DNA from: an uncultured Verrucomicrobiae bacterium
GTDB lineage: Bacteria > Verrucomicrobiota > Verrucomicrobiia > Limisphaerales > JAFGQR01
DNA: 64,000 bases
Reading direction: 5' to 3'
NCBI GenBank assembly: GCA_963788655.1
Contig: CAWBHS010000081.1
Location: 73,187-137,186 of the forward strand
Part shown: positions 1-64,000 of the stretch, piece by piece
How the letters are laid out: every line of letters starts with the position of its first letter
How positions within the stretch are numbered: the stretch's first letter is position 1
Notes under the pieces: model-generated
What the model saw: the letters and a program-made list of their open reading frames with translations, nothing else
Databases searched by the model: none
Told to the model about the DNA's origin: nothing
Translations under genes and position numbers: made by a program

Positions 1-1410
1 CGTCCCGCTGGCGTCCACCGTGGCCCGAGCAGTCAGGTCTTGAATCTCGACGTAAGCGTCGGCGTCGTAGCCCAAGGTAAATTGAAATTCCAAGGTGCCC
101 TTAATGTCCACCATCGGGCTGGGATCAAACGCCGCATCCAAGACTGCGCCGGCGACATCGCTGAGCGCTTGGTTGAGGTGGGTCTGGGTCAGTTGCAGGT
201 TGATGTCCCAGGAAAAAGGATCGGAGGCGTTCGTGCCATAATGGCCCAGGACACCGAGGATGGTAATTTCGAAACCAGCGACGGTCGTCCCGTCCCAACT
301 TTCGATTTCACTGGTGACCTGTGATTGGTTCGGTAACAGAGCCAGAAGCGAGTTCAGTTGACCGCGAATGGCATCGTTGATTCCCTGGCCGGCATCGGCC
401 CAAGCGCCAATCGTCGAGCCGATCAGTGGCAGGTCTTCAGCCAGTTCGCCGATCCCGTCCAAGCCATTGGCAATCTGCTGCAATTTGACCAACCCGTCTT
501 GCAATGCCGTCTCTGCGGTCGGGACAATCGTGTGGGTGGAGACAACTTGAAGGGTTAGATCATTGGCGTTATAGACCGGAACAAAAGCCAATTCCGGATG
601 GCCAGGGATACTGGTAGTGCCACGCCAATTGGCAAATTCACCGGTGCGTGAGCCCCAAGTGAAAATAACAAAAGTATCTCCGGCGGAAAGTGTTGGGCTG
701 CCAATGACTTGAATTTGAAGAGTGCCGTCAAGTTCGGCCAGACCGCTAATAACAAATTGATCGTGTCCCGTCGGGTCAATCCCGGGACCGTCCGTTCCTC
801 CAATGCGAATCGTAGTAGTTTCACCAAGCTCCTGGCTGAAGGTCGTCAGATTTGTGACCGTAATGCCAACCGGGGCGCCTTGAGTTTCCAGAGCTGCTTC
901 CAAGAGAGGGGAGGCAGACTCAAGCAGTCCGTCAGCAGGAGGTCCGTTGGCGCTGCGTAACGTCTGGGTCAATTGACCCGCCATGGAATCGGAAACGGGA
1001 TTGAAATCGGGTTTGATCGTCGGCGGCAGTTCGTCCGCCTCGAACGGTTCGCTTGGCGACTGTTCGGTCTGGTTTTCAGTCGCTTCGTGTTCCGCATTTA
1101 CCTTTTGCTCGAATGTTCCAGGCTGTGACTCATTGTCACTCTCTGGTGCGGACGAGGATTCGCTGGAAGCAGGAGAGGAATCGGAAGAAACATCTTCAAA
1201 GATGTTCCCCAAACTAGAGGCCGGATCGTAGTCAAGTTGCTCCTCATCAGCGTCAGAATTGGCAGGAGATTGCTCAGTCGTTTCGACGGGATCAAGGAGT
1301 TGGTCGGCCAGAATGGCACCGGCACATGCGCCGGCAACGTCTGCGGAAAGCATGATTCGCGGCTCCAGAGCCTCGAGTTCGAATCGTCGTTTTGAGGTTT
1401 CGTGCTTCAC
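1..1410 (-). CDS. LEPR-XLL domain large exoprotein, 5' part (runs off left edge; absent from ORF track)
   Basis: Manual translation from GTG at 1410 gives VKHETSKRRFELEALEPRIMLSAD (LEPR-XLL motif), then an acidic S/E/D-rich linker, TLRSANGPP and beta-rich sequence (HDQFVISGLAELDGTLQI); frame open to base 1. Confidence 0.88.
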   Translation of the reverse strand, partial: MKHETSKRRFELEALEPRIMLSADVAGACAGAILADQLLDPVETTEQSPANSDADEEQLDYDPASSLGNIFEDVSSDSSPASSESSSAPESDNESQPGTFEQKVNAEHEATENQTEQSPSEPFEADELPPTIKPDFNPVSDSMAGQLTQTLRSANGPPADGLLESASPLLEAALETQGAPVGITVTNLTTFSQELGETTTIRIGGTDGPGIDPTGHDQFVISGLAELDGTLQIQVIGSPTLSAGDTFVIFTWGSRTGEFANWRGTTSIPGHPELAFVPVYNANDLTLQVVSTHTIVPTAETALQDGLVKLQQIANGLDGIGELAEDLPLIGSTIGAWADAGQGINDAIRGQLNSLLALLPNQSQVTSEIESWDGTTVAGFEITILGVLGHYGTNASDPFSWDINLQLTQTHLNQALSDVAGAVLDAAFDPSPMVDIKGTLEFQFTLGYDADAYVEIQDLTARATVDASGT

Positions 1411-1514
1411 TGCTGATCCAATCAGTCAGGCCGTTCCACCCGCAGACTTGGCCACTTAAACTCAGTGAACAAATCATGTCCAGGGTAAACTTTATTTTTC
1501 CGCGAACGGGGAAA

Positions 1515-1543
1515 CCTATAATAAAGGATGGTTACTTTGTCAA
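1515..1543 (-). promoter_or_regulatory. Putative sigma70 promoter for the LEPR-XLL gene
   Basis: Minus-strand TTGACA (1543-1538), 17-nt spacer, TATAGG, within an AT-rich patch ~100 bp upstream of the start. Confidence 0.4.
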
Positions 1544-1757
1544 TAGGAATATTTTATTGATCATCACTTTTTGCCCCTCGCCCGACCCCGCATGGACGCC
1601 AACGAGATCGCATACCTTTTTCTCCACCGCACACTGATGCGCGTTTACGCTAGATTTCCCAGGAACCTTGTTCTGCTTTGTTACAAAGTCCCTGCATCCT
1701 CACAAGCTCCCCTGCCCTGTCTTTCAACGTTACAATCCTTCACGTTTCAAGCAGTCG

Positions 1758-3371
1758 TCACCGTTTCCGCCCCTCCGCCCGCCAGACGTAAAACCGAAAA
1801 TGCGTGAGCGCGCGCTTGCGGGCAATGACCACAAAAACAATGTCCACGGCAAGCGCCAAGGCGCCGGCAATGAGCGGCGCAATCCAAATCCCCCACTTGC
1901 CGAAGGCGACCATGAAGAAGAAGATTCCCTGTGAAAAGCTGAGCGCAAACCAGGGGAGCACTTTGACGAAAGCAATGGTTTTGAGCAATGCGACGCTTGG
2001 GCTTTTCGAGGTCAACCCCATCCAGATGCCGAACCATCCCACCGCCAGCAGTCCGACGACGAATTTGGCCACGCCCGCGACCAAGGAGACGAGTTGCATC
2101 ATCTGGTAATCCGGTTGGTTGGGCATGCTGGAGGAAACGCCGGACGTGCCGACAACCGCGACGATACTGACAAATACCTGCAAGGCCAGGAATAACAGCC
2201 CGGGCATTAAGAACAAGTCCAACAACATCCGCCAGTGGCCCCGCACAATCTGCCGGGGAGTCAAAGGCGTCGCCAGCAACAGTTCCATCATGCCGTTGTG
2301 CCGCGCATCCACCAGGAAGCGGCTGGACTGCGACGCAAACCACAACGTGAAAATCACCCCCGCCAAAAGAATGACCCCACTGCTGATTTGCATCAGGCCG
2401 AGCCCGCCCTTGCTCTCCCACACTGTTAAGAAGATGACCGCCGCCGCCCCGTACATGACCGCGCGCAATCCCCACGCCAGCCAGCGGTCCCGCCCTGCAA
2501 GCCACAGCACGGGATTTCGGTCCAGCAATTTTCGTCGCCGTAGCGCGCGTTTGCTCGGCGCGGTTGTGGGCGACTGGCGCCGACGGAAACGGAATCGTGA
2601 CCCGACGGCTTTTTCCTGCCAGTTGCGCGGCGCCACTCGGCAGGCCAATGCCAGGAAACTCCAGCCGATAATATGGATCAATCCCAAGCTGGGCCAGAAC
2701 TCGGCGGATCGGTCGTTGCCGGCCTGGAGGAAGGAACAGAGCGAACTCACCAGACTAAAACGGGGCACAAACAGACTTTGATCCCCGCCCGCAATGGCCC
2801 AATCGACCACCCAGGGTAACAATAGAAATCCCAGCCCCGCCAGCAAGGTAGCACTCATGGCCTTCTGCGAATCACGGCTGAGCGACGAAATGCCAACCCC
2901 CAGGGCTAGTGAAAAAAACAACGTGTTGCACCACACCAGCATCAACCGCCAAAACTCGCTGCCGGTCACGCCCCCCACCAGGAAGACCAGCCCCATGATG
3001 GGAAACACGGCCAGTACGCCATAGACGGCCCGCAGCGACGTGGCCAGCAACTTCCCCAACACCACGTCGTAACCCCGCAAATCGGTGAGGAACAACAAGC
3101 CCAGCGTGCCTTGGCGTTTTTCCTCACTGAGACAGTCCGAAGTCAAAAACACACCCGCCAGACTTACCGCCACAAAACCAAGCCATTTGAGAATGCTGAA
3201 GAGGATGGAACCCAGTTGCGAAAGCCACATACCCTGTTGCAGTCCGGCGATAATCAAAACGCCAGCAGTGATCAGCGCAGCGAGCAATGCCGCCCCTACA
3301 CGGGTCCAGTGGGTTACGGTCTTCCGTGCCGCCACCCGCAATTCCCGATCCACGATGGGGAGAAACGTCAT
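1758..3371 (-). CDS. ABC-2-type transporter permease-like membrane protein
   Basis: 537 aa, many TM segments, duplicated permease motifs (SEEKRQGTLGLLFLTDL; DARHNGMMELLLATPL). Confidence 0.8.
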   Translation of the reverse strand: MTFLPIVDRELRVAARKTVTHWTRVGAALLAALITAGVLIIAGLQQGMWLSQLGSILFSILKWLGFVAVSLAGVFLTSDCLSEEKRQGTLGLLFLTDLRGYDVVLGKLLATSLRAVYGVLAVFPIMGLVFLVGGVTGSEFWRLMLVWCNTLFFSLALGVGISSLSRDSQKAMSATLLAGLGFLLLPWVVDWAIAGGDQSLFVPRFSLVSSLCSFLQAGNDRSAEFWPSLGLIHIIGWSFLALACRVAPRNWQEKAVGSRFRFRRRQSPTTAPSKRALRRRKLLDRNPVLWLAGRDRWLAWGLRAVMYGAAAVIFLTVWESKGGLGLMQISSGVILLAGVIFTLWFASQSSRFLVDARHNGMMELLLATPLTPRQIVRGHWRMLLDLFLMPGLLFLALQVFVSIVAVVGTSGVSSSMPNQPDYQMMQLVSLVAGVAKFVVGLLAVGWFGIWMGLTSKSPSVALLKTIAFVKVLPWFALSFSQGIFFFMVAFGKWGIWIAPLIAGALALAVDIVFVVIARKRALTHFRFYVWRAEGRKR

Positions 3372-3636
3372 GACGTTGGCTAGTCAATCGCCAAACCGCC
3401 GGCATGAAAAGTTAAAAGCGTCACTCGCGAGCTGCCGATTTGGAACAAACAAGAATGAACCCAGCGCGGCGGAGCCGTATCCAAACTTGAAGTGTGAAAG
3501 GATTGAAGCGTGAAAAATTCGCGCGGCCCGCGCAATACTTGAAAGTTAGCAGGACGAACCAGCCGCCGATGGTAGGGCTCTGCCGGTTACACCACGGTTC
3601 AAAGCTAGGCGAACCGCAAGATTTTGGACGGCTCTG

Positions 3637-3706
3637 TTCACCGCCAAGTCACGAAGTGCGCAAAGATCAACAACATCCTTTGCGCGCTTCGTGCCTTGGC
3701 GGTGAA
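3637..3706. repeat. Palindromic hairpin repeat with ~9-nt-period arms (same family as 16658-16730)
   Basis: ttcaccgccaagtcacgaagtgcgcaaag / ctttgcgcgcttcgtgccttggcggtgaa, 27 of 29 complementary. Confidence 0.85.
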
Positions 3707-3989
3707 ACAAGCCCTTCGCACGGAGTCATGACGTTCGAAATCACTATTTTGGAGCCACTTGGTTTGCGACACCCCCCGCCCTTCCCCACCAACTCTTAAA
3801 CCTTGCGCAACTCCCGCCAATGTCTCCTACTGCTTCAACTCTTCGCCCCTGTAAACTTTGTCGTCTTAACGCTCCGATGCACTGCTCCGCGCAGCTGAAA
3901 GGAGTCGCCCAATCTCTTACTGCGGCAGTCGAGCACGTCGCCCAAGTTGCCAACGACGGCCGGCGTACTTTCTGGCCCTCCGGTGCGAC

Positions 3990-4956
3990 GTGCTTTTGCA
4001 CGCCACCGAAAAGGTCCACCGAACGGGAAATCGGAAAGTAAACGTTGCCGGCGACAAATCCACCAAGCAGCACATCGCTGTCGCGGCCACTGCCTTTCCA
4101 AGTGATGGGAAGGCCAGCAACGGTGGTGGTTTCGTTGAAGCTGACTTCGCTGTCCACGACCGCCAAGGCCAAGCCGACACTGAGCGAACACGACAACCGG
4201 CGAGCCAAAGACATCTCCACGTACGGACCCAGCCGAAAACCATAAATGAACGCGTTGAACCGCCGTTCCCCGGTGGTGACTGCGGAAGCCGTCATGGGAG
4301 GCTGCGGGATCGGCACGTCGCTGATGAGCGCGCCCGGCCCATAAAACGTGCCTCGATACGCCCAACCCGGAGGCGGCCCGGACGGCGGAATGATTCCGCC
4401 CAAATCATAGGCATCCACCAGGCGAGTCACACTTCCCGAGACAGGCCGGTCATCGCGAATCTCGATGTCGGTGCCATGAACGCCGCTTCAATTCATCACG
4501 GTCTCGCGCCTGCCGAGGTTTAGTTGACGCTGATAAACCAGTCCAAAGCCATGATGCGGATTGCCGTCGCAAGTCTTGCTGTCGGCGAAGCCATTGGCGG
4601 CCGACCGGCTCAATAAAAGAGAGTCGCCTGAAATCTGGCTCGGACTGATATACCCCCAATTCCAAGTCAAACCGTCGCCCACGGTGCTGTCACGGCGGAC
4701 ATAGCCGTCGTCGTAATCTCGATCCATGTCTCCTCCCGGCATTCCGGGTGGCAGGCTGGTGGCGAAACCGCCCCGGCCTTTGAACTTGGCCGAGACGTTG
4801 AATGCCATTCGGTAGCCCAAACCGAAACGGTTGCGCGAATCCGGCTGCACGGGCACGGTCGTCGAGCTCAGCGTTTGGGGTTCCCCTAGCCTCCGACGGC
4901 GTGAGCGAAGTCCAGAGCAAGAACGCCAATAGCAAAGTGCGGGAGAGGGTATTCAT
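3990..4956 (-). pseudogene. Putative outer-membrane beta-barrel protein, frameshifted and apparently C-terminally truncated
   Basis: Signal peptide MNTLSRTLLLAFLLW at 4956; pieces in ORFs 4488-4856 and 3744-4430 with amphipathic beta strands (YGFRLGPYVEM, SLSVGLALAVV, VDLFGGVQ); sequence degenerates after ~4000. Confidence 0.55.
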
Positions 4957-4966
4957 GGGGATGGCC

Positions 4967-6651
4967 TTAAGGTAACAACACAACGCGATAGAACCGGACG
5001 GCGGGGCGGCTTTGGGTTTTGGGCGGACCGCTATCGATCCATTGCACCTGACTGCCGTTTCCCTGAATGGGCGGCAGGGCGGTCAGCCATGTTGCCCCGG
5101 CGGTCAAGTTGCTGCTGTATTGCACGTAATAATTACGGTTGGAGAGCGTGCTGAATTCCACCAGGCATGTGCCGTTGGTCAAGGCAACCTTCGGCGCCGG
5201 CATGGAGGTGGTGACTGGCAGATCCACGCGGGCAACCGGCGCGATAAGCGTGTGATATCCCGGATTGAAGATGCTGGCTGCATTGGTGAACGCGGCTAAT
5301 TTGCAGCCGGTTGGTGAGGTAATATTCGAGGTGGAACTCCACCGTATCGCCGGGCGCCAGGGCCGGATTGTGTTGCACGTACAGCAAAGCGCCATTGGTC
5401 CCGGAGACGTTCCACCAAACGCCGCCGGCAGGGGGGTGGTGGCCGCTAATTGCACCGCCGCAATGGGGACTTGGCTCGAATTCTTCACGATCACCGTTTG
5501 CTCGAACAACCCGGTTTGCCGATTGAGAACCAACGGCCCGATGTAATTGAGCGCTGGTCCGCCCAGAATGGTGATGCGCTGCTCACAAGCGGCGGTATTG
5601 CCGCAGGTATCGATCGCCGTCACCTGCGGACCAATGTGTCTATAAATGTATTGGTGTCGATCACCTGGATGTCTACGATGGTGAGAACGGGACGGATCAA
5701 CATTAAAGGGCACCAAGGGCAGCCAAAGGCAAACGGCTGATTCCAGTTCACCGTCAGATCCGCCGGAAATTGGAGGACTGGAGCGGTGCCATCGTTGAGG
5801 GTAAAGACTTGGGTGTCGCTGACGGAATTGCTCTCGCAATCCGTCATAGTATAAGTGCGCATGAAAAGTGCCGGACAGTTGGTGTTGATGAGCTCGTCCT
5901 GGTGGGTCAATATCAAGTCAGTGCATGAGCAGTTGGCGACGCGTCCGCCCAACGTGAGAAACTCCTCGATGGTCGTGGCCGCCGGCGGGATGTCCGCCAC
6001 GTTGGCGACATTCGTGCCGGGCGGGGTGGTGATGGCATTGGAGGCGCACAAATCCAACGCAAAGCTGCTGGCGATACCGGTTCCGCTGGGAGGATGGGTA
6101 ATGACCGCTTCGAGCGTGATCGAATACGGCGTCGTCACTGTGGCTCCAGCGGTGGATGTCCTGTCAAAGGCCCCGCCCGCAAAAGGCCCCAACTGAAGCC
6201 AGGCCGTTCCGGAAGTGTCCAGTGGTTGATTGGACGCATTGGCATAGAGCCGGAACGTCCCGTTCGCGGATTGCGCGAGTGTGCCGCCCACGGCGGTGAT
6301 AAATTCGAAGGGCGGCACCGCTTCAAAATCCGTCTCCGAAAATTGCAGGGTCAGCGTGCCGCCAGGGTGCTCGCGTGGATAGAACTCAACGTCTATCCGA
6401 GGTGACCACGGTTGCCCGACATTGGGCTTGGTCCGTCCCGAAGTGACGGTGACATTAAAAGCACCGATGCCGCCGACATAGGTAATGATTCCGGGCACGG
6501 GACTCGAATCCAGCGGATCGCCGTCCTGGACCGTGACGGTCGTGCCGCCGGAACGAAGTTGAAGGACGGGAACAGCGGTGATCCTCAATGGTGCCAATAG
6601 ACAAGCTAAAGCAAACAAGATACCGCTCCATACCGCGAGTCGCGTTTTCAT
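4967..6651 (-). CDS. Secreted surface protein with HYR-like repeats and C-terminal FYR motif (frameshifted)
   Basis: Signal peptide MKTRLAVWSGILFALACLL; HYR-like RTYTMTDCESNS and TAIDTCGNTAACEQRITI; ends RFYRVVLLP; split over ORFs 5620-6651, 4967-5839 and 5133-5387. Confidence 0.7.
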
Positions 6652-7064
6652 TGTAATCCATTACTAAAGCCTGTTCGAATGCCGCCATTTCGCAGACACA
6701 GCGTCAAGCGAGCAAGCGCGCATCCAATAACATGCCGATCCGACGACTAATCCGGTTACTTCCGCCATCGAACGATCCACCGGGCCTTGGATGGGCACAT
6801 GAGCCCGCTGGACCAATCCGAACCTGTTCCGATGCACATTTGCCTCGTCATTGCCGGCGAACGCACACCAATCCAGGGTTCTAACGTATGCGATGCTAAC
6901 AAGAATGGTGAACCACACAAATAAAAAACACACCTTATCCGTATTTTCACAGACAGTAATGTCCCATAGCAGGGGGGCAGGGAAATTTCGCTTGGTCTTG
7001 AGTCAGTTCACCAACGTGTGCCGGCACCCCATTGGTAAGCGTTGCGCACTCCAGTCCAAGGTCT

Positions 7065-7170
7065 GCACTGTCTCCCATCCGCAATCCTGCCGCAATCCAC
7101 TTCACCGTCATCGCCGTTTCCACGCGTAAACGCCCCGCGACCACAACTTCTCCGGTACGAACTCTGGGCA
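7065..7170 (-). mobile_element. Y1/RAYT-like transposase C-terminal remnant
   Basis: VVAGRLRVETAMTVKWIAAGLRMG resembles the recalled C-terminal LARRLRxETTMTLKWIAxRLxMG segment of these transposases. Confidence 0.55.
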
Positions 7171-7375
7171 ACGTCCAGCAGACTGGACAAGGGCTCCCTG
7201 GTCGGCTTTAAACGAGGCCGTCCGAAGTTGCAGAGTCATGATCCAACGCCCTGACACAAGCAGCACGGCGTTCGAGGCGACCAATGCCCGGGCAAGCATT
7301 ATCGAGAACCGACCGGGACAGACGCACGCGGGTTTGCCTTGCTTGCGCTGCCAAGTTGCTTCACAAAAGAGCAAA

Positions 7376-7921
7376 ATGCGTAAGCAAGATACCAAAACGC
7401 TTAATGCCAAATTGGCGCGAGTGAAGTTGCTGTTGTGCGACGTGGACGGCGTGTTGACCAATGCCACCGTCTTCCTGGGCAATGGACGCGAGTTCAAGCA
7501 GTTCAACATCCTGGACGGCTTGGGCATGCGCATCCTGCAGCGCGAAGGTATCAAGGTGGGTTGGTTGTCCAATCGCCCGTCCGCCGCCACCAAACAGCGG
7601 GCCGAGGAATTGAAAATCGATTTTCTCTATCAGGCCGACGGCAACAAAATCACGGCCGTCGAAGCGATTCTGGCCAAAACCGACTTGGACTGGGCGGATG
7701 TTTGTTTCATGGGGGACGACGTGGTTGATCTGGGCGCGCTAAAACGAGCCGGCGTGCCTGTCACCGTGGCCAACGGCATCCCGGAAGCCAAACAGTTGGC
7801 GGCCTACGTGACTCGCGCCGAGGGCGGCCACGGCGCCGTCCGGGAAGTCGTTCGCCTGATTCTCAAAGCGCAGAAGAAATGGGACAAGGTCGTCGCCCGA
7901 TACATCCAAGAAGGCAAGTGA
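7376..7921 (+). CDS. kdsC: 3-deoxy-D-manno-octulosonate 8-phosphate phosphatase
   Basis: HAD motifs CDVDGVLT, FNILDGLG, GDDVVD, GGHGAVRE; upstream of lpt genes. Confidence 0.92.
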   Translation: MRKQDTKTLNAKLARVKLLLCDVDGVLTNATVFLGNGREFKQFNILDGLGMRILQREGIKVGWLSNRPSAATKQRAEELKIDFLYQADGNKITAVEAILAKTDLDWADVCFMGDDVVDLGALKRAGVPVTVANGIPEAKQLAAYVTRAEGGHGAVREVVRLILKAQKKWDKVVARYIQEGK

Positions 7922-9985
7922 ACGTCTGCCCCCGCCATAATTTGTTTTTTGGCCTGGCCGTCGGGATGATTGGGATGGCGATGCTCGTGGGATTAGATCA
8001 ATCATTGTCCGCGCAGAATTTCAACCTGGGACGGATGAAGGATTTTCGATTTCCCCAGTTTTATGATTCCGCCGACGTTCCCGCCGGCCAAACCACGCGC
8101 CTGCGCACCTTGATCACCGGCGCCGTAGCGACCCCGCAATCGAACGGACTGGTTCTGGTAACAAGTGCCCGCATCCTGAGCTACGCCCGCAACGGCACCA
8201 CCAATGCCATCACCGAGGCGCCGGAATGCCTGGTGAATACCACCCGTCGCGAAGTGTTCTCCCCCGGACCGATCCAACTGCAGACCGGCGATGGTCAGTT
8301 CCAGACCGAGGGTCAGGGGTTTCTCTGCCGGCTGACGAATTTTAATATTTTCATTTCCAACAACGTTCGAACGGTGATCAAACAGGTAGCGAGCAACCGG
8401 TTCTCCGGCCTGGCACTTGGTGATCTGGCCCAATCCGGCCAATCCAAATCCAACACCGCCACCACGGTCCAAGCCCCAATCACCGTCGAGTCCAAGCAAC
8501 TCAAGTTCAATCGGGAAGCCAACGAGGTGCTCTACGAGCGCATCGTAAGAGTCAACAACGCCCAATTGGGTATCGCCTGCGATCGGCTGCGGTTGCAATT
8601 GGATACCAACGGTACCATTGAAGAAATTGTGGCCGACCAGGAGGTGCGGATCACCAGCAAAACCGATTCGAGCCGGGCCGAAGCGGACCGGGCGATTTAC
8701 ACGGCGGCTCCAGATCACGCCGGGTTGCAACTCCTCGGCCATGCCCGGTGGAACGACGGCGCCCGATCCGGCGCGGCGGAAACCATGACGTTCGATCCTG
8801 CGCGCAACATCCTGGTGGCCCACCATGATGCCCTGCTGCAACTGCCCCGGACCGCGGTGAGGCAGTTCAGTAGCCTCTCCGGCCCGACCAATGCGCGAAC
8901 AAATCAACCGCCGGCGGGTTTCACCACACTCTCAAATCAATTCGTGGATGTCCGTGCGGAATGGCTCACCATCGAGCTTCCCGCTGCGGACCGGCCGTTC
9001 CGTTCAGTACCGGGCGCAAACCAATGTGGTGATCCTGAGTCCCGCCGACCACAGCCAGGCCACGGGCGACGAGGCGACTTACCACGAAGCCACGGGGCGA
9101 TTGGCACTCACCGGCCAAGCCCAATGGCAGGACGACGAACTGCTCATGAAGGCCCGGACACTCGAATATGACCGCACGAACAATGTCTTCAGTGCCCAGG
9201 ACGACGCCTATTTGAAAATGCGCCTCTCGGCGGTCGGTCGGCCCAAAGCGTTAGGCGGTTCTACCGGCAACTCAGCTTCGGCGTCGGCGCTGACCAACCA
9301 ATTCATCGAGGTGAATTGCCAAGGTTACGACTACAAGAACGAATGGCTGACGTTTCGACATGACGTCAAAGGACGATTACTCGAAGGCGACACGTTGCAA
9401 GGCACGGTCAATTGTGAGTCCGTGGGCTTGAAGTTCCACAGCAACCGACTCGAACGCGTCGAGTTGCATCAGAAGGTGCGGGCGGACCAGTTACCGCTGG
9501 GGCCGCGCAACCAAGCGCGGGTGGGCCGCACGCTGACCTGCGAAAGCCTCGAAGCTGATCTTTCACCCGACGGCTATATCCGCCATCTCGTCGTCCGCAC
9601 GAATGTTCTGGCCCGGCAAATGGATTGGCTGGCCGGCAGCTTGGTCAGCACAGAAACCACGTTTGCCGCCAACATCGTGACCGCGGACTTCTTCCCGCAC
9701 ACCAATGCGGTGGCGGTCGCCGTGGCGGACGGAAACGTGGTGGCGCAGCAGGACCATCGAACCGCCAGTGGCAACCAGGCCGTGTACACCGCTACCAACG
9801 ACCTGCTCGTCCTGCACGGAGACGCCAGACTGGTATTGGATTTGGGAGTCGTGTTCACGAGCCCCAGCTTCAACCTGCGACCGTTTCAACGCTGGCTGCG
9901 CGAAGGAGAGGTGGGGGCTTTCGGTCTGCCCGTGTTGCCCCCGCGCAAAACCGAATCGGCCTCCACCCGTCCGCCCCATGACTGA
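7918..9985 (+). CDS. LptC/LptA(OstA)-like multi-beta-jellyroll LPS transport protein (frameshift ~9010)
   Basis: GTG overlaps kdsC stop; N-terminal TM; repeated OstA-like units (AEADRAIY, ATGDEATY, ASGNQAVY); lies between kdsC and lptB; ORFs 7879-9171 and 8891-9985 join with a 1-nt shift. Confidence 0.8.
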
Positions 9986-10012
9986 CCACAAGCCGCGCCG
10001 ACATCTCCACGC

Positions 10013-10735
10013 ATGAGCCTGATCAAAACCGACCAACTCGTTAAAGAATACCGTGGCCGTCGGGTGGTAAACGGAGTTTCGATCACGGTGAATGCCGGGC
10101 AGATTGTTGGATTGCTGGGGCCGAACGGCGCCGGCAAGACCACCACCTTCAACATGGTGGTGGGCGTCGTGAAACCGGACCGCGGGCAGGTCATTTTCCA
10201 GGACCGCACCATCACCACGGAGCCAATGCACTTGCGCGCCCGGTTGGGCATCGGTTACTTGACCCAGGAGCCATCCGTGTTCCGCAAGCTCACCGTCGAG
10301 CAAAACATCCTGGCTATTCTCGAAACCTGCCGGATGAGTCGCGAGGAACGCCGGGTGCGGTTGCGCTATCTGTTGGACGAGTTGGACCTCACGCCGCTGG
10401 CCGCCAACAAGGCCTACACCCTCAGCGGCGGAGAGAAGCGCCGGCTGGAAATCACCCGCTCGCTCGTGACCCACCCGAAGCTCATGCTGCTGGACGAACC
10501 GTTCAGCGGCATCGACCCGATTGCCGTTTACGAGGTCCAGAAGATCCTGCGCCGTCTCAAGGAACGCGGCCTGGGCATTTTGATCACTGACCACAACGTG
10601 CGGGAAACATTGAAGCTGGTGGACCGGGCTTATTTGATCCACAAAGGCGAAGTGCTCCGGGAAGGCAGCGCTGAGTTCCTGGTCAACGATCCGAAATCCC
10701 GAGAGATTTACCTGGGACCGGAATTTAACTTGTAA
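10013..10735 (+). CDS. lptB: LPS export ABC transporter ATP-binding protein
   Basis: GPNGAGKTT, YLTQEPSVFRKLTV, LSGGEKRR, LDEPF, TDHNVRETL, YLG..F C-terminus. Confidence 0.97.
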   Translation: MSLIKTDQLVKEYRGRRVVNGVSITVNAGQIVGLLGPNGAGKTTTFNMVVGVVKPDRGQVIFQDRTITTEPMHLRARLGIGYLTQEPSVFRKLTVEQNILAILETCRMSREERRVRLRYLLDELDLTPLAANKAYTLSGGEKRRLEITRSLVTHPKLMLLDEPFSGIDPIAVYEVQKILRRLKERGLGILITDHNVRETLKLVDRAYLIHKGEVLREGSAEFLVNDPKSREIYLGPEFNL

Positions 10736-10829
10736 CCGCAACTTGGCACTGGTTTTGCATGCGCAAGACCACTTAGATTGGCGCCGGCACAACTGATGAG
10801 TTCACCAACTAAACCCACCCTAATCTGCT

Positions 10830-11777
10830 ATGCCTCGTGATGTCGTCACCGTCGAACGGTTCGCCAAAGAAAAAAGCAAAAGCCTTGGACTGAAGTTGCA
10901 CTCCGGCGGCCATGGAATGTCCCGCGTCATTCGCGAGCCCACCGTAAACCGCCCCGGACTGGCTCTGGCGGGATTCACCAAATACTTCGCCAGCCGGCGG
11001 ATTCAGGTGATGGGCAACGCGGAAGCTTCCTTCCTCCAGTCACTCACGTCCAAGGAACGCCTCCGCCGTTACTCCCATTTGCTGGGCTACCGCATTCCCT
11101 GTGTGGTCTTCTGTCGCAATCTTCTGCCCGACGACGATTTTACCCGGGCGGCGGAGAAGGTCAGTGTGCCGATTTTCACCTGCCCGCTCATCACCATGAA
11201 ATTCATCAACCTGGCCACGCTGGCGCTCGAAGCCATGTTTGCTCCCCGCGGCACCGAAATGGGCAGCATGGTGGACATTCTGGGCATCGGCGTCATGATC
11301 CGGGGTGAAAGCGGCATCGGCAAAAGCGAGTGCGCCTTGAACCTGATCGAACGCGGCTACAGCCTGGTTTCCGATGACGTCACCAAGGTCACGCTGCTGG
11401 ACGGGCGCGAGGTCATGGGCTCCAGTTCGGAAGTCACCCGCAACCACATGGAAGTCCGCGGCATCGGCATCATTAACGTCGCCTCGATGTTCGGCGTGCG
11501 GAGCATCCGCCGCGAAAAGCGCCTCGACTTGGTCGTTTCGCTAAAACCCTGGAACCAGGTGAACGACGTGGACCGGCTGGGCATGGAAGAGGAATTCGTC
11601 AAAATCCTCGGCATCAACATCCCGCATATCACCATCCCGGTCCGCCCGGGACGCGATCTGGCCCGCTTGATCGAGGTCGCCGCGTTCCAAATCAAGCTGC
11701 GCCTGGCCGGGTACAATGCGGCCAAGGAACTGGACGAACGTTTGATTTCCATGATGAGCCGGCCGGCGGAAGATTAA
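10830..11777 (+). CDS. hprK: HPr(Ser) kinase/phosphorylase
   Basis: NRPGLALAGF, GESGIGKSE, MEVRGIGIINV, IPVRPGRDLA. Confidence 0.96.
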   Translation: MPRDVVTVERFAKEKSKSLGLKLHSGGHGMSRVIREPTVNRPGLALAGFTKYFASRRIQVMGNAEASFLQSLTSKERLRRYSHLLGYRIPCVVFCRNLLPDDDFTRAAEKVSVPIFTCPLITMKFINLATLALEAMFAPRGTEMGSMVDILGIGVMIRGESGIGKSECALNLIERGYSLVSDDVTKVTLLDGREVMGSSSEVTRNHMEVRGIGIINVASMFGVRSIRREKRLDLVVSLKPWNQVNDVDRLGMEEEFVKILGINIPHITIPVRPGRDLARLIEVAAFQIKLRLAGYNAAKELDERLISMMSRPAED

Positions 11778-11824
11778 TTATTCGATTGGCAAACACCATC
11801 GCTTCCGCCTAGACTGGTCGGGAA

Positions 11825-12127
11825 ATGAGTGGCGCGCGTCGAGCAACTGAAGATGAAATGAAGGTAACGAAAGATATGTTGGTTACCAACAAACTGGGCA
11901 TCCACGCCCGGCCCGCCGCCCTGTTCGTCAAAACCGCCAACCGATTCGTCAGCGATATTTACGTGGAAAAAGACGGCGAACGCGTCAACGGCAAAAGCAT
12001 CATGGGGTTGATGATGCTGGCCGCCGGTCCGGGCAGTAAACTCACCGTCCATGCCGAAGGCGGCGACGCCTCGCGGGCCTTGACGGAACTGGAAGAGTTG
12101 CTCAACCGCAAGTTTGACGAAGATTGA
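11825..12127 (+). CDS. ptsH: Phosphocarrier protein HPr
   Basis: GIHARPA (His15) and NGKSIMGLM (Ser46); start may be 11858. Confidence 0.95.
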   Translation: MSGARRATEDEMKVTKDMLVTNKLGIHARPAALFVKTANRFVSDIYVEKDGERVNGKSIMGLMMLAAGPGSKLTVHAEGGDASRALTELEELLNRKFDED

Positions 12128-12286
12128 GCGTTGCCGAGCCGCAACGTTCCCAGGGGCTTGTCGGGGATTTTGAGGTGGCGGCAGGGATGGCGCCCACAAC
12201 GTTCGAAGCGGTCGCGCCCCCCTCAACGCCCGCCCTCATTGGACCAAGGGAGTTTCATCGCAAACACTAATTAATCTTTCAACCAA

Positions 12287-13057
12287 TCACATCCCCATAA
12301 TTTGGTACCCGCAATCCACGTAAAGCACCTGTCCGGTAATGGCCGCGGCCCCGTCGCTGGCGAGGAACAGTCCCGTGGCGCCGAGTTCGTCCGGAACGAC
12401 GTTGCGTTTGAGCGGGGCGTGTTCCTCGTAATGCTTGAGCATAGCGCTGAAGCCGGAAATACCCCGGGCAGCCAGCGTGTTCACCGGTCCGGCACTGATA
12501 CAGTTCACCCGGATCTTCTGCGGTCCCAGGTCGTAAGCCAGGTAACGAGTGCTGGCTTCCAGCGAGGCTTTGGCCACGCCCATAACGTTGTAATGGGGCA
12601 CCACCTTCTCCGCGCCGTAATAACTCATGGCCACGATGCTGCCACCGTCGGTCATCAATGGAGCCGCGGCGCGCCCCAGGGCGATCAGCGAATAGGCGCT
12701 GACATCGTGCGCAATGCGAAAGGCCTCGCGGCTGGTGTTGACAAACTGGCCTTCCAGCGCGTCCTTCGGCGCAAACGCCACCGAGTGCAGCAGCAGATGC
12801 AGCTTGCCGAATTTTTGTCCAACCTCGGCGAACACGCGGGCAATCTCGTCGTCTTTGGTCACGTCGCACGGCAGGATCAACGTATCGGCGCCAAACGTAC
12901 CGGCCAGCTCTTCGACATTATCCTTGAGCCGCTCGCCTTGATAGGTGAACGCCAGCCGGGCACCGGCCTGGGCCCAGGCTTGCGCGATGGCCCAGGCGAT
13001 GGAGCGTTTGTTGGCGACGCCAAAGACAATTCCCAGTTTTCCTTCGAGTAATGACAT
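12287..13057 (-). CDS. fabI: Enoyl-ACP reductase
   Basis: GVANKRSIAWAIA, YNVMGVAKASLE, ISAGPVNTLAA. Confidence 0.97.
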   Translation of the reverse strand: MSLLEGKLGIVFGVANKRSIAWAIAQAWAQAGARLAFTYQGERLKDNVEELAGTFGADTLILPCDVTKDDEIARVFAEVGQKFGKLHLLLHSVAFAPKDALEGQFVNTSREAFRIAHDVSAYSLIALGRAAAPLMTDGGSIVAMSYYGAEKVVPHYNVMGVAKASLEASTRYLAYDLGPQKIRVNCISAGPVNTLAARGISGFSAMLKHYEEHAPLKRNVVPDELGATGLFLASDGAAAITGQVLYVDCGYQIMGM

Positions 13058-13116
13058 AGTTCGATTTTTCTTGTTGGCGCTGAGCATGCCGGCAAAACGG
13101 GGGAAGGATCAAGTAT

Positions 13117-14496
13117 TCAACTGCGCCGCCCGTTGCGCCGCAGCCAGAAGAGGCCGGCCAATCCCACCACCAACAAGCCACTGACCGCCAGCGTGCTTAC
13201 GTTGGGCTGTCCGGAAAAATAACGCAGCACCGCCGCACCGAGCGCCGGCCCGGCGAAGATCCCGAAGCCGATGGCGGACTCGTGAATCCCGCCGTGGACG
13301 CCTTTGGTCTCCGTGGTATCCATTGAATAGAAAAGTGATGAGTAGTAAATCAGCCCGATGGCCCAACCAAAAAAGAGTTGGGCGATCACCACCGCCCACA
13401 ACTGCGGCACCAGGAACACAGCGAGGAAACTGCCGATCAGCGCCAGGTACGCACTCAGCAGCCAGCCAAAGTGGTAATGCCATCGTGTCCATTGCCAGTG
13501 CAGCACGAACGCCCCCAGCCGGGCAAAGAGCCAGATCGAACAAAAAAATCCGGCGTACATTGGGGTCAGTTCGTAGCGGCGGGCCAGCGCCGGGATCAGC
13601 GGAATCACGGTGCTGATGGCGATGTAGGCAAACGGATTGGCGAGCCAGGCCATGCGTTGGAACGTGGCTGCGGTCGCGGGAACTGCGTTGCTCGGATCGA
13701 CATCCGAAGGCCAGTCCGCAGTGGTCGCGGAGTCCAATGATTGAAGCGGGACCGAATCGGGATTAGGTGCGAAACGGGCGCCGTCCAATTCAGGGGTAGC
13801 GTTTGGCAACGCTGCTTCGGAAATACGACTGGAAGCGGCGACGTGGGCGAGGTCGGAAGCGGGGGCAACCGTGACGCGGGAAAGTTGTTGTTCGAAATGA
13901 TAACGTCGTTCGAGCCAAAAGGTGAGTCCCCACTGCACTGCGTGGAGTATCGCCGGAATCCAGAACACGCTCGCCGATCCCAGGAACGTAAACAATGCCC
14001 CACCCGCAAACGATGCGATCCCACCACCGCTGGCCCACACCACGTTGTAAATGCCGACCATCCGGGTAACACCCGCCCGGTCTTCGTCTTCGCTCGCCAG
14101 CGCTTCGAGCGTGGGCCAGGTGAAACACATGCCAACCGTCCAGAGCAGAATGCCGGCGACTTGTGCCGCGCTGCCGCCGACCAGCAGACCAGTCAGCATG
14201 CCCAATCCCATGATGGCGAAGCCAACTTTGAGGCTTGTGAAATAACCGTAAGTCTGGCCGAACCGTCCGCCGTACCAGGCGGACAAGCAATAGACCAGTC
14301 CGCTGGTCGCGGCCATCGCGAGGTTGCTCAAATTGCTAAATCCGAACCGAAGCTGAAGGTAGAAAAACAGGTAGGTGAAATAATAAACCGTGGCCAAGGC
14401 GTTGAGGGCCTCCAACGTGAAATATCCCAGCTTGAGTTTGCGATGCGTCATTGGCAGCGATGAATCGGGCCCCGCCGATCGGGCGGTGGCCGTCAT
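13117..14496 (-). CDS. MFS transporter
   Basis: ~12 hydrophobic segments in two halves separated by a long hydrophilic loop. Confidence 0.8.
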   Translation of the reverse strand: MTATARSAGPDSSLPMTHRKLKLGYFTLEALNALATVYYFTYLFFYLQLRFGFSNLSNLAMAATSGLVYCLSAWYGGRFGQTYGYFTSLKVGFAIMGLGMLTGLLVGGSAAQVAGILLWTVGMCFTWPTLEALASEDEDRAGVTRMVGIYNVVWASGGGIASFAGGALFTFLGSASVFWIPAILHAVQWGLTFWLERRYHFEQQLSRVTVAPASDLAHVAASSRISEAALPNATPELDGARFAPNPDSVPLQSLDSATTADWPSDVDPSNAVPATAATFQRMAWLANPFAYIAISTVIPLIPALARRYELTPMYAGFFCSIWLFARLGAFVLHWQWTRWHYHFGWLLSAYLALIGSFLAVFLVPQLWAVVIAQLFFGWAIGLIYYSSLFYSMDTTETKGVHGGIHESAIGFGIFAGPALGAAVLRYFSGQPNVSTLAVSGLLVVGLAGLFWLRRNGRRS

Positions 14497-14527
14497 AGCA
14501 TGACGGACTCTTTAGCCAAGGGGCATG

Positions 14528-14670
14528 AAATGACCAATGGCCAAGGACCAATGACCAGAGAATGACCAATGCCCAAGGACCAGTTAAGCAGAGTGAGGCC
14601 GTGTGATTGGCGATTGGAACTTGGGAATTGGAGCATTCTTTGGGACTCGGTCATTGGACATTGGTCATTG
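14528..14670. repeat. Heptamer-periodic inverted repeat (aatgacc...ggtcatt)
   Basis: aatgaccaatggccaaggaccaatgacc... followed by ...ttgggactcggtcattggacattggtcatt. Confidence 0.8.
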
Positions 14671-14770
14671 CCATTGCAAGCAATCCTCGACCTGCCCAGA
14701 ATGCCACAATTCCTCTGGCGTGTTCGCCTTTCGTTCGTTCGGCTTTCGAATTTCCGTCGCTCCTTCCTCG

Positions 14771-15286
14771 CTAATAATCGTACAGCCCGCTGTCGTGGCT
14801 GTAAGCACCGCCACCGCCGCCCATACCGTCTTCATCGCCTGGTCCGCCCATGAAATCGCCCAACACGTCGCCCATGTCCTCTTCGATCTTCTCAGGATCT
14901 TCGCCCGCCTCGAGCCGTTTGATGGCCACGTCCATTTCCTTGGGCATGGTGCCGGCGGGCATGAGATCCTTCATCTTCTTCATCAGATGCGCCATGTGCT
15001 TGGGATTATTTTCATCCAAATGTTCCATGTCGCGCTCCAATTCGCCCATGGCCCGCATCACGCGCGGATCGTCCATGTCCGGCATCGACGGACCGCCTTC
15101 GTCGTCCATCTCCGGTTTGGCGGCGGGTTCCTTGATCCCCTTGGTCATGGCGAACCGGCTCATTTGGCGGACCATTTTCTTATTGCCGCATTTGGGGCAC
15201 TTCGGCTGGCGCTCCGGGTTGACTCGCTGCGAAAGGAAATTAAAAATCACCCGGCACTTCGGGCAGGCAAATTCGTAGATCGGCAT
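14771..15286 (-). CDS. FmdB-family zinc ribbon protein
   Basis: MPIYEFACPKC...CPKCG, acidic Met-rich tail. Confidence 0.88.
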   Translation of the reverse strand: MPIYEFACPKCRVIFNFLSQRVNPERQPKCPKCGNKKMVRQMSRFAMTKGIKEPAAKPEMDDEGGPSMPDMDDPRVMRAMGELERDMEHLDENNPKHMAHLMKKMKDLMPAGTMPKEMDVAIKRLEAGEDPEKIEEDMGDVLGDFMGGPGDEDGMGGGGGAYSHDSGLYDY

Positions 15287-15523
15287 AGTTCGTTACACAA
15301 TTCCATTGTTCCAACACCGTGGAGAATGAACAAAGGAACCTTCCCGCGTCAAGCGCCGGACACAATTCAATTCCTGCGCGCCGGCGATCTTTTCACCCCT
15401 TCTCCGCTCCAGAACCATCGAGGTGGGGCGCTCAGTCCTCTGCGCCGCGAACGTTGCCGACTGCGCCCTGGGACAAAGCGGCGGGCACGGAGTGGCGCGC
15501 CCGACCAGCCCCCTGAATGACAA

Positions 15524-16588
15524 TTACCACGATCCCCCTCCCGCAGCAGCGCCACGCGTGTCAACCCACTTCGGAAAACGGGAGCTGGCGATCTTCCGAA
15601 TTTGGCCGTCGGCTTCACGAACGATGAACAGCGCGGAAGCCTTGGGATGTTGTTCGATCCAACGCAGTCCTTCCTTTTCTCCCAACACAAACAGGGTGGT
15701 GGCCACGCCATCCGCCCGAAGGCAAGTGTCGGCCACCACCGAGACGCTGTGGAGGCGGTGATGAACGGGCGTGCCGGTGCGCGGATCGATGATGTGCGAA
15801 TACAAACGCCCTTGCGCATCCTCGTAAAACCGCCGGTAATCGCCCGACGTGGCAATGGCTTGGTTGCTCACCGAAATGATGGCCGCGAGATCATCGCCAC
15901 CGAACGCAGCGGGATTGGGCGCTTCCACGCCGACGCGCCAGGGTTGTTGCCGCGGGCTCAGGCCATAAGCAACCACTTCACCGCCGATCTCGACGAACAC
16001 ATTGGTGATCCCATGATCGCGGATGACGCGCGCAACTTCATCGACGCCAAACCCTTTAGCCACGGCGCTAAGGTTCAATTGCAACTGCGGCAAATCCTTT
16101 TGTAATTCGCCAGTCTCAGTAACGCGGAGATGCTGGCAGCCACAAACTTTGCGCGCTTGGGCCACTTGCTCCGCTGGCGGTGGTGTGAACCGGTCGCCTT
16201 GCTGGCCGAACCCCCAGACGTTGATGAGCGGTCCCAGCGTGGGATCGAACACGCCGTCGGAAGCCCGATTCAATTCAATAGCAAAACGCGTCACCATGGC
16301 AAAACCCGCTGCGACTTTGAAGGGCGCCGTGGACGTCAAGTTGTTGAACTGCGAGAGTTCGCTGTTGGTCTGGTAGTGCGACATTTGCCGGTTGACCTCT
16401 ATAAGGCGATTTTCCACTTCGACTTTGAGTTGCTCGAATTTCGAATCGGTCAGCGCGGTGCGGGCGATCTTAATCGAGTAAGTAGTGCCCATCGTTTCGC
16501 CCTGCCAGGCGAAGTCGCGAGTGGGTGCTTCCGCGCCAATCGCGCCGCGGATGCAAAGCGTGATCAAGACTATCGTCAAAAGCCGCAT
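15524..16588 (-). CDS. apbE: FAD:protein FMN transferase
   Basis: TMGTTYSI, FDPTLGPLINVWGFG, LSAVAKGFGVD, ATSGDYRR, SHIIDPRTG, ADGVAT. Confidence 0.95.
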   Translation of the reverse strand: MRLLTIVLITLCIRGAIGAEAPTRDFAWQGETMGTTYSIKIARTALTDSKFEQLKVEVENRLIEVNRQMSHYQTNSELSQFNNLTSTAPFKVAAGFAMVTRFAIELNRASDGVFDPTLGPLINVWGFGQQGDRFTPPPAEQVAQARKVCGCQHLRVTETGELQKDLPQLQLNLSAVAKGFGVDEVARVIRDHGITNVFVEIGGEVVAYGLSPRQQPWRVGVEAPNPAAFGGDDLAAIISVSNQAIATSGDYRRFYEDAQGRLYSHIIDPRTGTPVHHRLHSVSVVADTCLRADGVATTLFVLGEKEGLRWIEQHPKASALFIVREADGQIRKIASSRFPKWVDTRGAAAGGGSW

Positions 16589-16657
16589 GCTCCAGTGTGG
16601 GGGAGCCGAGGCGGTCCGGTGCAAGCGAAAAAGCAGTGACTCAGAGTGGCAGCCCGA

Positions 16658-16730
16658 TTCACCGTAAAGACGCGAAGCGCGCAAAGAACGTCGCTGAGTA
16701 ACTTTGCGCCCTTCGTGACTTTGCGGTGAA
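16658..16730. repeat. Palindromic hairpin repeat, same family as 3637-3706
   Basis: ttcaccgtaaagacgcgaagcgcgcaaag ... ctttgcgcccttcgtgactttgcggtgaa. Confidence 0.8.
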
Positions 16731-16873
16731 ATGGAGCCGTCCAAGCCCTTTGCGGGCAACCGTTCCGGTTCGCGCGGGACGATGCGCCCCTCATCAAATT
16801 CAACTTAGGTCGGCGGCTACGGCGGCCGCGAAATATCCTGGCCAATGTGTCCGCTGATGCTTGCGGGCCTCAA

Positions 16874-18871
16874 TCACGTTCCCCCCGCGTCCCCGCCGGC
16901 AAAGGAAAGGGCCTCCTCCAGCCACGTGTCGGTGCGCAACACAGTCTTGCGTTGTTTGAAGGTGTGATGTTGGGAGTTGTGTTGCGCCAACACGAAGGCG
17001 GCTTGGGCAATTCTCCGGCGGCCGGGCACGCCGTTGCGAAGGCTGCGCCGCAAGGCATGTTGCAACGATCGCGGCAGGTAGCGGCGGATGAGTTCGTCCT
17101 CGGCGCTGACAAATGCTTGCGCGCTGCCGGGATCTCCCTGCCGGGCAGAACGACCAAAGAGCTGCCGGTCCACCCGCCCGGACTCGTGGCGTTCGGTGGA
17201 CAGCACGTGCAATCCGCCGTTGATCGCCACACCGGCGCCCAGTTTTATGTCCGTACCGCGTCCGGCCATGTTGGTGGCAATGGTGATGCATCCGGGTTCC
17301 CCGGCCAGGGCCACGATGGCGGCTTCTTCCTGATGGCGCACCGCGTTGAGCAAGCGGAACTCCAGCTTCCGCTCGTGGAGCAAGGTGGCGAGCTTTTCAC
17401 TGGCCGCCACACTGCGCGAGCCGACCAGGATTGGGCGACCGACGGTGTGCAGCCGTTCGATTTCCTCGACAATAGCCGTCCATTTGGAATCTTCATCCGC
17501 AAACACCCGGTCCGGCCAATGCTCGCGGATGCACGGCTTGTTGGTCGGGATGGCAACCACTGGGAGCTTGTAGATTTGCCAAAATTCCCCCGCCGCCTCG
17601 CGGGCCGTGCCCGACATGCCGGCCAAGCGATGAAAGCACCGGAAGAACCGTTGAAAGCTGAGCCGGGCGATGGTTTCGGAGGGATTGGAAATGGTCAATT
17701 CTTCCTTGGCTTCGATGGCCTGGTGTAAACCCTGACGCCAGGTGCGCTGGGGCATTTGCCGGCCGGTGAATTCATCGACGATGACGATCTTCTCGCTGTC
17801 CGCAATGATGTATTGCTTATCACGATGAAAGAATTCGCGCGCCACCAATGCCTGCCGGATTAATTCGTCCCGCCGGTCCCGGCCCTGCCAAAGCCCGGGC
17901 AACGACGCGCAAGCCGCCGCCACCTTTTCGCGCCCCGGCCGGGTCAATTCGATTTCCCGGTAACGTTGATTGAGCTGGTAGTCCGTTCCGGTTGCCAGGG
18001 AGTCCGCAATCTGTTGGGCGATGGTAACGGCTTGTTCGAGGTTCTCATTTTTCTGCGCCGCGGAGATGATGAGCGGCGTCACCGCTTCGTCCACCAATAC
18101 GCTGTCCGCTTCGTCCACAATGGCGGTATATAGGCCCCGCATCACCAAGCCGTCGCGCACCGCCAATTGCGGACGTAGCAACTGACGGATCAATCGGCGT
18201 GACGGATGATTCAGCGTGCCGAGCCGCAACCGGTCGCGCAGAAAGTCCGCCAGCAACTCTTTACTGGTCACGTACGTGATGTCCGCCGCGTAACCCTTCT
18301 GGCGGTCTGGCGGCTCCATCGCACCAGTAACGCAGCCTTCGCGAACGCCGCAAAAGGTGTAGAGCGGCCGCATCCATTTCGCGTCACGCTGAACGAGGTA
18401 ATCGTTCACCGTCACGATGTGGCAGGGGCGCCGGGTCCATCCCGCCAGCACCGCCGCCAGACTGGCCGTCAGCGTCTTGCCTTCGCCGGTGGCCATTTCC
18501 GCCAGGTAACCTCGGTGCAACGCCAACGCCCCCATCAGTTGCACGACGAACGGCCGCAATCCCAGGAGCCGCGCGGCCGCTTCCCGAACGGCCGCCAGCG
18601 CCGGCACGACGCAATCTTCAACATCTTTCCCGCCCCGACGGAATTGCGCGCGAAACTCCATGAGTTTCTCGTGCAATTGATGATTGGGCAGATCCTGCCA
18701 GTGGCCGGCATGCGCGTCGATGGTTTCGGCGAGGCGGCGCAGGTCCGTCAGAATGTGCGGGCGACGATGGTAATGTCCCGCCACGCTGTGGACCGCCGCG
18801 TCCAATCCCTTGAGCAAACGCGGCGGCGTGCGGTGACTAAAGCGGCGGAATTGCTGAGTGGGCGTGATCAC
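16874..18871 (-). CDS. Short accessory SecA-family ATPase
   Basis: EMATGEGKT, TVNDYL, VDEADSVLVDEA, DEFTGR, ATNMAGRGTDI, QLFGRSARQGDPG; ~665 aa, ends soon after the second RecA domain; GTG start 7 nt after M50 stop is inferred. Confidence 0.92.
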   Translation of the reverse strand: MITPTQQFRRFSHRTPPRLLKGLDAAVHSVAGHYHRRPHILTDLRRLAETIDAHAGHWQDLPNHQLHEKLMEFRAQFRRGGKDVEDCVVPALAAVREAAARLLGLRPFVVQLMGALALHRGYLAEMATGEGKTLTASLAAVLAGWTRRPCHIVTVNDYLVQRDAKWMRPLYTFCGVREGCVTGAMEPPDRQKGYAADITYVTSKELLADFLRDRLRLGTLNHPSRRLIRQLLRPQLAVRDGLVMRGLYTAIVDEADSVLVDEAVTPLIISAAQKNENLEQAVTIAQQIADSLATGTDYQLNQRYREIELTRPGREKVAAACASLPGLWQGRDRRDELIRQALVAREFFHRDKQYIIADSEKIVIVDEFTGRQMPQRTWRQGLHQAIEAKEELTISNPSETIARLSFQRFFRCFHRLAGMSGTAREAAGEFWQIYKLPVVAIPTNKPCIREHWPDRVFADEDSKWTAIVEEIERLHTVGRPILVGSRSVAASEKLATLLHERKLEFRLLNAVRHQEEAAIVALAGEPGCITIATNMAGRGTDIKLGAGVAINGGLHVLSTERHESGRVDRQLFGRSARQGDPGSAQAFVSAEDELIRRYLPRSLQHALRRSLRNGVPGRRRIAQAAFVLAQHNSQHHTFKQRKTVLRTDTWLEEALSFAGGDAGGT

Positions 18872-18878
18872 GCGGCGT

Positions 18879-21029
18879 TCACATTTGATACCGCTTTTGC
18901 AGAAGTTGGTACAGACGACGCATCCAGCGAGGCAGCAGCGGCTCGGGATCGAGATCAAAACGAATCTTGCCGGCGCGTCCATGGACATAGGCGACTTCCG
19001 GATCCGTCGGCAAATCGGCATGAACTTCAAAAAACGGCTCCGCCGCCTTCGACGGATCCTTCGGCGTGACGGCAACCTCGCCACCCGCGGCCCAGCCCAA
19101 TGCGGGCGAGGGTAATTGCTGTTTGCCGCCAGGAATGACTTCCCAACTTTTGGCGCGAATCATTTCTCCTGCCTGGCCGTACAACCGAATTTCCGCGCCA
19201 TGAATGTGCCGGGCAAAAATGGCATCGACATCCGCCTGTTCGACCGTAGCCGTGAACTCAAACGTGGCCGGTTCAACCAACAACCCCAGAGGCGTGCCAC
19301 GTTCCAACCGCCGTCCCAGGTAATCCTGAATGCCGGGCGCCACCCAGACGCCGGGCTGCCGAGCCCGAACTACCAAAGACGCGTGATCGGCTTTCAATTT
19401 GCGCAAACGCTGCGTCACGGTTTCCATCCGGCTTTGGAGCGGTTTCAGATTGGCGGTGGCCTCTTTCATGGCCTGACGGAGACGCGCTTCAATTTCCTGG
19501 TAACGTGCCTGCGCGTTGACCAAATCCAGTTCGAGCTCCGGATTGCTCAATTGCACGAGCGCATCATTCGGTCGCACGCGACTGCCTGGCTGGGCCAGCA
19601 CGGTTTGGACGGTGCCCGCGACCTCATTCAATACCAACGACCGATCATGCGCCTGAAGAATGCCCGGCGCACGGAAATGGCTGGGAAAGGGAATGACCGC
19701 CAGCAATACCAGGAGCGCTGCCGCCAGGCCCACCGTGGCAGCCACGGCCCGCGGACGGTTCCGATCGAGACGGGGACTGGACGCGAGGTAATGGATGAAC
19801 TTGCCAACCGGCACAATCACCCAGGAGATCAGACAGACGACCGCCATGATGATGCCCAGAATAAAAAAACGGTCGGCGACCAGCAGCAAGATGCCGCCGA
19901 AGACAATCACCCGATAAATCCCGCTGGCAATGCCGAAGACCACCAGCCAGACGGCCTCGCGGCGATTGTTCGCCGGGCTGTCCTCTTTCTTTAAACCAAA
20001 CAACCAGCGTTCGGCATAAAAGCGCAGTTGCCGCATGGCGCGCTGGGAGAGGTTCGGGATTTCGAGCAGGTCGGACAAAATGTAGTAACCATCAAACCGC
20101 AGCAACGGATTGACGTTGAACACGACCGTGGACACTGACGCGACAAACAACATGTTGTACGCCAGGCTGTGGATGGTGCCGGGCCCAGTGTTTGCCCAGA
20201 CAAAAACCGCCAGCGCGGCCACGAACAACTCGACGATCATGCCCGCGCATCCGACCAGGATGCGTTTCCAGCGGCTGCGGAAGGCCCAACTTGAAGTGGC
20301 ATCCACGTACGGCACCGGCGTGAAGATCATGAACAGGATGCCCATGGTGTGAACTTCGCCGCCGAACCGACGGCAGAAAAAGGCATGGCCGAACTCGTGC
20401 AGCGTCTTGATGATCACCAATCCCGCGTACAGCAGGAACAAGTTGTCCGGCGCCAGCACCGCCTGCGAATGTTCGCGCAGCGTGGAAAAATTGTCGGCTA
20501 CAACCTTCAATCCCCACCCGACCACCACCAGCCAGATCAAGGCGCCAATCGGATTGAGCAGCTTGCCCACCAGCGGCATTGCGCGCACCAGAAACCGGTC
20601 GGGATCCAGCAGCGGGATGCGCATGAACATGATGTTCATCAATCGCGCCGCAGTTTCGCGTTGTTTGCGTTTCTTGTACCGGTCGAACAATTGGGCGCTG
20701 TCAGCGGCCAGATCGTATTGCAGCAGGTTGGCGAAATACAATTGGGACAACAACTGGATTACGGCTTCCTGGCCGGGGGCTTCATCGGGGAACCGGTTGA
20801 GGCACTGCTGCCAGGCCTCCTGCACCGTGCAGTCCGGCCGCAAGCGCGCGACGAACTCGTACGCCGCGGGCCGGAGCCGGAAGAACTGGTTGCTGAAGGG
20901 ATTCTCCAGGACGATCCACCGATCCCCTCGATAATTTTGGCGCCGCACCTTGATGCCAGGGCGCAGGTGAATGCGCTGGTTGGCAATGCGGTACCACGAC
21001 TCACTAAAAGTTGGAAGACTTTCAGCCAT
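18879..21029 (-). CDS. PqqD-like / site-2 protease (M50) / HlyD-like membrane-fusion fusion protein
   Basis: LHEFGH and FNVNPLLRFDGY M50 motifs; N-terminal PqqD-like domain; C-terminal lipoyl/coiled-coil hairpin (VLAQPGSRV..LVQLSNPEL). Confidence 0.9.
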   Translation of the reverse strand: MAESLPTFSESWYRIANQRIHLRPGIKVRRQNYRGDRWIVLENPFSNQFFRLRPAAYEFVARLRPDCTVQEAWQQCLNRFPDEAPGQEAVIQLLSQLYFANLLQYDLAADSAQLFDRYKKRKQRETAARLMNIMFMRIPLLDPDRFLVRAMPLVGKLLNPIGALIWLVVVGWGLKVVADNFSTLREHSQAVLAPDNLFLLYAGLVIIKTLHEFGHAFFCRRFGGEVHTMGILFMIFTPVPYVDATSSWAFRSRWKRILVGCAGMIVELFVAALAVFVWANTGPGTIHSLAYNMLFVASVSTVVFNVNPLLRFDGYYILSDLLEIPNLSQRAMRQLRFYAERWLFGLKKEDSPANNRREAVWLVVFGIASGIYRVIVFGGILLLVADRFFILGIIMAVVCLISWVIVPVGKFIHYLASSPRLDRNRPRAVAATVGLAAALLVLLAVIPFPSHFRAPGILQAHDRSLVLNEVAGTVQTVLAQPGSRVRPNDALVQLSNPELELDLVNAQARYQEIEARLRQAMKEATANLKPLQSRMETVTQRLRKLKADHASLVVRARQPGVWVAPGIQDYLGRRLERGTPLGLLVEPATFEFTATVEQADVDAIFARHIHGAEIRLYGQAGEMIRAKSWEVIPGGKQQLPSPALGWAAGGEVAVTPKDPSKAAEPFFEVHADLPTDPEVAYVHGRAGKIRFDLDPEPLLPRWMRRLYQLLQKRYQM

Positions 21030-21137
21030 GCATTGTTCGAATGGACTTTAGGCTAATTGCGCCGCCGATGCAACCTTGCTGCTGCGCGGGCATTGGAAGA
21101 CCTCAAGAACTATGAGACTAGTACCGGAAGTAGCATT

Positions 21138-21273
21138 AACCACGGATTTCATGGATTTCACGGATACAAAACCTTGGACGCCCGAGGCGTCGCCAAGTTG
21201 CCTCACAATACAGGTGACCACTCTTCTTCAGGAAAGTTCTTCGCCATCTGTGTAATCCGGGCGATCCGTGGTT
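21138..21273. repeat. 9-nt-periodic inverted repeat (cacggattt type)
   Basis: aaccacggatttcatggatttcacggat ... atctgtgtaatccgggcgatccgtggtt. Confidence 0.8.
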
Positions 21274-21293
21274 CCAACTGCTTTGAGGTTCAA

Positions 21294-21575
21294 GTGGTGC
21301 GACGGCAGGGGTGCTGTGGGAAGAAGGCATTTTGAAAAATATTGCTCGCCGAGTTCGCTGACGGTTTGGGGGAAGGAGCATTATGGGGAAGAACGCCGGG
21401 CGAGTAAGTGGGAGCGAGTCGAGCGCACTGTGTCCGCCGAACCGCGCCGTTCGGGCTGCAAAAAGTTGCGCTTGGCGCAGACGCCGACGGAGCAGCGGGT
21501 GAAGGTATGGCTGGCGAATGGTGACCGGTCAGCCATCTCTAACTTGGCGTGTGCGCGAAAATTTTGGAAAAAGTG
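21294..21575 (+). mobile_element. Y1/RAYT-like transposase C-terminal remnant
   Basis: VRRQGCCGKKAF*, KEHYGEERRAS..ERTVSAEPRRSG, GDRSAISNL; aligns at DNA level with 23841-23976. Confidence 0.65.
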
Positions 21576-22010
21576 AGAACATACTCTTTCAAAAGAACCT
21601 TCCAATAACCGGGACCGCCCCCTTCACCTTTACGGTGGGATGTGCGCCGACGCGGCGGCAGACGGCCGGGAACCCGCTGTAAACTGGTCACAGGGAGGGG
21701 CTGCGTCGGTGCCCGGGGCCAACCGCCCGCCCAAAACCCAAACCCCAAAAAACACTGCTTGCCTCGCCGGCGTGCGCGCCTAAAATCCACAAAAATGAAC
21801 CTTTATGGAAAAGCAATTCTCCGTGAACCGCGGAGCGTCCAAAAAGCAAATTCCTATCAATTTAATGGAGCGAAGGAGGCAGAGTAGGGCCGGCGTCCCG
21901 CCGGCCTCAAACGGAGTTGCTCTCTTCCTGCACCCGGACATGCTGCGTTCCGATCGTGCCCACTCAGTCAACGCTGGGGGACGTCGGCCCTACTTTGAGG
22001 GAGTGACCGC

Positions 22011-23207
22011 ATGAGCCTCCATCTGCGACGCGTGGTGATTATTGCAGGCGCGGCGTTCGTGGCCGTCCTGGGACTGATCCTCGTGCTGGGCGGCAACGGG
22101 TCGGAAATCACTCTGGCCGACGGCACGCGCCTCCGCCTGGTCGGCGTGAGCGTGGGCACGAATGAGTTTACGACGGAGCGTCCGTGGTCCCGTGCGGCCC
22201 GGCAGATCCTGCCACGACGCTTTCAAGAACGGCTTCCACGATCCACCCATGGCGCCTGTTACTCGACGAATGGCATCGCCATCTGGCTGGAGGACTTGGC
22301 TCCCGGGTCCCGCACTAACGTGGTCCGCAAGTGGGGCTCGGTAGAAACTGTCAGCCGCAACGGAGACGTGCTCACGAGCCAAGACGCTCCGGGACACTAT
22401 AGCGGCGGCGGTCGATGCCAGCCGGTCTTCCTGTCGAAGTTTCCCCGTCGGCAGAAAAGTTTCCTGCTCCGGCTCTACGACCAGAAAGGCCAACTAGCCG
22501 GCGAACTAACGGTGGTAAATCCGTGCCGGGGACCATTCCCCCAATGGAAGGCGGAGACGCCGCCCGTGACCAAGACGAACGGCGATCTGACGGCGACATT
22601 CAAAGGGTGGAAGCGGCTGCTTGAGGAGAGTCCGCCAGGGCGGACCAACCAGAACTTGAAGGCCGATTTTGAGTTCAAATGGGCCGGCGCCCCCACGACC
22701 GAATGGGAGCTCGGCCCGTGTCGGCTCGATGATGCCACGGGCAATTCCGTTGGCGGGCTGTGTCCGGAACTCCCGCTCAGCGAGCCGGTCTGGAGATTGC
22801 ACGGCTGGTTCGAGCGGCGTCGTGAGGCGGTCTTCGCTCCAGACGAACATTTTGTCTTTACCAACCTGAACGTCTTGTCGGCCGGCTCCTTCACCAATCT
22901 CAACCTCGCCACGAATCTTCAAGGCGTGGGCCTGTGGATTCTCTGGTGGTCTGGTCCGGCCACGCTCACGCTCAGCAACGGTTTCCCCGTGCGCGCCGAG
23001 CCGACGCAAGGCACCAACGCCTACCGCCAGTTGTCGCTGAAATGGGCCAATGGAACTTGGCGAGAGGTCATCACCGTCGGACGGAGCACGCTGCTCATCG
23101 CACAGACGCCCGCTGGCCTGGACGTGCAAGTGGATTGTATGATGCGCGATTCGAACGGGCGCGCAACCGCCCCTTCCCCGGACGTGGAATCACCCCAGCT
23201 TTGTTGA
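22011..23207 (+). CDS. Hypothetical protein with N-terminal membrane anchor
   Basis: 398-aa ORF with hydrophobic N-terminus; no recognised domain. Confidence 0.7.
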   Translation: MSLHLRRVVIIAGAAFVAVLGLILVLGGNGSEITLADGTRLRLVGVSVGTNEFTTERPWSRAARQILPRRFQERLPRSTHGACYSTNGIAIWLEDLAPGSRTNVVRKWGSVETVSRNGDVLTSQDAPGHYSGGGRCQPVFLSKFPRRQKSFLLRLYDQKGQLAGELTVVNPCRGPFPQWKAETPPVTKTNGDLTATFKGWKRLLEESPPGRTNQNLKADFEFKWAGAPTTEWELGPCRLDDATGNSVGGLCPELPLSEPVWRLHGWFERRREAVFAPDEHFVFTNLNVLSAGSFTNLNLATNLQGVGLWILWWSGPATLTLSNGFPVRAEPTQGTNAYRQLSLKWANGTWREVITVGRSTLLIAQTPAGLDVQVDCMMRDSNGRATAPSPDVESPQLC

Positions 23208-23457
23208 TCCGGGTAAGGGCCAGCGACGGCAGTATTCGGTTCTTCAACCAGACGTTCCAGTTGGCGAGCAGAAACTGTCGGTGGAATTCCGTGTGCAACG
23301 ACGGCGGCTGATCGAGTTTTGCCTCGCGCCACCGCGTGCCGCGGAATGGATTGGAAACCGGCGCCAGCCATAGCGGGAGCCGCGTCTCTCTTCCCCCAAA
23401 GAGAGGGTCATCCATTAAAGGTTTCAACAGTAATCGCAACTCCAATCGCCTTTCTCC

Positions 23458-23955
23458 ATGGCCCGCAAGCTCCTACCAGCACGAACGCGCCATCTACCTT
23501 TTGATGAGCCGGGAGAGCGTGCGCGAGGCGATCCCCCATGAGGATCACGATCGAAAAGCGTTCATCCACCCGCCGAGCCAATGCTGTAAACGCAACCGCT
23601 GGCAGGTGCATACGCTGTGCCTAAAGTTGCGTATTGCGACAACAACTGGATCACGGCTTCCTGGCCGGGGGCTTCATCGGGGAACCGGTTGAGGCACTGC
23701 TGCCAGGCCTCCTGCACGGTGCAGTCCGGCCGCAAGCGCGCGACGAATTCGTAAGCCGCGGGCCGGAGCCGGAAGAACTGGTTGCTGAAGGGATTCTCCA
23801 GGACGATCCACCGTTCGCCCCGGTAATTCTGGCGCCGCACTGCACCGTTCGAACTGCGAAGAGTGCGCTCGGCGCAGATGCCGAAGGGGCACCGGGCGAA
23901 GGGGTGGTTGGCGATGGGTAACCGGTCAACCATCTCCAACTTGGTGTGTGAGTAA
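23458..23955 (+). mobile_element. Decayed Y1/RAYT-like transposase whose centre is replaced by an M50 gene fragment
   Basis: ATG MARKL, frameshift, AIYLLMSR..REAI..DHDRKAF..WQVHTLCL (N-terminus); after 23840 AQMPKGHRAK..MGNRSTISNLV* (C-terminus). Confidence 0.7.
23633..23840 (-). repeat. 208-bp diverged copy of 20741-20948 (M50 gene 5' region)
   Basis: Ungapped manual alignment, 10 mismatches, all at third codon positions. Confidence 0.95.
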
Positions 23956-24050
23956 GCAAAATGGAAAAAGTTTGAACTGACACTTTCACGCTACTGGAAA
24001 AACAGCCTCCCGAAAAGCAAGCCGCGAAATTATGCGCCATTCCGAACCGG

Positions 24051-24632
24051 TTACTGTTTGGTCACCGGGCCGCTGGTCGGGCTGGCGCTCAATTGGCGCA
24101 CGCCATCAAAGAAATAAATCAAGCCGGAAATTCCGGTGAATGCCGTAGCGCCGGCCGACCAGATCAATAACCATGGATCGGGCCATCTCAGCAACGCCCA
24201 CACCACGCAGACCATTTGCAGGACGGTGGCGACTTTACCCACCAGCACGGGCCGCACCTTCACTTTGCCGCACGTGTAGTGAATGACGGTCATCCCAATG
24301 AGCAACATAACATCGCGGCTGAGAATCATCGCCACCAGCCACAAGGGCAGCCGGGGCAAATAGGGCGTGTGGTCGAAGCTCAACAGGATAACGCCGGACA
24401 CGAGCAGGAGCTTGTCCGCCAACGGATCGAGAATGGCGCCGAGTTCGCTGCGCTGATTATACCGGCGCGCGATGAAGCCATCAATACCATCGCTCACGGA
24501 CGCCAGGAAGAACGCCCCCAGCGCCAGCCAACGATGATACGCGATCCCTTCCTGCACATAATAGATCACCTGGGTGATGAAGAACGGCACGAAGAGAATG
24601 CGAAAGATCGTTATCTTGTTGGCCGTGGTCAT
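24051..24632 (-). CDS. CDP-alcohol phosphatidyltransferase (PgsA-like)
   Basis: ANKITIFRI, SDGIDGFIARRYNQRSELGAILDPLADK. Confidence 0.93.
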   Translation of the reverse strand: MTTANKITIFRILFVPFFITQVIYYVQEGIAYHRWLALGAFFLASVSDGIDGFIARRYNQRSELGAILDPLADKLLLVSGVILLSFDHTPYLPRLPLWLVAMILSRDVMLLIGMTVIHYTCGKVKVRPVLVGKVATVLQMVCVVWALLRWPDPWLLIWSAGATAFTGISGLIYFFDGVRQLSASPTSGPVTKQ

Positions 24633-24849
24633 GCCTTCGGGTGGGAGTGTTGCGCGGGCGGGCGGCGGCGTCAATCTTTTCGCAATACGGTGTTGAACGG
24701 TTTTTTCCGACCTTGGTGGCGCGCTGTCGGCGCCAAGTAAGACAGTCATCTCGCCTGCCTCGAATTAGCCAATGAAGCTCATTCTTCCCGGGAACACCCG
24801 ATAATCCATGGACACCCTTGGGACCTTCGGGACAGCCGGGACGGCTATC

Positions 24850-25884
24850 CTACGTGGTGGCGACCAAGGGCGCGATTTGGGCGAGCGTGGCAGTGCCGGT
24901 GGTTCCCAATTGGTGGAGGACCACCGAAGCAGCGGCGTTGGCAAGCTCGAGCGCTTCGCCCAGCGTGGCACCCGCCGCGAAGGCTGCGGTGAGATTGGCC
25001 ATGACGGCATCTCCGGCCCCGACGACATCAATGGCCCCGCGCACCGGCAAGGCGGGCATGTAGTCAACGGTCCCGTCCGGAGCGGCGCCCACGATGCCTT
25101 GTTCCGCCAGCGTCACGATCACCTCCCGCCCGCGGCTTTGGGCCAGCGCGGCGCAGCGGTGTTTAATTTCCTCAAGACCCATCGGGTGCTTGTTTCCGGT
25201 CAACACGCCCAGTTCGGTGGTATTCATTTTGAAGGTCACCGGCGGATACGCGCGCAAGCTGCGCCGACTGTCGGCCACAATCGGCAGTTCCGGATCGTGC
25301 TTGGCCAGTTGGCGCACGGCCTCGAGAAGCTTGCCGCCGATCACGCCGGTTTCCGGCTTGTCCACCTGGTCGAGCAGGATGAGGGCGTCCACCTGCGCCG
25401 CCAGGAACTGCACCGAATCGATCAATTGGGTTTGCAGGGCCGACGGGGTAGGCGTCCAGTTCTTGCTGTCCAGGCGGTTCAATTCCTGGGGCGCTTTGCC
25501 CGGTTGGATCATCAGCGGCTTGCAATACGTGAACGTCCGGCGCTCGGGCGTCTGGACAAAGTGCTCCAGGTTGACGCCCGGTTTGGCTCCGAGCGCACGG
25601 ATGAGCTCGAAGCCTTCGCCGTCTTCGCCCGCGAAGCCGACCGGACAAATCTCCCCGATGCCCAGGGCCACAAGGTTGTTCAAAACGGTGCCAGCCGCTC
25701 CGGGTTGACTGCGCACCTTGACGACGTTGTGGACGGGCAATCCGGTTTCAAGCGACACCTCCTGCCGGGCCGGATCAATTTCCAGATAACGGTCCAGACA
25801 AAAGTCGCCCACGACCGCGAGGCGCAGGCGGGAATATTTTTCACTGATGGATTGAAAGCGAGCCGCATTCATCACGGCGGGCAT
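24850..25884 (-). CDS. PfkB-family sugar kinase (RfaE/HldA domain I-like)
   Basis: VVGDFCLDRY, PGAAGTV, DVVGAGD, ANAAASVV..GT. Confidence 0.88.
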   Translation of the reverse strand: MPAVMNAARFQSISEKYSRLRLAVVGDFCLDRYLEIDPARQEVSLETGLPVHNVVKVRSQPGAAGTVLNNLVALGIGEICPVGFAGEDGEGFELIRALGAKPGVNLEHFVQTPERRTFTYCKPLMIQPGKAPQELNRLDSKNWTPTPSALQTQLIDSVQFLAAQVDALILLDQVDKPETGVIGGKLLEAVRQLAKHDPELPIVADSRRSLRAYPPVTFKMNTTELGVLTGNKHPMGLEEIKHRCAALAQSRGREVIVTLAEQGIVGAAPDGTVDYMPALPVRGAIDVVGAGDAVMANLTAAFAAGATLGEALELANAAASVVLHQLGTTGTATLAQIAPLVATT

Positions 25885-25907
25885 TGCAGCGGATCAAGGG
25901 ATTGTTT

Positions 25908-27038
25908 TCAAGGGCTGACTTGAGGGGAGCCCGCCATTAATTCGTGGAGCAATCGGTGGAGGAACACCACGTTGTCGCACTGAACGTAGTGCATGCCACC
26001 GCCCATACGGGAATAACTTTTGCAGAACCGCAGGTAGTACGCCGGATTGTCTTTGGGCGGTTCGCCAGCGGTCCAATCCCAGCGACCGCCCGCCTGCAAG
26101 TCCACCACATAAATGTCGTGGCCGCTGACAATTGGCCGCCCGGCCTGCAACCGCAGATTGTTCACGCAGCTCATACTCTTTTCGAATACTTGCGGTCCCA
26201 TGATGGCGGAACCGATGGACAGCACCACCCCGCCGTCCAGACCTTCGACCGCCCCGCAAAACGCGCGGAAGTCCACCGCCCCCGCCCGGCCGATGACCGC
26301 ACCATTGAACAGCGGATGCACTGTGATGATGTCATAACCGATGCCCGGATGAACGGTCAAGGGCACGCCGTGCCGGGTTGCCTGCGCGAGCACGCTCGCG
26401 TTGCGCCAGCGATGGACGACGGTTTGCCGCCCCGGTTTCAGTTGATGGATGCGCAGGGCTTGCAACAAATCCGCGCGGGCCGGCGTTAGCGGGTGCGTGG
26501 GCTCCTGGCGCAACTGGGCTTCCAACGATTCCGGCGTCGGCAAGGCAACGCCATCTTCATAGATGAACCGCCCCAGGGAGGCGCCATAGCCTTCGCCGCG
26601 CAACCCACCAGCGAGCAGGGCCAGGTGAATGTTGCGCCCGGTTTCGTCCCAGGCGCCGAAGTTCCCGGCCGCCACGTTCTCGCGCACGCTTTCGGTGGAG
26701 CGGCCGAGAAACGCAAATTCCCAGTCATGAATCGTGCCGGCGCCATTGGTCGCCAGGTGGGTGACCAGGCCGCGATCCATGAATTGATTCAACAGCAACT
26801 GACCACCGTTCTTGATCAGGTGCGCGCCGTAAATCAGCATCACGCTGGCCTGACGTTGGCGGGCTTCACGAATCCGAGCGGCACATTGTTGAATGGTGCG
26901 CGCCACCGTCGTCTCGCATGGCGGCGGATCATCCGAGGGTTCAATCAGGATGTCCTCCAACCGGGCGAGACTGCGTCGGGATTCCAACGGATACACTTTC
27001 AGTCGAGTCAAATCCACCGGGTATTGGGATTGGGTCAT
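25908..27038 (-). CDS. Conserved hypothetical protein (GSU2086-like, possibly deoxyhypusine-synthase-like fold)
   Basis: GAHLIKNG, LATNGAGTIHDWE, TVHPGIGYDI, IGSAIMGPQVFEK. Confidence 0.7.
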   Translation of the reverse strand: MTQSQYPVDLTRLKVYPLESRRSLARLEDILIEPSDDPPPCETTVARTIQQCAARIREARQRQASVMLIYGAHLIKNGGQLLLNQFMDRGLVTHLATNGAGTIHDWEFAFLGRSTESVRENVAAGNFGAWDETGRNIHLALLAGGLRGEGYGASLGRFIYEDGVALPTPESLEAQLRQEPTHPLTPARADLLQALRIHQLKPGRQTVVHRWRNASVLAQATRHGVPLTVHPGIGYDIITVHPLFNGAVIGRAGAVDFRAFCGAVEGLDGGVVLSIGSAIMGPQVFEKSMSCVNNLRLQAGRPIVSGHDIYVVDLQAGGRWDWTAGEPPKDNPAYYLRFCKSYSRMGGGMHYVQCDNVVFLHRLLHELMAGSPQVSP

Positions 27039-27058
27039 TGGTGAAACACTAAACCGAG

Positions 27059-27907
27059 TCAGTTACCCAAGATCAAATCCAGGAGCGCCGCGCCATCCCG
27101 GAAGTCGGGAATGACCACGTCGGCGCCCACGCCGAGCAAGCGCCGGCGTTTCCATTCGTCGAACTTGCCGGAGCCGTTATGGGCTTCGTCGCTGGCCACC
27201 GCCACGGCTAGGCCACCGGCTTCCTTGGTATTCTCGATTTCCACGTAGCCATCACCCACGGCCAGCAATTGTACTCCCGGAATCTGGTTCTCCCGGAGAA
27301 TCCGTTCGATGACCATCTTTTTCGAGAACACCTGGTAATTGTCCTGCGCCCCGTACAGGTGAGGTTCAAAGTAGCGCGCCACGTCCAGCCACTGGGCTTC
27401 CTGCCGGACAAACGTTTCATCCGTGCCGCTGGCCAGGTAAAGGGTCAGCCCCCGACGGCGTAAATTTTCCAGAAACGGTCGGGCTTGGTGGACTAACAAA
27501 TCATCCGGCTGAATGCTCCCCCGGCGCAGACCTTCGATCCGAGACTGAATGCGTTCGTCCAAGCGGCGCAGGTATTCCTTTTTGTACCACAGCGGTTCGC
27601 GGGGAATTCCGCCGCGGGCCTGGACACGTTCGGCAAATTGGATCATCTGGTAAATGGTCTGTTTACCGTTGAGCCGCATGATATCATCGGTCATCAACTG
27701 CCGGATTGCGGCGTCCGTCTCGCCCGGTTGGCGCGGCAACATTTCCATGAACATGGGCACCATGACTTCGGGCCAACCTTCCCGAATCAGGGACAAGGTG
27801 CCGTCGAAATCCAACAACACGTGACTGATCTGTGGCCGGGGCGCAAACCCCGGCGCAAACTCGACCAACCCACGAAATGACGTGGCTGCTTGCATCTGGC
27901 GAAGCAT
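27059..27907 (-). CDS. HAD-family hydrolase
   Basis: LDFDGTLS, LASGT, VGDGYVE. Confidence 0.88.
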   Translation of the reverse strand: MLRQMQAATSFRGLVEFAPGFAPRPQISHVLLDFDGTLSLIREGWPEVMVPMFMEMLPRQPGETDAAIRQLMTDDIMRLNGKQTIYQMIQFAERVQARGGIPREPLWYKKEYLRRLDERIQSRIEGLRRGSIQPDDLLVHQARPFLENLRRRGLTLYLASGTDETFVRQEAQWLDVARYFEPHLYGAQDNYQVFSKKMVIERILRENQIPGVQLLAVGDGYVEIENTKEAGGLAVAVASDEAHNGSGKFDEWKRRRLLGVGADVVIPDFRDGAALLDLILGN

Positions 27908-28189
27908 TGAATCGGTTCGGGCGAAAATTGCAATGCAGGATACTGCGCGGCCGGCGGCAAACGCAACGCCGGTAGATAGCTGGACGTTGATGTTGCCCCT
28001 CACCCAGTCCCTGTCGCTTGGGGTCCTGGGGAGAGCGGGGTTGTTGGGCAGCTTGCATTTTGCCCGGACGAGGCGGCCAACTCGCTACCTGAGGTGGCGG
28101 GTGGCGCCGAGGTGAAATCGTTCGTTCGGAGTCGCCGCGCGGGATGGGGGGATGCGCATCGTGGCCCCTTGTGCGAACATTAAGGCGAC

Positions 28190-28799
28190 GTGTCATCGCA
28201 GACAACGAAGCAGAGAAAACCGGACGTCGCCAACCTGGAGCAATTGCTCGAACGGTTGGGGGAGGCGACCCGGCGCGACGAGCCCATAACGCTCAGGTTG
28301 ATGGTGACGGTGGTGGGCCGGCGATCCTTCGGCCCGCTCTTGCTGGTGGCGGGCCTGATCGCCTTCTCGCCGCTGAGCGCGATACCCGGCGTGCCCACGA
28401 TGGTGGCGCTGCTGGTGTTGCTGGTCGCGGGCCAGTTCCTGTTCCGGCGCCGTCATTTTTGGCTGCCGGCGTGGTTGCTCAACCGGTCGCTCCCGCGGCG
28501 CCGAGTCGAGCAGGGCTTGCGGTTCCTGCGCAAACCGGCGCGGTGGATCGACCGCTGGTTGCACCCGCGCCTCGAGGTATTGACCCACGAAGTCGGTGTC
28601 TATGTGATCGCGGTGTTGTGCGCGGTGATCGCCGCCTGCATGCCGGCGTTGGAATTAGTACCCTATGAGCGCCACTGCCGCCGGCGCGGCGCTGACGGCC
28701 TTTGGCCTCTCGCTCATTGCGCGGGATGGCCTCCTGGCGCTGATCGCCTTGACGCTAACCGGCACGACGGCCGCCTTGGTGGCTCACGCGTTGATCTGA
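28190..28799 (+). CDS. exoD: Exopolysaccharide synthesis ExoD-family membrane protein (frameshift ~28665)
   Basis: GRRSFGPLLL, PLSAIPG, FWLPAWL; shifted frame continues SATAAGAAL..ARDGLL to TGA 28799. Confidence 0.85.
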
Positions 28800-28888
28800 G
28801 CCGCGCGCGTGAACTCCGTCAGCGGTCGGTTGATCCCCACCGCAAAGCCGTGAAGAACGAAAGACAGGCAACATGATGTTTCCAGGGA

Positions 28889-31800
28889 TCAATCGGCAAA
28901 CAGATAGTGCAGGTCATCCAGCGTGAGGCTCTGGGCGAATTTCTCCTCGCCCAACACGTCTTCGGCCAGGGCCTTCTTCTGCTTTTGCAGCGCGCGGATT
29001 TTCTCTTCGATGCTGTCTTTGATGAGGAGGCGGTACGCAATCACCTTGTTCTCCTGGCCGATGCGATGGGTGCGGTCAATGGCTTGGTTTTCGACGGCCG
29101 GATTCCACCAGGGATCGAACAACACGACGTAACTGGCGGCCGTCAGGTTCAGGCCGAAGCCGCCCGCTTTAAGCGAAATGAGAAAGACCGCCGGACCCTT
29201 CGCCGCCTGAAATTTCTGCACCAACTCGCCGCGGTTCTCGGTTTCGCCCGCGAGGTAAAACGTCGGCCAGCGCCGCCGCGCCATCGCTTGTTTCAACAAC
29301 GCCAACATTTCGACGAACTGGGAGAACACCAGCACCTTGTTGCCTTCGTCCATGAGTGGTTCGAGTTGCTCGAGCAGCGCGTTGAGCTTGGCACTTTCCG
29401 CCTTCGAACCGGATTTGACCAAGGCCGGGTGACAGCAGATTTGCCGCAGCCGCAACAGCGAGGTGAGGAAATGAAACCGTTCCTTGGCCAGTTGTTTCTG
29501 GGTCGTCACTTTGAGAAGCATCTGCTGGGCGGCTTTCAATTCGGCGCGATAAAGCGTCTTTTGTTCGCCTTCGATTTCGCAAAACAAATCCTCCTCGATG
29601 CGGTCGGGCAAATCCTTGGCGACCTGCGTCTTGGTGCGCCGCAGCAGGAATGGGCGCACGCGCGCGGCGAGCCGCCGGCGGGCAAACGGATCGTCCTTGG
29701 CATCGAACAACCGCGCGAACTGACTCCGGCTGCTGAGCACTCCGGGCATCGCAAAGGCCATCAAACTCCACAGGTCCAACAGGCGGTTCTCGATGGGTGT
29801 GCCGGTGAGCACCAGTCGATGTTCCGCCCGCAGCGCCCGCGCCACCTGGGCGGTTTGTGAGTTGGGATTCTTGATGTACTGGCCTTCGTCGAGAATCACC
29901 ACCTGCCATTGCACGGGCACGAGGCTTTCGCCGGCGAGGCGCAGTTGACTGTAATTCAACACGTGCAAATCGGCTTCGCCCAACCGGCCCACCAACGTGT
30001 GCAGTTCGCTCGCCGGCCAAAGCTTGACGCGTAGCTCCGATGTGAACCGCGCCGCTTCCGCGTGCCAGTTGTCCATCACCGATTTGGGGCACACCACCAG
30101 GGACGGTTTCGGAGCAGGCACGGGATTGGCGCCGTCCGCGGCTTCGGCTTCCGTAGCCGGTTCGCGCAACCACAACAGCCAGGCCAGCGTTTGCAGCGTT
30201 TTACCCAAGCCCATGTCGTCCGCCAGGATGCCGCCGAAATGGTTCGTGGCCAGGTAGGCGAGAAAATGAAATCCGTCCCGCTGGTACGGACGCAACTCCG
30301 CGGTGACCCCGGCCGGCATCGGGGGCGTCACGCGCGCTTTGATTTCATCGGCGCGGCGCTGGATGCGTTCGACCTGCGGTTCGGGCAGGAATTTTTTCGC
30401 TGCGTCATCCGCCAGTTGGAGGGCGTGCAACCGTTGCGGTTCAGCGGTCAACTCGTGCGGGATTGAGCCCCAGCCGCGCGAGCCGTTCGTCCTCCTCGCT
30501 GTCGAGGTTGAATTGCAACCGGCGCCAGCCTTTGTTTTCGAGCCGGACGTAACTGCCTTTGGCGTTGAGCAGTAGTTTGATTTCCGCCGGGGTGAGCGTG
30601 GTATCTTCCACGTCCAACACCACCTGCAAATCGAACCAGTCAATGGTCGTCTCCGTAACGTCGAGCCGCACCTTGCCCGCAACGGCATCCTCGGCCAGCG
30701 AGGCCAGGTCACCGGCCAATTGCACGTGAATGTGCGGAGGCAGCGACTTCAACCACGGCACAAACAGTTCCGGAAATTTCTTCTTCACCCGGAGCGACAG
30801 GGCGTCGGCGTAATTGTCGTATTTCAATCCCAGCGGTTCAAGCAGCCGGGGCACTTCGTATTGGGTGGACCGGTCATACACCACAATGGTCCCGTCCGCT
30901 GTTTTCTTTCGAGGCGACCTCGGCGCGCGATAATTCGGGTCGAACCAATTCTGGCCATCCCAACTTTCTTTCAGCCGGCCATCGCCGGATTCGGCGGCGA
31001 TGCGCACGACGCATTGTTCGGTCTTACTGCCGGGATAAATGGGTTTGAGTTCGCACTGAATGGCCACCTCCATCGGTACGTGGCGCACCTGTTGGGCAAT
31101 GCTCGGGGGCAACTCAATTTGCAGCGCCTGAAGAAACTCCACCCCCGACTGGGACTCGAGGGCGGGACCGGGAATCCGGTTTTCCTGATGGGGAGCCAAC
31201 ACGTTCCGGCAGACGGCCGGCCCCGAAAAGATCGTATGGCGGCTGACGTAAAGCGGCGCATGACCGTCCAGCATGAACAGCAGCGGCGGTGCCGGCGTGT
31301 CGTCGGCCTTGACCAGACGGACCCGATAATCGCCGGAGCCGTCCTCGGTGGGCTCCAGCTTCCATCGCAGCGGCCCGGCGCGCAGCATCGGCTGGCCATC
31401 CTCGTTGACGACACGATTTTCGAGCGCCTTCGTGTGCAGGACCCGGCCCAAAGTGCCCAATCCTTGGTAAGCCTGGTAAAAGATTTCCGGACCGCGGCCG
31501 TAATCGACTCGTTCCTCCCACATCTGCCACAACATCTCGGCTTCGGTGGTGAATTCGATCCGCCCATTCTCGTAGTCCCCGGCCAACTGTTTGAACTGTT
31601 TGGTCTTTAGCGTCTCAAACGCTTCCTGGCCGGGACGCAGCCATTGCAGCGCAGCGAACTGATCAAAGATGATGAGGCGCAAGTCGAACACGCCCCGGCT
31701 CGCCCCGGCTCCCGACAGAAGCTGGTTGCCGAAGGTGGAAAAGGTTTGCTGCCACCGCATCACCTCCTGCTCCCGGCGCCATTCGGCGACTTGCTCCCGA

Positions 31801-32480
31801 AAGCCGTCCAGATCCGTCACCGGCTCGAGGAATTTCGGGATGCGCAAACCATGCTCCTGGGCCGCGTTGGCCACGCCGAGCCAGAACTGGTGTTCGTCTT
31901 TGGGGAATGACGGCCAGATGCTGATCGGGTCCCAACTATTGCCCGGCAACGGCAGCCCCAGATCGCTGAAATCCCAGCGGGTTATCCGTTGGGCCGCGCG
32001 ACAGCGGTCATAGACCTGTTTGAACTTGCGCAAAAACGTCGCTTCCTGCGGCTGCAAGTCCCGTCCGATTGCGGCGGTCAACAGAGAAACCAGTTGGCTC
32101 TCTGGCGGCGGTTTCGGTTGCCAGGGCGACCGAACCTTCTTCCGCTTGCTGGCCAACGTGGAGCTTAGTCCCCGCACCTCGGCCACACTGTTCTCCGCCA
32201 GCAGGGCTTTCATGGCCGCATAGACATGTTCGCAGTCGAATTCGGCCGGACAGGAACACTCGCCCATCCAACCCTCGAACTCGTCATAATACAGCGCGAC
32301 TTGAAACGTCTCCTGCGCCTCGACCACCGCTTCGTATTCCCAGCCCGGCTCGATGGCGGTCCAGGAACCTACCCGGCTTTCGCGAAACAGGACTTCGCCC
32401 TTCCGGCGGGTTGGAGCATCGAATCGCTCCAAGTACTTCAGCGCGTTGTGGGGCGCATGCATCTCAAACGTCTCGTTCAT
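28889..32480 (-). CDS. SWIM zinc finger / SNF2 helicase (frameshift ~30460)
   Basis: CSC..DCEH SWIM; LADDMGLGKT, DEGQ, TGTPIEN, FSQF, SLKAGGFGLNL, DRTHRIGQ. Confidence 0.93.
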
Positions 32481-32609
32481 TGTGAATCCTCACTGTAAAC
32501 AGAAAATGCGCCGCGACAAGTGACGAATTGGGGGAGGGGCGAATTCGGATCCTGGCGTGCGACCGTCTCGGGCGGATCGACAGGCGTGGAACGGTTGGAG
32601 CCGGCGTTT

Positions 32610-32865
32610 CCCCTCACCCTGGCCCTCTCCCCCAGCAGAGGGAACAGCAGGCGGCCGCTACGAGACATTAGGAAGCACCAGTTCCAGTCTCCGCGCTTGG
32701 TCGATTCACCCCAGAGCCATACAGCGAATCCAACACTTCCAAGGTTTCAGACCAGCGGAGCGCAATTCTCCCTCTCCCCAAGGAAGAGGGCCGGGGTGAG
32801 GGGGAACAGGATTCTCGAACCGCCAGGCCGCCATCGTTTCTCCGCGGCGCTTCCCTCACCCTGGC
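32610..32865. repeat. REP-like palindromic cluster (ccctcaccctggccctctcccc type)
   Basis: cccctcaccctggccctctcccc, inverted gagggccggggtgagggg, third partial copy at ~32853. Confidence 0.7.
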
Positions 32866-32874
32866 CCGCTCACG

Positions 32875-33501
32875 TCAACGACGCGCCGGCGAAGGCTCAC
32901 TGACTGCCGAAGCCCCCTTGTTTTTGCGGCCTGCCCAGGCCGCCTGCCAGCGCCGCAGGACTTGCACAAACACCCGGTCGGCGCGCCGATTGAAGACCCC
33001 CACCACCGAATGGCCGAGTCGCAAAGGCAGAACCAGGCAGGCGAACATGAGCACGACGGAGATCAACCGGTTGGGCCAACCGTCCAGTTGCCATTGACCC
33101 GACCAGACCCACATCGGTGTTTTGGTCCAAGGCGCAAGGTAGTAAATGGGCCACAAATCACTCGGTGAAGGACCACGCGAACCGATCAGATCGCAGAACA
33201 GGTGAACGTGAAACACCGCCAGCGCCATCAAGCCCACGCGCCAGTGCTTTCGGGCCAGCAAACCAAATAGCACGGCCATGGCCAGTCCGCCCAGGATGCC
33301 GTGCAGCAGGAAATGATGGTATTGACCGTAATACCAGGTTTCCTCGCGGCCCAACGCGCGGTTGGTCAGATCGACGAGCAACCCGGCGCCATCGAGATCG
33401 GGCAGCACGCCGGCCAAGGTCACCAACCGGCAATCGCGGGGATTGTCGGTCGTCTTGGCAGCGATCAGCCAACTGGCAAAGAGATGGGTCACGGGCGACA
33501 T
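32875..33501 (-). CDS. Metal-dependent membrane hydrolase (YdjM-like)
   Basis: TH..., LPDLD, HH..LH, HLFCD motifs. Confidence 0.8.
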   Translation of the reverse strand: MSPVTHLFASWLIAAKTTDNPRDCRLVTLAGVLPDLDGAGLLVDLTNRALGREETWYYGQYHHFLLHGILGGLAMAVLFGLLARKHWRVGLMALAVFHVHLFCDLIGSRGPSPSDLWPIYYLAPWTKTPMWVWSGQWQLDGWPNRLISVVLMFACLVLPLRLGHSVVGVFNRRADRVFVQVLRRWQAAWAGRKNKGASAVSEPSPARR

Positions 33502-33545
33502 CTGCGTAGAGCATCGGCCGCCACCAACCGGGAATCAAGCGGGCG

Positions 33546-33717
33546 GTTCGGAGTCCCGCCTTTGAGCGTGACTATTCAGTAGGACAGGCGTCCCGCCTGT
33601 CTCGGACGACCGCAAACCATCGACTTGTACGGCGCCGCCTCATCGATGCACCAGTCACTGCACACATACGGTTTAGGCGGTTTGGGCGCCGGGCCGCCTA
33701 AAGGCGGGACTCCAAAC
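33546..33717. repeat. REP-like inverted pair with an internal REP
   Basis: gttcggagtcccgccttt ... aaaggcgggactccaaac; internal gacaggcgtcccgcctgtc. Confidence 0.7.
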
Positions 33718-33835
33718 GAGTGTTTCAAGCCGCCGATTAGAGGGCCGCCACCCACCTCAGACCAAGTGAGTTAAAAATCGCACATTCAGTTTTACAGCGC
33801 CGCCGCAATTCGTTACACATCGCACCCCATTGACA

Positions 33836-36115
33836 ATGCACGAAAAATACGTAGCCAAAATCGCCGCCGAACTGAAGGTGCAGCCGCACCAAGTCGCCGC
33901 CACAGCGCGGTTGTTTGCCGATGGCGCCACGGTTCCTTTCATTGCCCGCTACCGCAAGGAAGCCACCGGCTCGTTGGACGAAGTCGCCATCACGACCATT
34001 CGCGAACGCCTGCTGAGCCTAACCGAATTGGACCAGCGCCGGGAGGCCATCCTCAAGTCCCTCGAGGAACGCAACCTTTTGACCGATGCCTTGAAAGCCG
34101 CAATCACCAAGGCCGAAACCCTGACCGCGCTCGAAGACATTTACCAACCGTATCGCCCCAAGCGCCGCACCCGTGCAACGATCGCCCGGGAGCAAGGACT
34201 GGAACCGCTGGCGGACTTGCTGTTCAACCACCAGAACACCACGGATCTGGCCGGCGAAGCACAAAAATTTGTAAACACGGAAAAGGGCGTCGAGTCGTGG
34301 GAAAAGGCGTTGGCCGGCGCGCGCGACATCATCGCCGAACGCGTGAGCGACGATGCCCGGGCCCGCAAGCAACTGCGCGAGTTGTTGTGGGCGCAGGGCG
34401 CGGCCCGCTCGAAGGTGGTGCCGGGCAAGGAGGAGGAAGGCGCCAAGTTCAAGGACTACTTCGAATGGAATGAACCCGTGAGCAAGATGCCAAGCCATCG
34501 CCTGCTGGCCATTCGCCGGGGCGAAGCCGAAGGGGTGTTGATGCTGCGGATCAGCGCTCCCGAAGACGAAGCGCTATCCAGGATCGAGCCGTTGTTTGTC
34601 ACCGGCCAAGGTCCGGCGGCGGAACAAGTGCGGCTGGCAGTGCAGGACAGTTACAAGCGGCTTTTGGGACCGGCCATCGAAGTCGAAGTGCGACTCGAAT
34701 CCAAGAAACGCGCCGATGCCGAGGCCATCCGGGTATTCGCCGAGAATATCCGGGAATTGCTGCTGACGCCGCCGTTGGGCCGCAAGAACGTGCTGGCCAT
34801 TGATCCGGGTTTTCGCACCGGCTGCAAAGTGGTTTGTCTCGACCGCCAGAGTAAGCTGTTGCAGCACGAGGTGGTTTATCCGTCCGGATCGGTCAACGAA
34901 ATGCGCGAAGCGGCGGAGACACTGAAGGGATTGGTCCGCCAGTTCAATATCGAGGCCATCGCGATCGGCAACGGTACCGCCAGCCGCGAAACCGAAACCT
35001 TCGTTCGCCAGATCGGCATTCCGTCCACCATTCCCGTCGTGATGGTCAACGAGAGTGGCGCGTCGATCTACTCCGCTTCCGAGGTTGCGCGCGAAGAATT
35101 CCCCACCCATGACCTCACCGTGCGCGGCGCGGTGTCGATTGGCCGCCGGCTCATGGATCCGTTGGCGGAACTGGTAAAACTCGATCCCAAGTCGATTGGC
35201 GTCGGGCAGTACCAGCATGATGTCGATCAACCCGCGCTCAAACGGAGTCTCGATGACGTGGTCGTCAGTTGTGTCAACGGCGTGGGGGTGGAACTCAACA
35301 CCGCCAGCAAACAATTGCTCAGTTACGTCTCTGGACTCGGACCGGTACTGGCGGGCAACATTGTGGCGTACCGAAATGAAAACGGGCCGTTCCGTTCGCG
35401 CGCCGAATTAAAAAAGGTGCCGCGTCTCGGTCCCAAGGCCTTCGAGCAGGCAGCCGGTTTCCTGCGTCTGCGCGACGGCAAACAACCGCTCGACGCCAGC
35501 GCGGTGCATCCGGAAAGCTACGGTCTTGTGGACGCCATGGCCCGGGATTTGAACTGCACGGTCACCGATTTGATGCGCGACGGTGACCTGCGTCAAAAAA
35601 TTCAGTTGCAATCCTACGTCACCAACGCCGTCGGGATGCCCACGCTGAACGACATTATGGCGGAGCTGGCCAAACCGGGCCGGGATCCGCGCCAGCAATT
35701 CGAAGTGTTCACCTTCCAGGAAGGCGTGGCGAAGATGGACGATCTCAAGCCCGGCATGAAACTGCCCGGCATTGTTACCAATGTTACTGCCTTCGGTGCC
35801 TTTGTCGATATTGGCGTCCACCAGGATGGTCTGGTGCATGTCAGCCAGCTTGCCGACCGTTTTGTAAAGAACCCGGCCGAAGTGGTGAAGGTTCATCAAA
35901 AGGTCATGGTGACGGTGACGGACGTGGACATTCCACGCAAACGCATCGCGCTTTCGATGCGGACCAATCCCGAACTTGGACCCAGCGCCACTGGGAAAAC
36001 GTCGCCCGCCGCCACTGGACGCCCGGGGCCTAAACCGCCTGACCGTTCCGCCGCTGCCAAACCCGTGGATTGGTTCACCGAGGCGCTGAATCGTTCGCAG
36101 AAGGGGCGGAACTGA
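33836..36115 (+). CDS. tex: Tex RNA-binding transcription accessory protein
   Basis: GATVPFIARYRKEATG, IDPGFRTGCK, IGNGTASRET, IGVGQYQHDV, C-terminal S1 domain. Confidence 0.97.
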   Translation: MHEKYVAKIAAELKVQPHQVAATARLFADGATVPFIARYRKEATGSLDEVAITTIRERLLSLTELDQRREAILKSLEERNLLTDALKAAITKAETLTALEDIYQPYRPKRRTRATIAREQGLEPLADLLFNHQNTTDLAGEAQKFVNTEKGVESWEKALAGARDIIAERVSDDARARKQLRELLWAQGAARSKVVPGKEEEGAKFKDYFEWNEPVSKMPSHRLLAIRRGEAEGVLMLRISAPEDEALSRIEPLFVTGQGPAAEQVRLAVQDSYKRLLGPAIEVEVRLESKKRADAEAIRVFAENIRELLLTPPLGRKNVLAIDPGFRTGCKVVCLDRQSKLLQHEVVYPSGSVNEMREAAETLKGLVRQFNIEAIAIGNGTASRETETFVRQIGIPSTIPVVMVNESGASIYSASEVAREEFPTHDLTVRGAVSIGRRLMDPLAELVKLDPKSIGVGQYQHDVDQPALKRSLDDVVVSCVNGVGVELNTASKQLLSYVSGLGPVLAGNIVAYRNENGPFRSRAELKKVPRLGPKAFEQAAGFLRLRDGKQPLDASAVHPESYGLVDAMARDLNCTVTDLMRDGDLRQKIQLQSYVTNAVGMPTLNDIMAELAKPGRDPRQQFEVFTFQEGVAKMDDLKPGMKLPGIVTNVTAFGAFVDIGVHQDGLVHVSQLADRFVKNPAEVVKVHQKVMVTVTDVDIPRKRIALSMRTNPELGPSATGKTSPAATGRPGPKPPDRSAAAKPVDWFTEALNRSQKGRN

Positions 36116-36296
36116 GCCAAGCCAGCCCGACTTTCTCTCCGCAAACACGATTGGCCGCCAGGGCGTGGGGAACGCGGATGCCGTCGTCCGCATGGGGAAA
36201 CGACCCTCAGGATTGAACGCGCCAAGAATGAAGGACGGTGTTTCCACCGTCCTTCCTCAGGAAGCGCCGCCAGTGGCGCGGTTGGGGGTTGGCAGC

Positions 36297-39200
36297 TTAA
36301 AGCGGCTTGTGCAGCCGATAGAATTTCTGACCAGTTGCCGGCGTCACCATGGCCGGGCTGGTGGTCGAGACTGTGCGCCATTCCGTGGCGGGTAAGGTCG
36401 TCGGCTTCTTCGAGCACAAACGCGCTGTCGCCCCAGGCCAGGACGAGTTGTCCCTCAAATTGCGCGTGGTAAAGCGATTGTGGTGCGGACACCGGTGCCG
36501 CGATGCCGATCAGTTGCAGGTCGAAACTGATGTCCGAACTGCCGCCTTCATCTTGATGAACCTCCACCGCCACCACGTTGTCGCCCGACTGCAAGGCCTC
36601 GGGCGAGAGGCTGGTTTGCAGCGTGTAGTTGTCGCCCAGGCCCGCGAGCGACGGGGTGGTGTAGGTGATCGTTCCCCCCGGCATGTTGCACCGAAAGACG
36701 TCACTCCCGTTGAGGTACACCACCGCTCCGTCGTCGAATAAAACCGACAATTCCAAAGAACTGTATCTGGTTATATCGCTTACCGTCAGTGCGCTTCGAA
36801 AGTAGGTCGTGATGTATTTGGCGTTGGAATTGCCGCCGTAGGAGACGACCGTGGCCTCGTCGCCGTCGCCATAACCCAACTGGGCCGGGCCGCTGGCCCA
36901 ACCGCTGTCATTGAAGCCAAGCTGCTGCCAGGCGGTGCCCTGGTTCGAGCCGTTGTCCAGGTATTTCCAGCGCGAGCCCCAGGCAACCAACGTCTCGTCC
37001 GGACCTGGCGGCAACGTTGGAATGACGCGCACCAACCACATGGTCGTCTCACCGGTCAGGGGCGCGCCGACGGGATTGCTCAACTGGAGGCGCAACAGGT
37101 CGTATTGTCCCACAGCCACGGTAGGCAGAGCCAGCAGCGCCGAAGTCTGGCCTTCAGGAAACTCGAACGTGCCATTGGTAAGCACGCCGTTGGCGTCGGC
37201 GAGTTCAAACTCCACACTGATGCCGGCTGGGGCCGGGCTACCCAAGGCAAGGGCAATGCCGTTCGTCAAATTGTCCACGTCCTGTTGGTTGCCGCTGCCC
37301 GCAAAGCTCAGCGCCAGGGGTGGATTGGTGAAACTGATTATGGTGGTGCCGGTCCAGGTAGCGCCGACGGGATTGCTGAGGGTGACGTCCACCTGATCGT
37401 AGTCGAAGGGGTTGATGTTCTGGGGCAGAAGCGAGTGCCAGGTTTCCGGTGGGTCGAATACAAAGGTGCCGGTTTCCAGGACCTCGCCGCCGGCGGCATA
37501 TTCATAGTCCACCCTCACCAGACCGGCGGACGGCTGGTTGAGCCAAATGAACACCCCTTGCGTTAGACGACGACCCGGCTCCACCGCGCCGGTGACGCCC
37601 CCCAACAACATTTGTGGCGTACTGACACTGCCTTGGAAGGTGACAGTATCCAGGCCGGTTAATTCGCTATGAATCGGATTACTCAAGGCGAGATGAATGG
37701 TCGGGTAATTGGGCACTAGAAAGCCGGTCGGGTAAATGCGTTTCACCGTTTCGCCCGGATCGAACGTCAGCGTGCCGGTGGCCAAGAGGTTGGCGCTGTC
37801 GTCGGTGAACGCATAGTCCACGCTGACGACGTTCGTCGTAAATGAACTCAACCGGACCGGGACACCGTCCCGCAGCGTGCTCATGGCCATGGGATCGCTC
37901 CATATTGCCAGGGCCATGCCGACGGGGGCATCGAGCGGTATGTTCATGAAATTCGTCAATCGCCAGGCATCCGTCTCGGCGTTCCAGACGAGGTTGCTGG
38001 GATGATACGGCGTCGGGACGCTGAGCCAGTTGCTGCGGATGTCCATCTGGTTGGTGCGCCAGATCCAGCCGGTCGAACCGCTCTGCCAGTTCAGGCCCCA
38101 GACGTCATGCAGGTTGTGAATCAGAATGCTGTTCGAGGCCCACATAAAGCCGTTGTACGTCCAGTCGTAATTGTCGCCGAACCGCACGCCGACCAGGTTG
38201 CCCGTCGCCAGACAGCGATCTACGCGTCCGGTTGGGGCGTCATAGCCGTCCTCAATACCCTGACCGCAGTTGAGGAACACACTGCCGTAGTGATGCACGT
38301 CCTTGCCGGTGCCGGAAAGCGAATTGCCTTCGTGAAGAATCGAATCAAACCAGCAATCCTGGAAGTTCAGCCGGCCGGAGCCGCCGCCGCCCGAATCGAC
38401 CCCATCATCCTTGGTCCAGCCAAACAACGTGTTGGTGAAGCCGTGCGCCTGTCCCGGCAGCGCCTCGGTGATGTACAGGCCGTCATTGTCGCCATCGACA
38501 AAATCCGGCGATTCATCGCGCGTCAAGTCATCGCCAAACTCGATGAAAGCGCTGTCATGCACGTTGAAGTTGGCCTGGGAATATTCACCTCCCGTTATGC
38601 ACCGCTGCACCAGGGTACGAGTCAGGGTGATCTGATACGAATAGCTGCCGCCGTCGGCGCCATGGCTGAATTGGCCGTGGAGGTACATCGCGGCACAGTC
38701 GGTGAGCGACAGGTCGCAATTGGCGCCTTGGAGTGAAATCAAGGCCTGCTGGCCGCGATGGCTGCCAATGTTGTAAAGGCCGCTCGAACATTCATGCCCA
38801 TTGAACCAGCAATCCCGATAGCCGCTGCCGGTGAAAATAGCGCCGGTGGCGGTGAAACTGGCGTTGTCGGCGTGCTGGATAAAGCCGCCCCAGTATTGAC
38901 CGACGGCCGCGGGCATGAAGACCACTGGACGATCGGCGGTGCCGTTGATCACGATGTGCCCGGCATTGTTGATGTCCTGGGCCGAGTTAATGATCACAAT
39001 GGTTCCGGCGCCGATGGTGAGCGTGCCGCCCGCGGAGATGCTCAAGCTGGAAATGACGTGGATGCGCGAATTCTCCGGCCAGACGGTGCTCGCCGCCAGG
39101 CTGCCGGAGATCAGCGTCCAGGCAGGGGCATTTTCCAACGTGATCGTTTTGCTGGCAGGCAGCCCGCCGACCTGCGGGCTGTACTCGAGGGAACCCGCCG

Positions 39201-39774
39201 CCGGGACGGCATCCAGAAACCCGGAGCCAACCCCGCGTCGGATGTTAATGTCGGGATGACCGGCAGCCGTCAACACGCCATTGGCCCGCACGGCATGACC
39301 TTCACCGTTTTCCATCCACGCCACCACCGGGATCGGGTAGCCGGTCGGAAAATCCTGTGGGGCGATCAATCGCACATGCGTCCCGGCAAACTCAGCCGGC
39401 GTGCTCGCGATGGTTGGATACGGTGTCCAGGGTGGCAAACCATTTTCACTGCCATTGCGGGCGGTGGCTTCCACGATGAACCGAATGGGCGGATTGGTTA
39501 CGTTGCCGGAAGCGGCGCTGGAGGCCCGGACATTCAGTTCGTGATACCCTGGCTCGTTGACCGTGATCGGGACATCGGTGGGAATCGGGTTGGTGTCCAG
39601 CAGCGTCCAATAACTGTAACCGGGTTGGGCGTTGACCGTGAAGGTCACGCTATTGGCATAATTGTAATGCCGGTCTTGCAAGCCCGTGATGTTGAACTGG
39701 GCGCGTCCGTTTGACACGCCCGCCAGCATCGCGAGCCCGAGCACGGTGGTAAAACGACATTTCAGGTGCTTCAT
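36297..39774 (-). CDS. Large secreted protein: beta-helix-like region, Calx-beta-like repeats, jelly-roll-like domain, FYR tail (frameshift ~36395)
   Basis: Signal peptide; DGDNDGL/KDDGVD motifs; GTLTFDPGETVK repeats; WKYLDNGSNQGTAW..GYGDGDE; corrected frame ends QKFYRLHKPL* like its paralog. Confidence 0.8.
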
Positions 39775-39816
39775 AAATCGAGTCTTCGAGCTGCGAAGGG
39801 CGGCTCTCACCTGCGG

Positions 39817-42800
39817 TTACTGTTTGTGTAGTCGGTAAAACTTTTGGCCGGGCGCAGCAGTCACCATGGCTGGACTGGTGGCCGAGACGGTGCGCCACTC
39901 GGTGGCGGGTAGCTCGTCAGCCTCTTCGAGAGCGTAGGTCACATCGCCCCAGGCCAGAACGAGTTGACCGTCGAATTGCGCGTGGTAAAGCGATTGCGGT
40001 GCGGACACCGGTGCCGCGATGCCGATCAGTTGTAGATCAAAACTAATGTCCGAACTGCCGCCTTCGTCTTGATGCACCTCGACGGCCACGACATTGTCGC
40101 CCGGCTGCAACGCCTGTGGCGACAGACTGGTTTGCAGCGTGTAGTTGTCGCCCAGGCCCGCGAGCGACGGGGTGGTGTAGGTGATCGTTCCCCCCGGCAT
40201 GTTGCACCGAAAGACGTCATTCCCGTTGAGGTACACCACCGCTCCGTCGTCGAATAAAACCGACAATTCCAAAGAACTGTATCTGGTTATATCGCTTACC
40301 GTCAGTGCGCTTCGAAAGTAGGTCGTAATGTATTTGGCGTTGGAATTGCCGCCGTAGGAGACGACCGTGGCCTCGTCGCCGTCGCCATAACCCAACTGGG
40401 CCGGGCCGCTGGCCCAACCGCTGTCATTGAAGCCAAGCTGCTGCCAGGCGGTGCCCTGGTTCGAGCCGTTGTCCAGGTATTTCCAGCGCGAGCCCCAGGC
40501 AACCAACGTCTCGTCCGGACCTGGCGGCAACGTTGGAATGACGCGCACCAACCACATGGTCGTCTCACCGGTCAGGGGCGCGCCGACGGGATTGCTCAAC
40601 TGGAGGCGCAACAGGTCGTATTGTCCCACAGCCACGGTAGGCAGGGCCAGCAGTGCGCTGAGTTTGCCCTTCAGGAAACTCGAACGTGCCGTTGGTGAGC
40701 ACGCCGTTGGCGTCGGCGAGTTGGAAGTCCACAGTGACGCCGCTGGGGGCCGGACTGGACAAAGTCAGGGCCATGCCGTTGGTAAGGTTGTCCAGATCTT
40801 GTTGGTTGCCACTGGCGGCAAAGCTCAACCCCAAAGGCGGATTGGTGAAACTGATTATGGTGGTGCCGGTCCAGGTGGCGCCGACGGGATTGCTGAGGGT
40901 CACATCGACCTGGTCGTAATCAAACGGATTGATCGTTTGGGGCAGAAGTGAGTGCCAGGTTTCCGGTGGGTTGAATACGAAGGTGCCGGTTTCCAAGATC
41001 TCGCCGCCGGCGGCATATTCATAGTCCACACTCACCAGACCGGCGGATGGTTGGCTGAGCCAGAGGAACACGCCTTGCGTTAGACGACGACCCGGCTCCA
41101 CCGCGCCGGTGACACCGCCCAACTGCATTTGCGGGGTGCTGACGCTGCCTTGATAGGTGACGGTGTCCAATCCGGTCAGTTCCCCATTTACCGGGCTGCT
41201 CAAAACGACGCGCACGAAATTAGCGGACGGGAGAATGAAATCCGTGGCATAGATTCGTTTAACGGTTTCACCGGGAGCAAACGTCAGCGTGCCGGAAGCC
41301 AGCGGCGTATCGCCTGCATCCACCAGCGCGTAGCCCACGCTGACGGGGTTTGTGGTAAAGGAACTCAGGCGCACCGGCACGCCATCCACCAAGTCCGTCA
41401 TGGAAAACTGGTTGGTCCATACGGCCAAGCCGATGCCCACCGGGGCGTTGGGCGAGGTGGTCATGAATTGGGCCAATTGCCAACCATCATCATCCGGATT
41501 CCAGACGGTGTTATTGGGGAAGATCGGATCCGGGGCGGTCAGATAGTTGTCATGAAGGTCCATTTGATTGGAACGGTAGGTCCAGTCCGCCCAATTGCGG
41601 CCGAAAATATCCCGATGATTGTAGAGCAGGAACGAATTGCTGACCTGCAGAAAACCGTTGTAGGTCCAGTCGTAATTATCCCCAAAGCGCGCCCCAACGG
41701 AATTGGCGAGGCTGAGCAGATTGCTCGCATAACAGAGGGGACTGTTGTTGCCTTCGCTCCAACCGCACTCGATGCCCTGCCCACAATTGATCAGCACCGA
41801 ATCGTAATTCTCCATGACGTGCGCCCCGCCGGACCAAGCGAGGGCTTCGTGCAGGGCGGCTTCGATCCAGCAATTACTGACCAGCACCGTTCCCGGGTCG
41901 GCGGAGGATCCGCAATCGATCGCATCATCTTTTGAGAAACCGATCAAGCTGTTGACGAGGACATGAGTGCCGCCCGTGAAGTAAATGGTGTCGTAATCAG
42001 CGTCCGCGATGGCGGCGTCAATGTAGTAACTGTTCTCGTCCGGGTATTCAATAAGAGCCGAATGATTGATAATGTGAGTGCCCCCGGAATACTCGCCCGC
42101 CGTGATTGCTCGTTGCAGCAAACAGTGATCGTAAACCACGGTGCAATTGTGACCATTGCCCACCTGACCGGCCGTGTTGATGATGGCGCAATTGGTCAGG
42201 TACGCCTCGGCGCCGTTATAGATGAACAGTAGCGGTTGTTCGCTCCGGTGGTGCTCGCTGCTTTGGAAATTGAAACTCGTGGCGCCGCCCCCGCCAAACA
42301 TAATTGTGCCGTTGGCCACCAACCGCGCCGCCGACCCCTCCAAAAGAAAACCACCCCACGCATACGTGGGTTGCTCCGGGGCCACCGGCCCGGTGGCCGC
42401 GAACACCACGGGTTGCGCCTGAGTTCCATTGATCACGACCTGGGCACTGGAATTGACATTAATATCAACGAGCGGGTTGAGCTTCACCACGGTTCCCGCC
42501 CCGATGGTCAAAGTCGATCCCGTGGGGATGGTAATATCGCCGGTCAAATAGATCCGCGAATTATCAGGCCAGGTGGTTTGGCCGGACAGTGTTCCGGAAA
42601 CCAACGTCCAAGTTGTGCTCAGATCGGTATTCAAGGGCCGGTTAAACTGGGTCGAGTTCAGGTGGAACGTCAACGAGATCGGGTCGTTATCGGTAGCGGC
42701 TTTCAAGAGCACCGAGCCATGCCCACGCAGGAAGCGCAGAGTGTGCGTGGAGTAACCGGTAATGGTGGCGTCTCCATTGACGCGCTGTTCCACGCCCTGC

Positions 42801-43261
42801 CCATCGTCCAGCCAGCCGATGACCGGAATCTCCAATCCCTGGGGGTAGTTTTCCGGCATCATGAGGTGGACTTGAACGCCCGCAAACTCGCTTTCCGTGG
42901 AATTGATGAGGGGATACGGGGTCCACTTGATAAGCCCCTTTTCCGGATTCCCGCGGTTGGACTGGATGATAAACCGGACCAATTGCGGCGTGGCTTCAGT
43001 GCCGGTGCTGGTCACCACCCGGCGGATATAGATCTCGTGGTAATCTACCTTGCTAACGGTCACCGATACGTCGATGGGCACCGGATCGCCATCCAGCCAG
43101 GCCTCCAATTGATATCCCGCCTGGGGCGGAACGCGGAAGGTAACAGGATTGCTGGTGGTGGTGCGGTCACTCACGCCAGTAACCTGGGCCGAAAGGGAAA
43201 CGGCTGAAGCCGTGAGAATCAGACAAGACAACGCCAAACGAACTACTTTTTGGTGGAACAT
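39817..43261 (-). CDS. Tandem paralog of the 36297-39774 secreted protein (frameshift ~40660)
   Basis: Same architecture; ORFs 40565-43450 and 39817-40635; ends QKFYRLHKQ. Confidence 0.8.
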
Positions 43262-43343
43262 AGTAAGGGATTGATACCACTTATCCGCCCATTTGCACAG
43301 CAAAATATTGTGCCCGGAGAGGTTCGGGGGGGTATGTCGAGCA

Positions 43344-43570
43344 AATGCCCAATGACCAAACCCCAAGGACCAGAGAATGACCAATTCCCAATGCCCGGTT
43401 GCCGAGCCATTAGCGGATCTCGCTCTGAATGGGGCTTGGAATTTGGTCATTCGTCGCTGGCCCTCGCATCCGATTCTGCCGGCAGGATGCCGGCAGGAGC
43501 CGTTGGCAAATCGGACGCGACACGTTAATGAGACGTGCTGTCGGTAACTTCAGGACGCCGGCAGCACGTT
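43344..43570. repeat. Heptamer-periodic inverted repeat plus ctgccggcaggatgccggcag REP
   Basis: aatgcccaatgaccaaaccccaaggacc...ttggaatttggtcatt, then REP palindromes. Confidence 0.7.
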
Positions 43571-43581
43571 GGAGCAATCCG

Positions 43582-45897
43582 CTACCGCGCCTTCACCTCT
43601 TCCAACCGGTCGCAATAGGCGTTGAGCACCCCGGCGATGATCTTCATTTGTCCGTCCACTTCAGCCCAGTGGCGTTGTTCGATGGCTTCGCGTACGCCCG
43701 GCAGCGTCTTCACACCGTAACCCGTTTCAAGGCCGGGGGCATAAATGCTGTGCCGATACCATTCGCGACCGGGCAAACCCTCGGGGAGGAGCAGGATTTG
43801 TTCGAGGCTTTGGAGCCGGTCATTCAAACGGGCAAGCTGGGCGCCGTCCAATTTCCTATCCGGATTGGTGGCGGCCACCAGCGCTTCATCACACGTTCGG
43901 GCGCAATGCTTGAGCCGAGCCACGGCGTTATCAAGCGGGGCGAAGTTTAGAAACGGCACATCGGATTCGCGTTTTGGCGGCAAGTTGGTTTTCGTGGGAT
44001 CCGCCGCCAATTCGAAGGCGCGTTCGTCAAGCAACCGGTGCTGCTGTTGGGTGCGCTGGCGCAAGGCGTCGGCGAGTTGGTGCAGTTCCTTCGCGTAATG
44101 CTCGACGGCTTCGGCAAAATCACTGATCCGCATCGGCAGCACGTCGGCCTCTACCACCCGCAACACAACGCGACCGTCGGTCTTGGCCAACGCCACGCCG
44201 TAGGCAAAATCCGGATCACCGAACCGCAGGAAATGGTCGAACGAATCGTAAATCGAATGGTAAATGCCGCCGTCCTCGTCCTCGCCGCCGTAATCCATAT
44301 CCAGCGCGGCGATGCCCAGGTGCTGGAGGAACGGCGTGTAATCCGAGCCGGAGCCGAGCGCGTGAATGGGAATGATCGAACTGGTGGTCAACCGTTGGGC
44401 CAATTGGCGCGCTTCCGTGGATGCGCCATTCTGGCTGCCGGCCACCAGGAGTTTTGCCCGCAGCCGTTTCCGGACGGAGACACCGGTTTGCGGATCGCGC
44501 ACGGTGGCAGCGACCTGATTCACGAGCGTTTGGAAGGTTTGACTGCCTCCCGCGCTCAGGAAGCCGCGAGCATTGCTGTCCGAATTCACGTATAACACTG
44601 CTTTGCGCTGCAGTTCCTCCGCATGGGCCTCGGCCCATTCCGTCGAACCGAGCAAGCCGGGTTCTTCGCCATCCCAACTGGCATAAACCAGCGTGCGCTT
44701 CGGCCGCCAGCCATCCTTGACCAGCGCGCCAATGGCCTTGGCTTCCGCCATCAAAGCCACATTGGCCGAAAGCGGATCCCAGGCGCCAAACACCCAACCG
44801 TCATGGTGATTGCCCCGGATGACCCATTGGTCCGGATAGTCGCTTCCGCGGATCATCGCGATCACGTCGTAAATCGGTTTCAGGCTCCAATCCGAACTGA
44901 CCGTCAGATGCACCTTGGCCGGACCCGGCCCGAGGTGGTACGTGATCGGCAACGTCCCACGCCAATTCGCCGGGGCGACCGGACCGCCCAGCGCCGCGAG
45001 CAGCGGTTGGGCGTTGGCGTAGGAAATGGGCATCACGGGAAGCTTAAGCACGGTCTTCGCCTCGGCCACCGTCAATCGTTTGGCGTCTTTGTTGGCGCCG
45101 ATGCCGGGTGTCAACGGATCGCCCGGATAAACCGGCATGTCGGCAACGGATCCGCGTTGGACGCCCTCGGCCGGACGCCAACCGCCCTGGGGATAAACAT
45201 CGCCCGCGGTATAACCGTCGTCACGCGGATCGGAATAAACGATGCAGCCGATGGCGCCGTGTTGGTGGGCCAGCTTGGGTTTAAGGCCGCGCCAGCCTCC
45301 GCCGTAACGCGCAATGACAATCCGGCCCTTCACGTCGAGCCCGTGCCGGGCCAGCTCCTGGTAGTCGTCCGGCATGCCGTGGTTCACATAAACCAATTCG
45401 GCCGTCACGTCGCCATCGCCGCCGTACGCATGATACGGCGGCAGCGCGTCAGTGGTCTTGTCCGAGGTGCGGTCGCCGTCCACGGCGGGTTCGTGCAATC
45501 GCGCGGTGAACCGGGTTGGCGCGACCATTTCCAACTGGAGCTTCTTGGGCGTGGGGAACAGCACTTCAAACGTTTCAAGGTGGGTATCCCAGCCCCACGC
45601 GCGAAACTGTTCGAGCATGAATTCGGCATTGGCCCGGTTGTGCGGAGCGCCAACGTGGTTCGGAGCCGACGACATTCGCTCGAGCCAGGCGCGCTGATCG
45701 GCGGCGTTCAAGTGGGTATCGAATTTCTGTTCCAAGTCCTTTTGGGCGGCGGCGTGTGCGGCGGTAAAACCGAGCATGCCCTTGGGCGCTTGACTCGGAG
45801 CCGCGATGAGAGTGGTGCCTGTGAACAATGACCAGGCGAGGTTGGCGCAAAGCAGTGACGTTCCCCACAAGGCTGGCGAATGGTGATTTCTTTTCAT
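43582..45897 (-). CDS. M28 peptidase, glutamate carboxypeptidase II-like (PA and TfR-dimer domains)
   Basis: GNHHDGW, WDGEEPGLLGSTEW, GSGSDY, YHSIYD, HSIYAPG; signal peptide. Confidence 0.93.
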   Translation of the reverse strand: MKRNHHSPALWGTSLLCANLAWSLFTGTTLIAAPSQAPKGMLGFTAAHAAAQKDLEQKFDTHLNAADQRAWLERMSSAPNHVGAPHNRANAEFMLEQFRAWGWDTHLETFEVLFPTPKKLQLEMVAPTRFTARLHEPAVDGDRTSDKTTDALPPYHAYGGDGDVTAELVYVNHGMPDDYQELARHGLDVKGRIVIARYGGGWRGLKPKLAHQHGAIGCIVYSDPRDDGYTAGDVYPQGGWRPAEGVQRGSVADMPVYPGDPLTPGIGANKDAKRLTVAEAKTVLKLPVMPISYANAQPLLAALGGPVAPANWRGTLPITYHLGPGPAKVHLTVSSDWSLKPIYDVIAMIRGSDYPDQWVIRGNHHDGWVFGAWDPLSANVALMAEAKAIGALVKDGWRPKRTLVYASWDGEEPGLLGSTEWAEAHAEELQRKAVLYVNSDSNARGFLSAGGSQTFQTLVNQVAATVRDPQTGVSVRKRLRAKLLVAGSQNGASTEARQLAQRLTTSSIIPIHALGSGSDYTPFLQHLGIAALDMDYGGEDEDGGIYHSIYDSFDHFLRFGDPDFAYGVALAKTDGRVVLRVVEADVLPMRISDFAEAVEHYAKELHQLADALRQRTQQQHRLLDERAFELAADPTKTNLPPKRESDVPFLNFAPLDNAVARLKHCARTCDEALVAATNPDRKLDGAQLARLNDRLQSLEQILLLPEGLPGREWYRHSIYAPGLETGYGVKTLPGVREAIEQRHWAEVDGQMKIIAGVLNAYCDRLEEVKAR

Positions 45898-46032
45898 GTC
45901 ATTTAATACTGGCAGTTTCAACGGTCAGCCTGCCCGCGTAAACCGGGTTTGACGACGATTTTTTCTGCAGCGGATTGGATTTGCCTTTGACGCGGTTCGT
46001 GTGTTTGGTGGTAGCAACATTGGCCGTATCCT

Positions 46033-46551
46033 ATGAAATCAAATCGCATTGAAATCATCGAAGGCGACATCACCCGGTTGGAGGTGGATGCCATCGTCAA
46101 TGCTGCCAACACCACGCTGCTGGGTGGTGGCGGCGTGGATGGCGCCATTCATCGCGCGGCGGGTCCGGAACTGCTCACGGAATGTCGCACGCTGAACGGT
46201 TGTCCCACCGGCGAAGCCCGCCTCACCAAAGGCTATCGGCTGCCGGCCCGTTGGGTCATTCATACGGTTGGGCCCGTGTGGCGTGATGGCCAACATCGCG
46301 AGGACGAATTGCTGGCCAATTGCTACCGCCACAGCCTCGCGCTCGCGTTGGAGAACCAGGTTCGCAGCATCGCGTTTCCCGCCATCAGCACGGGCGCCTA
46401 CGGTTTTCCCCTGGAACGGGCCACCAAGATTGCCTTGACCGAAACGCGGCAATTTCTCGAGCAAACTCCCACGTTCGAAAAAGTCATCTTCGCCTGCTTT
46501 GGCCAAACCGCCTTTCAATGTTACTCGAGACTCCTGGAGGCGACCGCGTGA
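46033..46551 (+). CDS. Macrodomain O-acetyl-ADP-ribose deacetylase (YmdB-like)
   Basis: [42 protein letters not shown]. Confidence 0.95.
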
Positions 46552-46580
46552 GACGGCCACCAGCGATAAAATCCCAATCG

Positions 46581-47945
46581 ATGCAAAAACATTCCGGAGG
46601 TAAGCCGTTCGTTCGCGTTACCAATTCCTCGACTGACCCGGCGGCGGATTCAGCCGGCCACAATCCCGGCCTGGCCTGGACCCGGCGCCGGTTTCTCGGA
46701 GCGCTGGGTTTGGGTTCATTGGCGGTGGCCGCCCCGGCGATAGGTGCCGACGACCAGGCCGCCACCCAAGCGGTCGCGGATTCATTCGATCGCGAAGTAA
46801 AGGCCTTCATGCGCGAGCGCAAAATTCCCGGCGGCGCGCTGGCCGTGGTCAAGGACCACCGTCTGGTTTATACCAGCGGTTATGGCTGGGCGGACAGGGA
46901 AAACGAGGTGCCGGTCAAGCCCGATTCACTGTTCCGCATTGCCAGTGTTTCCAAACCCATCACCGCCGTGGCCATCATGAAACTGGTTGAAAACGGTAAA
47001 CTGCAGTTAGACGCAAAAGCTTTTGACGTGGTGAAACTGCCGCCCGCGTTGGAACCGGACGCCAAAGCCGATCCGCGTTTACAAACCATCACCATTCGCC
47101 AACTCCTTCACCACACGGCGGGTTGGGACAATCGCAAGACGCCCGACCCCATGTTTCGGTCGCGGGAGATTGCGAATATCGTGGGCGTGATCTGTCCCCC
47201 CGAACCGCGCGACATCATTCGTTACATGCTGGGCCGGCCCCTGGACTTTGATCCGGGCACCGAATATGCCTACTCGAATTTCGGTTACTGCGTGCTCGGG
47301 CGCGTAATCGAAGAGGCCAGCGGGATGGGTTACGAAGAATTCGTGCAACAACAAATCCTGAAGCCCATGGACATCACGCGCATGCGGATCGGGGCCACCC
47401 TGCCGGAAAAATGCGCCGAGGGCGAAGTCCATTATTACATGACGCGCAACACCAAAGCCCACAGTGTCTTCGGCGCCGCCTCCCAGAAAGTGCCCTGGCC
47501 TTACGGCGGGTTTTGTCTCGAATCAATGGACGCCCACGGCGGCTGGATTGCTTCGGCGGTGGATCTGGCCCGGTTGGCCGCGGCGTTGGTGGATCCGCGC
47601 CGTTGTCCCGTGTTGGACAGCGGCACCCTTCGTTCGATGTACGAGCCGCCGGCGCCCCCGGTGTCCCGCAACCGGAAGGATGAACTGGACGATGCGTATT
47701 ATGGATTGGGCTGGATGGTCCGGCCCGTCGGTATCACCCGTAGCGCGAATTACTGGCACAGCGGCAGCCTGCCGGGAACGTTTACTTTGCTGGTGCGCCG
47801 CTGGGACGGCCTGAGCTGGGCCGCGCTGTTTAATCAACGGTCCGAAAACCTCAAACTGCCCGATGCGGCCATTGACATCGCCCTGCATCGCGCCGCGGAT
47901 CGGGTGCAGGAATGGCCGCCGGCGAATCTGTTTGAACAATGGTAG
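46581..47945 (+). CDS. Tat-exported serine hydrolase (beta-lactamase/AmpC-like family)
   Basis: TRRRFL Tat motif, SVSK, LLHHTAG, YSN, HSG. Confidence 0.9.
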   Translation: MQKHSGGKPFVRVTNSSTDPAADSAGHNPGLAWTRRRFLGALGLGSLAVAAPAIGADDQAATQAVADSFDREVKAFMRERKIPGGALAVVKDHRLVYTSGYGWADRENEVPVKPDSLFRIASVSKPITAVAIMKLVENGKLQLDAKAFDVVKLPPALEPDAKADPRLQTITIRQLLHHTAGWDNRKTPDPMFRSREIANIVGVICPPEPRDIIRYMLGRPLDFDPGTEYAYSNFGYCVLGRVIEEASGMGYEEFVQQQILKPMDITRMRIGATLPEKCAEGEVHYYMTRNTKAHSVFGAASQKVPWPYGGFCLESMDAHGGWIASAVDLARLAAALVDPRRCPVLDSGTLRSMYEPPAPPVSRNRKDELDDAYYGLGWMVRPVGITRSANYWHSGSLPGTFTLLVRRWDGLSWAALFNQRSENLKLPDAAIDIALHRAADRVQEWPPANLFEQW

Positions 47946-48025
47946 GGTCGCGCAAAAGTTCGTGGAATTACCTTGGAAAATCGTTGCACCCACGGGCGGG
48001 CTGCTTCAAATTACTGCCGCGCGGC

Positions 48026-48116
48026 GGAGAGATGGCTGAGCGGTTTAAAGCACACGCCTGGAAAGCGTGAGTGGGCTTATACCCCACCGGGAGTTCGAAT
48101 CTCCCTCTCTCCGCCA
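48026..48116 (+). tRNA. tRNA-Ser(GGA)
   Basis: GGAGAGA/TCTCTCC acceptor stem, anticodon loop CTGGAAA, long variable arm, GTTCGAATC, encoded CCA. Confidence 0.97.
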
Positions 48117-48199
48117 GTTCACTTTCTGGCAATCAAATAACCCTCGAATGCATCCCCGCGGTTCTTTGCGGTAGGCTTTTAAGCGAACAACCAGTTCGA

Positions 48200-49933
48200 T
48201 CAATCCACAATCGCTTTCTGGCTCGTGATCACGGAAGCGCCGGTGCCGTTGATGACGTGCCGGATGCCACTGTTGCGTTGGCCGGACAACCGAATCGCCA
48301 CCAGATGGTGCATTTTGACTCCAGGCGCCGTCGGCGTTTCAATGGCATTCTCAGCGATCACCGGCGCCGCATAGAACACGCAATAGACGCCCACCCCCCA
48401 GGCTTCATGGCTGGTAACCTTGTCGGCCACTTTGTACGAGGCGTAACCGGTAACACCCTCGTGCTGCCATGCTTCCTGACTCGGCGGATCGTAGGGCATT
48501 TCAGATTGGTAGAAATAGACGCGACCGCCGTTGCCGTTCCACACCGTTTGGTATTCCTGGCAATGTTCCACGAACAAACCGTAGAGAGTGACGTGGTCGC
48601 CGTTGACGATCAGTCCGTGTTTGTTGGGGTTGGAAGTCCAGCCCGCGCCCCGGCCATGGTCAGCGCGCCAGAGCCAGAAGTTGTCCCCGACCACATCGTG
48701 GCTGTTGATCGTGACCATACAGGTCGCGCTTCCCGCCTGCGCCCCGCCCGCACGGCAGAAGATGTCCCAAAGAAATATGGGATCGGCTGCGTGAGTATTA
48801 CGGCTGCCCGGCTCGCCAATTTGCACCAACGTTTCTGAGTTGTTGGTGCCGGCTTCGATCAGGAGGCCGCCCAATTTCACGCCATCCACGTCGGCGAGGG
48901 AGAGCGCGGAAGTCCCGTTAAGCGGTTGCAGCGTCGCGTAACCCAGCCCCATGACGATGGTGTCGGATCGCGTTACGCGGAGACAATCATCCAACGGATA
49001 AATACCCGGCGTGAAAATCAAGTGTTTCCCCTGATTCAACGCGGCGTTGAGGCTGGCGGCAGTGTCCGTACCGGGATGTGCCAGGTAGAACTGGTCGATG
49101 GGGATGGAATCTCCCGGCGTGGTGCCAGTGGACCAGGTAGTTCCCTGCGTGCCGTTGGTAGCGAGGCTGGGAACCCGGACAAAGTAGCGACCCACTTCGT
49201 CAATGAACAAATACGGCTTCTCCCGGACCACCGGCGTTTTTTCAATCACGGTGTACGGCGGCTGCGGCCACGTGCCCGCCGGCGGATTGACCGTACCAAC
49301 AAACACCATGTTCCAATTCCCGCCGCTCCAACGGCCCCATTCGGCGTTGCGCGAGAACCATTGCTGCTGGGAGCCGGAATTGATTTGGCCGTCAATCTTG
49401 CAGTCCGCAATGAAGCCGCCACTGGACCAACCGCCGTCCCACAGGTTCATGTCGCCCTTCACGTGGACCCGCCGCAGCGCGGTGGCCTGCGACACAGCCC
49501 ATATATTGATGTTCCGGTCCTGCGTCGGCGTGACCGACAGGTTCTCGACGCAGCGCCAGAAATTGCACGTGGCGTTATTGTTCCTCATCCAGCGGGCCTG
49601 GCACCGCACCGCGCCGGTGATGGCTACCTCGTCGGGCGATTCTCCCAATCCGAGCACCTGCGTGTAAAAACCCACTTGCACGTCGAGGTCGTATTTCCCC
49701 GGCTTGAAAAAATACGCATAACGATTGGGACCGAACTGGGCGCGTTCCTGCTGACTGAAGACCGCGTCGAGCCGATTCTGAATGTTCGTCATGGACGGAT
49801 CGAAGATCAGCACGTTCGGGCCAAAATCCGGAACGGTGCTGCCCGGCCGGGAGGGTTCGGCTCCCAAGCCGGAAACGGAGACGATCGTGGAGGCAAGCAA
49901 CAAGATGGCAAGAACGCTTCGTCGAGTTTTCAT
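48200..49933 (-). CDS. GH55-like exo-beta-1,3-glucanase
   Basis: FGPNVLIFDPSM, NFWRCVENL, WAVSQA, SGSQQQW, WLWRADHG, YGLFVEH, YQSEMPYD; signal peptide. Confidence 0.85.
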   Translation of the reverse strand: MKTRRSVLAILLLASTIVSVSGLGAEPSRPGSTVPDFGPNVLIFDPSMTNIQNRLDAVFSQQERAQFGPNRYAYFFKPGKYDLDVQVGFYTQVLGLGESPDEVAITGAVRCQARWMRNNNATCNFWRCVENLSVTPTQDRNINIWAVSQATALRRVHVKGDMNLWDGGWSSGGFIADCKIDGQINSGSQQQWFSRNAEWGRWSGGNWNMVFVGTVNPPAGTWPQPPYTVIEKTPVVREKPYLFIDEVGRYFVRVPSLATNGTQGTTWSTGTTPGDSIPIDQFYLAHPGTDTAASLNAALNQGKHLIFTPGIYPLDDCLRVTRSDTIVMGLGYATLQPLNGTSALSLADVDGVKLGGLLIEAGTNNSETLVQIGEPGSRNTHAADPIFLWDIFCRAGGAQAGSATCMVTINSHDVVGDNFWLWRADHGRGAGWTSNPNKHGLIVNGDHVTLYGLFVEHCQEYQTVWNGNGGRVYFYQSEMPYDPPSQEAWQHEGVTGYASYKVADKVTSHEAWGVGVYCVFYAAPVIAENAIETPTAPGVKMHHLVAIRLSGQRNSGIRHVINGTGASVITSQKAIVD

Positions 49934-49950
49934 GGTGATTAGCAAAGGAT

Positions 49951-50226
49951 TCAATTGGCTGATTCCAGATGCGTGCGAGTGGCGACGTAAAGCTCTTCAA
50001 CTTGAGGATCAGGCCAGGCGACGCTAAACGGGGAAAGGAACGCGATAACACGCTCCTTACTTTGCTGGGGATGCGCGCTCTTGGCCGCCCCGACGAGCAG
50101 TTCGGCATGGACTTGAAGGGGCACATGCACGTCAGTCGTCGGCACTGCATGGAGCCGGCGCATCGCTAACGGGGACTTGCCACGCAGGCAAAACACCACC
50201 GTGTTGGTGTCGAGGAAATAAGTCAC
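49951..50226 (-). pseudogene. vapC: VapC/PIN toxin, C-terminally truncated
   Basis: YFLDTN, AELLVGA, but only 91 aa and lacking the D..IAA acidic motif. Confidence 0.75.
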
Positions 50227-50235
50227 AAGCGAGTC

Positions 50236-50511
50236 TTAATTAGCGCTGTGACAATCAAGCGGTCGTATCGTACCGCGAGGGGGAGCGGCGAAAGTATCGT
50301 CGTCCGCCAGCGAACCGAATAACGTCAACCATCCGGGCGGGTAACCATTGGCCACCGCACATGCCTCCATCGCCGCGATTGCGGCGGCGCGGTCAGCCTC
50401 GGGCTTGACGCGCTCCTCGATCCATTCGGAAATGGACTTGTGCTCGCGACGCGCGGATTCCTCCACGTGCCGGACGAGGTCGGCTTTTAAATTGATGGTC
50501 AGGGTTGCCAT
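50236..50511 (-). CDS. Putative antitoxin (RHH-like)
   Basis: Small ORF directly upstream of the PIN gene; LTINL..ARREHKSISEW, LFGSLADD. Confidence 0.7.
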   Translation of the reverse strand: MATLTINLKADLVRHVEESARREHKSISEWIEERVKPEADRAAAIAAMEACAVANGYPPGWLTLFGSLADDDTFAAPPRGTIRPLDCHSAN

Positions 50512-50652
50512 GACAAAACCGTACTCGACGGCACGGCAGCGCGCAATCGAAGAAACGTGATAGAACAACGTAATTCTCGAGCCGTTGGCTTAAAGTGGCT
50601 TTGGCGCCGACCAGTCTGGCGCTCCTACGGATTTCGGACTTGGCTCGCAGCC

Positions 50653-52032
50653 TTATTTTTTCGGAAACGGCAACTTGTCCGGGATCGTCTCCGACAAGGG
50701 TGTCTCGCCGCGGATCATCTGCGTGGCGGCACCGGTCAGTTTCAAATACCAGTCCGAGGGCAGGCCTTCGTACGTGACAAAGTACTGGCCCACGGGGATT
50801 TCGTTGGAGACTTTGTAGATCGCCGTTCCTTCATTGACTTCGTCAAACATCCCGACGAACACGGTCCGAATTCCCAAGCTCTTAAAGATGGCAAATTGCC
50901 GCCAATAGAATTCGCCTTTGCGCCGCGGAATCATGGTGGTGCCGGGGGCGGTGCGACGCAGGTTGTCCCAAGAGAAACCGGGAAAGGCGGTTGGCATGTA
51001 ACCGATTCCCAACCCTTTCAACTCAGCCAGGTCACCCTCCCACACGTCATGACGCAGTCGGTCCATGCTCGCGTTGTTCCGATAGCGCCCGGCGTCCCAG
51101 GGACTGATGGCGTCGAACATCCGATAGACCTTGGCCCATCCCGGATCCGGACGTGCTTCGCCGCGCTGCGTCCGCCAGTGGGGATCGATTCCGCCGATCA
51201 AATAGATGCCTCCGTATTGCGGGTCGTTCTTGAAAAACTTGATCAATTCCTCACCTTGCTCCGACGTCCAGGGGCGGTCCCGAAAACCCAATCCCCACAG
51301 CAAGACCACGGGCTTGCCCTGATGATGAAGGTAGCGTGAATCATCGCGAAGCTTTACCTGGTCACACAGGAATTTCCAGTCGTCCATGACCATCGAGGTC
51401 CGGCCGTTGCGCCCCATCGAAAGGTCGAGCATCATTGCCCAGACGCGTCCCTCGCGGTGACAGCCCTCGCGCACGTTGGCCAACACCATGTTGACATGAC
51501 GCCGGCGAGCGGGATTCGTGGTTTCGGAGACGAACCGGCTCAAGAACACGCCGTCGATGCCATACTCACGCATCCATTGGCAGTGCAACAGCACGGGGCC
51601 TTTGCGGAAGGCGCTGTAAAGCCGGGCGGGCGAGCCATCGGGCATTTTGAGCCCCGGCACGTCGCATAAATCGTCCGGGGCATATTGGGATACCTCGGGC
51701 CACATATCGACGACGAACCGTCCGCCACCAGCGCGATCCAGTCGGCTTCCCCAATGGGAGAAACCGAATCGCGTACCATCGCCGGGTGTGTTGAACCATC
51801 CCTGGTAACCGCAGAGAACCTTCCCGTCCAAGGTCGTAGCGTCAATGTCCGTGCGCGTGGGGCCGGTGTATGGACGAAGCCACGGTTCGTCTGGCGGTTC
51901 GCTGGAAGTTTCGGCGGCACCGGCACCAACGCCGAGCAACAGCAGGAGGACCAGCGGAAAGCAGCCGGCAATCAGGGAGACAATGGTGACGCGGGAACAC
52001 TTCAGTATGCTTCGGAGGAATAGGTGTGACAT
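50653..52032 (-). CDS. GH99/GH71-like glycoside hydrolase
   Basis: GYQGWF, WMREYGIDGVFLSRF, FPGFSW, MFDEVNEGTAI; signal peptide. Confidence 0.8.
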   Translation of the reverse strand: MSHLFLRSILKCSRVTIVSLIAGCFPLVLLLLLGVGAGAAETSSEPPDEPWLRPYTGPTRTDIDATTLDGKVLCGYQGWFNTPGDGTRFGFSHWGSRLDRAGGGRFVVDMWPEVSQYAPDDLCDVPGLKMPDGSPARLYSAFRKGPVLLHCQWMREYGIDGVFLSRFVSETTNPARRRHVNMVLANVREGCHREGRVWAMMLDLSMGRNGRTSMVMDDWKFLCDQVKLRDDSRYLHHQGKPVVLLWGLGFRDRPWTSEQGEELIKFFKNDPQYGGIYLIGGIDPHWRTQRGEARPDPGWAKVYRMFDAISPWDAGRYRNNASMDRLRHDVWEGDLAELKGLGIGYMPTAFPGFSWDNLRRTAPGTTMIPRRKGEFYWRQFAIFKSLGIRTVFVGMFDEVNEGTAIYKVSNEIPVGQYFVTYEGLPSDWYLKLTGAATQMIRGETPLSETIPDKLPFPKK

Positions 52033-52071
52033 GATTGGAATTCTAGTAAAATTGTCTGGCAGCAGTATATC

Positions 52072-53382
52072 TCAAAAGTTCTTTCCGTCATCGCGAGTCG
52101 TTTCCGCTGAATCATGATTACGGTCCGCCGCCCAGATGGCACGAATGGCGTCCTCGTCGCCCAAGCCCTCAGGCACGGTTGGACTCCGGTTGTTGGCGTA
52201 GTACCAGCGCATGCTGTCTCGCGGTGAGCGCAAGGTACGGCTGCCAGGCATTTCGAGATGGCCGTTGGGGTCGGTCCGCCGCAACCAGTTCCAGGCGTAT
52301 TGCAGCCAGTTGCTGCGATACTGCCGGCTCTGGTGCGCAAACCACGTGATTTCATCGTAACCCCAAATCCAAATGCTGCCGGCGCGAGCTTGTCCCGGCG
52401 TCCGACTCACACCCCAGTTGTCGATCTCCACCAGGTAAGGCAGATGTTCGCACGTCCAACCACTGTAGGTTCTGCCGCCTTTGCTTCGGCCATAGATGCC
52501 GTCGGAAAAGCCCACCTTCAAGATGGCTTCCTGCGGCTTGTCCGGCACCTCCATGATCCGCAAGGGGAACGAATGGAAATCCATCAGCAATTGTCCGTCA
52601 CGAACCAAGCCGCCGCTGGGAACGTGCGAATCGATTAGCACGAGATGCCGACGGGCGTGTTTCGCGGCATAAGCCCGAATGAGCGAAAGCACCTGCGCAT
52701 AATGATCCAGATGACGGTCGTTATGGTTCATCAGTTCGGTCTGGCCCAAATGGATCGCTTCGCAGCCCACGTCGATGAACGAGGCCCCCAGGTAATAGAA
52801 CCAGCGCTTGGTTTCGGGCTGGCTCACATCGGGAACTGAGTTGCCCGATCGCCAATGGTCTTTGAACTGCCCATCCGGATAAAGCATGTCCGCGTACCGG
52901 AAATTCCGTTTTTCCACCGGCTCTCCGAAGGCACCAAACACCCAATCCGGCACCGGCACTTGATCCACCTGCCGGGTTACGATTTCGAAGATGCAGGCTT
53001 GCAAAATCATGTCCGGGTCAGCGGCAAGGACCTGCGGCAACTGTTGCTTCGCTCGTTCGAGATTGCGCAGCAGATTGGCTTCGCCGCCCCACAGGCATAG
53101 GCTGCGTCCAATGAACTTCGCGCCCGTGCGCTTGAGCATCCGGATGTTGTCCTCGAGGTCGCCCCGGCCGTTGAGCAGGCCCTCCATGGTAATTGATCGC
53201 GATAGATAGTTCTCCAACACCTCCCGCGAGATCGTCTTATCAAACTGATAGTTGGGGGTATCCGAAACCGACGGTTCGCCCGCAGCGTCCAGTCGGATTT
53301 CACTAAACAAGCAGCCGATGACCAGGTAAACAACGGTCCAGCAGCCAGCTTTCCGCGCGCTTTGAAGAAAGGAACTTTTCAT
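52072..53382 (-). CDS. Secreted hypothetical protein, possibly glycoside hydrolase-like
   Basis: 436 aa, signal peptide, EAIHLGQ and LVEIDN motifs, next to GH genes. Confidence 0.65.
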   Translation of the reverse strand: MKSSFLQSARKAGCWTVVYLVIGCLFSEIRLDAAGEPSVSDTPNYQFDKTISREVLENYLSRSITMEGLLNGRGDLEDNIRMLKRTGAKFIGRSLCLWGGEANLLRNLERAKQQLPQVLAADPDMILQACIFEIVTRQVDQVPVPDWVFGAFGEPVEKRNFRYADMLYPDGQFKDHWRSGNSVPDVSQPETKRWFYYLGASFIDVGCEAIHLGQTELMNHNDRHLDHYAQVLSLIRAYAAKHARRHLVLIDSHVPSGGLVRDGQLLMDFHSFPLRIMEVPDKPQEAILKVGFSDGIYGRSKGGRTYSGWTCEHLPYLVEIDNWGVSRTPGQARAGSIWIWGYDEITWFAHQSRQYRSNWLQYAWNWLRRTDPNGHLEMPGSRTLRSPRDSMRWYYANNRSPTVPEGLGDEDAIRAIWAADRNHDSAETTRDDGKNF

Positions 53383-53509
53383 GTCAGTGATTTATGACAC
53401 GATCATGGCAAGTGGGATCCGCGTTGCCGAGTCTTATTTACATTCCACCGCCAGTGGTTTTGCTTTGACTATTCGCCGTTCGTCTGGTCTAATCTTATCG
53501 GAATTCACA

Positions 53510-56500
53510 ATGAGTAAACCAATTGATAGCCAAGTTGCCATGCGCTTTTCAAAACAGGCGGTACGGGGTTTTCAGTCGCCGTTCTTCATTGTTAATGCAA
53601 ACCGATTGCTGCTGCTGTTACTAATCGGCTTGAGTGCTCCCCAGTGCCTTCGGGCCGATTTTGTGGTGTTCGCGGGCGCGGGCAAACCAGTGCCAACGGA
53701 ATTTTCCCTGGTGACCACCAACCGGGAACTGGTCTATGGCGTCTCGGTGGGACAGTCACCGGTAGCGGGAACACCGGCCTATGAGACGTTTTCCGGGAAC
53801 GTAAGCTTCGGCATTCCGACGACGTACCTGTTACAGGAAGATCCTGCCGGCAGCGTACTCGCCCACGTTTTGACCGGGCTGAACCCCAATCGACGATACG
53901 CATTGAAAGGGACCACGATTCGAGGCGGTTATCCCGACCGCTGGACCTTGTTCGAGTTGCTCGGGGCGCAATCGATTCGTAGCGCGCACACCACCAATTG
54001 CCTAACGACCGCGCAAGTTCCGGATTCTGGCCGCCAACCAGGTCGCCCTCAACACCGGGGCCAACAACACGGCGGACACCGGTGATTGTTTCGAGTGGCA
54101 GGACGTGCAATGCAGTCCGGAAGGCACGCTGGTGATTTACAGCCGTCAATACACCGGGCCGGTACCGGGGGGAACTGCGGCGGGCGTTTATGCTTACGCT
54201 TTGACCTTTCTGCGGGTCGAGGAGTTCGGGGACGCTGCGGGGCCCGTCATCATCAGCCAACAACCCCAAAGCCGAACAGTGTTATATGGAGGCCAGGCCA
54301 CATTTTCGGTGAGCGCTTTTGCTTCGGGCGCGCCGGTCTCTTATCAGTGGCTAAAGGACGGAGCAGCCATCCCCAACGCTACCGGCAGCCTCTATCGAAT
54401 TCTCTATGCCACTTCGCCGGATGCGGGCGTTTATTCGGTGGTAGTCAGTAATACGGTTAACGCGGTGACCAGTGCGCCGGTGGCGTTGGTAGTGGGCTCG
54501 CCAGCGCCCTTCATTGTCGCCCATCCGGTCAGCCAGTTGTTCGCAACGGGAGCCGATTACGTGTTTGCCGTGCAGGTCGCGGGAGCACTGCCGCTGCACT
54601 ACCAATGGCAGTTTGAGGAAGTGGATCTGCCGGGGGCCACTGCCCACGAACTGTTAGTAGCGGGAGCGCAGCTTGAAAACACAGGCCGTTATCGGGTGCT
54701 CGTTTCCAACGGTTACGGAACGGCGATCAGTTCCAACGCCCTCCTGACTCCGTTCACGATTGACGGCGCGTTGAATTCTCCGAACTTAGATTGGACGATT
54801 TCGTACTTTGATGAGTGGCCGATTCAATCCCAGGTCACCCATGACGGTTTCCTGGCACTGCAGAGCGGACCGTTGAGTGGTTATAACGCCCAGGCAATCG
54901 AAACGACGGTGGAGGGACCATGTACGGTCGGCTTCTGGTGGAAACTCAGTTCACCGAACCAGACGAGCACCTACTCGTTCACCGTGCCTTGGATCGAGCA
55001 AGTTCGATTACGCGGCAACGCCGGATGGGAATATCATAACGTTTACATTCCCCCGGGGGCGTTTACGTTGAAGTGGCAAGTCAACAACAGCGGAGCGCCC
55101 ACCTCGGACAAGGTCACGGCCTACCTGGACGAGCTGACATACATTCCCGGAGGAAGACCGCCGCTGGTTCTGGTGGAACCAACGCAGCAGTCGTTACTGG
55201 CCGGGGCAGCCGGCACCTTCCGCGCGACCGCGGAAGGCTTTTCACCACTGCGCTACCAGTGGCAGTGCCACGGGGTCGATATGCCCAACGCCAACAACCC
55301 GGTGTTCACCGTCCACAACGCGCAAGCCGCGCAAGCCGGCACCTACACGGTCATCGTCTCGAATGACTACGGCAGTGCTTCCGCCAACGCTGAATTGAAC
55401 ATTGAAAATTCCGCGCCGGTTTTCCTGCCTTGCTCCACCAACCTTTTCGCCTTGCCAACCGGTGAGACCTGGCTCCGCGCGCGGCTGATCGGCAGTGAGC
55501 CTCGCAGTTTCCAATGGCAATTCAACGATACGCCCATCCCGGGCGCTACCAACGAACTTCTCCAACTCCGCAACGTGGACACTAATCAGGTTGGCCACTA
55601 TTCAGTCGTCGTCAGCAACACCTTCGGCCACGCCACTGGGCCGGATATTTGGCTGCAATTGACGGAAGTCCACCATGTCCTGCACATCAGTGTGGACGGT
55701 TTGGGCGCGACGCAGCTTGCCCGCGGCTTGCTGGATGATCCGGAACGATTCTCGAATTTTCAGCGGTTGCTCGATGAGGGTGCCGGAACGTTGAACGCCC
55801 GGTGCGACTATTTCGCGTCCATCACTGTTCCCAACCATCTTTGCATGTTAACCGGTCGGCCGGTTTTGCAACCGGAAGGCCAACCGGACACGGTGGCGCA
55901 CGGCTATACTGCGGACAGTTCGTCCCCCGGGGTGACCATCCACGCGTCCGGCAACACGAACGTTCCGTATAAAGCCAGTGTGTTCGACGTCGTCCATGAC
56001 CACGGTCTGAGCACGGTTTTCCTGGCGGGCAAATCCTCCTTGAGCATCTGTGCTGACAGCTACAATGCCGTCGCCGGAGCGCCGGACTTGATTCCGCCGG
56101 ACAATGGCCCCAACAAAATTGATTTCGCCCAAATCGCCAGCAGCGGTGTCTTGGTGGACGTGGTGGTTTCGAATCTCGTTTCGTCCAATTTCCCCAATTA
56201 TTCGTTTCTCCATTTTGCGGACACCGATTATGCCGGACACAGTTACGGCTGGGGCTCACCGGAATGGTTTGATGTGTTGGCCAACGTGGACACCATGTTA
56301 GGAAACATTTTGACCACGTTGGAAACCAATTTGCCTTATGCCGCCCAAAGCGTGATCGTGTTGACCGCCGACCACGGCGGCGGAGCCCCGGCAACGACGC
56401 ACGTCTATCCGACCGAACCGCTAAATTTCACCATCCCTTTGCTGGCTTGGGGACCTGGCTTTCCGGCGGGCGAGGACTTGTATTCGCTGTTTGCCAACCG

Positions 56501-56878
56501 GGAAGATCCGGCACCAATTACGTGGACTATAACGCCATCTGGCAGCCCTTGCGCAACGGCGACAGCGGCAACCTGGCGTTGCAATGTCTCGGCCTGCCGC
56601 CGATTCCTGGCTCCAGCATGATTCCGCGGCGGCCGGCCAGCGCCCCGCCGGAATTGACGATCCAAGTTCAGGACGCGCAAACGATGATTTCATGGTCCAC
56701 CGCCGCCCAAGGTTACCGTCTGGAAAGTTGTGAAGCACTTGGCGCAGTTACGCCATGGCTGCCTGTTACCGAAGCCGTCCGCACCACCGCCAACATTTTT
56801 ATCTATCCGGTGCCGGCGGGAACAGCGTCACATTTCTTCCGTTTGCAACGGGACAATCCCAGTCAGGAATCCTTCTGA
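53510..56878 (+). CDS. Secreted Ig-repeat / alkaline-phosphatase-superfamily protein with FFR tail (frameshifts ~54023 and ~56510)
   Basis: Four YQW/FQW..G.Y.V.VSN Ig domains; ISVDG, TVPNH, DYAGH, TADHGG; ends HFFRLQRD. Confidence 0.82.
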
Positions 56879-56940
56879 CAGGCCTGCTACGGAGGAGTTT
56901 CCTTGGAAACGCCAATGCCGGCCTGCTAAGGTCCGCTTCC

Positions 56941-58662
56941 ATGAAACGGATTCTTTGGCAAGCGTCGTGGCGGTTCAGGGCGGCCATCCTTCTCGGTATA
57001 CTTTTCCTCGTTGCCCTGACTAGCGACGCAGCGACGCTTGGACAGCGGGCCCGCTACCTCTCGCTGACAGCGTTGAAGAACAGTCCGCCCCCGTTTGCCT
57101 CGGTGGACTTCATCTATGGCCCAACGCAGAACATCGCCGGCAAAAACTGGCAATGGTGGCAGTTGGAGGTGCGGAGCGAGGCCGGTCAGGAAACGTCGCC
57201 GTTATTTCAGTTACGAGCGTTGACGTCAACGAATCCGCTGAAGACACCCGGAGACGCCCTTACCTTCGCCCGTTATATCCTCCGGCTGCCCGCGCTGAAC
57301 GAAACACTCGAATACCGCAATCGCCACACCGGGAACACGCTGTTGCCCGGTTGGAAGAATTTCAAACAACACTTCATTCCGCACGCTGCCGAGTCTTCAG
57401 GATGGCGACAGGAAGTTCCTGAAACCGGTGAATATCTCGGCCATGTGCTGACGTTGACGTATGTGGGCGGCAGCAACAATTGGGACGACTGGCCGGTGGC
57501 GAAGACGTTGGCGCTTGATCCGGAATTGCTCGTGGGCACTGGGCGAAATTTCAAGGACAGCGAAGGCCACCGCTTACCGCAACAACCCGAACGGCAAAAC
57601 TACAATTACATTCCCTTCGTGGCCGAGGACTATCGGGTGATGATCGCGGCGGGCATCAACCTGTTCACCATCAAACCCAACCAGGAGCAATGGGTGCGCG
57701 CGGAGCCGGTGTTCTACTTGCGCGGCCCGGGCGGCAACCCGCCGTTGCGCTACCCGGCCGACTTGTACCGTGCGAATTACCTGGGCTCGGTGATGTTCAT
57801 GGACGAGCCCTCGATCCTGATGGTGGGCGACCAGCTCATTCACAACACGCTGCGCTATTTTTCCGATGCGGCCACCCTCATCGAGAAACGGACCCGCACC
57901 ACTTATAAGTCAGCGGGCAATTATGGCGCCTATTCGTTGGAAAAAGCCCTGATCGGCCAGGGCGTCAACTTCGGCGACATGCGATTGATGCAATGGGATT
58001 ATCCCTCCTGGGAAACGCTCTACGACACGACCTTTTATCAAATGAAAGGCGGCGGTAATGGACTGGTACACGAAGGCCGTTACCAATTGGAACCGTTCGA
58101 CCAGGTAGTGGAAAAATTCACCGGCCAACCCCGGGCGCACACCGCCCGCGAGTTGCTGCAATACCACTACGCCTTCCTGCGAGGCGGCACGCGGCCGTTC
58201 GGCAAGTTTTGGGGCACGGCCATCTACGGCCAGTGCGATACGAACATCGCGCCGTTGGCAGTGACGCTGGCCTACGACATGGGCGCCCGTTACGTTTGGT
58301 TTTGGACCTCCGATCACGATCATCACGTTCCCTGGCAGGAGCAACTGGCGCTGGCCCGGACCTTGCAACAGCACGCGCAAGAGAATCCCCGTCCGTCGAT
58401 TTGCGGCACCCCACTCCAACTCGACGCGGCGATTGCTATTCCGAACGGCTATTTCTTATCGCTGGACAATCTTTGGTGGGTGCGTGTGCTGGACAATGAA
58501 GGCCAGAACGAGGCTTCCCAAAAGTACCGTCGCCTAATGCAACGGGCCTTGGCGGAAGTGCATCGCTGCCTGGACCGCGGGGAGAGCTTCGACATCACGG
58601 TGGACGATGGCCGGCCAATCAAAGGGTACCGCCGCGTTGCGCGGGTGGATGACCGACCGTGA
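56941..58662 (+). CDS. Secreted hypothetical protein
   Basis: Long ORF with signal-like N-terminus. Confidence 0.75.
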   Translation: MKRILWQASWRFRAAILLGILFLVALTSDAATLGQRARYLSLTALKNSPPPFASVDFIYGPTQNIAGKNWQWWQLEVRSEAGQETSPLFQLRALTSTNPLKTPGDALTFARYILRLPALNETLEYRNRHTGNTLLPGWKNFKQHFIPHAAESSGWRQEVPETGEYLGHVLTLTYVGGSNNWDDWPVAKTLALDPELLVGTGRNFKDSEGHRLPQQPERQNYNYIPFVAEDYRVMIAAGINLFTIKPNQEQWVRAEPVFYLRGPGGNPPLRYPADLYRANYLGSVMFMDEPSILMVGDQLIHNTLRYFSDAATLIEKRTRTTYKSAGNYGAYSLEKALIGQGVNFGDMRLMQWDYPSWETLYDTTFYQMKGGGNGLVHEGRYQLEPFDQVVEKFTGQPRAHTARELLQYHYAFLRGGTRPFGKFWGTAIYGQCDTNIAPLAVTLAYDMGARYVWFWTSDHDHHVPWQEQLALARTLQQHAQENPRPSICGTPLQLDAAIAIPNGYFLSLDNLWWVRVLDNEGQNEASQKYRRLMQRALAEVHRCLDRGESFDITVDDGRPIKGYRRVARVDDRP

Positions 58663-58779
58663 TGGAGCGTTGCAAAATCCGAAGCTCGACATGCAACCCG
58701 CTTGGAGGGTTCAGGTCAAGCGGCCGCCAAGTTTTGGCGTGGGGCAGTCATCTGCCGCGGTCGGATTCGGATCGTGCGC

Positions 58780-58850
58780 CTGATGGCTAATCATCATTTA
58801 CCATCGCCGGACTTTCACCGGCTGGACTGGCAGCCTTATGGGCTGCGAAC
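58780..58850 (-). mobile_element. Probable group II intron 5' end remnant
   Basis: Minus strand GTTCGCAGCCCATAAGGCTGC..GCCGGTGAAAGTCCGGC: two tandem hairpins resembling the start of domain I; non-canonical GUUCG start. Confidence 0.55.
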
Positions 58851-58997
58851 GAATCGACACGAACCGACACAAATGGCATGGGCAAACGAACTGTTTTCCG
58901 TTGAAGCATGAGTCACCGTCTGGTGACCTTTTGTTTTCGTTCAATACCCGATCAGAGTCTCAATCTGTATTCGTGTCCATTCGCGCCATTCGTGGTT
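58851..58997. repeat. ~10-nt-periodic inverted repeat with left arm clipped at the intron remnant
   Basis: gaatcgacacgaaccgacacaaat ... attcgtgtccattcgcgccattcgtggtt; the matching aaccac is missing on the left. Confidence 0.75.
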
Positions 58998-59066
58998 GAA
59001 TTGAATGGATACGGCTTAGCACCATGAAAGAGCCTGTTTAGCGCCCGGTCTTTGACTTCGATCCTC

Positions 59067-60404
59067 TCATTCGGTGTTCGGATTTCCCTTCGCCTGGGCG
59101 GAGTTCTGACGCATTTCGCGGACGATCTTCTGAAGACGCTGATGTTGTTCGAGATTGACCACCTGGAGGGCCTTGGACTTCTCTTGGGGCGACATTTTTT
59201 TGTTGTTCAAAATCTCCTGCCGGCGGCCTTCGACCAACTTGGTCATTTCGTAAATCGGTTGTACGGCTTGGGCCGGCGCGCCGTATTGGGTGGCGTAGAG
59301 TTGGGCCTGTCGATAAAGCGGATCTTTCGTAAGTAAAAACACGAGGTAACGGTCCGGGCTCAGGACTTCCTTGATCGCTGTGTCTCGTTGGCGTTGCCAG
59401 CGTTCCCGTTGTTTGGCGCTCATGGCTTCCGCGCTGCCGTAATCAAGCTGCATCGCATGGTCCAGCGGATCGGTAACACGGAATACTCTCCGAAACTCCT
59501 CCGGATTGGGATTGAAGCCGCGTAATTCATCACGCAACCGCGAGGCGTTGTACGAATAGCGCAAGAGAAACTCCTCCATTTCTTCGTCGTTGAGCTCGCG
59601 TCGCAACTCAGTGCGCGTTTGATCACGCAACCGGGCGGTGGCCACCGGGTTCTGGGCCTGTCCGGCATTCGCCTGTTCCCAGAAGGCCTGTTGCTGGCGA
59701 TCCAGCGATTGGCGGCAGACGGTTTGCACGGCCTGATGCTTCGAGGGCGAAAGCTTCCCCAGCACTGGGCCGGTGAGCTGCACGTCGGTCCAAAAAACGG
59801 CTTCGGTGTTTTGAGTTTGCGCCACTTCTTCGCCCAACAATTTGCCGATGAGGGCACGCTCGTCCTCTTCCAACTGGCGGGCGCGCTCTTGCAACAGGTG
59901 GGGTAACGTGGTCATCGCATAATAGGATTCCGGTCGCCACCATTGCGGATCGTTTTGCTTGGCAATCTGCAATCGCTTCTGGGCAAACAGTTCGTGGATG
60001 TCGCCCAACACAATCTGGCGCACCGTCGCCTCCGGGCAACCGCAGGTGCGCAGATTGCCCATGTAGGCGAGGTATTCGTCCGATTCCACATCCTGCCAGC
60101 TAAAACTCTTCGCGGCCGGCGTCGGTTTCCGAGACAACTCTCGGACGATGGTCGGTGGGGCCGACGGGGAATTCGTCACGGCAACCAGTGCAACCGGCGG
60201 AGCAGCAGTAGCTACGGTCGCCTCGGGAGAAGCGTTGAACGAAAGCGATGCGGTCCTGGATCCAGTCACGGGCGAAGACTTCGGAAAGCTGGTGGTAACA
60301 ACTTTGGGTTGCCGGTCCCTGGAAAACAGTGCGTAGCCCGCAATCGCCCCAACCAGGGCAACATTGAGAGCCAAGAAAACCTGCATCAACTGCCGCTCGC
60401 GCAT
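59067..60404 (-). CDS. Hypothetical membrane-anchored helical protein
   Basis: N-terminal TM, P/T/A-rich linker, FSWQDVES..Y..NLR..GCPE.TVR motif. Confidence 0.75.
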   Translation of the reverse strand: MRERQLMQVFLALNVALVGAIAGYALFSRDRQPKVVTTSFPKSSPVTGSRTASLSFNASPEATVATAAPPVALVAVTNSPSAPPTIVRELSRKPTPAAKSFSWQDVESDEYLAYMGNLRTCGCPEATVRQIVLGDIHELFAQKRLQIAKQNDPQWWRPESYYAMTTLPHLLQERARQLEEDERALIGKLLGEEVAQTQNTEAVFWTDVQLTGPVLGKLSPSKHQAVQTVCRQSLDRQQQAFWEQANAGQAQNPVATARLRDQTRTELRRELNDEEMEEFLLRYSYNASRLRDELRGFNPNPEEFRRVFRVTDPLDHAMQLDYGSAEAMSAKQRERWQRQRDTAIKEVLSPDRYLVFLLTKDPLYRQAQLYATQYGAPAQAVQPIYEMTKLVEGRRQEILNNKKMSPQEKSKALQVVNLEQHQRLQKIVREMRQNSAQAKGNPNTE

Positions 60405-60542
60405 ACTGTAATCTGCAATGCCAGTGACCATCGGGCCACGGGTGAAAAAACTTCCTAATTTTACGCCATCAGACGCGCAATCTCAAATCCGATCGGCGAA
60501 GGCCAACGTGCGGCCGGTAGAACCGAAAGAAATGGCGGGTAA

Positions 60543-60978
60543 GAATGACCAATGACCAAGCACCAAAGAAGGCCCAAAATTCAAGCCCTAAGCTGCATTC
60601 GCAAGGTCTGCCGCTGGTCGGCTGGGAATTGGACCTTGGACGTTGGTCATTTTCTGGTCATTGGGCAGTGGACATTGGTCATTTTACGGACGTCCCATTC
60701 CATACTGCCGGCAAGATGCCGGCAGCACGCTACGGCAACGTGCTGCCGGCGTCCCGCCGGCAGAAACGGATGGAACGGCGGGCAGCAAAGCCCAAGCGCC
60801 AAGCTCCAAGATCCAGAGAAGGATCAAGGACCGAGGACAGACGCACTCGCAAGGTCTGCTGTTGATTGGCTGGGATTGGGATCTTGGACCTTGGTCATTC
60901 GCTGGTCATTCGGCAGTGGTCATTGAGCATTTCACGGACGCCTCGTTCCAAACTGCCGGCAAGATGCCGGCAGCACGT
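60543..60978. repeat. Diverged tandem duplication of heptamer inverted repeat plus REP (ctgccggcaagatgccggcagcacg)
   Basis: 60601-60729 and 60849-60977 align; inverted REP at ~60739. Confidence 0.85.
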
Positions 60979-61022
60979 TTGCGCCACCGCAATGTTTTCT
61001 GCTCGGCAATGCCTCTCGGATT

Positions 61023-61325
61023 TCAATCCGCGAAATCGTACACCACGCACTTAACGCAATTGGGCTTGAATACCTTCTCCACAAACTCTACGTGCGCGGG
61101 ATTGCCCTGGTAATCGTCTTGCGCTTTTTTGTCGGTGAACACGATGTTCAAAGCCACTTGGTAGCTCTGGTCCACCACGGGACGATGACTGGCCACCATT
61201 TTGCCGACGTGGAAATTCACGATGCCCGGCGCCTGCGCCAGGTATTGTTTGGCGCCGGCCACGAGATCATCGGCGGCTTGTGGTTTCTTCGGATCAGACC
61301 AAAAAATAACGACGTGAGAAAACAT
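61023..61325 (-). CDS. Dabb stress-responsive A/B barrel protein
   Basis: FSHVVIFW, Y..HP.H-like (YQGNPAHVEF), VYDF. Confidence 0.88.
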   Translation of the reverse strand: MFSHVVIFWSDPKKPQAADDLVAGAKQYLAQAPGIVNFHVGKMVASHRPVVDQSYQVALNIVFTDKKAQDDYQGNPAHVEFVEKVFKPNCVKCVVYDFAD

Positions 61326-61658
61326 AGTGCTTTGCTTGAATTTGCTTTGTTTCGATGGCGCGCAGTGTCAATCATCTGAAGGCAATGCTGCAAGCGGGAA
61401 ATCCGGGGTGGCAAAACCGAAGCGACTCAAGCAATTTGCCCGGCTCGGGCTGTTGAGCTTGGAGAGCTTTTGCCAGGCATGAGCAACGACCGCGAGGTCA
61501 GGCCCGGTCAAAGAACGTTGGCTTGGATTCCTCACGGGTGGGGTTCACTCTGTCCAGCGAGGGAGCGTTTCGTCTGGGTACGGCGGATCGTTGGGGTCGC
61601 CGTTTGACTGAAAGAGTCATGTTCGAAAAATCTGGGGAATGGACCCCAGCGCGACAAC

Positions 61659-61695
61659 GGGGAGGTGGAGGTTCGATCCCTCCGCCTTACCCTCT
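61659..61695 (+). mobile_element. Probable group II intron domain VI / 3' end remnant
   Basis: GGGG-AGGTGGAGG-loop-CCTCCGCCT-T-[A]-CCC-TCT, bulged A 7 nt from the end; abuts a 5'-clipped REP; no domain V upstream. Confidence 0.55.
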
Positions 61696-61858
61696 GAGAC
61701 TCCGTCGAACCCTGATATTTCCGCATCGTTTCCGCAGTGCGGGTCGCGTTGACGTGGGAATCCTATGGCGTTCGAGGAACAAAGGTTTCCCTGTGCCTGG
61801 TATGGGGTTGACGAACGCGCTGCGGGGAAGTCAGGGCTCGACGGAGTCTCGCGCTACC
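61696..61858. repeat. Inverted REP pair, left copy clipped
   Basis: gagactccgtcgaaccctga vs tcagggctcgacggagtctc(gcgctacc), 19 of 20 complementary. Confidence 0.85.
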
Positions 61859-61874
61859 AGGTGGTTGGGGGCGG

Positions 61875-62114
61875 CGGCATTGCTTTGCGTCCCAACTGCT
61901 CTGGAGCGGGGCACGGACATTGATTCGCTCACGCCCGCTCGCTCATCTCTGGCGGGGCTTGCGGCGGCACCGCAATTCCTTTCGCGCCTTTCCAAGGCGC
62001 TCAAGTCGGACGCTCAAAGAGTTGCTCGGGCACAAGCGTGTGGAAACCACGATGATTTATACGCACCCGATGCGCCGGCCGGGCCTGGGCGTGCGCAGCC
62101 CGTTGGATCCGTAA
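61875..62114 (+). pseudogene. intI: Integron integrase C-terminal remnant with ~85-bp insertion
   Basis: RHCFASQLL / ERGTDI | insert | [34 protein letters not shown]: tyrosine recombinase box II plus the IntI-type VRSPLD tail. Confidence 0.8.
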
Positions 62115-62460
62115 ACCGGGAACGTGGATGGTTCACCGGGCTTACGGAATGGCAGCCGTTTCGGTTTATCCGGCGACGATGGGACCACCAATTCCGAACG
62201 CCAAGGGCAACAATCCACTTCCCCGGTTGGGCCGCGCGGTTGGCTGCCGCCGACCTCCCCGAACGGCATAAACATAGTTTCACGATCACTATCCGATGGC
62301 ACTTCAACTTCGGCCGCCGAGGCGGAATTATAGGGACATGGAAGGCTCGCTTTAATGGATTACTGCCACTTCGATCTTTCACCTCCGGCTTTCAATCCGG
62401 CACTGCTCCAATAACGCTCCACCTTTACTTCCGCCCCGCCGCGGGTTTAGCGTTTCACGC

Positions 62461-64000
62461 ATGAAAACACGCAAAACACTGCATCCCTTCACTGGTGCCA
62501 TCACCAATCAAGGCCGCATCCTTTTTGCTCTGTTGCTCCCGGTGGTGTTGGGACTGCTGGCGCCGGATCATTCTCGCGCCAGTGCTGCCACCGGCGGCGC
62601 GGGTTCCTTCCATAGCCAGTTCACCAACACGCACAACCGCGTCTGGCTGGGCGCGCAATATTGGGCGAACCCGATGGAGGACTGGCAGGTCAAGGACGGG
62701 AGGATCGAATGTTTGAGCCGCGGTGGAAACCGCAATGTGCATTTGCTCACCCGGCAATTGCGCGCCGGCCGCGGCCGGTTCACGTTGTCCGTGCGTTGCG
62801 GTTTGCTCGAGCGCGGCCCACGGGGCGGGGCGGGCTTCCGCGTCGGGATTCACGACGACATCAACGATTATCGCAGCGACTGTTTTTTTGGCCAAGGCAT
62901 CCAGGCCGGCCTTGGCAATGGATTCCTTTACCTGGACCATCAATCCACGAAGTTGGCCACCGAGCCATCCATGGAGGACATGCTCATCCAATTGCACGGT
63001 GAACCGAAGGCCGGCGGCTATGCCCTGACGCTGACGGTTACGGATCACCTCACGGGCCAAGTCATCGGCAAGGCCACCGTGGATGGCATCGCGGCCGACC
63101 GGTTGGTGGGGAACCTCGCGTTGGTCAACAATTTTGCCGCGCAGGTCCGGAACGGCTCACGGTTCTGGTTCGCCGACTGGCAAGTCAGCGGGGACAAGAT
63201 CGAAGCGCATCCCGAACGCGCCTGGGGGCCGATTTTGTGGTCCATGTACACGCTGAGCAACAACCGTAGCGCCGAAGGTTACGTGCTGAAGCTGACCGCC
63301 CAATTGCCGCCGATGGGCGCGGAGGACCGCGATACCGTGCGGTTGCAGATTCAGCGCCAGGGACAATGGCAAACCCTGGGCGAACAAAAGATCGGGGCGG
63401 ATTCGCGCGCGGCGACGTTCCGCATCCCGCATTGGAATCAGCAGGCCGATACGCCGTATCGTTTGGTCTATACGGAAACCGGCAAGGATGGCCAAGCGCG
63501 GGACACGTGCTGGCCGGGAACCATTCGTCGAGAGCCGACCGGGCGGCCGGTGAAGGTCGCGGGCATGACCGGCCAGTTTTTTTACGGGTTCCCGTATGCG
63601 CCGGTGGCCGAGAACCTGAAGCACCTCGGGGTCGATGTGTTGTTCTTCTCGGGCGACCAAATCTACGAGGCCAACGGCGGGTATGGCATCATCCGCGAGC
63701 CGGCGGATCGGGCGATCCTCAATTACTTGCGCAAGTGGTATTTGTTTGGCTGGGCGTTCGGCGACGTGATGCGCGACCGGCCCACTATTGTGCTGCCCGA
63801 CGACCATGACGTATTTCAGGGCAACCTGTGGGGCGAAGCAGGCGCGCCGATGCCCAAGGGCGGCAGCGACAGTTCGAGCGGGGGTTACCTCGAACCATTG
63901 CGGATGATTCACGTGGTCTATGCCACCAGTTGCGCGCACCACCCGGATTTTTACGACCCGACGCCGATCAAGCAGGGCATGGGCGTTTTTTACGGTGACA
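62461..64000 (+). CDS. PhoD-like metallophosphatase (runs off right edge; absent from ORF track)
   Basis: Signal peptide, RVWLGAQYWANPMEDW, FFSGDQIYE, LPDDHDVFQGNLWG. Confidence 0.85.
   Translation, partial: MKTRKTLHPFTGAITNQGRILFALLLPVVLGLLAPDHSRASAATGGAGSFHSQFTNTHNRVWLGAQYWANPMEDWQVKDGRIECLSRGGNRNVHLLTRQLRAGRGRFTLSVRCGLLERGPRGGAGFRVGIHDDINDYRSDCFFGQGIQAGLGNGFLYLDHQSTKLATEPSMEDMLIQLHGEPKAGGYALTLTVTDHLTGQVIGKATVDGIAADRLVGNLALVNNFAAQVRNGSRFWFADWQVSGDKIEAHPERAWGPILWSMYTLSNNRSAEGYVLKLTAQLPPMGAEDRDTVRLQIQRQGQWQTLGEQKIGADSRAATFRIPHWNQQADTPYRLVYTETGKDGQARDTCWPGTIRREPTGRPVKVAGMTGQFFYGFPYAPVAENLKHLGVDVLFFSGDQIYEANGGYGIIREPADRAILNYLRKWYLFGWAFGDVMRDRPTIVLPDDHDVFQGNLWGEAGAPMPKGGSDSSSGGYLEPLRMIHVVYATSCAHHPDFYDPTPIKQGMGVFYGD

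Follow-up and report, generated by a model that had tools for sequence, protein, structure and literature searches.

Organization of the locus

The window (the whole stretch of 64,000 nucleotides that was analysed) comes from a metagenome-assembled genome of 115 contigs with a total length of 8.96 Mb, an estimated completeness of 86% and a contamination of 5.6%. The part of interest contains a gene for an M50 metalloprotease, the SecA-like gene that comes next after it, and, upstream of the M50 start, remnants of a transposase family, one of which holds a copy of part of the M50 gene (Table 1). For clarity, the segment within the M50 gene is referred to as F, its copy as F', the transposase locus that holds the copy as B, and a second transposase remnant nearer to the M50 gene as sister remnant A. 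The M50 gene product matches Pfam Peptidase_M50 with 36.2 bits, while its score with the PqqD model (PF05402; 18.1 bits) is under the cut-off of 23.4 and its score with the NCBIfam model daptide_HExxH is 178 bits against a cut-off of 300.

F and F' are identical at 198 of 208 positions and align without a single gap. They are located 2892 bp (~2.9 kb) apart in direct orientation on one 137-kb contig (C81), and no third copy of the 208-bp segment is present in the assembly. Beyond the two ends the identity collapses, such that flanking 10-mers match at 0-3 of 10 positions on the left and at 2-7 of 10 on the right. All ten differences between F and F' are at third codon positions; nine are synonymous, and the tenth exchanges D (GAT, in the M50 gene) for E (GAA, in F'). 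The segment covers nearly the whole PqqD/RRE-like N-terminal domain of the M50 protein. A first-pass annotation of the DNA had already reported an ungapped antisense match of this length to the M50 gene inside a transposase remnant, with differences confined to third positions, and the alignments confirm it.

Table 1. Features of the M50 region and of the transposase locus that holds the M50 copy (positions are those of the window)
Feature	Position	Strand	Description
SecA-like gene	16874..19084		Next gene after M50; NCBIfam SecA 609 bits, under the cut-off of 814
M50 metalloprotease gene	18879..21029	-	716 aa; PqqD/RRE-like N-terminus, M50 core, HlyD-like C-terminal adaptor
F	20741..20948	-	Source-like segment of the working M50 gene (codons 28-96)
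MITE-like repeat	21123..21282		28-nt terminal inverted repeats; between the M50 start and A; left bound of A
Sister remnant A	21283..21591	+	Last ~100 codons (~residues 200-307), same transposase subfamily as B
ORF398	22011..23207	+	398 aa; between sister remnants A and B
N-terminal remnant of B	23458..23626	+	RAYT-like Y1 transposase, ~residues 1-56 of 307; DNA and protein homology
ORF125	23562..23939	-	125 aa; open through both junctions; 123-aa protein in public gene calls
Left junction	23627..23632		~6 nt assignable to neither the transposase family nor M50
F'	23633..23840	-	Copied M50 codons 28-96; antisense relative to the remnant of B
Right-junction microhomology	23833..23840		CGCCGCAC; also at M50 20941-20948
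C-terminal remnant of B	23841..23988	+	~Residues 260-307 and element 3' end; decayed HTH; stop-equivalent at 23953-23955

The transposase remnant and its family

Sequence comparisons support the assignment of the two flanks of F' to a Y1 (IS200-like/RAYT-like) transposase, by way of intact copies that are present elsewhere in the genome. At the DNA level, the left flank is 77% identical to positions 30466-30663 of contig C100 and 75% identical to positions 3033-3207 of contig C62. The N-terminal remnant has a frameshift after approximately codon 6 and two stops in frame, and yet its second frame aligns with residues 8-56 of an intact 307-aa copy (BLASTP, 25/75 identities, E 1e-11); in a genome-wide tblastn search the left flank was found with an E value of 3.9e-6. 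For the right flank (23833-23988), the identity is 77% with sister remnant A (21435-21591, over 157 nt), and 76% and 75% with the 3' ends of the copies on contigs C87 and C100, respectively. The intact 307-aa copy scores 51.3 bits and the C100 copy 26.1 bits with Pfam Y1_Tnp (PF01797, IS200-like; cut-off 23). The frames of the flanks themselves matched no Pfam or NCBIfam family, and a PF01797 scan of the genome also missed B. Therefore, the Y1 transposase origin that the first-pass annotation gave to the flanks is borne out through their intact relatives, whereas the HMM search that it had proposed is positive for those relatives and negative for the flanks' own frames.

Homology between B and the family stops at reference residue 56, just ahead of the HFH (HUH) motif, and residues ~57-259, which include that motif and the region of the catalytic tyrosine, are replaced by F'. 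With the HUH/tyrosine region missing, the remnant cannot be active. B is thus a single dead, internally deleted RAYT-like unit in which the middle has been swapped for an antisense fragment of the M50 gene.

Intact copies on contigs C22 and C2 are bracketed by inverted repeats of 22-23 nt that are 91% complementary, and a genome-wide search that allowed up to four mismatches found just 15 occurrences of this family repeat. At B, a degenerate right repeat can be recognised at ~23962-23983 (15/22 matches to the family repeat, shuffle P 0.0145); a left repeat is not demonstrable (shuffle P 0.69). Relics of the family in this genome are most often N-terminal or C-terminal remnants. Neither of the two other internally deleted copies, on contigs C100 and C35, has filler between its ends. 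Since sister remnant A retains residues 200-259, the deletion in B is its own and is not common with the C100 copy. The possibility that B and the C100 mini-copy descend from one ancestral deletion was considered and dropped, although their C-side breakpoints are within ~10 nt of each other.

Rearrangement upstream of the M50 gene

Sister remnant A was recognised by tblastn with E values of 1.6e-5 and 2.4e-4 (in searches against that region alone), and it has a degenerate right inverted repeat of its own (15/22, P 0.0085). A and B are mutual closest relatives in their C-terminal parts (tree support 100/100, shared stem 0.44), and F with A and F' with B have the same order and the same orientation. 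Copies of the MITE-like repeat, 33-160 nt long and 71-91% identical, are present on seven other contigs. ORF398 has no family match in Pfam or NCBIfam and is present as a single copy in the genome.

Among the 70 metagenome loci that extend 900 nt or more upstream, 63 have the end of a GAF-HlyD gene within 300 nt of the M50 start. Here, the GAF-HlyD gene is on another contig (C60, positions 328147-329619), and its usual place upstream of M50 is taken by the transposase remnants and the MITE-like repeat. None of 80 metagenome M50 loci has a transposase match within 1.5 kb, and on C60 neither blastn nor tblastn found an M50 remnant following the displaced GAF-HlyD gene. The displacement of the GAF-HlyD gene and the presence of mobile-element debris in its place identify the region directly upstream of M50 as a site of rearrangement; judged from gene order, the GAF-HlyD/M50 operon is split just upstream of M50 in this genome. 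The locus also marks the break, by mobile-element activity, of a GAF-HlyD/M50-HlyD/SecA-like operon that is widely conserved in Verrucomicrobiota. A separate proposal, that B is the relic of a second, tandem M50 paralogue, was dropped because it leaves unexplained that transposase N- and C-termini bracket the fragment in order.

Substitution pattern and age of the fragment

If both F and F' had evolved neutrally, then the confinement of all ten differences to third positions is not expected (simulation, P 2e-5). With a neutral fragment and a gene that took synonymous changes only, the pattern would again be improbable (P 3.6e-4). Between F and F', dS is 0.22 (pS 0.19 +/- 0.06), dN is 0.006 and omega is 0.03. 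A neutral fragment that had coexisted with the gene while nine synonymous changes accumulated would be due dozens of changes of its own, and yet F' shows one or two at most. A local duplication in place followed by neutral decay is therefore rejected. None of 138 first and second codon positions is changed in F', which limits its neutral age to ~0.02 or less. In contrast, the flank of B and sister copy A differ at p = 0.23 (0.27 after Jukes-Cantor correction). On both counts, that the fragment is not a neutrally decayed local duplicate and that it looks much younger than its decayed flanks, the first-pass annotation is supported. Three explanations survive the substitution pattern: F' may be under selection, it may be a young copy of an allele that is no longer present in the working gene, or it may be constrained at the nucleotide level.

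Comparison with other genomes places most of the change on the M50 gene and not on the fragment. The nearest outgroup among 400 genomes of the order (G066) is 88% identical to F' and 85.5% identical to F; at the ten differing sites it is like F' at six, like F at one and like neither at three, and at these three sites the state of the M50 gene occurs in 0-1 of 89 distant outgroups. Of these 89 (66-85% protein identity, partly saturated), 74 are nearer to F', nine are nearer to F and six are tied. Additionally, the residue at the D/E site is E, as in F', in all 15 other protein hits inspected out of 89 found, and among nine translated outgroups it is E in seven and Q in two. The resulting 6:1 ratio of changes onto the M50 gene is a weak test (two-sided P 0.125), and it rises to 9:1 (P 0.021) only if the three remaining sites are polarised by state frequency in the distant, partly saturated outgroups.

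The differences are also clustered. Five of the ten lie in codons 31-36, within 16 nt (scan P 0.005, max-chi2 P 0.013), where the M50 gene has unusual A/T-ending codons; such clustering is as expected from recombination. Taken with the outgroup polarity, this suggests that F' is a young frozen copy and that the allele now resident at the M50 gene is another one, for which recombination is the simplest source. As an origin of the five clustered differences, mutagenic synthesis close to the junction was considered and dropped, because all are at third positions and the outgroups place the changes on the gene rather than on the fragment. The idea of another allele, or of allele replacement, that accompanied the first description of the fragment is thus upheld to the extent that change is mostly on the M50 gene, but its "Campbell-type" component is not, as nothing indicates integration of a circle. 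The search for a donor proposed at the same time was negative in the genome, in the 400 genomes of the order and in the metagenome contigs. For instance, within the genome the patch at M50 codons 31-36 has only chance short matches, a degenerate 34-mer spanning the five clustered sites and allowing both allele types has no match in the metagenome contigs, and the sequence nearest to the fragment in the 400-genome search is only 88% identical.

A local scar as the proposed explanation

No clear microhomology was seen in the alignment of the left junction. At the point homologous to the right junction, sister remnant A (21435-21442) reads CGCCGAAC where B and the end of the M50 segment read CGCCGCAC, which confirms the previously proposed microhomology at 7 of 8 positions. 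This microhomology, the existence of only two copies in the genome and the short distance between them are consistent with a local origin of the patch.

The explanation that best accounts for these observations, and to which we give about an even chance as a whole, is that F' is the scar of a local microhomology-mediated repair or of a duplication followed by deletion in a dead RAYT-like gene, and that it preserves an earlier M50 allele. Confidence in the anatomy alone is higher than in this complete statement. The patch would have arisen when a template switch during repair or replication copied nearby DNA into a break; alternatively, a short duplication may have been followed by a deletion. 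The right junction would have formed at the 8-nt microhomology, the transposase itself would have taken no part, and the patch would most likely be a functionless scar. Subsequently, recombination with a diverged allele that was itself functional may have changed the 5' region of the M50 gene, with codons 31-36 as the most visible trace, or else the template itself may have been such an allele. Such a history would explain why the patch looks pristine, as it is young (at most ~2% neutral change, compared to ~27% between flank and sister copy), and why the ten differences are of the synonymous type, as the allele from which F' was copied is no longer the one in the working M50 gene.

Alternative explanations

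If selection rather than youth has kept F' intact, then a candidate for its target is ORF125, which consists of 34 codons antisense to the transposase C-terminus, 69 codons of F' and a tail of 22 codons antisense to the N-terminus. ORF125 could be a real small gene that encodes a standalone PqqD/RRE-like domain, derived from an old partial duplication of M50 and kept by purifying selection; the antisense strand of the dead transposase would have supplied its start codon and tail, the duplication would also have copied the neighbouring transposase tail, and its product would share the peptide substrate of the M50 N-terminal domain, as a helper or a competitor. We regard this as unlikely, despite several observations that agree with it. 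The omega between F and F' is very low, their dS is of about the size of the neutral divergence between the sister tails, with which they are collinear, and the frame is open across both junctions and is called as a gene. ORF125 also lies 110 nt downstream of a CDP-alcohol phosphatidyltransferase gene on the same strand without a terminator-like site between them (the sole such site found is inside the phosphatidyltransferase gene). An AF2 model built from an alignment of 62 relatives predicts a complete three-strand, three-helix core with pLDDT 77-87 (E32-37, E40-46, E53-56, H58-66, H73-83 and H91-104), and the F' part is modelled with a winged-helix fold like that of standalone RRE/PqqD-like proteins such as the lasso-peptide B1 proteins (PDB 5v1u, 6jx3). 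In Foldseek searches of the PDB with this model, there were no matches at E <= 0.001, and the best compact matches were RiPP leader-binding proteins (5v1u, 6jx3 and 5why; probability 0.6-0.77) at E values of 0.2-0.5, which are not significant. However, selection at equal rates on both copies predicts symmetrical synonymous change without clustering, whereas the changes are 6:1 to 9:1 on the M50 side and clustered, and this disfavours the selected mini-gene. Furthermore, ORF125 is the only member of its protein cluster (P0001), which is found on this contig only, and its tails are absent from all 15 of the other protein hits inspected (of 89 found), which are ordinary or broken M50 N-termini. 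Both tails are predicted to be disordered. Relative to the 62 aligned relatives, ORF125 is without the nearly invariant TFSESWYR motif before the domain and without the nearly invariant L-Y-x-x-N-L-L end of helix 3. A GGAG sequence abuts its ATG with no spacer, and its PqqD score (13.7 bits) is, like that of M50, under the Pfam cut-off; a precomputed PF05402 label is carried by a few homologues.

The first-pass annotation had suggested a capture akin to that by Pack-type elements or Helitrons, in which a host fragment enters an HUH element in the course of its single-strand replication or transposition and then travels with it as a passenger between its ends. The unit around F' does keep a recognisable right inverted repeat, the inverted repeats of intact members would in principle allow a passenger to be moved in trans, and the prevalence of N- and C-terminal relics resembles that of non-autonomous derivatives. 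Nevertheless, the evidence for mobilisation is negative, and capture is very unlikely: F' is a single copy only 2.9 kb from its source gene, the HUH/tyrosine region is missing, the left inverted repeat is not demonstrable, and the internally deleted copies on C100 and C35 are without filler. Such a unit is absent from the 400 other genomes of the order, from the 80 metagenome loci and from the 89 protein hits (15 inspected), and none of the 93 other genomes that hold the segment (of the 400 searched) has a second near-identical copy of it. The family has a Y1 domain only, and Pfam and NCBIfam scans found no Helitron-type Rep-helicase. In the portions of the literature accessible to a full-text search, no report of host-fragment capture by prokaryotic Y1/RAYT elements was found. 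The fragment could instead act as an antisense regulator, with the old transposase promoter giving an RNA complementary to M50 codons 28-96 and F' constrained at the nucleotide level. The complementarity is 95% over 208 nt, and a frozen F' facing a gene with synonymous changes only is what such a constraint would give, and yet this is the least probable of the explanations considered. Selection for pairing should hold the synonymous sites of the gene as well, but five of them have changed within 16 nt. Moreover, a search of both strands of 23100-24200 turned up no sigma-70-like promoter, the TTGACA that is conserved upstream of family members is degraded at B, and Rfam gave no matches in 20600-24200 at E <= 1. 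A broader proposal, that B is an inverted-repeat-bounded, non-autonomous RAYT-like unit of the Pack type with a functional host fragment (a standalone RRE-like mini-protein of 125 aa or an antisense RNA from the plus strand) that modulates the M50-SecA pair for peptide processing and export, the operon of which is split in this genome, is also improbable; a cellular function of this kind would explain why the fragment is unchanged while its flanks have decayed. Finally, the structure could be a product of assembly, with chimeric junctions or with the M50 gene and the scar coming from two strains. The metagenome bin has the contamination given above, a 5% difference that is synonymous only resembles the alleles of two strains, and no read or contig bridges a junction among seven pieces of 151-165 nt from three soil DNA runs with small shares of 0.06-0.07; the piece at 23832-23982 reaches only 9 nt to the left of the right junction. 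There is nevertheless only a slim chance of this. The overlaps at the junctions (8 nt on the right, at most a few on the left) are probably far under any assembly word length, and F' differs from F at ten sites and is thus not the contig's own M50 gene joined in the wrong place, which together make a chimera unlikely. Additionally, both loci share one 137-kb contig, and in run X2 one piece matches F (20757-20921) and another matches 23832-23982, both without a difference.

Comparison with known systems

The local scar preferred here resembles filler insertions of the MMEJ and FoSTeS/MMBIR type, in that a short copy from a few kilobases away fills an internal deletion, with one junction on a microhomology (8 nt in this case) and several bases of unassignable origin at the other. 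Among the features of a templated insertion, the nearby template and the right microhomology are present at B, and the left junction is without clear microhomology. The comparison differs in that the mechanism is deduced here from the scar alone, and a duplication followed by deletion leaves an identical scar. In the portions of the literature consulted, such events are described mostly in eukaryotes, with one preprint on MMEJ in bacteria (10.1101/2022.03.14.484287). As far as the sections available describe them, Pack-MULE and Helitron captures in plants (PMC3288121) are alike in that a host fragment lies within the relic of a non-autonomous element, which at B belongs to an HUH-type family; in contrast, B is a single copy beside its source, with no sign of movement, no helicase match and a deleted catalytic part.

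Intact members of the transposase family score best with NCBIfam REP_Tyr_transpos (NF047646; 48.9 bits, under the cut-off of 80), compared to 20.4 bits for IS200. Going by the parts consulted of the description of RAYTs by Nunvar et al. (2010; PMC2817692), the NPVRA(G/K) of this family resembles the RAYT motif NP(L/V)(R/K)xG, and the bracketing of intact members by two inverted 22-23-nt repeats may be a further likeness. Going by the same parts, the family differs from RAYTs in having several gene copies per genome together with many fragments, and in its protein, which at ~307 aa has an additional HTH-like tail at the C-terminus that matched no family. With no more than 15 occurrences in the genome, the flanking repeat does not qualify as a high-copy REP.

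Significance of the locus

As a scar, F' would have no wider consequence. It would offer a clear case, in a prokaryote, of part of a gene having been copied into a mobile element that is dead. F' may also be regarded as an internal fossil that records an earlier (or other) M50 allele, and as such it points to recombination at the M50 gene without recourse to a second genome. If, on the other hand, a selected mini-protein or RNA were to prove true, the locus would represent the birth of a gene from a partial duplication and antisense transposase sequence.

Against the preferred explanation, several features of the region would agree with a single old duplication after which both copies stayed under selection. 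The dS of 0.22 between F and F' is near the 0.27 of the sister tails, the tails of A and B are closest relatives and collinear with F and F', ORF125 is open across both junctions, and F' corresponds almost exactly to the folded domain.

Separation of the M50 gene from its usual upstream partner

The gene order around the M50 gene was compared with that of related loci. In 63 of the 70 metagenome M50 loci with at least 900 nt of upstream sequence (from the set L028-L107), a GAF-HlyD gene ends no more than 300 nt from the M50 start. The orthologue of this gene in the genome of the window (68% identity over 491 aa) is found on a separate contig from M50, at C60:328147-329619, and no M50-like sequence follows it there. 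The M50-HlyD and SecA-like pair (window 16874-21029) is separated from its customary upstream partner. One relative, G004, has a 134-aa ORF (L019 1999-2400) that separates its GAF-HlyD gene from M50; the product is putatively a '23S rRNA intervening sequence'-type protein, a four-helix bundle.

Mobile-element relics and repeats

The two sister transposase remnants near the M50 gene, A and B, bracket a 398-aa ORF in direct orientation, an arrangement that resembles a composite transposon in layout. The ORF has a hydrophobic stretch at its N-terminus; it has no family in Pfam or NCBIfam, and no paralogue within the genome.

Features near the M50 locus and related transposase sequences elsewhere in the genome
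Feature	Position	Strand	Characteristics
MITE-like repeat	window 21123-21282		~160 nt; 28-nt terminal inverted repeats, 79% complementary
Short recurrent sequence	window 21782-21867 (core 21824-21859)		85-97% identity among copies
398-aa ORF	window 22011-23207		between remnants A and B
Transposase mini-copy	C100:30257-30682 (L003 1289-1700)		same family as B
Transposase-family 3' fragment	C87:149375-149491 (L005)		76% to right flank of B
Weak match to transposase C-terminal HTH-like tail	window ~7055-7144 (C81:80241-80330)	minus	43% over 30 aa, E 0.039

Relics of the same transposase family also occur on other contigs. The mini-copy on C100 retains both inverted repeats and has residues 1-74 fused straight to residues ~260-307, without filler, and its C-side breakpoint lies within ~10 nt of that of B. 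The 3' fragment on C87 forms a single open frame continuous with the apparent end of another protein, which from its sequence looks like a putative AraC-type HTH protein. Within the window itself, the weak match to the C-terminal tail is possibly an additional relic.

Two further repeats lie close to the locus. Other copies of the MITE-like repeat, partial or whole (33-160 nt, 71-91% identity), were found on seven further contigs of the genome. The short recurrent sequence has no match in Rfam; it occurs six additional times in this genome and is present in genomes from different families of the order, often in several copies per genome.
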